A stretch of DNA of 64,000 nt, taken from positions 86,738,001 to 86,802,000 of the forward strand of contig OX597825.1 of assembly GCA_951406725.2 (NCBI GenBank). Direction: 5' to 3'. The position numbers and the translations under genes were made by a program. The DNA comes from Octopus vulgaris. Its lineage: Eukaryota. Within the stretch, counting starts at the first letter, position 1. Every line of letters begins with the position of its first letter. A model generated the notes under the pieces. It was not told the DNA's origin. It searched no databases and saw nothing but the letters and a program-made list of their open reading frames with translations. Positions 1 through 64,000 of this stretch are shown here, piece by piece.

Positions 1-70
1 TATTTACGTTTTTGGTCCCCCCGAGATTACAGATAGGACTTGCTTTCTATATTGTGACCACATACAAGCT

Positions 71-77
71 ATCTATC

Positions 78-156
<79 letters not shown>
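71..156. repeat. (TATC)n microsatellite
   Basis: Direct tetranucleotide run. Confidence 0.95.
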
Positions 157-431
157 CGTATTATAAGTTTATATACACTGTCAATATTGTAAATGTAACT
201 TTATATACTATAAGCTACTATAAAATACTAATCTCTTGGTGGACAGAAAATGTATTTTCTTTCACCAATGAAGGTTTCAGTAGAGTAAGGAGTTCGCCAG
301 AATTGTCTTAGGAAGAAATAAAACCAGTGGCGTAGCCATTTTGCTTATAGTTCAGAACGAGACTAAAATTGTGTTTATGAAACAGTTATATCTAATGTAT
401 GATTTTAAATTATCCAAATGCATCGTGTCAT

Positions 432-433
<2 letters not shown>

Positions 434-526
<93 letters not shown>

Positions 527-695
527 GTATACAATATATATATATTATATATATATATATGTGTGTGTGTATATATATATATCCCCAAACACAACAGTAT
601 ATATATATATATATATATATGTGTGTATAAATATATATACATGTATATATATATGTGTATGTGTGTGTGTGTTGTGTTTGTGTTTGTGTGTGTGC
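434..695. repeat. Compound (CT)n/(TA)n/(TG)n microsatellite
   Basis: Direct dinucleotide runs. Confidence 0.9.
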
Positions 696-1289
696 GTTTA
701 TTGTTCCCATCGAATATATCACCTTATGTCGGTTGCAGCTATCGATAGTATGTTATGTGTTGAAATATCGACTTGGCCAGCAAATTTTGTTAAAAAATCT
801 ACTTCACCTGATTCCACCTACAGAAACTGATCTGGTCCAATACTTACGTAAAAGAATCAATAGATTCACCAAACTACGATCGAAAAAAAAATCAGAAGCA
901 GAAGCATCCGACTTTCTCTTTATTAAATTATTAAGTTCCAAGAATCAATTTATGGAGAAAAAAAAAGTTCTCACTTTTTCTCACCATTCCGTCAACTTGT
1001 GCAGCATTTAGCACATCTAAAGATTGGTAAATTAATAATGGCACATTAATAGTATTTAACGTAGTAGGAATAAAAGAATTTAGATAGAAATTATTGTAGA
1101 AGATTTCTTGAAGAACCAAAGTATCATGTTGGAAACTTAATATAAATAAACGATTATTATGATGATATTAGTGACATCTTGTGACCTCTGAAAAATCCTC
1201 TCCATGATATTCTAGAAAGAATGTATATTAAAATGGTAATCTATTATCTTCCATAAGACTTTGTTGCTGGATTTGAACTAAAAAACAAA

Positions 1290-1800
1290 AGATAAGAACC
1301 CATCTGACAATCAAGGATTTGTACGGTACCATCAACGTTTACATCGGAGATCGATACCTGATCGAAGTGATCTTAGCTTAGTCTGGTAAAGTTGGTAAGA
1401 TTGTGTGTCTTCGGGAACTGTCACGGTCGTTGTAGCTCTATACGTTGTCGGTTTCCTTTGATGACATAATTTCTGGAAGAGTTGCAGCGCCCATAGCCTT
1501 TTGCTGGTGACATTGAAACAGTTGGTGTTCAGTGTGAATCACTTCCGGTTGATGTCTGTAAGGAAGAGGAGTTTGGAAGGCTGAAAGAAGGAAGGATTTA
1601 GAAGGTGTTTGGGGAATGAAGGCCTGTAATGATGGTAAACACGTTGGTTTACATGATGTACATCAAGGACAGAAACAAGGGTTTCTAATGCTGCTGGTGC
1701 AAAGAAGAACGGAACACGTCGAGGGGCCAAGGTTGTACGATATCGATGAGGAAAAAGAGATTTAATAAGCAGTCGAATGGCTGCCCTGTCTTTAGATACA
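1290..1800 (-). pseudogene. Highly decayed reverse transcriptase fragment, possibly Penelope-like
   Basis: Minus-strand translation across frameshifts gives TLNTNCFNV...QQKAMGAATLP, resembling the PLE RT N.F.F..Q..G.AMG motif; many stops. Confidence 0.35.
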
Positions 1801-1857
1801 AAACACGTGCGCCTGCGCGCGTGTGTGTTGTAGGAGTAGTAGTAATAGTAGTAGATA

Positions 1858-2074
1858 CGAGGGGGTGCTGAAAAGTTCCTGGTTTTGTGTAAAAGAAAAT
1901 ACAACAGGATCAGTTAGTTATGGTTTTATTCAACATATTCCCCCCTCAGATTCGCACACTTCTTGCAGTGGCCCTTCAGTTTTTCTAGGCCCTGTAAAAG
2001 AAGTCGGAAGGTTTTGCTTCCAACCAGACCTTTCGCGATACCCTTAAAGCCAGGAATTTTTCAGCATTCCGTCC
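1858..2074. mobile_element. Mariner-type MITE (non-autonomous DNA transposon)
   Basis: TIRs CGAGGGGGTGCTGAAAAGTTCCTGG ... CCAGGAATTTTTCAGCATTCCGTCC, TA on both sides, no ORF. Confidence 0.8.
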
Positions 2075-2144
2075 TACATTGTTCTGGTTGTATGTGTGTC
2101 TGTGTATATGTATGTGTATAGGAGTGTATGTGTGGATGTGGGTT

Positions 2145-2605
2145 TAGGTGCACGGTTTAGGGGTTAGGACATTCGGCTCACCACCCTAAGATAAAAATAA
2201 GTTGCACTTATATTTCAAAGGACCGGCCTTGTCACATTCTGTATCACGCTGAAGGCGGCGAGCTGGCCGAAACGTTAGCATGCCGGGCGAAATGTTTAGC
2301 GGTATTTCGTCTGTCTTTATGTTTTGAGTTCAAATTCCGCCGAGGTCGACTTTGCCTTTCATCCTTTCAGGGTAAATAAATTAAGTACCAGTTATGTACT
2401 GGAGTTCATCTAATCAATTAGCCTCCTCCTCCAAAATTTCGGGCCTTGTGCCTAGAGTAGAAAAGATTCTGTGTCACGCCGAATCTCTCTGAGAACTACG
2501 TTAAGTGTCTGTGGAGTACCCAGCCACTTGCACGTTAATTTCACGAGTAGATTGTTCCGTTGATCGGATCAACTGGAATAGTCGTCATCGTACCCGACGG
2601 AGTGA
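2145..2605 (+). mobile_element. tRNA-derived SINE family B, interrupted by a family A SINE
   Basis: Body matches the copy at 14895-15188 (CTGAGAACTACGT...CAGCCACTTGCACGTTAATT...CTGTTCCGTTGATCGGATC). Confidence 0.75.
2254..2465 (+). mobile_element. tRNA-derived SINE family A (Meta-domain-like core)
   Basis: Head GGCGGCGAGCTGG, B-box GAGTTCAAATTCC, core GTCGACTTTGCCTTTCATCCTTTC...AAGTACCAG; 18-bp TSD at 2236-2253 and 2466-2483 (2 mismatches). Confidence 0.9.
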
Positions 2606-2967
2606 CAAATATGTGGGTGCGTATCTGTTGGTGTGTAGGTGCAGGTATGGAGAAGGTAGGCTGTTCTGTTTGTTTAAGCGTTGCTTAACGTGGGCCAACC
2701 GTGTGTTCTGCCGAGACAAAACAACTACTCCGACTTTCAGTATTTTCCGATCTGGAACGGAAAATCTAACTGTAAGAATCAGTTTTGGTTAAGTCATGAA
2801 AGATCAGCAAATAGTTGAAAATGGTGTAAGTGCGAAATGACTGCGTTTGGTCCTGGGACACTTCAGTCTCTCAAAATCCTCTTATTTTGGTAGTTTTGAC
2901 TCAAAGCGACGAAAATATTTTGACAAATTAAACTTAAATGTTGAAGTGAATCTAACGGTTTTGTGTG

Positions 2968-3052
<85 letters not shown>

Positions 3053-5097
3053 ATATAAATATATATAAATATATATATGTATATATATATGTATGTGTCT
3101 AGATATGTATACATACATACATGCATACATACATACACTTACACAGACAAACCATTAATAATTTCTCACCAAATCAATTTGTCTAAAACTTCATCACATT
3201 AATGTTGTTATTTTTTGTGGTGTTCTCTAAACTTAGAGACTAGAATATTGCCATCTTCGTAAGCAAAGATTTATGAAGGAAATAAATGAATAAATGAAAA
3301 AATAATACCTGATACCATCGGCGTCGTATTTGGTATTTGGAATCATTTTAGTATAAAATATATTTCAAAATATCATCCAGTAACATCTAAAGCGAAATGG
3401 TTTTAAAAAAAGTACATCGCATTTCTTGTCAGGACAGTGGAAGAGTGGAATATGAAGACGGCATTTTGTTTCATGTTTCATTTCGCAAAGAAAAATAAAA
3501 CAAAACAACAAGCAACAATAAATAATTAGAAACAAACAAACAAAAAAGAAAATAACAGCCACGAACCTGAAGGCAAGAATTTTGAGTAGTTTTGTGTTTA
3601 CAGAAAAATCATTTGAACCAGAAGTCTTAGTAGTTTGTCAGTCGTCATTAAACGTTGAAAACCGAGGAAAAACACGAGAAAATGTGTGAAACTGTCTCGC
3701 AGACATTTTGTCAAAGTTTTTCTCTTTTCTTTAATAAATGTTTAATTGAAAAACAAATTCCCACTCAGGCGTTACTAAGGATTTGAGGTGTTAGCTCCTA
3801 TTCAAATATTGATGTGCAGTTCACAATTTCCATAATTGTTTGCTTCATAAACCTTTTCATCTCAGCCTCCTTACTGTTTGCTTTGTTTTCTCTTCCACTT
3901 CTCTCTCTCGCTCCCTTTCTCTCCCTCTCGCTTTCTCTCTCTCTCTCGCTTTCTCTCTCTCTCTCTCTCTCTCTCGCTTTCTCTCTCTCTCTCTTGTTTT
4001 CCCTCCACCTTTCTCGTTCTCTCCCTCACACAGACATCATATCCAACACCGATGCTGTAACTGAATAATTAATCATGAAACTGTGCTGAAGGTAAACTAC
4101 AGATGTTAGACACGCTAATGCCCATCCCACCACGACGACCACCTCTGCCACCAATTCACAGCCTCAAAGTGAAATCAGTGATTTATGTCAGACTGACGAA
4201 TCATAATTCATATCACTGCGCTCTCCGAATTACACCTTTACATCGGACAATTGACATTGGACCATTAAAATGTAGTTCCAGTGAAATACCGAGGTGGATT
4301 TAACCATCCGGTCCTGAGGTCTGCCAGTTTTCTTCAAATTAGAGATTTTGTTCGAGAATCCAGAACGATTCTTGTTTTAAAAGATCAATCTGGTGTAACT
4401 GCTCCTAAGAGCCACGGGTTCCTGTGGCGGAGGAACAATGACAAGAGGTGTTATTTGCTTTGCAGGATAATGCTTGATACAAGAATAGTTGAGAGATGAC
4501 GTCTTTGTTTGTGACACAGTATAGAACAATGCTGAGAAGTGAACCACAAACCTCTCAGTTCATAGGGCGGGAGTGAATTCTCTTCTGTCTTAGATTTAAC
4601 ACTAAGGACTAGCGAGACCCGCAGGAAAGAAAATCCACAATCTTCGCTGTCTGTGGTTATTGTGATGGTGGGGAAGACGACGGCGAATGACAGGTAAGAA
4701 AAGAAGAGAGAGAGAGAGGGGTAGGATGGAGGGGAGAGAGGTGGAGACAGAGAGGAGAGATGAGAGAGGGAGGGAGAAAGGGAAAAGGAAATTTCGACAA
4801 GTGTTTGTTGAAGTGGTAGCAGTGAAAGATAGGAAGAAAAAACAAAAACAAAAGAAAAGGGTGGCACCGGTGGATCGATGCGGCTGTAAAATAATGCAGA
4901 GGCGTGAGGCGAGGTGCAGAAACATAGGGGGAGGGGGACGTGAGGAGACGTGCGGACACGGGTGTACGAACATGGAAGCAGGCAATGATGTGTACGGAGT
5001 ATACGCTTGCACGCCCACCTACCTCCACACACATACCAACGCAAACATAGCTCTTACAGGCTCATGCACAAGTACGCACGCACACGTATGCATCCAC

Positions 5098-5813
5098 ATA
5101 CATACATACATACATACATACATACATACATACATACATACATACATACATACATACATACGTACATGTATGCATACATACATACATACATAGATACATA
5201 CATACATACATACATACATACATACATACATACATACATACATACATACGTACATACGTACATGTATGCATACATACATACGTACATGTATGCATACATA
5301 CATACATACATACATACATACATACATAGATACATACATACATACATACGTACATGTATGCATACATACATACATACATGTACGCACGCATACATACATA
5401 CATACATACATACATACATACATACATACATACATACATACATACATACATACATACATACGTACATGTATGCATACATACATACGTACATGTATGCATA
5501 CATACATACATACATACATACATACATACATACATAGATACATACATACATACATACATACATACATACTTACATACATAGATACATACATACATACATA
5601 CATACATACATACATACATACATGTATGCATACATACATGCATACATACTTACATACAACATACATACATACATACATACATACTTACATACATGTATGT
5701 ATACATGCATACATACTCGCATATATACATACATATATATACACATACATACATACATAATACATACACATGTATATACATACATATATATATATATACA
5801 TAGACACACACAT
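5098..5813. repeat. (CATA)n microsatellite with CGTACATGTATG variant units
   Basis: About 700-bp direct run. Confidence 0.95.
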
Positions 5814-6336
5814 ATGCTCATAGACTGGGGACTGTAACGTTATCATCCTGTTACTCTATCTTCGTCATGACTCTGAACAGCTTATAAACACCATGAACCA
5901 TTACATGACACCACCACCACCACCACCACCACTATCTTCACCACCATTTACCATTTTCATCTTTTACTTTCACTTTCTCTTTTCTTTTTCGCTTCTTTGA
6001 TTTTCTCTGTTCCTCTTTCTATCCCACGCTTACCCCTCTCCCCATCTCCCCATCTCCCCCTCCATCGTTATTATGTGAATGCTAATCTCTTCTTTCTCTC
6101 TCTCCTTTCCTGTCTTTCTGTGACTTTCTCTTTTTAAGTCTGGTTCGATTTTTGTCGGTCTCTTATGCCGAACCGCATAAGACTTACAGGGACGTAAACA
6201 GACCAACACTGCTCGCCAAGCAGTGACAGAGTACAAGACACGTTAACCGTAGCTCTATGACACACCCTGCTGTTTATTAGCTGAGTAAACTAATTCATTG
6301 TGTAAGCTCTTGGTAAGGTACTCTACCATCTCAGCT

Positions 6337-6550
6337 GCGTAAACTACCGCAACGTGTTAACTGTTACTGTGTAAACTACCACAGTGTATTAACTGTTACT
6401 GTGTAAAGTACAGTAACGTGTTAAGTGTTAATGTGTAAACTACTGCAGTGTGTTAACTGTTACTGTGTAAACTATTGCAACTTGTTAACTGTTACTGAGT
6501 AAAATACTGCGACGTGCTAACTGTTAATGCGTCAACTACCGCAGCGTGTT
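6337..6550. repeat. 32-bp minisatellite, about 6.7 copies
   Basis: Unit GTGTAAACTACYRCARYGTGTTAACTGTTACT starting at 6337, 6369, 6401 and so on. Confidence 0.9.
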
Positions 6551-8259
6551 CATATCTGCTGGGATATACAAGTGTTGTTACTCAGTTAACAGAGTCAACT
6601 GTTGAAGAGTGTTAATTTCAATCTTTGACACACTGCCATTGTTTTCGAAGTGTGTAAATTGCTGTGTTAATTATTGCTCGCGTTAATTACTGTCGGCGTT
6701 AATTATTTCTATGCTACACAGTGTTGGTTGGTAAGAGTGTTAACTGCAGGTAGTTGCAGTGTTGCTGTCATAACAAGGGTCATTACTGCAGCTGAAGGTG
6801 GGGAGCATTGTTCTGAGAAATATTACTGCAAAGTTTATCTCGATGTTGGCATTAACACACACAGATTTCACCAATCGCTGCATATCATTTGGCTGTTAAC
6901 ACACAGATAAATGCTGTTGGCACATTTCACTATTTCAGCAGAACTCTGTTATTACATGCAACATTTGATAATGTGAGATTGTCCAAGACAGCAAAGATAT
7001 GTTATAGCCTTCGGAGCAGATACGATATTTCGTCGTCATCGACAGTGTATATATATGAGTGTGTATATATGAGTGTTTTGCATATGTGTGAAGGGGAACT
7101 GTATTTGTCTGCTAGTATATATGTGTGTGCGTGTGCGTACGCGTGTGTGAAGGGTGGGGGTTGTCATTAGACGGATCACGTTCTCTCAAATGAAAATGAG
7201 ATATTGGTCTGCCTACAGAAAGCCGTCAGAATATTTGACACGTCAACCGAAGGTAGAACAATTTGAACTATCACGTGGCAAGACAACTGTCAATTATTTT
7301 TGTTTCAAATCATAATTAACAAAAACACCCCCCTCTCTCTCCCCACCCAAAGAAAAACGTCGAATTTTGAACAGAGAACAAAAGTAATTTGATGCATGAG
7401 GCGCAGGTTCGGTTGCGTGTACGGCTGTAAGACGTGTTTCTTCGGAAACCCCTTGGTTTCAGGTTCTGCCACAGTACGCGGTAGTTTAGGGTATCCACTG
7501 TTATAGTCCGGGGTCAACCAATACCTTTAGTTTTATGAGAGCGAATTTGCTACACATGAAACTGCGTGGAGACAGCTCACATGTATGTATGTATGTATGT
7601 ATGCACACACGCACACAATAGTTGTAGTAGTAGTAGTAGTTGTAGTAGCTGCTGTTGTTGTTGTTTAATACCCGGTTAATCCGAAACCAACAGATTAAAG
7701 CTATCCTAATCTCGTTCTATTTACCGAAGACTATGGTAAAATTCTTCTTTTGTCTCCACAAATATCCCATTGTTTTCGATGTCGAGTTACGCCGTCGTCC
7801 CGGAGTGAATGCTTTGCCAAGGGATGGAACCGGCAGCGCTGGCTTTGCTTAAAAAACACCAAACTGCATCATTCTCTGAAACGATTATGATCTTCAAAAG
7901 CAGCAGACTTGAATAGTAAAAAAGAAATATAATAAAAAATAATTAAACATTTTGAAGAAGAAAAAAAGCTGGCAAATTGGTGCACAGATGCGTTAAATTA
8001 AATGGTGAAAACACATTTTAACTGCAGCCCCATTCAATGAGGTTAAAGAACTGACATTTTCGAGTAACCTGTTCTTTATAACGGCTTATTTCAAATAAAT
8101 TTGATTAATAAGAATTAAAATATAAAAAAGCAACACATTTCTTTTACGTAATTCCATTCCTTACGGACCATTAATATTTGATTTTTATTAAGTTTAAAAA
8201 AAATTAAACGCAAAAAGTATGTGGGATTTAGCTTGGTTTTAATAATTGACATGCTGCCA

Positions 8260-8283
8260 ATATATACATACATACATACATAC

Positions 8284-8316
<33 letters not shown>

Positions 8317-8484
8317 TGTTTCTATGTATGTATATATGTATGTATGTTCGTATGTATGTATGTATGTATGTATGTATGTATGTATGTATGTATGTATGTA
8401 TGTATGAGTGCGTGTGTGCATATAGAGATGTTTGCTTGTTCATTCTTTCTTTCTACCATATGTATGCATCCCTCTCTCTCTCTC

Positions 8485-8532
<48 letters not shown>
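8260..8532. repeat. Compound (TATG)n/(TA)n microsatellite
   Basis: Direct runs. Confidence 0.9.
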
Positions 8533-8534
<2 letters not shown>

Positions 8535-9319
8535 ACTACGTATAAATCTCCTTGACTTACTTTTTAAATCTCTCACCGACGGAAAAAAGAGTCGGTTTCT
8601 AACCGGGATACGAGAGGCTGTCATTCGAATCTAGTCAATATCAAACAGAGTAGTTCAGGTGAAGTGTGTATGTATACATATATATGTACGCCTGCATTTG
8701 TATATATGCAATCAGACGTGTATGCATGCACATATGTAGGCATATACGCAGCAGACGTCTTCACATAGGCGCATATTCCATGCTGAAAGGTGAATGTTTC
8801 AGATAGTTTGACCGTTCCTTTGACAGTTTGTAAACGTAACCGTCTGATTAGCCGTATTCATTCTGGTTTTATGAATCGCAGCTTCTCAGGAAGAGCGCCG
8901 CAGAGACAGTCACGCACTCAGTCGTTCCAGTAAGGATCGAAAGCTGAAGTGATTGTGTTGATGGCCTACCTCTAGATTTCTGATCAGTTCGCTTACGATG
9001 CTTTCTTTTTCAGACCCTTTCTTTTCAATATATGTTGACGTCTGTTGGGCAACTGATTTCAACTCCTCTGTAGAGTTTCTTTTCTCTACCCTAGATTATT
9101 ATGTCTGGTGTGTGTTTGCTTGCATTTTATAGAACTCTTGACAGAGACATTCGGCCAGAATTCTTTCGAATTATGTGTAGTTATATTCAAATCACAATTG
9201 TTTCCTGTATTTGTCTCCTGACGATTATCCTTTTTACGGATTTCATTCTAGTTACCATATTATATCCCTTAGGTACCTAATACCATGAGGATATTTTCGG
9301 ACATCTACTTATAATGTGG

Positions 9320-9485
9320 GCATTTCGTCCGTCTTTACACTCTGTATTCCAATTCCGCTGAGGACGACTTTGCCTTCATCCTTTCGAGATCGATAAAATA
9401 GGTACCAACTGAGAATTAGGATCGAAATATTCGACGTACCCTCTTCCTCGAAAATGCTGGTCTTTTGCCAATATTTCAAAGCAAT
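9320..9485 (+). mobile_element. SINE family A, 5' truncated and diverged
   Basis: CATTTCGTCCGTCTTTAC...GACTTTGCCTTCATCCTTTCGAGATCGATAAAATAGGTACC. Confidence 0.75.
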
Positions 9486-10450
9486 ATTAACTTATTTATT
9501 ACACTAATATATTTTTACAGGAAACAACAAACTCCTTTGCCTGATACTCTAACCCTAACCCTTTCAACGTTTCTATACCTTTTCCCCTTTAATTCCACAA
9601 TATATTCAGCCCCTCTTTTTCCTTATTCTTAAATTTTAAAATTTTCCTGACTATCATTATAGATCCTTTCTCCTTCAGTCCCTTAATATATTCACCCACC
9701 TCCAATATTATCTTCAACTTTTAAAACTTTCATAATCTATTTCCCTATTTTGAAATTTTGTTCTAATTTAATATATTTTTTATATTATTTTACTTCAACC
9801 ACAAACAACCAATATTTTTTCTCATTTTCAATCTACACACACACACACACACAGACATCACACATTAATATTAGAAAATATGATATTTTAAAATTTTAAG
9901 ATTTCTTATTTAAAAATTTTTAACTCTTGTTTTAAGCCTTTATTTTATTTAATTTATTCCCCTTTTAATTAAAATTAAAATTTTTTGATTCTTTTAATTA
10001 TCCTAAAACCAATTTATTCATTGTATTGTTTAGTTTAATAAGTGAAGGTAGTTACCCCCCCTCTTTCATTTTTCACGCATCCATTGTTGATATTCTTGTT
10101 TCTGTTTCATTCAATGTCTAGCTTTTCTTCTAATTTATTCATATTTCTCTCCCTCTTCTCTTCCTTCTCATCTTAAATCTACTTCACGATTTCCTTTCAT
10201 AGTTTCATTTTATATTTCGCTACTTCATGCCTCTGTTAATTCAAAAAGAAATATTTAAACCTTTTTCTCTATTTACCTTTCTTTAGATTAAATTCAAATG
10301 GATCCACTTTCAACTGCGTAATAACTTTTATTCGTTTTTTTTCATAAAATTTCACGTCGTTTAAGTTACAAACATCGAATATGAACGGCGTTTTTATCAA
10401 ATTTATACGATTGTTATCAGCTTCAGTATTTTCATCATCACCATCATTAT

Positions 10451-10700
10451 CCTCCCCTCCTCCTCCTCCTCCTCCTCCTCCTCCCTCCTCCTCCTCCTCC
10501 TCCTCCTCCTCCCCCTCCTCCCCTCCCCTCCCCTCCCCTCCTCCCCTCCTCCTCCCCTCCTCTCCCTCCTCCTCCTCCCATCCCCTCCCTCCCCATCCCC
10601 CTCCCCCTCCCCTCCCCTCCTCCTCCTTCCCCCATCCCCTCTCCTCTCCCCTCCCCTCTTCCTCCTCCTCCTCCTCCTCATCATCATCATCATAATCATC
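10451..10700. repeat. C-rich polypyrimidine (CCT/CCCT)n tract plus (CAT)n
   Basis: About 230-bp near-pure C/T tract. Confidence 0.9.
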
Positions 10701-10724
10701 ATTGCCATTTTTGCTGCCAATTCT

Positions 10725-10900
10725 TTCGGCCTTGCGTTCTGAGTTCAAACACCACCGAAGTCAACTTTGCCTTTCATCCTTTTCTGGGTCGATAAAGATA
10801 AGCCCCAGTTGAGCATTCGAGGGGAGGGGGAGAGGGTCGATACAGTTAGCCCCGCCCTCTCCCCTAAATTTCAAGTCTTGTGTCCAGAGTAGACAGAATT
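10725..10900 (+). mobile_element. SINE family A, 5' truncated
   Basis: CGTTCTGAGTTCAAA...GTCAACTTTGCCTTTCATCCTTTTCTGGGTCGATAAA. Confidence 0.75.
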
Positions 10901-11469
10901 ATTATTAAACAATTTTGTGGAGACAACCCACTTATATCAACAGCTACACCGCTAATAATAAGAGCTGGGCGGGTGATTTAGGTTGGGTAGCCAAAGGAAA
11001 AGGACGGTTTTGAGTATAAAACTTGTTTGGATATCTGAAAAGATGAGGGCTAAGGGAGGTAAGCCCGAGAGTAAGTTGAAAGCAAAGAGAGTTCGTCGTC
11101 CATCGTCGGAAGGAAACGGTTGTGTTTAACGTTTCCGACCCTCAACCATGGCAACGGGGATATCCTTCCTTCCTTCCTTCCTACCAATGCCTTTAGCCAT
11201 GCGTCTATTATCTTTATACGTCATCGTTTCGTCCCTATTGTCTTTCCCTCTCGCCCTACTTCTAGATTCTTCTTTATCTAACACTTACACATGCACACGC
11301 ACACACCACACACCAAACACACACATATACACACGTATGTATACATGCATGTATGCAAGCATCTATGTAAGTATATATAAGATCTCATGATAAGAAAAGT
11401 CGTTACAGGTACAGAAAGAGGTCAGGCTCTGAAAGGAGCAGACAGCCACCATATATATATATATATATA

Positions 11470-11743
11470 GTTTATAAGAAAACATAAATCCGAACGAAGA
11501 AATATACTCTAAGATGTAGAGCAGTATATATTAAAAATGGGGAAGGCTGGTTTACGGGATTACCTTAGGTTTCCCATCCATAGAAGGTTTAGCTTTATGG
11601 CGTATCGTGAAACCCCAAAAGCCTGTTGGCCCAAGACCTCTAAAACTATGGAGGAGGAAACGCCGATATGCCATAAAGCTGAACCCTTTATGGACGGGAA
11701 ACCTAAGGTAATCCCATAAACCGGCCTTCCCCATTTTTAATAT
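11470..11743. mobile_element. (TA)n-anchored foldback element with about 80-bp inverted arms
   Basis: About 11529-11607 is the reverse complement of about 11664-11742 with 7 mismatches; spacer about 55 bp. Confidence 0.8.
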
Positions 11744-12695
11744 GTAGGTATGTGTGTGTGTGTGTGTGTGTGAGTGTAATTCTGTGTAAACGGAAGATTC
11801 TGATCTGGTATCCTTAGTCCTTAATTATGAAAGAACTCGATACTGTACGCCGAGTGTTGATATAAATGAATTTATCGATATTTGTACAACGCGGCCATTG
11901 TTGTTTCAGCAAAGTAAATATTTGCTGATTTTCTATCAGAAATGTTATCTTTAACATGCTTCATTCATTACCACATCAATTAAAATATATGTATTTAGGG
12001 ACAAATCGATTGAAAATTTCAACTAAGATCGAACGTCTATACCCAAAGCAACCTTTGAACATTAATAAAACAATGAACCAATAGAATAAAAACGCAAAAT
12101 GAAACAGTGTAATAATAGAATAAAATAACAAAAATAAATCGATACAAAACCTAAAATTAATAGATTAAAAAAGGTCACACCTCGTTTCCAATATTTTCCT
12201 GCTTCGAAGATAAACAACAAACAGACATTAAAATGAAACATTAAATTTGTTATTTCGTAATAAATAACATTATGTAGAACAAAAGAACGATCAATTAAAA
12301 AAGCAAATATGAAGAATTAAAAATGAGAATTCAACAATTGAAAAATCACACGGTTTCTCACCTGAGTTTGGTAGGTTCTTTAACCAAAGTGGATGGTAGC
12401 AGGTTGCTGGGGGTGGGGGCGGAGGAAATTATTGAAGAAGACAAATCTCTTCTAAGCCTCTTAGAATTTTTATTTAAAGGAAGATCTGTTACTGAAGAAA
12501 AAAAAAAAAAAACAGCAGAAGCAGAAGATTCTGGGGTGAATTTATTTAAAAAAAAAGTATCCAGAATGGATGCTTATCGTTATTCGATTGGATAATTCGA
12601 AAATATTGCAAAAGTCTAACAAAACAATGATTTGCACTTGACTCAACATTCTCGAAGTGTAGTGCGTTCCCACGATGTCAGTCAGTTCACGTCAA

Positions 12696-12749
<54 letters not shown>

Positions 12750-13708
12750 TTCTTCAGTTCTTCTGATATGAATCTGTTTTGATTTTGGTCCAGCTTCTCA
12801 GAGTCCAGCTGTTCTCATAAGGATTCGTCTCACATTCTGATGAGGTTCTTTCAGATTGTTGAAAGACAGCTAATTTCTGTTTCTTAACGAAGTTATTCAC
12901 ATCTTTTTCGTACAACTCTGGACTCTTGTAATTAACCAAACACAATTTCTTCTACTACAGGTCCTGTCTCAATCATTTCAAAGTCTCCTCTGAAGAGACT
13001 TCGTACTATAAGACTCTTGAAGAAGAGTTCAAACACTAAAAAAGAAAGCTTTCCCCACAATTTCACCACCGAACACACGATAACTGAAATGGTGAAAGTA
13101 TTGTTCTAAAATCTCTTTTAATCTTAAATCTTTTGAGAGAATCGTTTTGAGACAAACCCTAAACTGATGTCTTGTATACGTTAAAAAAGAAGCTCTCTCT
13201 TTCTGATCAATCACTTGTAGTAGAATTATGATTGTGGAAAGCAGGAGATGACGTCGATAAAATCGAACTGCCATGCCATTTGGCTCTTGCGATTAAGATG
13301 GTGGGATGGAACGTCCTTCATTGGAAAACTCTTTTCTTAGAAGTGGTCACGTCTAATGGCAGCAGGAGCCTATTGAAAACCAAATACTTGTTGATAATCT
13401 TGAAGGTCTTGGAATCATGGGGTTCTCTGATAGATTGCCCATGAAAGTTGAGTAAAACTATCCTTTATCATTTTATATTAAGAAACCTATCCATTATGGT
13501 TTTATATAGAGAGATTCTTTAAGCATTCCCTTCTAGCTCGAAATAAATAAGGACTGGTACCATCGCAAAACCTGGTCAGATCAGAAATCTTTTCCTCTTA
13601 ACAACCTGACGAAAACTCGACATTTTTTCTGTAACCACTTTGGCGGCTATACATAGTTCTTTCTTTCTTTCTTTCTTTCTTTGCTTTTACTTTCTTTCTT
13701 TTCCTTTT

Positions 13709-13751
<43 letters not shown>

Positions 13752-14894
13752 CTTTCTTTCTCTCCTAAATTCCTTTCTTTCCTTCTCCTCCATAGAATGT
13801 CCACTTCAGTCCCATTCATATCGCAGCGTGGTTAATCCAACATAATACAAATCCAGATATTTAAAATGTTATCAAGTAGACCAAGCCATTTCGCTGCCGT
13901 CTCTTTTCTTATTGGTGGAGGGGGACACCCCTCCCAAACCCACATATCTACCCCAACCCCCACCAACCCACATATTTCCTAAAATTTCATAATTTGTGTA
14001 GTTTACGTTATTGTTACTTTTTATCTATTTTTGTTTATTTTCTTGAGATTTTGCAACCGGCTGTTTTGTTTGTTTATTTCTTTTTCTTCTTCTTCACATT
14101 TCATAATATCATATTTTGTTTCAACTTATATTTTCATTGTTAACAATATGTTTTGATTAAGGATATGTCGCTCCGTTGCAGCTCCAACACAAAACGCCTC
14201 AGGCACTCGAAACACACAATGGTTCTTGAATCAATTTAACGAATTTAGAAGGACTACGACATGATAGAGACGGAAGCATTAACCATTCTCCAGTGACGTC
14301 AACGCACAATACGAGTACAAGTTTAGTGCGTAGAAAAAGATAGTGTTACGGGTAGAGTCGACTCTACCCCTCCTCTGACGACATTGTGCCAATGTAGGGA
14401 AGGACGGTGGAAGAGAAGTACAAACGATATTTAAATATGTCCATTTATTTTCTATGTTCGATTCCAGACGAGGCAGGCTTAGCCTCTCGCTCTGATTTCC
14501 AAATAAATAGAACAGGAAAACAGAAAACTACATCAATGGCTTCCCTCTTCTTTGCATCACTACACCAAGGCTGTACAATATTTCGGTGCCTTTAAGGAAT
14601 CAATCCTCACAACTGCTCCTTCGTTACCAAACTTTAAGGAATTTCAATCAAATTTTCTGTGGTAAAATTGCGTCCTCTGTAAAAGAAAAAAAAGTCTGAT
14701 AGTTAAGGCTATGGAAATTGAAATTTGGCCCCAGAGGCTTTTGTATAGATGGTTGTTGATGTTTACTGGGAAAAATAAGGACTCAGATTTAAAAGGAGAG
14801 GACGAGATTGTAGGATGTTGATGCCTTTCTAAATAATTCCATGAAATAATTTTCCATTTAGAGAAAGACACAACGGAACGGATATTAATCAGTG

Positions 14895-15188
14895 AAGGCG
14901 CGTGGCTTAGTGGTTCGGGTATTCGGATCTGGATCGTAAGGTCGTGGGTTCAATTCCAGGCGATGCTTGAGCAACATATTTTATTTCCCGTTCTTCCAAT
15001 CCACTCAGCTGGCAAAAATGAGTTGTGCCTGCAATCCATTCTGTATCACACTGAATCTCCCTGAGAACTACGTCAAAGGTACGTGTGTCTGTGGAGTTCT
15101 CAGCCACTTGCATGTTAATTACACGAGCAGGCTGTTCCGTTGATCGGATCAGCTAGAAGACTCGTCGTCGAAACCGACGGAGAACCAG
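14895..15188 (+). mobile_element. tRNA-derived SINE family B
   Basis: A-box GGCGCGTGGCTTAGTGG, B-box GGTTCAATTCC, body shared with 2145-2605. Confidence 0.85.
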
Positions 15189-16699
15189 TTAATGTTAATG
15201 AAATCCAATTTACTATTCATTTATATTTATTGAACATTTCTGATGAAAAGTAATGACAGCCAGTCATTGGTAACGTTTTAATATTTCGACAAACTTTATT
15301 GATTGACAATTAATTGAAAACCGAATTATGATTATTTGAACTCTCCAAACAGTTAATTCAATTATTTAATACGACGAGTTTGCTTAGTTGAAATGGAAAA
15401 CAAAAATCAAATCATAAGCAAATGAGATTTATTTATTTTTCTTACGTGATATCAAAATATAAATCCAATCTCTTAGTTAAAGAGAAATGAATTTGGTTTT
15501 AGCAAAGCCTTTCGCTCCGAAACAGAGACGTTTGGTTTTATTGAAAGGACTCTGTCATGTCAAATAGAAACATCATAACTGTTGTTTAACTCTGATCCAG
15601 CGGACGCATGATCAAAGGTATTCCAAAAGTGACCATCCCGCCTTTATAAAGAAACAAAGATCGAAGGCTATATACTCTAATGTGGGATTCGAGGCAGATT
15701 TAGCTACTCTTTATTGTAGCGATAGAGAATACCGATGGCTGGGTTTTCTCAACGTTTTGAATTCGGTCAGTGGTATTGTATTACGTTCCGAGCCAAGGTA
15801 TCTCCCATCAGTTGTAAACAGGTGCCATATTAAAGGGGAAACTCACTGTTCTAAGCTAATAACTATAATACTGACAGGGGATGCGATACCTTGTGTTGGT
15901 GAATCCATCTTTAGTGGTTATAAATCAAGAGAACGACAATGTCATGTGATATGTATCGTGCCACCTCATCTCAAGCTGTTTGTCCGCCTCGAGGCGGCAT
16001 TGGTAGGTTGTTTTTGTTGTTATTTAACCAGTGGTCAGTCTTAATCAAGCAGACTTATAATAAAAAAGTATGTCCTACCGTGACCATCATGTCTCTTTCG
16101 CTGTTAATATTAATCTAACAATGAAAAACCAAGCCATAAAAAAGCCGCCATTTCATGGAATAACCACCAAATCAATATTTCGAACCGGATAAACATTTTT
16201 CAAGAGAAATAATTTAACTCTTACATTATAATTTCCGCTGGCTGAATGTTAGAGGCCTGTGCTAGAATTCAACGTTAGAGGGCAGTCCCGAAAATCTTTC
16301 AGTTCCTCTCACGACAGTCCCTTCTTTTCTAATTACCCCTCCATACTCAACCCTATCTCTATACCCTTCAGGACAAACTGACCCCTTTTACTGCTTCTCT
16401 CATTAAATAATGACTCCCAGCTTCTGCAGAATTTACACTTTCCATTTATTGTTTACACCACTAATCTCTCATTTACTTGGAAGTGCTTTGTAAAGTTGGT
16501 TTTGCTGCAGTTCACTTGAGTTCTACACTCGCCAAAAATGCAGTAAAACAATTAAAATTGTCAAAAATTTTGCAAGTTAACTGGAGTCTAGAAACAGCGA
16601 AGCTATCTTTAGTATTTCGGAAATGGCTGCAGAATTCTAAAATGAATTTTGTCGGTGAAGAGACATCTTTGAGCCACAGAATAAATGTCAGTCATCGTA

Positions 16700-18150
16700 A
16701 ATGCCATTCAGCCTATTTTCTGGTGCCGATGCCGGTAAATTGATGGTTAGCGACAAAAATGACCGAGAAGTTTGTCCGGCATAACCGGCTGCTTTGCGAT
16801 TCAGTATTTTTTAATTCTTTTTTTTTTTTATAAATTTCATGGAGAGGAAAGCATTTAGTCCATTTGCATGGACTAAATCTATCGGTGCCACCGTCAGGGA
16901 TTAGGCTATGAGTCAACTCATTTATTGATCTTCCATCTATATTTCTGTGATTTACTGGATTACTAAGGTCAATTTCTGATAATTTATTCGATCGCAAAAC
17001 ATCTTTCACAAAAACCTGTGCAAGAATTGTCTGATACTTTCATGAAAATATTGAACACAGTGTTTGCAGTCTAAACAATTCCAGCAGAAACTAAACATTA
17101 ATTTTATTTATTTTCTTCGGTAAATATTCAAGAAATCGTAACACGTGTTTTGTTCTTTTGTGGAGATTTATTTTGTATATTTTTGTCGCTCCACCACTCT
17201 TATCTGTCTTTAAGATTCTGTTTGAAAGTCAAAATGTCACATTATTGTAATTTCACTTCAATTAGGTTTTCATGTGATAACCAATTAATTTGAGTGTTTT
17301 GGAAGTGAATTCTGTCTGGTGTTTTGACGTCTGTTCTTTACCAAAGTAAGATGACAAATCTTTCAGAAATAATTCTAGATACAAAAGTAAAGCACGGTGA
17401 AGATAGAATTCATAACTAAAACAGACGGGATGGTCACCTTTATTGATTTTTGAAAACTGAGCTTTCTACTCATCAGTGTTGACCATTTATTACTTCCAAA
17501 TAAAATAATGTTAAAGGAATGGTCTGCTTAATAAATATAGATTTTTACAACTCCATCAAGCGCCATCAATGAACCATTTTTACTCAATCACAATAACAAG
17601 TAGAAGATCTTTGACATCAAACGATTCCCAACTTTAGCTAGAACTTATGTTGTTATCTTGGAACAAACATTGTTAACATTTTCGTTTCCTGCAGATGTCT
17701 GCTATCTCAATACTTTTGTTGATGCACATTTCCTCCTTGTACGATATACGACAATTTGATTGTTTATAAATCACAATATTCAGCTATTTTGCTGTCATGA
17801 AACACAAATATCAAGTCATCACCGTTTTTCGAAGACAGGTGAACCTCAGAGAAATATCCTGCAATCAGCGATTCCACTTTCACAGCTTCGTCTTTTACCT
17901 AATGTCTTTTTGTTTTTCCCTAAGAAAAATTTGTTGCAGTAAAAGATTGCTTTGTGCTTCGTAGTATTTTCCTGACTTTAAACCATTTATTCGTGGCATT
18001 TTCTCGTTGAATCTCATAACATGCAGCAGCAACAGCAGCAGCCGTAGACATCTTGTCAGCCTCTACCTGCTCCTCTTGAAAGGTTTCAGCGTACCACTTC
18101 CTTTTCTTAGGTGGAACCTAATCTGTCATTACCAAAGAGAAAGGCTGACA
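16700..18150 (-). pseudogene. Probable decayed piggyBac-type transposase
   Basis: Frameshifted minus-strand motifs in the expected order: MCINKS (IDES-like), FVPR*QHKF*LKL, KIYIY, TLVKNR (GTLRKNR-like), DGGTDRF (MGGVD-like), CKWTKCF. TIRs not identified. Confidence 0.45.
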
Positions 18151-18817
18151 AATCAGAGATGTTTCAAATAAGAGAAACACAAACCAGCGCCCGTTAATCA
18201 CAACATCAACGTCATAAACTTGATTAATGTGTTGCTTGTGTATTCTGTGCAGTGTGCATCTATTCAACGGCTTTCAAATACTTACAGACAATTATAGGAA
18301 TCTTTACGAAAGTTATTCTATTATTAATGGATGGTGAGTGTATTATTTGAGTCCTAATTGTTTTGTGAATTGACGCGTGTATATTTAAATGAGAACAATA
18401 AATTTCCAATAATTTTAATTTATATTCAAATACGAAACTATTCTCATTCGTCGCCTTTATAATTGGACTTTGTCGTTCGCACGAGGCTGCTTTCTACGAA
18501 CAGTAATCGTGCCTACATCTGAGAATATCTTTTTGCTAGTTGCTATAATCTGTCATAATCTGTATGGGGATTGACTGTCTTATATAAAATGTTTCAAAAG
18601 TAATTTTTCCTCTTTAATCCAGGTAAAAATCGTTCAATCGTCGTCGTCATAATCATCATCACCATGATCATCATAATCATCATCATTGTTATAAAGTAAG
18701 ACGAATAATTTTGTACTCAGAATATAACTTTATAAACGAACGGACTAAATAGTGAAACAATTGAAAACGGAAGTGCCAAGCGGCGAAGTGTCATTTCAAT
18801 TTGCTCACGAAGCAAAA

Positions 18818-19034
18818 CCCTTTCTACTATAGGCACAAGGCCTGACATTTTTTGGGGAGGGGGCCAGTCGATTAGATCGACCCCAGTGCGTAACTGGTTA
18901 CTTATTTAATCGACCCCGAAAGCATGAAAGGCAAAGTTGACCTCGGCGGAATTTGAACTCACAACCTAACGGCAGACGAGATACCGCTAAGCATTTCGCC
19001 CGACGTGCTAAAGTTTCAGCCAGCTCGCCGCCTT
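18818..19034 (-). mobile_element. SINE family A inserted in the gypsy LTR
   Basis: Full reverse-complement copy; TSD CACGAAGCAAAA (18806-18817) and CATGATGCAAAA (19036-19047). Confidence 0.9.
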
Positions 19035-19479
19035 CCATGATGCAAAATGAACCGTGTGTCTCAGAGGAAGTGGGCTGAAGCGAAAAGAAGAGTCAATCCC
19101 CGACAATGAGTCGATATATATCTAGCGTCACCTGGTAGAGTCCAGAGGAATCGACGTAAGCTTAAAGAATCAACATCACCACGATCGAATCGTGTCCACG
19201 GATTGGATGACAATAAACAATGTTTTGTGTCGAGACCATTGCGCTTGTCTCATTTTCCCTTTCATTAATTGAGGAATAGTTGCTATATGAAGAAGTCTTA
19301 TGTTGAGCGTTGACCTTTTGTGTGTCAGGTTTTCTATTTCGATTGGACCTTCGTAAATTTGACGAAGTAGTTTCTAATCGCGTTTGAATATCTTGGTGTT
19401 CCTTATTTCCTTGATTTTGTTTCATAAACTGTGGCATCGACGACTCTCTTCTCCATCTTAACTGGTTAACGTGCTGCAC

Positions 19480-20365
19480 GAAGGTGAAAGGTCAAACTAA
19501 TCCCTCATATATGATGTTACTTCTCTGCTTTGTCACATGACCATCTTGTCACTTGGGATGACCTGGTCAAGCATCAATTACATATACTAGACCTCCTCAC
19601 TTGTACCTTGATATACTCGTTAGTTTGGGTGGATTTCTTTCCATTTCTGGGTTTCCTCATATCAAAAACACTGCGAAGTTTTCTCTGAAACATTATTTCT
19701 GCAGGTGATTTTCTCCCAGGCGCAACAGCATTTCTAACTTACCACTCTCCACAGTTTTGAGTAATGAATGCTTAAAGGTATCAACGAATCTCTCTGCTAA
19801 CTCTTTGAATTGAGAATGATATGGAGAAGTTCTTATATGATTGGTACCATTTTTGTTACAAAATGTAAATTATAGAGAAGTGAATTGTGGACCGTTTTCC
19901 GATACTAAAACTTCTGGTAATCCAAGTTTTGAAAAACTTGATGTAGCTTTTGTATTGTGACTGAAGTTGTTGTTTGACTCATAATGAAGACCTCCGGCCA
20001 TTTAGATAATGCATCGACCATTATAAAAAAGCAGTTGCCATTAAGAGGTTTTGAGAAATCTATGTGTACTCAAGACCATGGTGCTTTTGGAACCGACCAA
20101 TGGGTGCTTATCTGAGTAGGTAATTTTGAGCATTTTGCAAATTTCGAACATGTTTGCACCAGAGATTCAATATCTTTGTCAAGTCCCGGCCAATACATGT
20201 AGCTTATTGCTAAAGCCTTCATTCTTGAAGTTCCTGGATGACGTTCATGAAACTGGTTAAGTACCAACTTTTTGAGACTGTTTAGAATAGCAGTACGATT
20301 AGCCATCATTAAACAGTCATCAACAACTGAGAGATATTCACGCTTCAAACTGAATTTTTGCATAC
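19480..20365 (-). pseudogene. Gypsy integrase pseudogene (H2C2 zinc finger plus DDE core)
   Basis: FHERHPGTSRMKALAISYMYWPGLDKDIESLVQTC, then VHIDFSKP...VDALSKWPEV, LPEVLVSENGPQFTS, TSPYHSQ...AERFVDTFK; stops and frameshifts. Confidence 0.9.
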
Positions 20366-20699
20366 CTTTGTTGCAGAATTTTTTTTCTGGCCAAACATAC
20401 CTATGATGTTTAATAACTTCTTGTAGAAGAACTTCATTGAATGTTTCTTGTTTTTAGCAGTTCTAAAGTAACAGGTAAAATTTGATTGAATCAATTAGCA
20501 CCTGATGGATGTCAGGTTCAATATTTGTGTTAGCAATTACGACGTCTTCTGCTACTTTACTTCTGTTCTGTATGTTCCATAACCCATGTTTCTCAATCCA
20601 GTCTGTTCTGAGGATGTCCCAGTAAGGATTCTTAGCAATGTAGCAGTATCCCGGATGAATGGAAGTCGTGTCTCTGAGGGAATAAAAAACATGATGCTT

Positions 20700-20868
20700 T
20701 CCCTTTGTTAACCAATGACTGGTTGGAAGCATTCTTGGCTTTTTGTTCAGGTGATAAAGTGGCTGGTTTACCGATTTTGTGCCAAGCCTCTTCAGAAATG
20801 ATGCCAATATCAGATGCAGTATCAAGTAGTAAGCACATATCACGTCCATCTATCTTCACTATAGTATA
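20700..20868 (-). pseudogene. Retroviral-type aspartic protease fragment
   Basis: IVKIDGRDMCLLLDTASDIGIISEEAWHKIGKP (LDT(G/A) active site). Confidence 0.85.
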
Positions 20869-21899
20869 CATCATCATCATCATCATCTTTAATAATATAA
20901 AAAAAGCCTTACATTTTGAAAAGGAATAATGAAAATAAAACCCCTGAAATGCAGCATTGCATTTAAAAACCTAGACCTGGCTGAAAGAATGCAGCCAGGG
21001 CCTTGTCACCAGGGCCTTGTCACCAGGCCCCACCGTCTAAAATATTTTCTGGGACACCAGATACTGGGTGACGTGTATTGAATGAGTTTTGGATATGGAG
21101 TTACCTATATCTCACGTGCCTTGCTCTTATTTTAGGATTGTGGCATCTGATGAGAGAGAATTAGCTACTGTTTCTAGCAGCTCGATCGACTACAAAGAGG
21201 ATTCATTGAAGTGCTTTATTCATTTGAAAAACAGTTGGAAAGGGTTCTACAAGGGTAACGTGACCGATCACCCCCACCCCACCCCATTAAAGTAGGAGGT
21301 GTTTTTTCTCCCCCCGCTGCCTCCATTATTCACCAAGACATGAATATTTATTGTTTCTTCCGTCAAATGATAATGTAACAGCAGCGAATGTAATTATCCA
21401 ACTTCCGGTGTTTTATTTGTTTGCAAACATTTATTGAAAGCTTCCGTAAAACGCTCCACTCACCTCACAGTTATACACACCCCGCTACACACATACATAA
21501 AGCATTCACATTCGCTGATGCACACACATGAAATACACATATTCACTCTTTCATAGTCACATAGTCACACGCATTCCCACACTTATAAACATACACACAA
21601 AAGAATCTCATTCATTTGAATTAGAAACGTGTTTTGGCTAACAACGTACAAACCTGTTTGTTTCCCTTCATTCATCAATTCGATCGATCAATCATACATT
21701 CATTAACCCATTCATTAAATCATTCATTAATTCTCTTTCATTAATTCTCCCCCTGTCTCTGTCTCCCCCTCCTCGCCAACACGTACGTGCACACACAAAT
21801 ATTACGAACAACTGTAACACTTGGTCCGTGCCCGACATAATGATATGCTCTCTTCTCTTACCTACACCATTGCCACAAACTGAATAGCAGATTCTGGGC

Positions 21900-21990
21900 C
21901 CCAGGAAACTTTGTGAGACACTTGCCCGAGGTAGCATGGAACCATGTGGTTAGTAAGCAAGCTACTTACCACACAGCCACGCTTGCACCT
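21900..21990 (-). mobile_element. SINE family C 5' fragment
   Basis: GACACTTGCCCGAGG...GGAACCATGTGGTTAGTAAGCAAGC...CACACAGCCACG matches the heads at about 26130-26220 and 63300-63390. Confidence 0.7.
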
Positions 21991-22179
21991 ATATAAGTTA
22001 TAATTAAAGTTTAGATTTAAATTCAAAATTTAGAAAATTCAAACGTACACAAAATTCAAGGTAGACACTATTTCAAAATAGTTAAAGATAAAGAAGCCCT
22101 GTTTCTTCGTTCACAGTTCAACACGCTTCTAATTTGCCGTTGGGCCATTAGCAGCAAGTTATGGAGAGAGAGAGGGAGG

Positions 22180-22210
<31 letters not shown>

Positions 22211-22671
22211 GAAGAAGAGCAGTTGAAACACTTTATCTGAATTACGAACTGATGTGGATGAATTAAGGTAAATATATTTTAAAGTAATGCATATTTTTTT
22301 TCACAAAAATATGGAATATACAACTGAAGAAAGTTGTATGTACTAAATTAAAATTAGATTAATCTTTTAAAATCGATTTATTTAGTTCGTACATTAAACA
22401 TGAAACTGGTCCTGTATTAACCACGCTAACCTTAAAACAGACTTAATTCATTTCGCCCGCCTTACGCCATTTCGTATCAAAGAGAAATGTCGATGTTTTA
22501 TTTAAAAATTGATCATTCAACACGCATGGAGTTTTTTTAACTGCTCTTCTTTCTCTCTCTATGTCTCTCTCTCTCTATATATACATAACTTGCCGTTATC
22601 AGCCCAACGGTAAGTTAGAGGGGTGTTGAACTGTGTACGAAGAGACTTGGCTTCTTTCTTGAACTATTTTG

Positions 22672-22851
<180 letters not shown>

Positions 22852-22903
22852 TGGAAAAAAAGTCAAGATGAAAAATGCTAAAATAATTTTATAAAAACCA
22901 TTT

Positions 22904-22940
22904 CAGTACCGGTTTCAGCCATTGAGACTTATTTCAACTG
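22904..22940 (-). ncRNA. Variant minimal hammerhead-like motif
   Basis: Minus strand: CAG TTGAAATA AGTC-tcaat-GGCT GAAA CCGG TA CTG; stems I and II and palindromic stem III present, 5' core non-canonical. Confidence 0.45.
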
Positions 22941-23118
22941 TAAGTATGGAAAACATTTAAATTTGGAGAAATTAAAAGAAAAGTTTTTTTTTAAAAGAAT
23001 ATTTGTATAGTATTCAAATACAAGTGGCATTTTTTTTTGTTTCTGCCTGTCTCTGTCTCTCTTGTTTACTCTCGTGGGTTCGATGTCGTTGTGAATTCTT
23101 GGGAGGGAGGAAGAAGAA

Positions 23119-23163
<45 letters not shown>

Positions 23164-23217
23164 TGCATGTCTGTATGTCTGTCTATCTATCTATTTATCT
23201 ATCTATCTCTCTATCTC

Positions 23218-23298
<81 letters not shown>

Positions 23299-24024
23299 GC
23301 ATACACAATACGTACCTACATGTATAAACACAAAACACAAGTATATGCATATATACATGTATACATATACACACATACACATACATATATTGGTAGAAAT
23401 GTGGAATTTTGTATTTTGAATTCGGTTTTTATGTTTTAAATATTGCAAATGTCGATTCTGAAAAAAAAAAATCCAAAAGGTAAAAGGTGGCGATTTAAGG
23501 TCCAGAGTTAGAATTAAGGCTTGTTATGGTTCAGGGTTCAAGATTAAACAGTGAAATGAATATTGCAAAAATTTGATTTTGTGATCAATGTCTATGTATA
23601 ACCGTAATTGCCAATGTTTTTGGTGTTAAACACAAATGTTCTTAATCCTCCTTCAAAAAAGTTATGGGAGAGATTTCTTGTTGTATTTCTTCGTTTACGT
23701 GTTTCCAACTTCATTTTTATTTCAGATTATTTTAAACAGAATCTGCAACGTTTTGAAAATTTCGTTGAATCTCTTTATAAACTTAATCAGGCATCGCTGC
23801 AATTAAGAAAGGAATTTTGCGAGTTGCCATAAAATTCTCGTCTTTATTTTTCTTCTGCCATTTCGTGTTTTCTTTGTTTCACATCCAAAATCCAGTGAAT
23901 TCATGTGGCTGTTTTTATTTGAGGTAGGAATTAACCCAGGCAAGGCCGTCTGCTGCATACAATACGTACATGTACATACATGTACACACACACACACACA
24001 CACACAGACACACAGAGACACACA

Positions 24025-24070
<46 letters not shown>

Positions 24071-24113
24071 CATACATAACACCACACAAACACACATATA
24101 TATATATACATAC

Positions 24114-24157
<44 letters not shown>

Positions 24158-25336
24158 CACATATATATATACATATATAACACACATACAAACACACACA
24201 CACTCGCACACACACACTCACACACACACTCTTGTTCTTTGCTGTTTCTGAAGTGTTAGATATTAAATCTTTCCCTTCCGCCGTTGTTTCTGACTCTGTT
24301 AGTTGATCATTAAATATTTCGGCCACCGATTCCTGTTTTTCTTTAGTATTTTAACCTGGAAATTCAGGAATTTTTCTCTTCCAGCTTCCTACGAGTTCTT
24401 CATTATTTTTTGCAACGTCTGGGCAACTTCGTGCATTGAATTGGTTTCTCACCATTATTCTTCCGATGCTGAACTTGTTCAAACATTATCATCTGTGACG
24501 ATGCATTTGCTGTCCATATTCCTTCTCACCATTATTCCACTTCTCTTACTGTTCACGTTGCATCTATTTCTGTTCTACTTTTACCGAATTCTTAATAAAA
24601 TCGTTTTAGGTTAAACTCGAACTGTTTGTTTACTTCAAAGAATCATTATCACTTTTTTACATCAACCAATTCTTTGTGATTCAGTGAGGATCTTCACTTT
24701 CATGAAATTTTTTGATTGTGAAGACTTCTTTCTTGGTGTTTTGTTTTTTTATATTTTTATAACATCTCTCCTTTGTTCGTGTCCTATTATTGATTACATT
24801 AAGAAATAAAAGATATTTTCTTTGTTTGTTTCTCACCTTTTTCTTTTTCTCTTTCGTTTCCACCTTGTTTGCTTTTTGATATTCCTGTATGACTAGCTTC
24901 AAGGAAATACCATTTTCTTTTGGAACTACTGCGGTGGCTACCGCACATTTGGTTTATTTCGGTGATTCTGTTGCTCCATCGCTTTTCACCTTGACTATGA
25001 CGACCAAATTTACCTTCTCTTCTTCTTGCTATTTTAAAGTTAACTTTTATCTTAGGGATTGAGCTTTTTGGAACATAGAAATAGTTTTTATCGATTAGAA
25101 TTCTTTAACTATTTCTATTTACTGATTATATTCATCCTCCGAATTTATATCTTTAGACATTTCTATTCTTAAATCTCTCATCCTCTTTTATTCATATTTT
25201 CGTCCGTGTTACTCGGCGTTAGTTTTTACTCGTTGCTATTTTATAAGGCATCAACCTTATACTTAATTATCTTCCTTTGTTTAGCCTCTCCTACGTCTAT
25301 CTTCGTCGTTTACTTTCTCAATATTTTAAACTTGTG

Positions 25337-25550
25337 AGGTGGCGGGCTGGCAGAAACGTTAGAACGTTGGGCGAATCGCTTAGTGGTATTTCGTCTGTTT
25401 TTACGTTCTGAGTTCAAATTCCGCCGAGGCCAGCTTTGCCTTTCATCCTTTCGGAGTCGATACAATAAGTACCAGTTGAGTACTGGGGTTGATCTAATCG
25501 ACTTACCTGCTTCCGCCGAAATTGCTGGCCTTGTGCCAAAATTTGAAACC
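25337..25550 (+). mobile_element. SINE family A
   Basis: Full head, B-box, core and GCTGGCCTTGTGCCAAAATTTGAAACC tail. Confidence 0.9.
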
Positions 25551-25794
25551 GATATTTTTTGACTTGAATGTTTTTGTTACTTGTATTATTTTTTACGCTG
25601 TTTTATGGTTTTGTATTGTTTATGTTAAGTGTTCTATGTCTGATGTCTTTTTGGCTTTTCAGAATGTTTCTTGCTAAATGAGTTCGTTGAGCAATTACCA
25701 GCTACGTTTAAGTGTGGGTTATTTTCTCTCCACAGATTATATCTTGTGGTGAATACTCTATTTCGTGTGTGTGGGGGGATGCTTCTGTAATATA

Positions 25795-26018
25795 TCTTTT
25801 ATCTTTTACTTGTTTCAGTCATTAGATTGCGGCCAGGCTGGGGCATCACCATGACGAAGTTTAATGGAACGAATCGACCCCAGTGATTATTTTTTTCAAG
25901 CCTGGTATTTATTCTATCGGTCGTTTTTGCTGAACCGCTAGGTTACAGCGATGTAAACACACCAACACCGGTTGTCAAGCGGTTGTGGAGGACACACACA
26001 CACACACTCTATCTCTCT

Positions 26019-26050
<32 letters not shown>

Positions 26051-26222
26051 TGTATATATTTGACGGGCTTCTTTCAGTTTCCGTCTACCAAATCCATTCA
26101 CAAGGCTGCGGTCGGCTCGAGGTTGTAGTAGAAGACATTTGCCCAAGGTACCACGCACTGAGACTGAACCTGGAACCGTGAGGTTAGAAAGCAGCCTTCT
26201 TACCTCTCAGCTACCCCTGCAT
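25795..26222 (-). mobile_element. tRNA-derived SINE family C with internal (CA)n
   Basis: Colinear with 63020-63390; on the minus strand a tRNA-like head is followed by CCTTGGGCAAATGTCTTC. Confidence 0.85.
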
Positions 26223-26845
26223 GTAACAGAAACTTATTTATTCCGTGTGTAATTAAACCGATTCTATTTTTCTTGCGTGACATGAAGAGTAAAACTCAAC
26301 CAATTTATTTAGATTGTTATCGTTTGCATTAGATGCTGGCGTATTTGGAGTGCACACCTCATTTTCGAACTTGTTATGCATAAATTAATTATAAAATACT
26401 TTGAAATCAATGAGATCTGTTAGGTAAAAAGAAGCCTTCGGCAATTATACAGCAATCCAGTCACGTGGTTAGTCCCATCCGCTGAGCCGTTTGAAACTTA
26501 TATGACTCGACCGTGTTTCAGTGTTCGTGCTGATGATGAATATCGTTGATTAACAAACCGATATTCGATCCCCTCGGCTTCCAGTCTCCCCGCCACAAAT
26601 CGCTGCATCATTTCACCTGTGTAGCATAGTTCATTTATGGTAAACTTAGTTTAGTTTTTGAAGCAGAAATGAAAGAAATCTCCTAATAAAAATATTAGAA
26701 TATCCTAAAGATATTTAGATGAGAACTGCAACTTTTTAATGTTCATTTCTTGATAAAGTTGCATGACATTTATGAATTTCTAAGCTTGAATATTTTTATT
26801 GAATAGATTTTTATCCTGATATATCTATGAATATGGATGAGGTTT

Positions 26846-26861
26846 ATTATTATTATTATTA

Positions 26862-26928
<67 letters not shown>
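26846..26928. repeat. (ATT)n microsatellite
   Basis: Direct run. Confidence 0.95.
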
Positions 26929-26931
<3 letters not shown>

Positions 26932-28229
26932 TCTAACGAATTCAGTTTTATGATTATGATATTTTTCTTTCTCTTCACAGCAAACTAAAATCAAAATGAA
27001 AAAAAAATGAATAAAATTGCAAGATGTTCTTTTTTCCCCTTTCGTATCCAGAAATGCGTAGAAGCGATACAAATATGTAAGTAACGAATCTAGCACGACA
27101 GTGATAAACTATACAGAAATATCCTTTTGTGTATATCTACGGACTTTCCATCATAGCATGCAAAAGTTTTCTTCACGTTCTTCTGTAACACATTAATGAG
27201 AAAAAGCTTAGTGTTTTTCTATCACACCAGCAGCTGCAAGTTTCAAATGAAATAAGAGAAAAACCTAAATAAAAAGACAAAACTTTCTAGTGAAATAGCA
27301 CCGCAAGACAAATAGCAGGCATTTCGGATAAATTATTTCCTGTCTTTCTGAAATGACTTCTTGTCAGATTAGAACCAAATAAATAGACCTTCCAGGCGCC
27401 TGCATTTATACAGTTTAGTCTTCTCTATCGATCAGGATGTTTCTGCTCGAAGCTAAATAGTATTTAGCGAGTAACAACAACGACAACAACAACTATCTCG
27501 AACTCGTTATATTTGCAAAAGTATTGTTTGTTTGTCATTTTAACTTGATTTATTTTAATAAATAGCCGCTGTCAGAATTCGGAACTATCTTGAGAGTTTA
27601 TTTCAAATTTTCGAAGCCTACTTTGATCACGGTGCTACAATACAAAATCCTTCGACGGCCAAGCAATACATCCTTAGACAAACCTCCTTTAACAAACTGA
27701 CAGCTTTTAAATAAAAGCAACATATTTTAAATCTTAGAAGATGTTCACAAACGAAAGGAAAAAAATGGATGGCTATAAATAGAAACGGTAATAAATTATT
27801 ATAATTAGTCGGTTACATTCGAGCGATAGGGTTAAACAAACATGGCCGAGTGAGGATTCTCTATAACCACTAGAAGTGGTAGCAGTGGGCTTCCAGGATA
27901 TATTGTGAGGCTACGGATCACAAAGGTTCAGACCTGACCGAGATTGTTTTATGAAACATCAGCACTTTCCCGTCTCTTCCTGCCTTCTCTCTCCAACCCA
28001 TCAACACTTCCTATTTATACAACTCTCCATCCTCTTCACTCCACATGTCACCATCCTTCAGAAACTAGGCTTCTGGACATTGGATTAGCAATTTAGTTAA
28101 GCAGGCATTCGTAGGGGCAATTATCATCAACATGTTGAAAAAGGTGATTAGAGTAGAATCAATAGAGTCCAGTAAGGAAGTCGCGACAGGAAAACATAGA
28201 CTAGAAGGAGATCTAGTTAGAAAATTGGG

Positions 28230-29203
28230 CGCTTAGGAAGGACATCACAACCGGCAAGCTTTGTGGCGAGATTGGCCCTAAATCAAGTCTTCAACGTGAA
28301 GCATGAAAGCTGCGTTACTAGAGCTAAAGTGCTTTTAATTTAAGCCACGAAGGAAGGAAAACCGTGCGATAGGTCGACCATGACGAGTTTGTGCTATTAC
28401 TCGATTGCAAGAAAATGTGAGAGGCTTTTTAGCAGTACCCTGTTCAGCGTGAGTAGCGGGATGGATTGCAGGATGGACTTCAATGCTTACTTCGACAGCC
28501 TGTCACGTCTTGGTAACGGTTCTGCTAGTCGAGGAGAGTTAAAGTTGCTGAGAAAATACTTGGCGGCCGTTCACATTGTATCCACAATGCACAGCGACAT
28601 CTATTCGATGGTCAGAGTAAATGGTCACAAACTGGAACCTTCCAGTATTGTACGCTCAGTCTACCAAGCTTGTCAGCTCTCATCTTTTCTGTATGTCCTG
28701 ACATTCGAGCCACAAATACGAAAGCTGGAATTCTGCGCAAACAAGGATGCGAAAGACACGTACCGGCATACGTGGACGGTGCCATCGTCACTGAATCGGA
28801 CACCAAGCACATTGAGGTGATCGCCACCACTCTAAGGGTCTAGGAGGCAGTGAGAGGAAATGTCTGTGGGTCTGCAACTAGTTACCCAGAGGGCAGTACT
28901 ATGCTATCCAACTGTCTCGTCGGTTGCTGTTAGAAGCGATCATTTACATAGCTCGGTGTTTGATCTCGGCCAAGATCTTCTGATGGCAAGGTGACGGGCA
29001 GAGTGGCCATTCTCACCTGGAAATGGGGGATTGTACTTTTGTGGGGTTTCTACGGGTAGCCCCCCCCTCTGACACTCCCTCACATTCGACAATTTTCTTT
29101 ATTAAAATTTTAGTTTTTCTTTTGTTTACACGTCGCTTCGTCTTCTGTAACCTTGTTCTTGTAATGAGCTCGTTTTTTCGTGAGCCTCCGGAGGCCAATA
29201 AAG

Positions 29204-29237
<34 letters not shown>
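28230..29237 (+). mobile_element. Decayed L1/Tx1-type LINE (RT fragment plus 3' end)
   Basis: SMVRVNGHKLEPSSIVRSVYQACQLSSFLYVLTFEP resembles VRQGCPLSPLLY; 3' stem-loop GCCTCCGGAGGC, AATAAAGAAAT, (CAT)n tail. Confidence 0.75.
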
Positions 29238-29350
29238 TTTAGATTGAAGAAAGAATATTCGTAGTTTTATTTTTGAATAGGCGTTTGCTACAACTGAATG
29301 ACAACAGGAAATATCGAGGGGATCTCTCTCTCCCCCCTTCTCTCTCTCTC

Positions 29351-29380
<30 letters not shown>

Positions 29381-29385
<5 letters not shown>

Positions 29386-29555
29386 TAGATAGACCTGTTC
29401 ATATATATGTGTGTTTGTGTGTGTGTGAGTGTGTGTGTAATAGACAGCCGTATACATTATATATATATATAATGTATACGGCTGTCTATTACACACACAC
29501 TCACACACACACAAACACACACAAACACACAAACACACACATATATATGAACAGG

Positions 29556-29572
<17 letters not shown>
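29381..29572. repeat. Spacerless palindrome centred on (TA)n
   Basis: AGACCTGTTCATATATATG...TAATAGACAGCCGTATACAT | ATGTATACGGCTGTCTATTA...CATATATATGAACAGGTCT. Confidence 0.9.
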
Positions 29573-29650
<78 letters not shown>

Positions 29651-29686
29651 GCCCGGCTATGTATGCATCTACCTACAATTCTGTCT

Positions 29687-29718
<32 letters not shown>

Positions 29719-30649
29719 TTTCGTTGCCGCCTCACTGAATGGACAGACATTTGTAACGCCATGCTCATAACACTGTTGACAGGGAAGAAGCGGGGTGGCG
29801 GTGAGAGGAATGGCCGGTACAGGATTGATGGCGTCTCTGTATCGGTCGGCTGCTTCGTTGAAATATAGAAAAATATATCGGTGAATGATGCTAGAAATGT
29901 CGAAAAAATTAAAAAAAGAAATAAATAAAAAGGTCTCCGTTCTCTCATTCATTTTGAAGAGAGTAAGGTGAAGTTTGAGTGGTATTTCTACATGGCTTCA
30001 CTGCCACACTGTACCACCTTCAATTAACCCCTGCTACACAATGTGTTGTATGGCCGTCAACTAGCTGGAAGTCTGTTCCAATCAATAGACCGATGGATGT
30101 CTCAATTCTTTAGCCTGTCTACCGAGTATCGGTCAGTTCAATCAAACTTGAGCTGGGGACCGTACGGACATTGTTGCAACAGGGGTGACAACACGAATTT
30201 AATGGAAAAGCGTTTCAGGACAAAAATAAGAGCAACGACAACAGTAAAAGTGGAATCAACAAGGTAGCTTGTAAGTGGTTGTTTTACATACTTGAAATAG
30301 TAGTCAAATTACCCTGAAGTCATCCTTTGTTGTCGTAAAGTAAAATTTGGAAACACAGATTCCCGAAGCAACTACTGTGAGGCCATATATATTACACTCT
30401 CACGACCTTTACAGACTCATCGAAATAGCAACCGGAAAATCTAATGTCACTCTGTTGGAGCTGATAGCCTCAATGAAGTTAGACTATCCGAATTATGAAA
30501 TTTTGACACTTGCTGAATGACTAAAAATATTTTTCAGTTTGTTTCACAATTCCAGTTAGAGTTGGGAACCATTTTCATTTGAAAATTCTGAATATCAAAG
30601 TAAATAAAATATTTTCAGATCCAAGCTAATGATTGGTCGACTTTGGCAC

Positions 30650-31050
30650 CTGAAACAGTGACTAAAGGTTCCGCAAGGTTGATGATCCTTTACGTTTCCA
30701 CAGAAGTCCGACAGATTGACATTTTCACAAGTTTGTTTTTAGTGTTGGTGGGATTAAAAATTGTATCTTAGAAGAACATTGGGACTGATTGGAGACCAGG
30801 ACTGTTTAGGAATCGGTGTAAAGTCTCTAAACTCATCAGATATCTCCAACTAAATGGACCAATCAAATGGTTAGATGTCGTCATAGGCGAATTGAAACAG
30901 GTTGTTCACAGCTGATTTCGATAACGTTCTTGTAAAGTGAGCAGATATAAGTAGGGACTATCTGTCCATGGTTGCACATCGTCGACTATACGGACCATTG
31001 GATTTTCACATGAATATATGGATGTGGGGTTTGGCCACAGAAATGTTAAT
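30650..31050 (-). pseudogene. Possible decayed non-LTR RT fragment
   Basis: Minus strand DDVQPWTDSPYLYLL followed by FAYDDI (YADD-like). Confidence 0.3.
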
Positions 31051-31172
31051 GTATCGTTTCTAGAAAGTTTTCGAGGAAGAGACCACAGGAAGAGACTACG
31101 AAGTAAGAGACAAAAATAAATCTAAAAATAAATAATTTGGGTTGGTCAAGGAATATTTACATAAAATAATAG

Positions 31173-31215
<43 letters not shown>

Positions 31216-31805
31216 GAGGAGGAAAACACGATGTTTGTTTGACATTGAGTCATTAGTAAGAAATTCTGGAAAGGCATAAATGTCACATGCACGCATTCAT
31301 ATCCATCGCCATTTCCATCCTCAAAATCTACTTCTCGACCTCCAGTATTGTTGATATGCAGCCAAGAAATCATTATATACAGTATTATACATACTTTATA
31401 TACCACATCATACATACAGCCATATTCGACACACTGCATTCATTATTAGCACAATGCAAGACTTTCGACATCTTGGTCGGACTGGGAAGTTGGGCTCGTT
31501 TCTCTTTCTAGATCTTCGCCATACTTGTTTCTCTCTCTCCTCCTACGCTTACTGCACCTGCTGCTCCTCCTCCTTATCCTTCGCCACCACCCCACCACAA
31601 CTTCTTCTTCTTCTTCTTCTTCCTCTTCTCCTCCTCCTCCTCCTCCTCCGCTCCTCTTCCCCTCCTCCCCCATCCACCTCTTTCTCCTCCTCAGTTTTAT
31701 ATATATTTCATACACTATTATTCCATCACCATCAATTTTCTGTCATTTTACTCTCCTTACTCTCTTCCCCATCTCCGCCGCCGCCACCACCACCACCACC
31801 ACCAC

Positions 31806-31875
<70 letters not shown>

Positions 31876-32113
31876 GTACATTCACAAGTTTATTATTTAC
31901 ACGGAGCAACATATTCACATACGCGAAATACTTAGGCACAGCAGTGCAAATACACAGGTGGGCATATAACCACACACACACACACACATACAGACACACT
32001 CATACACACACACACACATACGCGTACTCACACGCACAGCTGTATACAGACGTAATGTCGGCAATAGCAAATATAGCATGTGAAGTCGATAGAAAGACTC
32101 AGTTTGAATTGTG

Positions 32114-32144
<31 letters not shown>

Positions 32145-32294
32145 GGGGAGCGAGAGGGAGAGGGAGAGAGGGAGAGAGAGGGAAAGAGAGGGAGAGAGAG
32201 AGGGAGAGAGAGAGAGAGACAGACTGTCACAAGTGATTTGATATGGAAAAGCAGAAACCCCGAGAAAATATAACGAAGAGACATTACACACGAG

Positions 32295-32325
32295 AATAAT
32301 AATAATAATAATAATATTAATGATG

Positions 32326-32420
<95 letters not shown>

Positions 32421-32467
32421 TAATAATATTAATGATAATAATAATGATAATGATAATAATAATATTG

Positions 32468-32503
<36 letters not shown>

Positions 32504-32515
32504 TTAATGATAATA

Positions 32516-32552
<37 letters not shown>

Positions 32553-32593
32553 TATTAATGATAATAATAATGATAATGATAATAATAATATTG

Positions 32594-32626
<33 letters not shown>

Positions 32627-32627
32627 T

Positions 32628-32662
<35 letters not shown>

Positions 32663-32665
32663 TTG

Positions 32666-32745
<80 letters not shown>

Positions 32746-32811
32746 AATAAAAATAATAATATTAATAATAATAATAATGATAATGATAATAATGATAATG
32801 ATAATAATACT
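32295..32811. repeat. (AAT)n/(GAT) compound microsatellite with higher-order blocks
   Basis: About 515-bp run with recurring ATTAATGAT and ATTGAT interruptions. Confidence 0.95.
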
Positions 32812-33113
32812 AATCGATCAACTCTTCAATTCGTCTTCTCTCTTTGCTGTTCGTCTCCTTTTGTCTTTTTGAAATTTCTCCTCCACCTCTCTCTCTCCCT
32901 CTCTCTGTGTCCCTCTTGGTTTTGTTGCTATAGCAACAATTATGGTGAGCCGCCATCATACTTTCCAGCAGCCTTAAGCTCCAGGATTAAAATAAGAATG
33001 GGTTTTTTCGTTCTACAGAATCAACGAACCAACAGAATATTTGTTTTACCGTTTTCTTTTTTATTTATTTGGTAGCAGTGTGTTTGTTTGTTGTTTTGGT
33101 CGGTTATGAGTGC

Positions 33114-33210
33114 GGACACCTCGCACTTGAGTTACACATCTCGCACTTGAGTTGCATATCTCGCACTTGAGTTGGACACCTTGCACTTGAGTTGCATATC
33201 TCGCACTTGA
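33114..33210. repeat. 20-bp minisatellite, 5 copies
   Basis: Core (C/T)GCACTTGAGTT with exact 20-bp period. Confidence 0.9.
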
Positions 33211-33996
33211 CATGTCTTCATCTCAACACAGAAATAACAAACAAACAAACATGAAAAATAGAAAAGAAATTCAAATACCATTTCCTTACAGCAATAACAT
33301 ATTAGGTGCCGAAATACCTACTTCTATAATCTATAAAAGGAGCGCCTGGGGTCAGAGAAAGGGGTCGAAAGGTGTCGAAAGGAGTCAAATAGGTCCTACG
33401 ATGAAAGATTCTGTCAATGAAAAGAAGTTTGAACTCATAAAAGTAACATGAATAATTTCGATGTTGTAACCTTTCTGTCAACTTTCTTTTATCTCAATCG
33501 TCTCGGTTCGATACAAGATCAAATCTTGTATAAGCTGTTCCAAAATCAATGGCAGGATATTACAGGAACTTATCGGAAAAAAAACAACAACTTTGAATAT
33601 GGCTGCCCATCACACGAAATACTTGACAAATGGCTAAGAATTTTATTTAACGGAGGGCAGCTGTATTCCAGGCTTGCGGTTCATACCGTCACCTCAGCAC
33701 CGGCAATATTCTGTGTTATGCACGTAAGTAACGATGCTCCATTCCAAATAGATGACCATCGTAAGGAGAATCTAAATACGACGTGTGTGTATCCAAACTG
33801 CGCCTGTGTATATATATCTAGTTTGATATTTCCAGGAGTTGGATTGAAGGCTGAGGGTCAGATATACACCCGTCATGGATCATACTGTGGGTTCAAGGAA
33901 AACAACATGGTTTCTTCAAGCTAATCTGAAATAATAATGATGATGATGATGATGATGATGATGTTAATAATAATAATAATAATAATAATGATGATG

Positions 33997-34043
<47 letters not shown>

Positions 34044-34046
<3 letters not shown>

Positions 34047-34262
34047 TTTTTTATTGCCCACAAGGGGCTAAACACAGAGGGGACAAACAAGGACAGACAA
34101 ACGGATTAAGTCGATTATATCGACCCCAGTACGTAACTGGTACTTAATTTAACGATCCCGAAAGGATGAAAGGCAAAGTCGGCCTCGGCGGAATTTGAAC
34201 TCAGGACGTAGCGGCAGACGAAATGCTGCTAAGCATTTCGCCCGACGTGCTAACGTTTCTGT
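34044..34262 (-). mobile_element. SINE family A with LINE-like tail
   Basis: Reverse-complement copy, same tail as 60478-60714. Confidence 0.9.
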
Positions 34263-34277
34263 GAGAATAATAATAAC

Positions 34278-34832
34278 AGCACGCCACTAGCCCAGAAATA
34301 AGATAAGAATTGTTCATTTGACTCTTTGCAACAAGTATGGACTTGACAGAGCAAAAAAGTGGTACGAACATTAACCCGAAGGCATCATCGAAAATGATAA
34401 TTCAAATATCCTATCGGTATTTTATGATTCAGTGCGTCCATGAGATAAAGAATAGGAAGCCAGGCATAGTGTTAATTGAGAAAAAAAGCAAATTATGCTG
34501 GATCATAGATATAGCATGCCCAGATGACAAAACGGTATGCGATGAGGAAAAAAGAAAAGTCGAGAGATATGACAGGTTAGCTTGGGAGGTTAAGGAGTTG
34601 TGGTCGCTGAAAATGGTAGTAGTACCAATAACTGTCGGAGCCCCGGGAACATAGAATAAAAATCTTGAGAAGTACATGGAACAAATAGCACTGCTTAGAA
34701 CCGCTCGAATACTCCGGATGGCCTTCGAAAAATAAGGGGTAGTAGTAGTGAACGGCTGACAACGTAGTACATCCCCAACGTTAAAAGCAGTGCAAATAAA
34801 TAAATAGATAAATAAATAAATAAATAAATAAA
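34278..34832 (+). mobile_element. 3' fragment of an R4/Dong-type (RLE) non-LTR retrotransposon
   Basis: LCNKYGLDRAKKWYEH...IENDN...NRKPGIVLIEKKSKLCWIIDIACPDD...KVERYDRLAWEVKELWSL...VVPITVGAPGT, a restriction-like endonuclease; TAA/TAAA repeats on the flanks. Confidence 0.85.
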
Positions 34833-35279
34833 TAATGATGATGATGATAACACTGCATTGAAAATGGTTAGAAAAGGTGTACAGTCCTCACCATCCAGAT
34901 TGGCTGCCGACACCGAATGCAGTTGATGGCTCTTCGAAAATTCACAAAATGGCGGCCATTGGAAAACATCATTAAGGAAGAAATTCCAGAGGGATTATGT
35001 AATGGGGGAAGAAGGAATTCAAAGAGTTGTTAGTGTGGTGAATGGGGTTGGCTGTGGAGACGAAATGAATGATGAGAAGAGGAAGAGAAAGAGGAGAAAG
35101 AAGAGAAGGAAGAGGAAGTGGAGGAGGAGAAGGAGAACGATGAGAAGGAAGATGAGGAAGAAGATGAGGAGGGAGAAGAGGAGGAAAGTTTGAGTGGAGG
35201 GCATGTGAAGCGAGTCAACTTCGAGAAACAGATGTCACTAAATTAGTAGCAGATATGTCAGAATGAGAAGACAACCCAT

Positions 35280-36095
35280 GCAGGCGACCACCACCACCAG
35301 CACCGCACTGCCACAACCGCCACACCGCCACCACCACCGCTAATACCCGTACCACTAATCCCTACCATTAATCACTCCCTCTTTTCCATTATTATGACCG
35401 CCAATACCATCACTGCTACAATAAGCATTGATCACCGGCATCTCATCCAACACTACTACTACTACCGCAACCACCACTCTACTACCGCCGCAACCACCAC
35501 TCTACTACCACCGTAACCACCACTCTACTACCACCGCAACCACCACTCTACTACCACCGCTGCCGCCGCTGCCGCCGCTGCCGCCGCTGCCGCCGCCGCT
35601 GCCGCCGCTGCCGCCGCTGCCGCCGCTACCGCTGCTTCCGCCGCTGCCGCCGCCTCAGCCATCTTCGTGGCCACCATCGCTGCACTGTATCGACATAATC
35701 ACCGAATACCTTCAACACGATAGTTACCACTACCACCACCGCCGCCGTCAACACCACCACCTCCTCCGCTGCCGCCGCCGCCGCCACCACCACCATAGGA
35801 CAATAACTACGACGACTACCACCACTACTACTACTACCACCGCAGCCAATATTAATCACCAGGTGAGCAACCATGACAAGTTCCCAGCATCACCACGACC
35901 ACCACGACCACCACCACCACCACCACCACCACCACCACCACCACCACCACCACCACCACCATCACCTCCACGACTACCAACAACAAACTCACCAATACAC
36001 CACAAACACAGCAGCTAAAACAAGCTCCACCGTTACCACCACCACCACCACCACCACCACCACCACCACCACCACAACCACCGCCACCACCCCCA
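35280..36095. repeat. C-rich (CAC)n/(GCC)n region with a 23-bp minisatellite and a (GCCGCCGCT)n tract
   Basis: CCGCAACCACCACTCTACTACCA x4 at about 35465-35560; 9-mer array at about 35560-35655. Confidence 0.85.
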
Positions 36096-36820
36096 TTCAT
36101 TTACAATTCCCTCAAAACAGCCATCATTCATACATTGTCCGTGTAATTTGTCGCTTCGCATCAACAAATGCGCTAAGCTGCTAAGTCTAATGTATTTGAA
36201 GCCGTCAGATCTAAAGCAGAACTTCGTTAAGGACCCAAGTATTAAGAAATTGCTGTCAATTTTAGCCGAGTAATGTAACAATTAGGTGGAATTAAGCGAC
36301 GGCTTTGTCTTATATCAAGAATGCGATTTATTTGAGTAACGCAGTGCAGAAGAGGCTCACAGACCAAAGACACTGGCTTTAATTAACCGACCACACGTCA
36401 ACACACGCGCACACACATACACACATGCACTCTCTCTCTCTCATCTCTGTGTGTATGTGTATACATGCATATACATACTTATATAAATATAAATTATACA
36501 TATATACATACATGCATATGTACATACATATATATGTATGTATACACACATATATACATATATGTATATGTGTTTGAATATAATTGTTCCCTCTTGAAAT
36601 AAAACTGAACAATGATATACATACATACACACACACACACATATACACACACATATACATACATACATATATATATATGTATATATATAGGTGTATACAT
36701 ATATACGTACATATTTATACATACATATATATACACACACACATATATATATATATATACATACATATATGTATATGCATATATATATGCATATACATAT
36801 ATATGTATATATATGTATAT

Positions 36821-36878
<58 letters not shown>

Positions 36879-37082
36879 TTTATTTAAAAGCAGCAGAAAA
36901 TTCAACAAAACCTGTTACTCTGAGTTTCACGTTCCCGTTCGTCGGACAGATTTTTGTATATATATATATATATGTATATATATATACATACACGCACAGG
37001 TTAGGTAGAACAAAACTCAGTAAATAGAACTCAACACATGAATGTGTATTATTATTATTATTATTATTTTTACTATTACCAC

Positions 37083-37143
<61 letters not shown>

Positions 37144-37145
<2 letters not shown>

Positions 37146-37410
37146 GGTGGTGAGCTGGCAAACTCGTTATTACGCCGGATAAGATGCTTGGCGGCATCTC
37201 ATCCGTGTTTACGTTTTAAGTTCAAATGCAGCCGAGGTCGCAAGCGTGAGTGACATTGTTAGTGCTTGTGAAAGTCTTGCGCAGATACGACAAGGTTGCA
37301 CAAGACCTTCATTGGCTACGAAGCCGGAAGTGTGGATACGAGGTAACCGGTGCTTGGTACCAACATACACCAGGAAAGGAAATAGACGAAAACGGGAAGA
37401 TTTCTGTGAA
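37144..37410 (+). mobile_element. SINE A 5' half fused to an R4/Dong-type fragment
   Basis: SINE head ends at GCCGAGGTCG (about 37240), then DIVSACESLAQ / DKVAQDLHW...WYQHTPGKEIDENGKI. Confidence 0.6.
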
Positions 37411-38227
37411 TATATTTTTTATTAACAATATCAACACACAAACAAACAAACTAAAACATAAGCCAAACGTCAGCATGAGTGAATGGAACGAGTGAAACAA
37501 ATTATAAAGAATAAAGAAATAATAACGACAAAGGCCGACAAAGGAACTGCAGGAGTCTTGATGGACACAGATTATTATAAAAATCTTGTGTTATCCATAT
37601 TAGAAGACGATGCATACTATGTTAAGGCATAACGCTGCAGTGAACCCAAAATAATGAAAAACCTTTATAAACATTTATAAGCTTATGTCGAGAAGGACTC
37701 ACCGACGAGGAATGCGACAAGATCACCAATTTCAGATGCAAATCTAACCTCTTCTATGGCATACAAAAGTGGAAAATATGGAAAAAGAAGTGAATCATGC
37801 CCCTTCACCAAACGATCCGAAGTTAAGACCAATAACAGCTGGTCTTGCATGCATAAGGCCATTGCATAAGTAATTTTTTGGATAACCTGCTCAAGCCATT
37901 TCAGAAGGTTCATAAGAAATGACTTAGACATACTTAACCGTTTCCCCAAAACAGTTAACGAGAAAAACATCTTTCGAAGTAGTGGATTTCAATTGAAACA
38001 TCCGTCATGACAGGTATAAAGGTGATTAAATTCTGGCGAGATAATTATACACCTGAACTCCTCTATGCCATAAAAATTATAATTAAAGGACTAAAAATTA
38101 TCGTAGAGGATAATTATTTTATGTTCAATGTCAACTTTTCCCGACAAAACTCTGGGACTGCGATGGGGACGAAAAGAGCTCCTTTATTTGCAAATATAGT
38201 TAAAGGCTACATAGAGATCATGCTGTA

Positions 38228-38433
38228 CAGGGTGGGCCAAAAATCACGCACAAAATAATTTCAATATGCTCCGGAATTGTCAAAGACGTGCTTCAGTTTT
38301 TCTAAAATTGAATAAAATAAAATAATGATGAATACAAACGTTCTTGTTATATGATGAACAAAATGAATAATAATGATAAAGTAATATAAATAAAATATCA
38401 AATATTTTGGTGCATAACTTTTGACCTACCCTG
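38228..38433. mobile_element. Tc1/mariner-type MITE inserted in the PLE RT
   Basis: TIRs CAGGGTGGGCCAAAAATCACGCACAAAATA and TATTTTGGTGCATAACTTTTGACCTACCCTG; TA duplication. Confidence 0.85.
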
Positions 38434-39657
38434 TACAAAAAAAAAAATGGAAAAGGAAACTATTTCTCCTTTTACGTACAAGAAGACTGGAAGAGGTACC
38501 ATGACGATTGCTTCAACCTGTGGAATGAAAGCACAGAGAAACTAATAGAATTTGAAACACTTCGCAATAGAATTAATGAAACTATTTAATTCACCATGGA
38601 ATATGGCCATATGCAACTCACATTTTTAGACATCTTTATAAAGAAAGTTAACAACGAAATAGAGAACGATATTTACTATGAACCTTCGGAGTCCAAAGAA
38701 TAGCTTCCATTCAATCCGTGCCATCCATGACATACCAGAATGAATGTAGCCAAGTCGAAAGGAACTGTACAGTAGTGCCTGATACAAACATCTGTGACAT
38801 AAGACTCCAGGAACTGAAGGATTAATTTCTTGACAGGAATTACCCACCGCCATTAATCGATAATCGAATTGAACGAGTCCCAAAACTCAGTATACAGAAA
38901 ACAATGAAGACCACAACATCACATTTCATAACATACTGTTACAACAAAAGGACCCCAGGATGGGTGAAATCCTCCAAAGGCACATGTCGTCATAAAGAGT
39001 AAAAGACAATGCAAAGTAATGGCTAAGACAGAATTAGGGGTCAGACTCCACGCAATCAGAACAAAAACGCGTACGACACAGCCGTGGTGTTTACTTGAAT
39101 CTGACAAAGGAATCAGCGATCCGTTTTAAAGAAGAATAATTCTTTACTTAAGAATTAACTTCACCTGTGCATCTCAATATCTAATCTATTTAATAATATG
39201 TGGGAAGGATACATTTGACAGACAGAGAAAGCTTTACGCGAAAACATGGGACCCAGTAAACATATAAACACATGCGCAGGTAAGAAGCAAGCAAATTTCA
39301 CGATTTTCCTCTCTACAAATTTGGGGACAACACCAACGCATTATTAAAGAAATTCCGATGACACGAAAAGGGAGACAAAAGCATCTACCACTAACAAGGC
39401 TGTAACCGTTACTGGGGCCACCACCACGATTGGCAACACCACTACTCCTTAGACTAAGGGCTGCTATGAACCACAAGAGCCATTGACATATTTCTTTTCA
39501 CTTATATTAACAGGTCATCACCAACAGTTAAGAAGAAACACAAGGACACAGAATGCAGCTGCGTGGGATTTTTATGAGGACAAAATATATAAAAATCCTG
39601 AACTGATTCTCATGAAAGTCTAAGCTAATTCATTTCAATTTTCCTTTCCATTTTATT

Positions 39658-39700
39658 CCAGCATGAAGAGGTCGTCTCAAACGGTCGAAACCGATGCAGG
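39658..39700 (+). ncRNA. Decayed hammerhead at the PLE 3' end
   Basis: C(A)TGAAGA GGTCGT-ctcaa-ACGGTC GAAA CCGAT; core and stem III mutated. Confidence 0.5.
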
Positions 39701-39747
39701 ATTAGCTAAAAATAATGCATACGTATAAACTTCTCTAACTATTCTTC

Positions 39748-39878
<131 letters not shown>

Positions 39879-40011
39879 TTCAATTTGCAGAATGGGAAAT
39901 TACCATTATTTTCCAAGTAGAAGAAAACATTCTACATCACAAAGCGGTTCATAAAGCGCTAGTAAAATGAACAAAGCACGAGCGAGGGTGCACACGCAGA
40001 GCGTGCGTTTC

Positions 40012-40111
<100 letters not shown>

Positions 40112-40150
40112 GAGATGGGTAACTGATGTATAGCCGCTTAATCAAAACCA

Positions 40151-40209
<59 letters not shown>

Positions 40210-40229
40210 CATATATCTCGTCATATATC

Positions 40230-40261
<32 letters not shown>

Positions 40262-41976
40262 TCTATATATATACATATATCTCGTCACGTGCCCTTGAAT
40301 TCCTGATTAAGAAATCCTATTATAATACACAGCGGTGTGTCTGTTTTTCTATCAGATCAATTTTTCATCAATCTCTATATATATATGCATGTGTCTGTGT
40401 ATGTATGTATGTATGTATGTATGTATGTATGTATGTATTTATGTATGTATGTATGTATGTATGTATGCATATGTGTATGTATGTGTCTACCTATATCTGT
40501 CTGTATGTGTGTGTGTGTGCTTGTGTTTCTGTATGTGTGCACGTATACACACGCGCGCACAGATACATATACGTCCTGCTCTCAATCATCTTCGAATGAG
40601 CTTAGGTTAGTGCACAACTACACACGCATTGACATACATGCATGCATACATACATAGATACATTCATGCATACACACATACATACATACATACATAAATA
40701 CATACATAGATACATGCATAGATACATGCATACATACACACATACATGCATAGACATGCATACATACGTACATACATACATAGATACATGCATACATACA
40801 TGCATACATATATGTATGCATACATGAATACAATCATACATCTATACATAATTACAAACCTCTACAAACACACTGCCAGAGACAGCCATAGATATCTAAT
40901 TAAGAGAGAGACTTGTAATAAACCTACAGCCGATATATCATCGAACAAGATGATATTAATGACAGATTAATGTGAGGTCTTTATTGAGGAACAGTCAGAT
41001 TGTAATTGCTTCTACCTCACTGGATTAATCACTCGATGCTGGTTGGTGCCAATCACTTCTCTAGGTTTTCATCCTTAACTAGTTGACAGTATTTTAGATA
41101 TTCTGCTGTGTTATCCAACAATTACACTGAACAGATAATCTGGTTCGAATTAGTCATAAATGTAAAAATCTTTATCTCAGTCCATTAATTCACTCAGTGA
41201 GTATCGATTTGGCCATGAAATGAATTTACTTTACACAGCTAATCTGCTCTCTCAACATCTGTGAAGAAACACATAAACGATTTAAATATCTTTAAACATC
41301 GGAATTCTTCGTATCTCTCTTCTTTTCATAAATATATTAAGTGTTTATGTAAGAACTCATAAATACGCAGGCACTACCACTCACACATAAACATACACAC
41401 ACATACAGTCATCTTGTTGATGTATATGTCTTTCTTTGTATACGTACATGCATAGATACATATACTTATGCACACACACACACACTCGTACAGCAGCTAA
41501 TACTCGCAAGAGAGTATGGTTCAGAAGCATTTACTATGCTTTTATTTATTGCCTTCGATACGCGTAAGTTAGCAACAAGGCACAGACCTCCGGTCAGCCC
41601 TTCAAGCCTTGACCTTGCTGAGCATCTCAGATGCGGTCGCCGTGACGTGAAAGGTCAGCATTGTCAGTGAGCTGGAACGTTTTATGTCGCTTCTCAGCGT
41701 TACATAATTATAAATATGAAGTTTAGTACTACAGCATCCGAACAGACTACAGACAAGATTGTAAGACTCCAAATAACTACAAAATACAAACACATATATG
41801 GACGATAGCATTAACACATATCAACACAAATATATACATCAGATACTATTAGCATCATTACACAATATATACGCACACACACATATACTCTATATATGTA
41901 TGCACACATACACACATATACTCACACATATACATTCACAGGTACCAAAAGATCCACCCCACCACACATATATGTA

Positions 41977-42045
<69 letters not shown>

Positions 42046-42314
42046 ATGGTATAATCAAAATACCATCACGAGTGGCAAGCGAATTATCAGCCGTACAGGC
42101 AAATTAATAAAATATATACATACAATATTGGATATGTACATATATACACAACTGTACCACATGAGCACCTATATCGCTAAAGATAGAAGTAAAAAAATAC
42201 TTCTGTACCACGGAATAGTCACAAATCTATTTCAGACACAGAGAGGGAAAAGTATCAGTGAACAATAATAACGTCTTACCTCTACTAGGTCAGAACAAGC
42301 AAATGCTGGTCAAC

Positions 42315-42370
42315 TTGGTACCGGTTTCGAAATTTAGCGTCAAATAGGTGCCTGATTTCTCATCAGCCAA
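42315..42370 (-). ncRNA. Type I minimal hammerhead ribozyme (intact core)
   Basis: Minus strand: TTGG CTGATGA GAAAT...ATTTC GAAA CCGG TA CCAA; stem I TTGG/CCAA, stem II GAAAT/ATTTC, palindromic stem III ACCGGT, GUA cleavage triplet. Confidence 0.85.
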
Positions 42371-43164
42371 AGTCTGCCAGCTTATTACTACCAAAATCCT
42401 GCCATATCATGCCTGCAAAAGTTAGTTTGAAGTGACTAACCATATATATATATATATATATATATATATGCTTAACTATACACAAACACACAGAAACACA
42501 CATATGTGTTTTGCTCTCTGTTCATGCGTCATAGCCTATTCGGATATGCATTTTACATATGGATTTCCAAAGTTTAACATTGATATTGAGCACAAATATA
42601 TTTGTTTTTATGTCGTGTTTAGGCAGAACATCATAGTATTATGTGTGTTTGTGTGTGCATAGGGAGAAAAGAAGAAAAAGAGCGAAGGAGAGAGAGAGAG
42701 CAAGCGAGAGATTTCAAATGGTAGCTATGCAGTTGAAGAGGACACAGTAGAATTGGTTATGTAAGTTATTAGTTGTGAATAATTGGCAACAGATAAACCT
42801 CCTTCATCCGTTAATATATGGAAGATGTATTGAATCTCAACAATAAGATGTAAAATATACTTTTTATATATATTTTTTTGGTATATTTCCATTGAAACAA
42901 TTGAAATAATCTAGATTATGTGTGTGTGTTTGTGTACACGCGTTTGTGTGTGTATGTTTAAACTCACACAACAAACACATATGTAAGTATATGTATATAT
43001 ATATATGTATGTATTATGTATGTATGTATGTGTGTATGTGTGTGTGTGTATATAGGCAGACACAGAAGGTATAATTATTATATATGCACATGATTTATAT
43101 ACATGTTATATGTATATGTATATATATATATTTATATGAGTATATATACATGTGTATATATATG

Positions 43165-43210
<46 letters not shown>

Positions 43211-44139
43211 AACACATACATGTATATAAATATCTGTGTGCGTGTATTAGCACACGTGTGTTACCACACTCTAAGTGAATGTACACGCTAAGAAAGTTCT
43301 TATATATATTTATACACACAAGGAGGTATATATATTTATGTCTCTCTCTGTCTCTCTTCCCCCCTCTCTCTCTATATATATATATGCATGTATACATGAT
43401 CATATCTGCATGTGGTTCTCTGTGTTTTTCTGTATTCATGTGCGTGTGTATGTAAGCGCAGAGGAAGTCTGTTTTGTTTTCTGTTGAAATCCAATTTAAC
43501 GTTATCTTGAAAGTCTCTAAGTAACATACATAAAACATGACTAGAATTATAGCTCAGCGCAGCAGCTCACACCAGGAAATATTTTCTCCCTAAAGTATGG
43601 AAAACCTAAAGCTTTTTGTAAGCAAACCACAGCAATCGGATTAATATTACAACGCATCTATGAAGCCTGATAGAGGCTTAGATTAATATGCTTGAAGGAT
43701 ATAACCAATAACAGCAGGAAAATCATTGAAGACGAAAATATATTCTTATATAACAACAGTGTAAGAACGGTATACTCTAAAACCTGTGTATACAGCATAA
43801 TTTACACATCGAATGAATTGTAAACTGTAGAGATTAGAGGCGGCGCTGGGGGAAGACACTGGATTCCTGGATCGTTATTTCGAAAGTTTTAGTAGCATTT
43901 CATTGCATTTCAAGATATAACAGTTTTGTTTTAAAGCGACTCAGTTCAAGTAGCTGTCAGGTGTAGGCATCTAAAATATTTGTTAATATCTGACTGGGAA
44001 CTGGACCTACCAATCATCTTGGTCCTCTGTCGTAGGGTCCGTGTATGGTAGCTGATGTGCAAACGGCTCTTTCAACCCCAGATTCCTCATGGATTATCAT
44101 CTTGCACGGTTACTGGGTCTTCCAGTTAATATCCAAGCC

Positions 44140-44350
44140 GGTGATCTGACAGAATGGCTAGCATGCCGGGCAAAATGCTTAGCGGCATTTCGTCCGTCTT
44201 TACGTTCGGAGTTCAAATTCTGCTGAGGTCAACTTCGCCTTTCATCCTTTCGGGATGAATAAAATAAGTACCAGTCGATCACTGGGGTCAGTGTAATCGA
44301 CTTATCCTCTCCCCAAAATTTCTGGCCTTGTGCCAAAATTTAAACCGAAT
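44140..44350 (+). mobile_element. SINE family A
   Basis: Head, B-box, core and TGGCCTTGTGCCAAAATTT tail. Confidence 0.85.
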
Positions 44351-44922
44351 ATCATGTAAACCTGACGGCTGAAATCACATCTTTATCAGATTTTGTGCTT
44401 GCTCATGCGCGCTCGAGTTTTAAAGAAGTAGCTTAATGGCTTGGTTAGTGTTCGCGCTGCGATGAACTGAACTCAAATAGAAAGAAAAACGTCAGCGTCA
44501 TCACACGAAAGAATCGAAGAGAAGCGGAAGTGAGCTTCAGAAGCGAACGTATAAAATGTGATTCTATATTTTGACATCGCTTAAGAATACAATGAGAATA
44601 ACTATGGAAGATAAAGGCTTGGAAAAAGGAAAATAGAGATGTTTGTGCAATGACGGAAGAGAAAGAAATGTGTTGGTTTCCCCATCTGGTAAATGGTTGA
44701 GGTCGTCGAACGCCGGACGTAGTGTAATGTTGCAGGTATGTTGCAGACAGGTGCACAATGGAGTTCCTTTGCGTAATGAGATAGTAACACTGTGATTATA
44801 GATCCATTAATTCGAATCAGAGTTAGGAGCGGAACAAATAGCAAATAGACCGAAACGATTGGTGGACTCTGAGAGAGAAAGGACGAGAGAAGAGAGAAAG
44901 AGGGAAGGGAGAGAGTGGGAGA

Positions 44923-44963
<41 letters not shown>

Positions 44964-45945
44964 ATTTTTTGGCCATTAGTATTTGGAAGCTGATACATAG
45001 AAGGCCCTTAGTATGACCGGATCGATTACATTTCCTGATTGGTAATTTACCTATCACGGATGACTAAAAGACAAATATGCCCCACCCCCACCTTCCGAAA
45101 CTTAACAAATACTCTGCAAAATAATTTAGCATTTCTACTGCTTCTCGATGCTCTGCCGCCTCTGCAACTCCGCCGTCAATAGGCGATAATTAGAGACTTT
45201 TAGTTTATGGCAGAAAGCAACAAATAGTTTGAGGTAACAGACGTTGGAATTAAGCTCAGACGTTGATTGCTAATTATCGTTGACTGTATAATTAGTATAA
45301 TTATTGATGACTGTGAAATTAATGAAGGGTTTGTTAGTTTGTGTTGGGTTTGTTAAAAGGTAACGTGGAAACCACGCTCACCGGTATAACTTTGAACAAG
45401 GAGCGCCGCACGATTCTGACTTCCCTACAGATATTCACCAATGGCGGTGATCCTAACACTTCGATGGTTTATCAGATGAGTCAACAGCCGTACAAACAAA
45501 TATGATCCTATAAAAATTATTGCAGAAATTCATCGATTATTTTTCTTTTGCGACAAAATTTATAGAGAGAACAAAATGCGTGAAATCGTAACGTTTATAT
45601 TTGTATGAAAAGTATCAGCTCTCTAAGGGGAGTGATTTCGACCAGGGATTGAACCAACGTCGGAGACACAACTAGCCAAGAACTAACTATTGCTCATCAA
45701 GCGAATATTCGCAAATCACTTACTGTAACATCTAAATTTGACCGGGCACCGGTTACACACCCATCCCTTTTTTTGCACATTTCATTTGCAATTTATCGTC
45801 ATTCTGATTTTTACATAAATCCTGGCTTCCCAAAGCAGCCGTACTTTTGTATATTTTTTACTCCATGTAAATATATTTATATCAAGCCTGTGTTTGTCTC
45901 CATTACCGCTTCTCTGTCTCTCTCCCCACTCACTCTCTCTCTCTC

Positions 45946-46016
<71 letters not shown>

Positions 46017-46021
46017 GTATT

Positions 46022-46353
46022 AGACTCCTTTCTGTTGCGAATGACCATGATGGAGATTACACCTAGAAAGTTCCCCTCTGATGCACAAGTTCAGGCACGG
46101 TAGTTTTTGGAGGACCAGTACTCGTTTATGCATACCAGTCTCCCCACTCCAAGTTACCGATGTTGTCCAAAGGAAAGGCAAAGGGGTCGATAGAGCTTGG
46201 TACCGGTGACCCTGCATCTCATTTCTGAGTGAACTGGAGCAACATGAAATAAAGTGTCTTGCTCAAGAACACAACACACAGACTGGTCCGGGAAACGAAC
46301 GCATAACACTTCAATTGCAAGCCCGACGCTCTGGTTATTGAGCCATGCGCCCT
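46022..46353 (-). mobile_element. tRNA-derived SINE family D (shares its 5' body with family B, different tail)
   Basis: Minus strand: GGCGCATGGCTCAA head, then GTGTTCTTGAGCAAGACACTTTATTTCATGTTGCTCCAGTTCACTCAG. Confidence 0.75.
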
Positions 46354-46417
46354 CAGATACATACATACATAAATACATACATACATACATACATACATAC
46401 ATACATACATACATACA

Positions 46418-46451
<34 letters not shown>

Positions 46452-46819
46452 CAGCCTATTTTGTCAAATTAGGCTTCTCAAAAGCAGAAAGGAGAAAGGT
46501 GATAGGAAGACTACAGATCCAATGCATTACTGGAACTGTAAAAATCAGTAAAATGTTCCAGAAGTTTCTCCTTTAAGTATATATGAACATGTGTAGATAT
46601 GCAACTATATGCATGAGAATACATACATAAAACAAAACATACAAATCTGCTCACAAGCATACATTACATGCATATATACAAACAAACAAAAATACCCTAT
46701 TGATGTTGTTGAAATTCCAATGAAGGAACCATGGATCTAGTTTAGTGACCTGCTCTTTCTCTATTGACAAGAAATCATGAAATAAAACTAAATAATGACA
46801 CACGCGCGCACACACACAC

Positions 46820-46869
<50 letters not shown>

Positions 46870-46974
46870 ACACACACACACGCACAAAGTGAATGTAAGC
46901 ATATGTATCTACACATCTGAGCCTACAATGCACACATTGGTCCAGGCCCTGTAATGCATTCATTCACACATGCA

Positions 46975-47170
46975 TTCGTTAACCAAACTTAAAATGTCTG
47001 AAAGCTTGTAAACGTTTACATATCAAAAGTAATCCGTGACAAATTTACGTTTGAAACCTATTCGTCTTCATTCGCACAAACGCATCTCACTTCAACAAAC
47101 CAGACTACCATTATAACGAAGCTTTGAAACAGAGTGGTTTTAAAGATAAAATTAGTTACATTATAATAAT
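46975..47170 (+). pseudogene. PLE RT thumb-region fragment
   Basis: FNKPDYHYNEALKQSGFKDKISYI resembles the PLE Y..AL..SG....I.Y motif. Confidence 0.55.
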
Positions 47171-47194
47171 AACAACATGAACAACAACTGCACT

Positions 47195-47357
47195 AATCCT
47201 TTTCTACGATAAGGATAAGGATAAAGTTTTGGAGGAGAGAACCAGTCAATTACGTCGATCTCAGTTTGTATTTATTTCAACGGCCTGAAAAGGTGAAAGT
47301 CAAAGTCGACCTCGGCTGAATTTGAACTCAAAATGTATAGACGAACGAAATGCCGCG
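47195..47357 (-). mobile_element. SINE family A, diverged
   Basis: CAAAGTCGACCTCGGCTGAATTTGAACTCA. Confidence 0.7.
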
Positions 47358-47470
47358 AAGCAGCAACAACAGCAGCAGCAGCAGTTGCAGTGGTAGTAGC
47401 AGCAATAGCAGTAGCAGTAACAATGGTTGTAGTGGTAGTAGTAGTGGTAGTAGCAGTATTATTAGTAGTG

Positions 47471-47507
<37 letters not shown>

Positions 47508-47749
47508 CAGTAGTAGTAGTAGTAGTAGTAGTAGTAAAATGAATTTCCAGACACAGAAAAGAGTAAAAAGCGTAAAATTACTTCGTTTGACGCCTTATTT
47601 AGTCTCAACGTGATTACAACCATCAATAAAACCATTATTTAACTTCTTTAAGTATCGCTCGAGAAATCATAAGATTTTTAATAGCAATAATCGTGTATAT
47701 ATATATATAGATATATATATACATACATATATATATACATATATATATG

Positions 47750-47839
<90 letters not shown>

Positions 47840-47904
47840 TTATAACTTGCTTCAGAAATAGTGAATCTTTCAAAATATAAATTCGAAACAGTTATCTACA
47901 TCTT

Positions 47905-47960
<56 letters not shown>

Positions 47961-47983
47961 ACACATACACACACACGCCCCCC

Positions 47984-48034
<51 letters not shown>

Positions 48035-48196
48035 GAATGTAGCCGACAGATTTTCTCAAGAACGAATCACTGAAGTTTAATGGATAAGATTCTACGCATC
48101 AAAGTTTCTTTATGATCCAAATGAACGTTGCATCCACTCTCAGATTCTTGCTTCTGACCACCTTATTCTTCTATACTGTCAATTATATAGGTATAT

Positions 48197-48256
<60 letters not shown>

Positions 48257-48261
<5 letters not shown>

Positions 48262-48460
48262 TGAGACCACAAAACCAAGGCTTTGTGGAATTTATAGAAC
48301 ATTTATAAAGAGAAAGCTAGTTCTACAGCTGTTTCTAGGATATTAGGGATATCCCCTTCATCAGAGACGATGTGAGAGAGTGAATTAGAGGTAACTCTAC
48401 TATTTCCCCCTATTTAACTCTCTCACATCGTCTCTACTACCAATATATTATTTAATAAGC
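48257..48460 (-). mobile_element. (TA)n-embedded fragment with hammerhead motif and short inverted duplication
   Basis: Minus strand 48321-48370: CTGATGA AGGGGATATCCCTAATATCCTA GAAA CAGCTG TA (stem I poorly paired); inverted arms 48363-48380 and 48418-48435. Confidence 0.65.
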
Positions 48461-48468
48461 ACAATATG

Positions 48469-48512
<44 letters not shown>

Positions 48513-48664
48513 AATTAAGGACTGAACACGAAAAGTGGACAGTCAACATGCTAGATATAGACGTCAAATCGCCTTTCACCACAAAAAGATTATGTTCTCA
48601 GATCAAACTCAACACAAAACCATAGCAATAAACAAGTGAAAAATATACGAAATAAAATAATTAC

Positions 48665-48729
48665 CCATGTACTAACTTAGTTTCAGCTGTTATTTTCCGC
48701 AAGGAAAACTGCAGCCATCATCAGCATGG
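48665..48729 (-). ncRNA. Type I hammerhead ribozyme (inverted copy)
   Basis: Exact reverse complement of 49216-49280. Confidence 0.85.
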
Positions 48730-49215
48730 TCCGTTATAAATGTAATTTGCTGGACTAGATGCAAACACGATACCGAAATATCGCGTGCATGGAGTTCAGC
48801 CTATTACATTTGAATATATCTTTCAAATGCCTTTACTTTGGCGCGTTGAAACCCGAGAAAACTAGCCTGCAGCTAATAATTAGCAGCAGTTAATTTATCG
48901 GTTAGAGAACATATTTATTTATATAAAATTAATTAAGGGTAGAAATTGATATTTATCAATTAAGACCAGTGGTCTAGCATATTAAAAAAGAATCCGAAGA
49001 TTAAAATATTTATATATACCAATTAAGGACTGAACACGAAAAGTGGACAGTCAACATGCTGCTAATTATTAGCTGCAGGCTAGTTTTCTCGGGTTTCAAC
49101 GCGCCAAAGTAAAGGCAACTGAAAGATATATTCAAATGTAATAGGCTGAACTCCATGCACGCGATATTTCGGTATCGTGTTTGCATCTAGTCCAGCAAAT
49201 TACATTTATAACGGA

Positions 49216-49280
49216 CCATGCTGATGATGGCTGCAGTTTTCCTTGCGGAAAATAACAGCTGAAACTAAGTTAGTACATGG
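49216..49280 (+). ncRNA. Type I hammerhead ribozyme, copy 1
   Basis: CCATG CTGATGA TGGCTG-cag-TTTTCC-ttgc-GGAAAA-taa-CAGCT GAAA CTAAGTTAG TA CATGG; predicted cleavage after A49275. Confidence 0.9.
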
Positions 49281-49723
49281 GTAATTATTTTATTTCGTAT
49301 ATTTTTCACTTGTTTATTGCTATGGTTTTGTGTTGAGTTTGATCTGAGAACATAATCTTTTTATGGTGAAAGGCGATTTGACGTCTATATCTAGCATGTT
49401 GACTGTCCACTTTTCGTGTTCAGTCCTTAATTGGTATATATAAATATTTTAATCTTCGGATTCTTTTTTAATATGCTAGACCACTGGTCTTAATTGATAA
49501 ATATCAATTTCTACCCTTAATTAATTTTATATAAATAAATATGTTCTCTAACCGATAAATTAACTGCTGCTAATTATTAGCTGCAGGCTAGTTTTCTCGG
49601 GTTTCAACGCGCCAAAGTAAAGGCATTTGAAAGATATATTCAAATGTAATAGGCTGAACTCCATGCACGCGATATTTCGGTATCGTGTTTGCATCTAGTC
49701 CAGCAAATTACATTTATAACGGA

Positions 49724-49788
49724 CCATGCTGATGATGGCTGCAGTTTTCCTTGCGGAAAATAACAGCTGAAACTAAGTTAGTACATGG
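49724..49788 (+). ncRNA. Type I hammerhead ribozyme, copy 2
   Basis: Identical to copy 1; predicted cleavage after 49783. Confidence 0.9.
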
Positions 49789-50231
49789 GTAATTATTTTA
49801 TTTCGTATATTTTTCACTTGTTTATTGCTATGGTTTTGTGTTGAGTTTGATCTGAGAACATAATCTTTTTGTGGTGAAAGGCGATTTGACGTCTATATCT
49901 AGCATGTTGACTGTCCACTTTTCGTGTTCAGTCCTTAATTGGTATATATAAATATTTTAATCTTCGGATTCTTTTTTAATATGCTAGACCACTGGTCTTA
50001 ATTGATAAATATCAATTTCTACCCTTAATTAATTTTATATAAATAAATATGTTCTCTAACCGATAAATTAACTGCTGCTAATTATTAGCTGCAGGCTAGT
50101 TTTCTCGGGTTTCAACGCGCCAAAGTAAAGGCATTTGAAAGATATATTCAAATGTAATAGGCTGAACTCCATGCACGCGATATTTCGGTATCGTGTTTGC
50201 ATCTAGTCCAGCAAATTACATTTATAACGGA

Positions 50232-50296
50232 CCATGCTGATGATGGCTGCAGTTTTCCTTGCGGAAAATAACAGCTGAAACTAAGTTAGTACATGG
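50232..50296 (+). ncRNA. Type I hammerhead ribozyme, copy 3
   Basis: Identical to copy 1; predicted cleavage after 50291. Confidence 0.9.
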
Positions 50297-50824
50297 GTAA
50301 TTATTTTATTTCGTATATTTTTCACTTGTTTATTGCTATGGTTTTGTGTTGAGTTTGATCTGAGAACATAATCTTTTTGTGGTGAAAGGCGATTTGACGT
50401 CTATATCTAGCATGTTGACTGTCCACTTTTCGTGTTCAGTCCTTAATTGGTATATATAAATATTTTAATCTTCGGATTCTTTTTTAATATGCTAGACCAC
50501 TGGTCTTAATTGATAAATATCAATTTCTACCCTTAATTAATTTTATATATATATATATATATTTATATGTTACTATTAGTTTCCGGCTTTTCAACCTTGA
50601 ATCTTTTATATATGTTTCTTCCTAGCCTTTTCTGTCCCATTTTTAGTTCGTTATGTCATGTGGGTAGTGCCCGATGATTGTGCTAAGACACCAGATGTAT
50701 TAAAAATACTGTCTGCTATGCTCTCCGTATATGAAGCTAATAGTAACACATAAGAACATATATTGCGTTTAATAACTAATTATCTCTCACCAGAGTACGT
50801 TTTCGTTGATGACGGAACAATATA

Positions 50825-50912
<88 letters not shown>

Positions 50913-51214
50913 ATATCTATCTATCTATGTATATATGTATGTGTATATATTGTTTATATGAGTGAGTGCGTGCGTGTGCGTATGCATTAAGGCTATCATT
51001 GGTTTCATATTAAGAAAAATGTCTTAATATCTTAACAATTTTTCAAGCCGATCGTATAGAAGAATGGTATTCGTCTCCAACATCCAAACTGGAGACGAAC
51101 ACCATTTCTCCATGAGACTGGCTTCACAAATTGTTGAGATATTAAGATTTTTTTAAAATATGAAACCAATGGCAGCCTTAATACACACACACGCAATATA
51201 AGAATACCTGTTTC

Positions 51215-51400
51215 TGATCCAGGCACAAGGCCAGTAGTTTCGAGTGGCTAAATTGATTTCATCGACCTCAGTACCTGACTGGTCTTCTGTTTAATCGACG
51301 CCGAACAGCAAAGTTGGCTTCGGCGAGATTTGAGGTCAGAAGATAAAAAGGAATTGGAAGGAATATGACGAGGTATTCCGATACTCTTCAGATTCTGCGA
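51215..51400 (-). mobile_element. Old SINE family A relic
   Basis: GGCACAAGGCC...ATCGACCTCAGTACCTGACTGGT...CAAAGTTGGCTTCGGCGAGATTTGA. Confidence 0.55.
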
Positions 51401-51523
51401 CCTCACTACATTGTGTGTACATACATACACACATATATACATACACATGCACATACACACATGCATACATACATATACACATGCACATACATACATACAT
51501 ACATACATACATACATACATACA

Positions 51524-51557
<34 letters not shown>

Positions 51558-51899
51558 CATACATACTTATCCTCTATTTAAGAGTCCGAAATGCACGCTC
51601 GTAGCCTCTGACCATTTATACGAAAATATATAATTTATTCCTTTTGTCAACGTTGAGCATTTTTTCTTCTTCAGTTTCTGCAGGTGGACTCTGTAAAAGT
51701 TAAAACTAAGAATTCTATAATTGTTCTTACTGTTGACTGTTTTAATCGAGTTATACCACAAGCAAGCAGCTGACACGTCGGCGAAAATATTCTTATACCT
51801 TAAAGGAATTATAAAAGATTAATAATACAGAAAACAGACAACTTGATGCGAAGGTCTTGTTCGACCGCAAACTTCTTTTGATGACCATGATAAGTTCAT

Positions 51900-53170
51900 G
51901 ATACTGATGCAAATTACAATCCTAAATTTGTTATTAAAATGTCCAAGCAATGTCCGCTTAGCAGTGTATTGCTACAACATCTCGAAGAAGAACTAATTCT
52001 CCTAATTAAGAATATAAAATTCTGGTTAATGAACAATCGATTTAGCTGAAGGTGAACAACAGTCTACACAGCAATAAAAAAAATTTCATCGACACGTTAG
52101 TCAATTTGACAAGACAAAAATTTATATTAAATCGCCTGCAATATCTATCAACGCCATATTTTTAATTATATCACTTATAAATATATGAAAGCACAAAATG
52201 AATGAAATTACTCTAAAAGGACAGAAAATTACTTCCAAATTGAACAGAACGGAAGCCCTTTCCCATGGAGTCCGTATATTACATTGAAAGACCACAAAAC
52301 TTATTTCCAACAGAAACCATCCGTTCGTCTCATTAACCCTACTAAAACTGACTTTCATAAAATTAGTTAAGATATACTGGTTAAAATAATTTCTATAATC
52401 AAACTATTATCCCCCTTATCTCTTGTAGGCCCCCTTATCTCTTGTAGGTCCCTTTATCTCTTGTATGTCCCCCTTATCTCTTGTATGTCCCCCTTATCTC
52501 TTGTAGATACCCCTTGTCTCTTGTAGATCCCCCCTTATCTCTTGTAGATCCCTTTATCTCTTGTAGGCCCCCTTATCTCTTGTAGGTCCCCTTATCTCTT
52601 GTAGGTCCCCCTTATCTCTTGTAGATCCCCCCTTATCTCTTGTAGATCCACCTTATCTCTTGTATGTCCCCCCTCATCTCTTGTAGGTTCTTTTCTAGCT
52701 CTTGTAGGTACCCCCTTACCTCTTGTAAGTCCCCTCTCATCTCTTGTAGGCCCCCCTTATCTCTTGTAGTACGACTACATATCACGATGGAATGATTCAA
52801 ACACATTTCTAACTGAAACTAATGCAAACCCTTACAATTTGACATCTAAGAATACTACTCCTCAATCACTCAATGACGCGTAGAACTTCTTTGCCTGATA
52901 TAAATGAGAACATCTTTTGATGTTAGCACGAGCGACAACCATTCTGTTAACATACCTTAATTATCGATAAATAAATGAAATGAAGAAGAAATTAACGCTG
53001 TTATTGAATCGATATGAATTTCGATAACTAAAGACCAAAATCATTGTATATCATCCACGTCATCAACTGAACCAAACTATAAACCATATGCACAGTCTGT
53101 CTAACAAACCCCAAAATATTATCAACAACATTGATAAAAACATCCTCCTCTCACCCAATATTTGTCAACC
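51900..53170 (+). pseudogene. Decayed Penelope-like (Neptune-type) RT, split by a minisatellite
   Basis: PYITLKDHKTYFQQKPSVRLINPTKTDFHKIS*DILVKI (from 52272) and QFDI*EYYSSIT (from 52835); boundaries approximate. Confidence 0.75.
52408..52769. repeat. 19-21-bp minisatellite, about 18 copies
   Basis: Unit CCCCTTATCTCTTGTAGRY. Confidence 0.95.
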
Positions 53171-53797
53171 AGCAAATCTTTATTCAGGTAGGCAGAGAGG
53201 AGTTCATAAATTTTTCCAAGATATAGATTTAATATTTTTCTCCCAGTGTAGGATTTAGTTCAAGGAATGACAAGCCATATGTCATAAAATTGTTTAGTTT
53301 TGTTCTTCAAATCCTAGATGAAGACAATAGTGTTCGGCCGAGGTGTACTTATAGAGGTTTACTAAAAGTGTACCTTTAGAGGTGTCCTTGAATCGGTTTT
53401 TTTATAGAGTTGTTCTAAAATAAATCTATCAGACACTATATTCCTTACCTGCCAGAGTTTCAATAACAATCGTTCAGTTTTTAATGACCGTATATTAATT
53501 AGTCATATTGTGTTTTATTTTGTAAGATTTTAAAATTTAAGATAACTAATCCAAGTCCTTAAAAACTGATTTAAAACAGTTTTAAAGCCAACCCAAAAGG
53601 CAATCTTTCTCTGAAAAAGATAAAAAAAGGAAAGCAATAAAAATTTCACCGAATATTTGTCAAAGCTCTACGTATCAATTTATCTAGGGTAATTCATTCC
53701 TCACATTATTTCGTACAGCATAATTTTTCGTTTACCATGTTTGGTTCTTAATTCTTGGAAGTATATTTCATGTAAACTTATTAAGTTCAAATCCTCA

Positions 53798-53955
<158 letters not shown>

Positions 53956-54244
53956 AATGCATTTATTTACTAACTGAGGAATCATAACAAAAAAACAAGA
54001 AGCGTCTACGACACATATTTCCAAAATACAAGTCTTTGAATTTTGCTAAAGTATGATTCTGAGCAACAGTTTTTCTCTGTTACCTTTCAAGGATTTATTG
54101 CAGTATATAAACACCGACAGCTAACACATATACACATACATACATACATACATACATACATACACATACATACATACACACATACATACATACATACACA
54201 TGTAAATATATTTATGAAAATATATCGGAATATGTTTGTGTGCT

Positions 54245-54296
<52 letters not shown>

Positions 54297-54521
54297 CATA
54301 CACACATATATGTATGGATGTGTGATTAATAATGTTTTCGCATTGCTCGAAGACCTTACATGAGAGAGAAACAAACGTAGGCACCGTCCCACCTTTTTAC
54401 AGACATTCATCATTTGCAGCCGTTCATCAATGGTGATTTCCTTACTTTATGGCTGACATTGCTCTTTCAATGCAACAAAACAACTATATCAACACATACA
54501 TCATATACATGCATATATATG

Positions 54522-54585
<64 letters not shown>

Positions 54586-54843
54586 TAAATATATATATAT
54601 ATATTTTCATGCACACAAGCGCCCACATGTGTAAGTTTGTATATACGTAGATAGATAGTGTGTAAAAATGAATAACGTGTAATCAAACGCACACATGCAC
54701 ACACAGATACAAACGCATACACACACAAACACACACAAACACACATATAGGCGGGGCGTAAATGTGTAAACATATATATATTCACACATGCACACATACG
54801 CATGTATATGTAAGTACGTTATGTGTATGCGTGCATATAAACG

Positions 54844-54906
<63 letters not shown>

Positions 54907-54910
<4 letters not shown>

Positions 54911-55200
54911 GGAGAATTCACGAAAAAAAACAAATGACGAAGACAGATGGTGTGGAAATCAAACAGATGTATTAGTATAACGCTCGGAAATTGAAAAAGT
55001 CTTAAACGTTTCGAGCCTACGTTCTTCCACAGAAAGGAACACAGAAGAAAGAAGCAGAGAAACAAGGAGAGAGAAAAAATGTGTGTAGTAGCTACCGATC
55101 TATCATGGCGAATGCCGGATAGAAGGGTCATACAGGAGAGCGAAGAAGTAGGGGAGATAACAAAGTACTAGTGGTTCCAAAACGAAGGTGCGCGCGTGTG
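54907..55200 (-). mobile_element. (TA)n-anchored short repeat with hammerhead-like motif
   Basis: Homologous in inverted orientation to 56495-56669; motif at 55001-55036 on the minus strand. Confidence 0.7.
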
Positions 55201-55225
55201 TAAGAGAGTACATGCATATATATAT

Positions 55226-55297
55226 ACAGGAAGTTGGATAATTTTGGGATATTATTTATTCATCACAAATAATACCAACAATTTTCCAACTTCCTGT
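55226..55297. other. 72-nt imperfect hairpin
   Basis: ACAGGAAGTTGGATAATTTTGGGATATTATTT ... AAATAATACCAACAATTTTCCAACTTCCTGT. Confidence 0.7.
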
Positions 55298-55865
55298 TTT
55301 GTTATATATATATATATTTATATATAAAAAAACAGCTTAGAGAAGAAGAAGAAACGAAACGAAACCAAACGAATCGAATCGAATCGACGCGAAGGCGCTC
55401 AGTCATACAATAGTGTAATAAATAAAATATATGCATAGATACAAACATATATGTACGTACCTACATCTACATGTATATATACATGCATATATAAATATAT
55501 ATACGTATGTACAGGACACCACAAATAGACGTAGAACTCAACGAGAAACGAAAACGTAAAAACAGCATGGAACGGACCATTTTTTTAACAACGATTACAA
55601 GACAACTACACAAGGAAAAATCCCCTTCATCAGCTGTCCCTAGTTCAACTCCAGCGTGTTTCGAAGGTGAGGACAGAACACGTCTCGTCGAAATAGTCCT
55701 TCCTGCGAAAGAATACATACATACATACATACATACGTCAGAAGAAAACAAATATGTCTATACATATATATACATATATGTGTATAGACATATGCACACA
55801 TATACATGATTGTATATACGGATAGGCATAAATAAATTATAAGCACATACACACACACATATATA

Positions 55866-56490
55866 GGCGCAAGCGTGGTTGTGGGGTACGAAGCTTGCTT
55901 TTATCTAGTGCCTTCTATCGGAGGGCCTGAGTGACACTTCGTGCCGGGTCGGGTGCCGGCGGGGGCAGAAAATTGTGAAAGTAAGAGGATGAGTGCCTCA
56001 TATTGTAAGGGCATATGGCCCAGAAGAAAAAATTGTAAGAGGTCAAGTGCCTCATTTCAAGGACATGGTGTCATTTGAGGTAAGGGGTTTAGTGTCTCAG
56101 TGTAAGGACCTTGAGTCCTAAAGAAATATTGGTAAGAGGTTTCTTGCCCCAAATTGTAAGTTCACGAAAGAACAATGTTTTAGAGAAGCAAAGATCGGCG
56201 GCGGGCGTCGTTTGTCTTCTCTCATTAATACCATCCGGTTCATCATTCATCTCATCTCATTAATGTCTCTGTCCAGCCCGTAGCTTCTCCATCTGTGTAC
56301 AGCTTTCATAGCCAATTTAATGAAATAAAGAAGCTTGCTTCCCAACCACATGGTTCCGGGTTCAGTCCCACTATGTGACACCCTGGGCAAGTGTCTTCCT
56401 TAGCACTGCAACGCCCAAAGCCTTGTGACTGGGTCTGGTAGACGGAAATTGAAAGAAGCCCATCGTATACACACACACACACACACACAC
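55866..56490 (+). mobile_element. SINE family C interrupted by a 429-bp insertion
   Basis: Head 55866-55900 resumes at 56331 (AAGCTTGCTTCCCAACCACATGGTTCCGGGTTCAGTCCC). Confidence 0.8.
55901..56329 (+). mobile_element. Unclassified retroposed insertion with hairpin array
   Basis: 11-bp TSD GAAGCTTGCTT (55890-55900 and 56330-56340); ends in AATAAA. Confidence 0.75.
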
Positions 56491-56494
56491 ACAC

Positions 56495-56666
56495 CGCTAG
56501 CCATTACACGTTCCTTATTTTCTCTCCTATTTCTTTCAGTGTTCCCTTCTGTGGAAGAACGTAGGCACGAAACGTTAAAGACTTTTTCGCTTCCCGAGCG
56601 TTAAACTAATACATCTGTTTATTGTCTACACCACCTGTCTTCGTCTTTTGTATTTTTGAATTATCC

Positions 56667-56669
<3 letters not shown>
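56495..56669 (+). mobile_element. (TA)n-anchored short repeat with hammerhead-like motif (second copy)
   Basis: CCTT CTGTGGAA GAACGTAGGCAC GAAA CGTT AAAG at 56545-56580. Confidence 0.7.
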
Positions 56670-56736
<67 letters not shown>

Positions 56737-57083
56737 TCCGATCTCCAGACAAATGTAGAATACATCGACGAGGTCAAACGTATTAAAACATTTATCCAGA
56801 GTTGTTCATTGTGTGCAATCTGAAATTTGACTGTCCTTTCCTTAGTATAGAAGTTAGCTGGAATATTTATTCTAAAATTCTTGAAATTATCTCCTTTTTT
56901 ACTTGAGATTCTGTTAGATGTTTATTTTGCCTCTGCAAATCATTCGAAAATTTCTGGAAATTACGAATTTGTTGTGTACGGATTTCCATACGGCACCACT
57001 AAACTTCATTACCAAAATTTCATGCATTGATTCCTTTAAGTTATTTCTCTTTGTTTTTCCTTCATTACACACACACACGCTCG

Positions 57084-57141
<58 letters not shown>

Positions 57142-58687
57142 CACATAAATACACATATACATACATATATATGTAATATATATATATATATATATATATA
57201 TGTATTCGAACACATATATGTATATATATATATATTTATATATATATATATACATACATGTATATATACGGACATACGTCTATAGACAAATAAGAGCATC
57301 TGCGAGTCCATTAGTCTTAGACAGAAACAAACAACCAATTTGCTTTTATAGAATGACTGTATTTACCGTATCAATTGTTTCATTAGTTTTTGAAATAAAC
57401 ATCTTTATAAATTTATCCAGATGAATATCATTGAACTTTATCCTTCGATAACTAAATATTTGCTCCAAAACACATTAGTTTTCGACAAGAAATATTTCAA
57501 TTATTGATTCTGATATAAAAATATTCATGCGTGCAAGCCGATTATTACTTCCTTTCGATACCGATCAATAAGTAAAGAAGAATGATACGAATTGTTTTTA
57601 TGTAGTGAAGGGGAGTCCGGTCTGTGCGGAGATCTATGAATTTATCGAGTCTCATATGTTTATCGCAAAATATGTTTATTAATTTACATTGTAGCAAGGG
57701 GTTCATTTATATCCGGAATATGAATACCCAACAGATAGAGCCTGAAAAGGTTTCTTTGTTATTGAAAGACATAAACATTACTGTTGATTCAAAATTATTT
57801 AGTGTTAAATTTTAGACATTATCTTAGGTAAACATTATGATCAGGGTATCCATGGTTGTTGTCTTTGTATTAAAGAAAAATGAATAGGTTTCCCTAGGGA
57901 TTGTACTGGAAACACCGTTTAGACTAATATCTTGTTTCACCATAAATGCAAATATTAGTTGAAATATCTGAAAATGACTAACGGTGAAACGCCAGACAGC
58001 TTTGACCCAAACTTTTACTCACTGAAAACAAATTTAAAATTGCCTTTTGCAAATCTGTATCTAATATTCAAAGCGTTTGTTGTCATAAATCGGAAGTTTT
58101 CGTTGAAATCTTTCAAAATACGCAGCAGGTGAAATGTTGGCAGCCATGTTCATTATTGCTACAACTAAATCGAAAACTTCCCTATTGTTAACGGACATAT
58201 TCGATGGTCTTCATTTCATATATAAACATAAAATCGTTTGATTTAATTTCATTTGCTGCTTAGGAGTTGGCAAAACATAAAACTTTACAGACACAGTTGG
58301 TAAAGTTTCTGCTTAACATAAATTTTATTGTATTATTGAATATCAATGTAATGAGTTCGTTTCATCTTCACCGTTTTACCATGGTGTATATAAACACATA
58401 CACAAATACACACACACACACGTGTGTGTGTATGTGTTTGTACACGACATTGAAAACGAAGAGAAGGAAAAAGAAGAAATAAAAGAAAAACGGTAAAGAT
58501 GAAAAAGAATTTATAAATTTTGTTTTTCATCTTTATCTCTTTACAATGTTACATATATATGCGTGTGTGTGTGTGTTTATGTGTAGGTATATATGAATAT
58601 GTATATGCATGTGTATGTATGTTGGTATGTATGTAGGTATGTACACACACACATATATATGTATATATATATGTTTATATATATATG

Positions 58688-58821
<134 letters not shown>

Positions 58822-59243
58822 CTTTTCTATCAGTATCGTTTTACAATGTACACATACTGACACAAATAATACAAACCGACAAAACAGTTGCCGGTTCCAA
58901 CAGCATTTTTGCGTCTTTTCCACGAGAAGTTAGGAAGCATTAGAAAAACACTATAAATTATTCTTCTCTACATCTGTTTATGTCTTTGGAGTGGATTGAA
59001 GCAATTGAAAATATTATTGTGGGATGAATTATTTAGTCACGTTGGATCTCATCGATTAATCTTGGAAGAAGATCTGTCTTTGTGGGTTTGATTTGTTGCG
59101 GTGTTGAATATTCTCAGTTGGTAAAAAAAAGAAGGAATCGTGGCATTGGAAACCTGCTTTGGATGTTTGCAACAGAATAAACTCTGTTAAAGGTAACCAA
59201 AGAGGAGAGGGTAAAATAGATATTTACTAACCAACGTATACAT

Positions 59244-59283
<40 letters not shown>

Positions 59284-59449
59284 ACACACATGCACACACA
59301 CACACACGCACACGAATATATACATGTATATATACACACATGCATGCATATATATATTCATATATATTATATATATTTACACAAACATAACATACACACA
59401 CATATACATACATGCATACATGCATACATACACACACATATTTATCTAG

Positions 59450-59640
59450 AATCACTGCTCGATATTGCAGAGTTCAAAGGCATTCAGTTTTTTAACATCT
59501 TGCCTAAAATTTCCTAATGGATTGGATGTAAGCTTTTTAAAAGAATCCCTGGATAACTTTAATTTGATGTGGAATCTCACCTCAGCAACAAATAAAGAAG
59601 GAATCAAAGCAATGCTATCGACTCCTCAACGTTTCAAGGA
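59450..59640 (+). pseudogene. CR1-like LINE ORF2 C-terminal relic
   Basis: FKGIQFFNILPK...GLDVSFLKESLDNF resembles the CR1 ..FN.LP....FK..LD terminus. Confidence 0.5.
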
Positions 59641-60477
59641 CCACATAAGGAAGACTGGGAAAATGGAAGTGGCCTTAATGGAAGAACCCCAGCATGGAGC
59701 ACTTCCATTATTTGCTTGGATAGAATATCTTGAAGTAATCTTTATGGATACAAAGGAAACCTCTAAACCTTCTCAGTTCTACTCCACCAGTGTCAGATGT
59801 ATCGCCCCCGTATTTCTTCTTCCTCGTACGTATGTGATGTAGAAAATACGGGTTCACTTTATATTATTGTCCGAATTTACCGAGGCTGATGTTGACCAGC
59901 TTCTTGAATTTTTAAATAAAAGCTACAATAAATGAAAGATTCGTTTCTGATTATCTCATGTTCCTTGTAGAGAGATATTTTCATTGCGGCAGACGAAGCC
60001 TGACCTCTTTATTTAGTTGAAGCTCTTTTATCATGTATTCAAAAATCTAACCTCTACATCTAGTCTATGCTCTTTTAATATATCTTCAAAATTTTGAACT
60101 CTAACATAGTTTATGACTCTTTATGTTTTAGAAATTTAACCGCTTCACGTGGGTTATGTCCCTTTTTTGTATATTCCAAAGCCTTTTCAAGTGGATTATG
60201 CTCCGTCATCATGTTTTCCCAAACATCCAACTTCTTCACTTAGTTTATGTCTCGTTTTGTGTCTTCCAAAATCTATCCGTGGCAGCCATCGCAGTCTTCT
60301 GTTTGCATAAGAAATTCTTCGAAATATGCTTGTATTTATCTTCGATTTCTTCATATAACTTTTACAACAGCACTTCCCAATCCATGAGCCTCAATATAAT
60401 TCTGGAAGGTTCCTTAAGTGAAATATTAGATAAACTTTTAAAGTACTCATGAATATGTTAGACAAAATAAATCATAG

Positions 60478-60714
60478 AGAGGCGGCGAGCTGGCAGAACC
60501 GTTCGCACGCCGGACGAAATGCATAGCCGTATTTCGCCTGCTGTTACGTTCTGAGTTCAAATTCCGCCGAGGTCGACTTTGCTTTTCATCCTTTCGGGGT
60601 CGATAAATTAAGTACCAGTTACGCACTGGGGTCGATGTAATCGACTCAGTCCGTTTATCTGTCCTTGTTTGTCCCCTCTGTGTTTAGCCCCTTGAGGGTA
60701 GTAAAGAAATATAT
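60478..60714 (+). mobile_element. SINE family A, young full-length copy
   Basis: Full consensus; perfect 16-bp TSD ACAAAATAAATCATAG at 60462-60477 and 60715-60730. Confidence 0.95.
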
Positions 60715-61092
60715 ACAAAATAAATCATAGGAGACACAAAAGCCACACCAAACAATTTTCTGTCAACAGAAACTTAAAAATAATTCCAGAAGGAAAGTAA
60801 AAAATGAACATTTCATTAAATGTTTGGAAAATTCGTTTTATGTTAATATTAACCACAGGCTTCAAAATGTTAATAAATTAAGAGCTAGGTTGCAATAGTT
60901 AAAAGTCTGGTGGCTACTGTTACTAGAAATATATTCCCGCCTTACAGTTGTCACGTGACTGTTCCACCACTGCCTTCTTGACGGCCATTAAGGCAGCGCC
61001 GTGTCAAACCTTACAACAAGCAACATCTATTTCTGTGTCACATTTAGGCAGCACTTGTAACTAAAAAAAATCAACCACAACAGCATTACGCT

Positions 61093-61141
<49 letters not shown>

Positions 61142-61554
61142 GTTGTTGTTGTTGTTGTTGTTATTCCATCAGGTTGTAAATATTTTGATGTCATTATTGT
61201 TCATGATGTCCATATTCTTCTCACCAGGTGTTATTGTTGTAGTTGCCGTTAATAATGGCCATATTACTGCTGTTTGGATAATTATGCTCAGTGTTCTGTC
61301 TGTTTACTTCCCTCCCCCGCCTCTTGTACAGAAATGGCGAGCAGATACCACCATTATGTGCAACATTTCTCACTAATACAACAACAGCCATCTTGATAAT
61401 ATATGCTTCCTTTCACACCACAAACAGATAAATAAACAAAATTTTTCTCTTAAATGAGGAAGCTATTTAGCAATTCAGCTCCGCTTCTTTCTCCTTGAGA
61501 TCTTAGCAGTAAATGAACACAACACAATATGGCTTAGAGTACAAAAAATAAAAT

Positions 61555-61678
<124 letters not shown>

Positions 61679-61849
61679 AATAAATCTAAATAGGAGCGGT
61701 TATATATATATAAATCTATCTATATATAATATATTATATATAAATATATATATGTTATATATGTATGTATATAGATATGTATTAATGTGTCTATCTATTT
61801 ATCTACCTATACATAAATACATATATATATATGTGTATATTTGAGTATT

Positions 61850-61892
<43 letters not shown>

Positions 61893-61904
61893 GTATATAG
61901 GTTC

Positions 61905-61966
<62 letters not shown>

Positions 61967-62609
61967 GTGTGTATTTATGAGAGTAATCAGCGTACAAACA
62001 AGATGATTGACATAATTTTCGATAACAATATGACAAGAGAGAACTAAGAACCTTAGGAATTGACTTAAATATTGAAATACAAATATTCTTGGATGTCGAA
62101 ACGCGTTCATCATTTCCTACATAATTGGAACAATTACAATAACATAGAATTGTCTCTGTAAATGTATCGCGTGGTTTGTTATCATTGGAACCACCGGAGT
62201 TTTTCTTACCAAAGTGTTTACATGTTATTACAACATTTTCTTTGAAAACACGCTGAATATTTATACGAATGTCTTCGAATGTATGCCTAATTCTTTGTTG
62301 TATAATCATAGATGGTAACGGTAACAACAAGAACAACAACATTATTATTATTATTAGTAGTAGTAGTAGTAATAATAATAATAATAATAATAATTTTTAA
62401 GATGGCTGCAATGACAAATCAAGCAGAAATAAGAACAGTAATGTCAATCACGACATTTAATCAACAGTCAGACCACAAAAAAGATACACAAGTTGATCTT
62501 ATAAAAGCATTTGATTCAGTCTTTAGTCATTTTGCTATTCTGTCTTTTTCTTCTAAATTAATGAAGATGTCAAACTTTACCAAACACCTTAATGCGTAAG
62601 GAATCGATA

Positions 62610-62762
62610 TAGTCAATTATATCGATCCTCGATAGATCGTTACTTTTAACGACCACGGACAGATAGAAAGCAAATTTGCGACCGGCAGGTTTTGAACTCA
62701 GAACGTATTAAAATATAACTCAAGCTGTAAGGCATTTAGCTCAGTAACTTACCATTTCTGAC
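62610..62762 (-). mobile_element. Old SINE family A relic
   Basis: GAAAGCAAATTTG...TTTGAACTCAGAACGTA. Confidence 0.55.
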
Positions 62763-62812
62763 ATTTCATAGAAACATTTCACAGCCTTTTATTATTATCA
62801 TTATTATTATTA

Positions 62813-63010
62813 ATCGTTAGTAAACCGGGCGAAATGCTGAGCGGTATTTCATCTACCGCTACGTTCTGAGTTCAAATTCCGCCGAGGTCGACTTTGCCTT
62901 TCAGCCTTTCGGGATCAATAAAACAAGTACCAGTTATACACTGAGGTCGATGTAATCGACTCATACCCTTCCTCAAAATGGCTGTCTTTGTGGCAAAATT
63001 TGAGACCATT
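62813..63010 (+). mobile_element. SINE family A
   Basis: CCGGGCGAAATGC...GAGTTCAAATTCCGCCGAGGTCGACTTTGCC. Confidence 0.85.
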
Positions 63011-63019
63011 ATTATTATG

Positions 63020-63390
63020 TTTTATCTTTTACTTTTTTCAGTCATTAGACTGCGGTCATGCTAGGACACCACATTAAAGAACTATCGTCGAACTAATCGA
63101 CCCTAGTGTTTTTTTATTGGTCTCTTTTGCCAAACCGCTAAGTTACGGGAACGTAAATATACCAACACCGGTTGTCAAGCGGTGTTGGGGGACAAACGCG
63201 AAGATACACAAATATAGCTACATATATACGACAGGTTTCTTTCAGTTTCCGTCGACCAAATCCACTCACAAGTCTTTGGTCGGCCCGAAGCTAGAATAGA
63301 AAATACTTGGCCAAGTTGCCACGTAGTGGAACTGAACCCGGAAGAATGTAGTTGGGAAGCAAGCGTTTTACCACGCAGCCTCGCCTGCGA
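63020..63390 (-). mobile_element. SINE family C
   Basis: Colinear with 25795-26222. Confidence 0.85.
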
Positions 63391-64000
63391 TTATGAAAAC
63401 AAAAAACTGACACCAATTCCAGACAATTTTATCAGAATAATGAAACAACTGACCACATTATTTTCTGTTGTCTGGTCTTTGTCAAATATCTTCAGACACG
63501 ATCAGTTCGGCAACTACGTTCACTATCAAGACGACATTTCTACAGGAACAGAGTAAAGCTGTGGTATAAAGATGTACCAAGGGCGGTACACAAATAGGAT
63601 TCGGACCCAGACATCCTGGACATGGTCAAACTGAAAAGAAAATCAAAGCAAACCATTCAGATTAATGCTTGATAGACGTTCTAATATTTTCTGATTAAAA
63701 CATCAACTACACACCAGAACTGTAACGCAAACAACAGCAAAGCGTCAACCACGCAACATCATTAAAACACAAACCAACCATCGACATAACATCGACCACA
63801 CAACAACCACTGTACATATTCTGCACAACATTCACAACAGAAGAAATCTTAAAAATAGCAACAGAAACAACAAAACAAGCTCCACAACGAAGGGAAAGCC
63901 GATGTGATATACAAACACAGTTGTTCCCCGCCACATGATAAATGCTGTACAGAAGTGAGGGGGGTGGAAGTGCAGCATCTGGTGGGGAAGGAGAAATTCA

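Follow-up and report, generated by a model that had tools for sequence, protein, structure and literature searches.

Two-armed retrozyme inserts in (TA)n tracts of Octopus vulgaris fit best with one RNA primed from two DNA ends

The inserts of a 508-bp hammerhead-bearing repeat in the genome of Octopus vulgaris fit best, for the family as a whole, with the copying of one RNA from two primers at two start sites, and we regard such two-ended priming on a single RNA as very probable. The anatomy of the inserts, the partition of their outer ends between two sites (A and B), the haplotypes shared by both arms, the matched stops of the arms and the microhomology at their joints are all read directly from the assembly.

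The focal insert is located at 48470-50560 of the window, that is, of the whole stretch of 64,000 nucleotides of contig OX597825.1 that was analysed. A repeat search of the window revealed an array of a non-coding repeat with a period of 508 bp, which is numbered from the predicted cleavage site (u1 at 49276, 49784 and 50292, plus strand). The left arm (48503-49060, minus strand) runs from u118 through one cleavage site to site A, corresponding to 1.1 units; including the TA overlap it is 563 bp long and shows 99.8% identity to the plus array. The right arm (49057-50549, plus strand) runs from u290 through three cleavage sites to site B and comprises 2.96 units. Both are joined head-to-head through the microhomology TGCT at 49057-49060 with an arm overlap of exactly 4 bases; overlaps of at least 4 occurred in 2.6-3.1% of random joins used as controls. 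At the outer end of the left arm, site A (TTGGTATATATA, u160-167, here 48510-48503) merges into the left target tract, (TA)19 at 48473-48510, sharing its last 8 bases, and at that of the right arm site B (TTTTATATA, u253-258, here 50544-50549) merges into the right (TA)n tract (50544-50562), sharing its first 6 bases. The stretch from site A to site B of the last unit (50451-50549, plus strand) forms a one-sided 'tail' of ~93 nt beyond an A end. With (TA)n on both flanks, any target-site duplication would be masked. The cleavage site coincides with no start or end of either arm, each arm exceeds one unit, and the arms join the non-equivalent positions u118 and u290 with no mirror positions. 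Apart from the two target junctions, the copies differ by the private changes TT>AC at 49118-49119 (u351-352) and G>A at 49363 (u88) and are otherwise identical. The initial annotation had described a minus-strand left arm and a plus-strand array joined via TGCT, outer ends at internal TATA stretches merging into (TA)n, and arms that are longer than one unit and not bounded by the cleavage site; coordinates, overlap and end sites agree with this description. The private substitutions that it noted in the first plus-strand unit are present as well, but are of no value as template evidence, the informative signal being variants common to all units and both arms. The focal insert is a long example of the family's normal product.

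Each cleavage site belongs to a predicted hammerhead motif. On the plus strand the motifs are found at 49216-49281, 49724-49789 and 50232-50297 with predicted cuts after 49275, 49783 and 50291, delimiting two complete cut-to-cut monomers (49276-49783, which has the private G>A at 49363, and 49784-50291); in the left arm the motif lies at 48665-48730 (minus strand) with a predicted cut between 48670 and 48669. It consists of the core CUGAUGA, stem II, GAAA, a short stem III, GUA and a 5-bp stem I that is open at both ends, which gives type I topology. One extra base occurs between A9 and stem II, a feature for which a viroid hammerhead provides precedent according to a reference title in PMC3376415. 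In an alignment of 11 rows, selected for diversity out of 28 distinct motifs whose relatedness inflates such tests, pairing was retained in 97.4% of cells with double changes in 5 pairs; 0 of 500 shuffles matched the pairing or covariation score and slid controls dropped to 26-42%. Rfam yielded no family at the gathering score in the window, and with the unit as query nothing relevant up to E = 10.

The longest stop-free frame over the repeated unit amounts to 36 aa on the plus and 45 aa on the minus strand, so the unit is non-coding; its GC content is ~0.33, and no LTR structure is present at the ends that merge into (TA)n. As no RT/GIY-YIG ORF is contained in the 508-bp element, it does not qualify as an autonomous EN+ PLE. 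For the monomer 49784-50291 a circular MFE of -141.5 kcal/mol was predicted (z -7.3 against 60 shuffles). Sites A and B are mostly unpaired in the predicted circle, inside a domain closed by u71-79/u265-273, and this A-B domain is followed by a long stem u22-62/u328-364. With tandem hammerhead units, non-coding low-GC sequence lacking an LTR, dispersed recent copies and a predicted self-paired circle, the 508-bp repeat is by its sequence a non-LTR retrozyme with predicted self-cleavage.

Several hundred young copies reside in TA microsatellites, the top copies being 98-100% identical, and exact junctions with (TA)n number 643 at A ends and 339 at B ends genome-wide. We examined 116 loci, comprising the 38 best-matching ones (focal insert included) and 78 chosen by end motif alone, namely 64 on contig C1 outside the first set and 14 on C2 with a B end and no listed A partner. 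The divergent two-armed layout was present in 97 of the 116, and their outer ends were A+B in 91 cases, AA in one, BB in one (the second end of which has no (TA)n) and irregular at one end in four. Against an expectation of 0.5, A+B in 91 of 93 corresponds to a binomial p of 4e-25. The motif-chosen two-armed loci (n=65) gave 63 AB, 0 AA, 0 BB and 2 others, and among the 19 loci not scored as two-armed three (L033, L132, L138) conceal inverted stubs of less than 26 nt, which also give A+B. Arms in the motif-chosen set are short (medians 117 and 203 nt), crossing the cleavage site in only 21 of 63 inserts, and both arms exceed one unit in 2 of 65 compared to 17 of 32 best-match loci. A sister family of 75-80% identity has a detectable inverted arm in 15 of 30 B-selected loci, and 15 of these 15 end near A. 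The family thus displays the Penelope-like layout of partial tandem, inverted 5'-truncated copy and one-end tail. The proposal that both ends of a (TA)n break prime, in likeness to the inverted pLTRs of PLEs, therefore holds family-wide. In the comparison with other insertions that the initial annotation had suggested, (TA)n targets and inversions were recovered, but freely permuted ends were not: the ends are fixed at two sites. The case named there as contrary, fixed ends unrelated to (TA)n, did not occur.

Some further features of these loci were recorded. In the sister family (L196-L225), which is older, stem II is longer and stem I is compensated (CTATG/CATAG); its A/B ends are the same. 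At L046:3696-4720 a single-armed insert of exactly two units is joined to (TA)n at site A on both ends. At eight loci (L036, L047, L050, L056, L058, L060, L061, L062) only the terminal B unit has a T>A change at u251 or u252, which would fit a (TA)n primer pairing some bases further across a mismatch.

The inner ends of the arms are coupled. In 26 of 63 A+B inserts both arms stop at most 12 nt from the same template position, compared to a permutation mean of 8.7, and none of 5000 permutations reached 26; the excess is confined to near-identical stops, the rank correlation of A and B stop points being not significant (rho 0.22, p 0.08). Of the 130 inner ends in the motif-chosen set, 43 lie at u51-75, at the predicted stems u71-79/u265-273 and u22-62/u328-364. 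Microhomology of at least 2 nt was found at 58% of 55 insert-free junctions versus 22% of controls (p 1e-8), and small inserts of 1-47 nt at 41 of 96 junctions. Several junction inserts (at L069, L073, L074, L105, L128 and other loci) resemble short re-copies of adjacent unit sequence. Among the 38 best-matching loci 22 haplotypes were distinguished, a few of the splits being alignment effects, and most variants are fixed in all units and both arms.

With respect to the form of the template, the initial annotation had left the choice between a circular and a multimeric one, which is right as an either/or; the data lean to the circle, and we favour a circular monomer over an uncleaved multimer as the reasonably likely template. 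The alternative, unlikely but of real weight, is the same two-ended, two-site PLE priming on an uncleaved linear multimer of a homogeneous source array, with extra units stemming from the source or from later tandem duplication. Uncleaved RNA is the dominant PLE substrate in vitro (PMC11167929), and A+B ends would also be expected on a multimer if a dimer were bound to one A-B domain. At L052 one variant, at u287, is common to both arms in register and not to all units, as a multimer template would give; the other 8 in-register shared counts represent one near-fixed family variant. For the 492T haplotype a 6.6-unit array could serve as linear source for 3 relatives, so that circle and multimer are not separated there. 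At 172 crossings of the cleavage site no indel was found within 4 nt, and such seamless crossings are compatible with both templates. Variants common to neighbouring units of one arm at six loci (L039, L053, L062, L063, L065, L066) suggest, as far as sequence can tell, that units also duplicate after insertion, and array length is then not a pure count of rounds.

Linear templating would, however, require homogeneous source arrays. For L045, and likewise for the pair of the focal insert and L031, the assembly contains no such array, in a search that rests on a single assembly from which longer source arrays may be absent. The variant 302T>C occurs genome-wide only at L045, in 4 of 4 copies and in both arms; 236C>G is present in 3 of 3 copies of L042 and in one copy elsewhere. 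The haplotype pattern of the focal insert was matched 14 times at 8 loci, and among these the focal insert and L031 alone are multi-unit. L031 extends back to u272, 18 nt past what the focal plus arm could supply, and the B arm of the focal insert is one unit longer than L031 could supply; neither is thus long enough to have been the linear template of the other. Moreover, variants private to single units do exist in the present arrays (82 unshared comparisons), but sharing in register between arms is limited to 1 site, and many variants are fixed array-wide, which argues for the circle.

Dual priming on two RNAs, which is the route proposed for L1 in the available text of PMC2837659, or repeated end-to-end jumps on cleaved linear monomers are improbable. 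Two separate RNAs would yield AA and BB inserts and mixed haplotypes, and the near-absence of these points to one RNA. Some inner ends at u7-17, near the cleavage site, would suit jumps, and a circle would be mimicked if the jumps returned to the same molecule; the 172 crossings with 0 indels stand against end-to-end jumps. About equally improbable is a single primer whose cDNA folds back or switches onto itself so that the inverted arm copies the first, akin to the self-priming described in the accessible part of PMC3846280. In its favour, the two arms often meet at one and the same unit position, which makes the junction near-palindromic (the 26 of 63 above), one arm is contained in the other in 67 of 91 A+B inserts, the focal insert among them, and a shared haplotype would follow trivially. 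In the remaining 24 of 91, however, neither arm is contained in the other, in 20 of them by more than 20 nt; the second arm is therefore not simply a copy of the first and a simple fold-back fails. It would also leave unexplained the near-absence of AA and BB and the fact that either arm may be the longer one.

A search of public sequencing runs for the unit listed no RNA run. Contigs of the public runs X1, X2, X4 and X6 (three studies, three organism labels) cover the unit deeply; none of them was seen to run across the focal junction or to bridge the (TA)n tracts, and no empty allele was seen in them. An assembly or fold-back read artefact, the chimeric case that the initial annotation had raised, is highly improbable: the junctions of the 97 two-armed loci differ in their breakpoints while the ends follow a strict rule, the focal joint connects u118 to u290, and head-to-head joints of the family occur in contigs of these runs (u59/u61 in X1 and X4, others in X2 and X6).

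To find a possible source of the enzyme, the genome was searched for GIY-YIG sequences, which gave 6136 candidates, of which 150 were scored. In a young Neptune-type PLE family (L176-L191, copies ~98% identical), the 781-codon frame for RT + GIY-YIG is intact and a cysteine motif precedes the nuclease, as PMC8557442 describes for Neptune. Copies of this family terminate in (TA)n, using two TATA sites ~40 nt apart. A short end is combined with a tailed end in 3 of 3 two-armed copies observed (L181, L183 and one pair on C1), and the 79 short ends listed on C1-C2 include no divergent short+short pair; short and tailed ends number 499:59, compared to 643:339 for A and B of the retrozyme. Also present in this PLE family are an overlapping stop-free frame of up to 479 codons ahead of the ORF, repeats following it, and a hammerhead-like motif in which TTGATAA replaces CTGATGA. 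No pLTR similarity to the unit was detected in 50 PLE loci selected by GIY-YIG (from the 150 of 6136 candidates scored), and distant matches considered as a homologous autonomous partner proved to be other retrozyme subfamilies. Judged by this analysis, the Neptune-type PLE shows the class of machinery and is a candidate rather than a proven partner.

Related elements also occur elsewhere in the window. A decayed PLE ORF at 37375-39204 (plus strand) is 30-37% identical to the 781-aa Neptune-type protein. A decayed RT fragment at 51800-53200 (plus strand) with the motif LKDHK...VRLINP, interrupted by a 20-bp minisatellite (52410-52769), gave no match in a search with the Neptune-type protein; we take it to be Naiad-like. 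Between a (TA)n tract at 48200-48256 and the left target tract, a different hammerhead-bearing element is located at 48258-48460 (minus strand), and its contig depth of tens of thousands in the public runs indicates a high-copy family. Another type I hammerhead-like motif with a 5-bp stem I lies at 42314-42371 (minus strand).

Cleavage, circles and enzyme are the parts of the mechanism that we infer. Probably a Penelope-type enzyme cut (TA)n on both strands and both DNA ends primed on one RNA, most plausibly a 508-nt circle. Transcription of a tandem array would yield RNA from which the hammerheads excise monomers, and ligation would turn these into circles. The A-B domain would be bound by a PLE RT/GIY-YIG protein, probably dimeric, which would cut (TA)n, whereupon one 3' end may pair with UAUAUAUA at A and the other with UAUAUA at B; by this difference in pairing, one end carries the 93-nt tail. 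Both RTs would run 5'-ward on the same template, most of them stalling at the long stem u45-80 and some going round one or more times (1.1 and 2.96 times for the focal insert), and the two cDNA ends would finally be joined head-to-head by short microhomology or small inserts. For a more general reading, whose two parts taken jointly we see as evenly balanced between right and wrong, PLE enzymes may integrate by obligate two-site twin priming, a dimer loading both break ends on one RNA flanking the tail, and on a ribozyme-made circle this may become double rolling-circle reverse transcription, in which two RTs chase each other and write back-to-back arrays. If true, the inserts would be direct genomic evidence for animal circular RNAs as retrotransposition intermediates, and PLE tails and inverted pLTRs would be explained in one step.

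According to Cervera and de la Pena 2020 (PMC7229834) and Li, Clavereau and Pollet 2026 (bioRxiv 10.64898/2026.07.22.740005), metazoan non-LTR retrozymes resemble the present family in their non-coding low-GC tandem units with type I hammerhead, their strongly self-paired predicted circle and the presence of PLEs in the same genome, and circle-templated tandem cDNA has been proposed for them. The unit of 508 bp compares to 170-400 in PMC7229834 and 51-972 in bioRxiv 10.64898/2026.07.22.740005. In contrast to our observations, inverted arms, fixed priming sites and (TA)n targeting do not appear in the text available for these papers ('inverted' gives 0 hits in that of PMC7229834). A further difference to metazoan retrozymes, as far as the same texts describe them, is that no homologous pLTR was found in the examined PLE loci of this genome. 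In vitro, 8 of 9 Xenopus retrozyme dimers did not cleave according to the accessible text of bioRxiv 10.64898/2026.07.22.740005.

EN+ PLEs (Pen2a_Av, PMC3846280; Naiad, PMC8557442, both in their available text) share with the family a head-to-head 5'-truncated inverted copy, a one-end tail, a preference for (TA)n and microhomology joints. Their tail measures 30-40 nt in these texts compared to ~93 nt here, and the element here is a 508-bp sequence without ORF whose arms are multi-unit arrays; the one-sidedness that they exhibit is measured in the retrozyme as near-strict. Arms that are not nested speak against the self-priming that PMC3846280 offers as explanation. With Poseidon PAc in vitro, both strands were cut and extended (Frangieh et al. 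2024, PMC11167929), two internal RNA start sites bracket the tail, the target is AT-rich and a dimer is predicted (PMC11167929). The PAc start is an AC-rich stem-loop not homologous to the target (PMC11167929), whereas here TATA runs are able to pair with a (TA)n primer, and the main text of that paper contains no report of one site per DNA end within a molecule. In L1 twin priming, as given in the available text of PMC2837659, two target ends likewise prime one RNA and inverted pieces are joined by microhomology. In that case the poly(A) end holds the first primer and the pieces do not have much overlap. The two retrozyme sites are fixed internal positions, the region copied is shared by both arms, and twin priming is the usual outcome (97 of 116 loci) rather than a variant.

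Already in print, therefore, are the element class, the inverted copy, the one-sided tail, the (TA)n preference and the two internal start sites. The near-strict rule of one site per end, the matched stops and the array-wide haplotypes were not found in the literature on Penelope/retrozyme twin priming, rolling-circle RT and cephalopod hammerheads/PLEs, a corpus with sparse coverage of subscription journals and with supplements (Suppl. Fig. S9 of PMC7229834, Fig. S1-S2 of PMC11167929 and those of the preprint) outside it. The origin of tandem and inverted PLE structures and of their tails is named as open in the accessible text of PMC8557442, and the spread of animal retrozymes by circRNA templates is, in the available texts of PMC7229834 and bioRxiv 10.64898/2026.07.22.740005, a proposal without genomic or biochemical proof. 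With its near-strict A+B rule, coupled stops and array-wide haplotypes, the Octopus family offers hundreds of young natural products, and it supplies a defined RNA (the u71-u273 domain), a target, (TA)n, and a candidate enzyme for a direct test.
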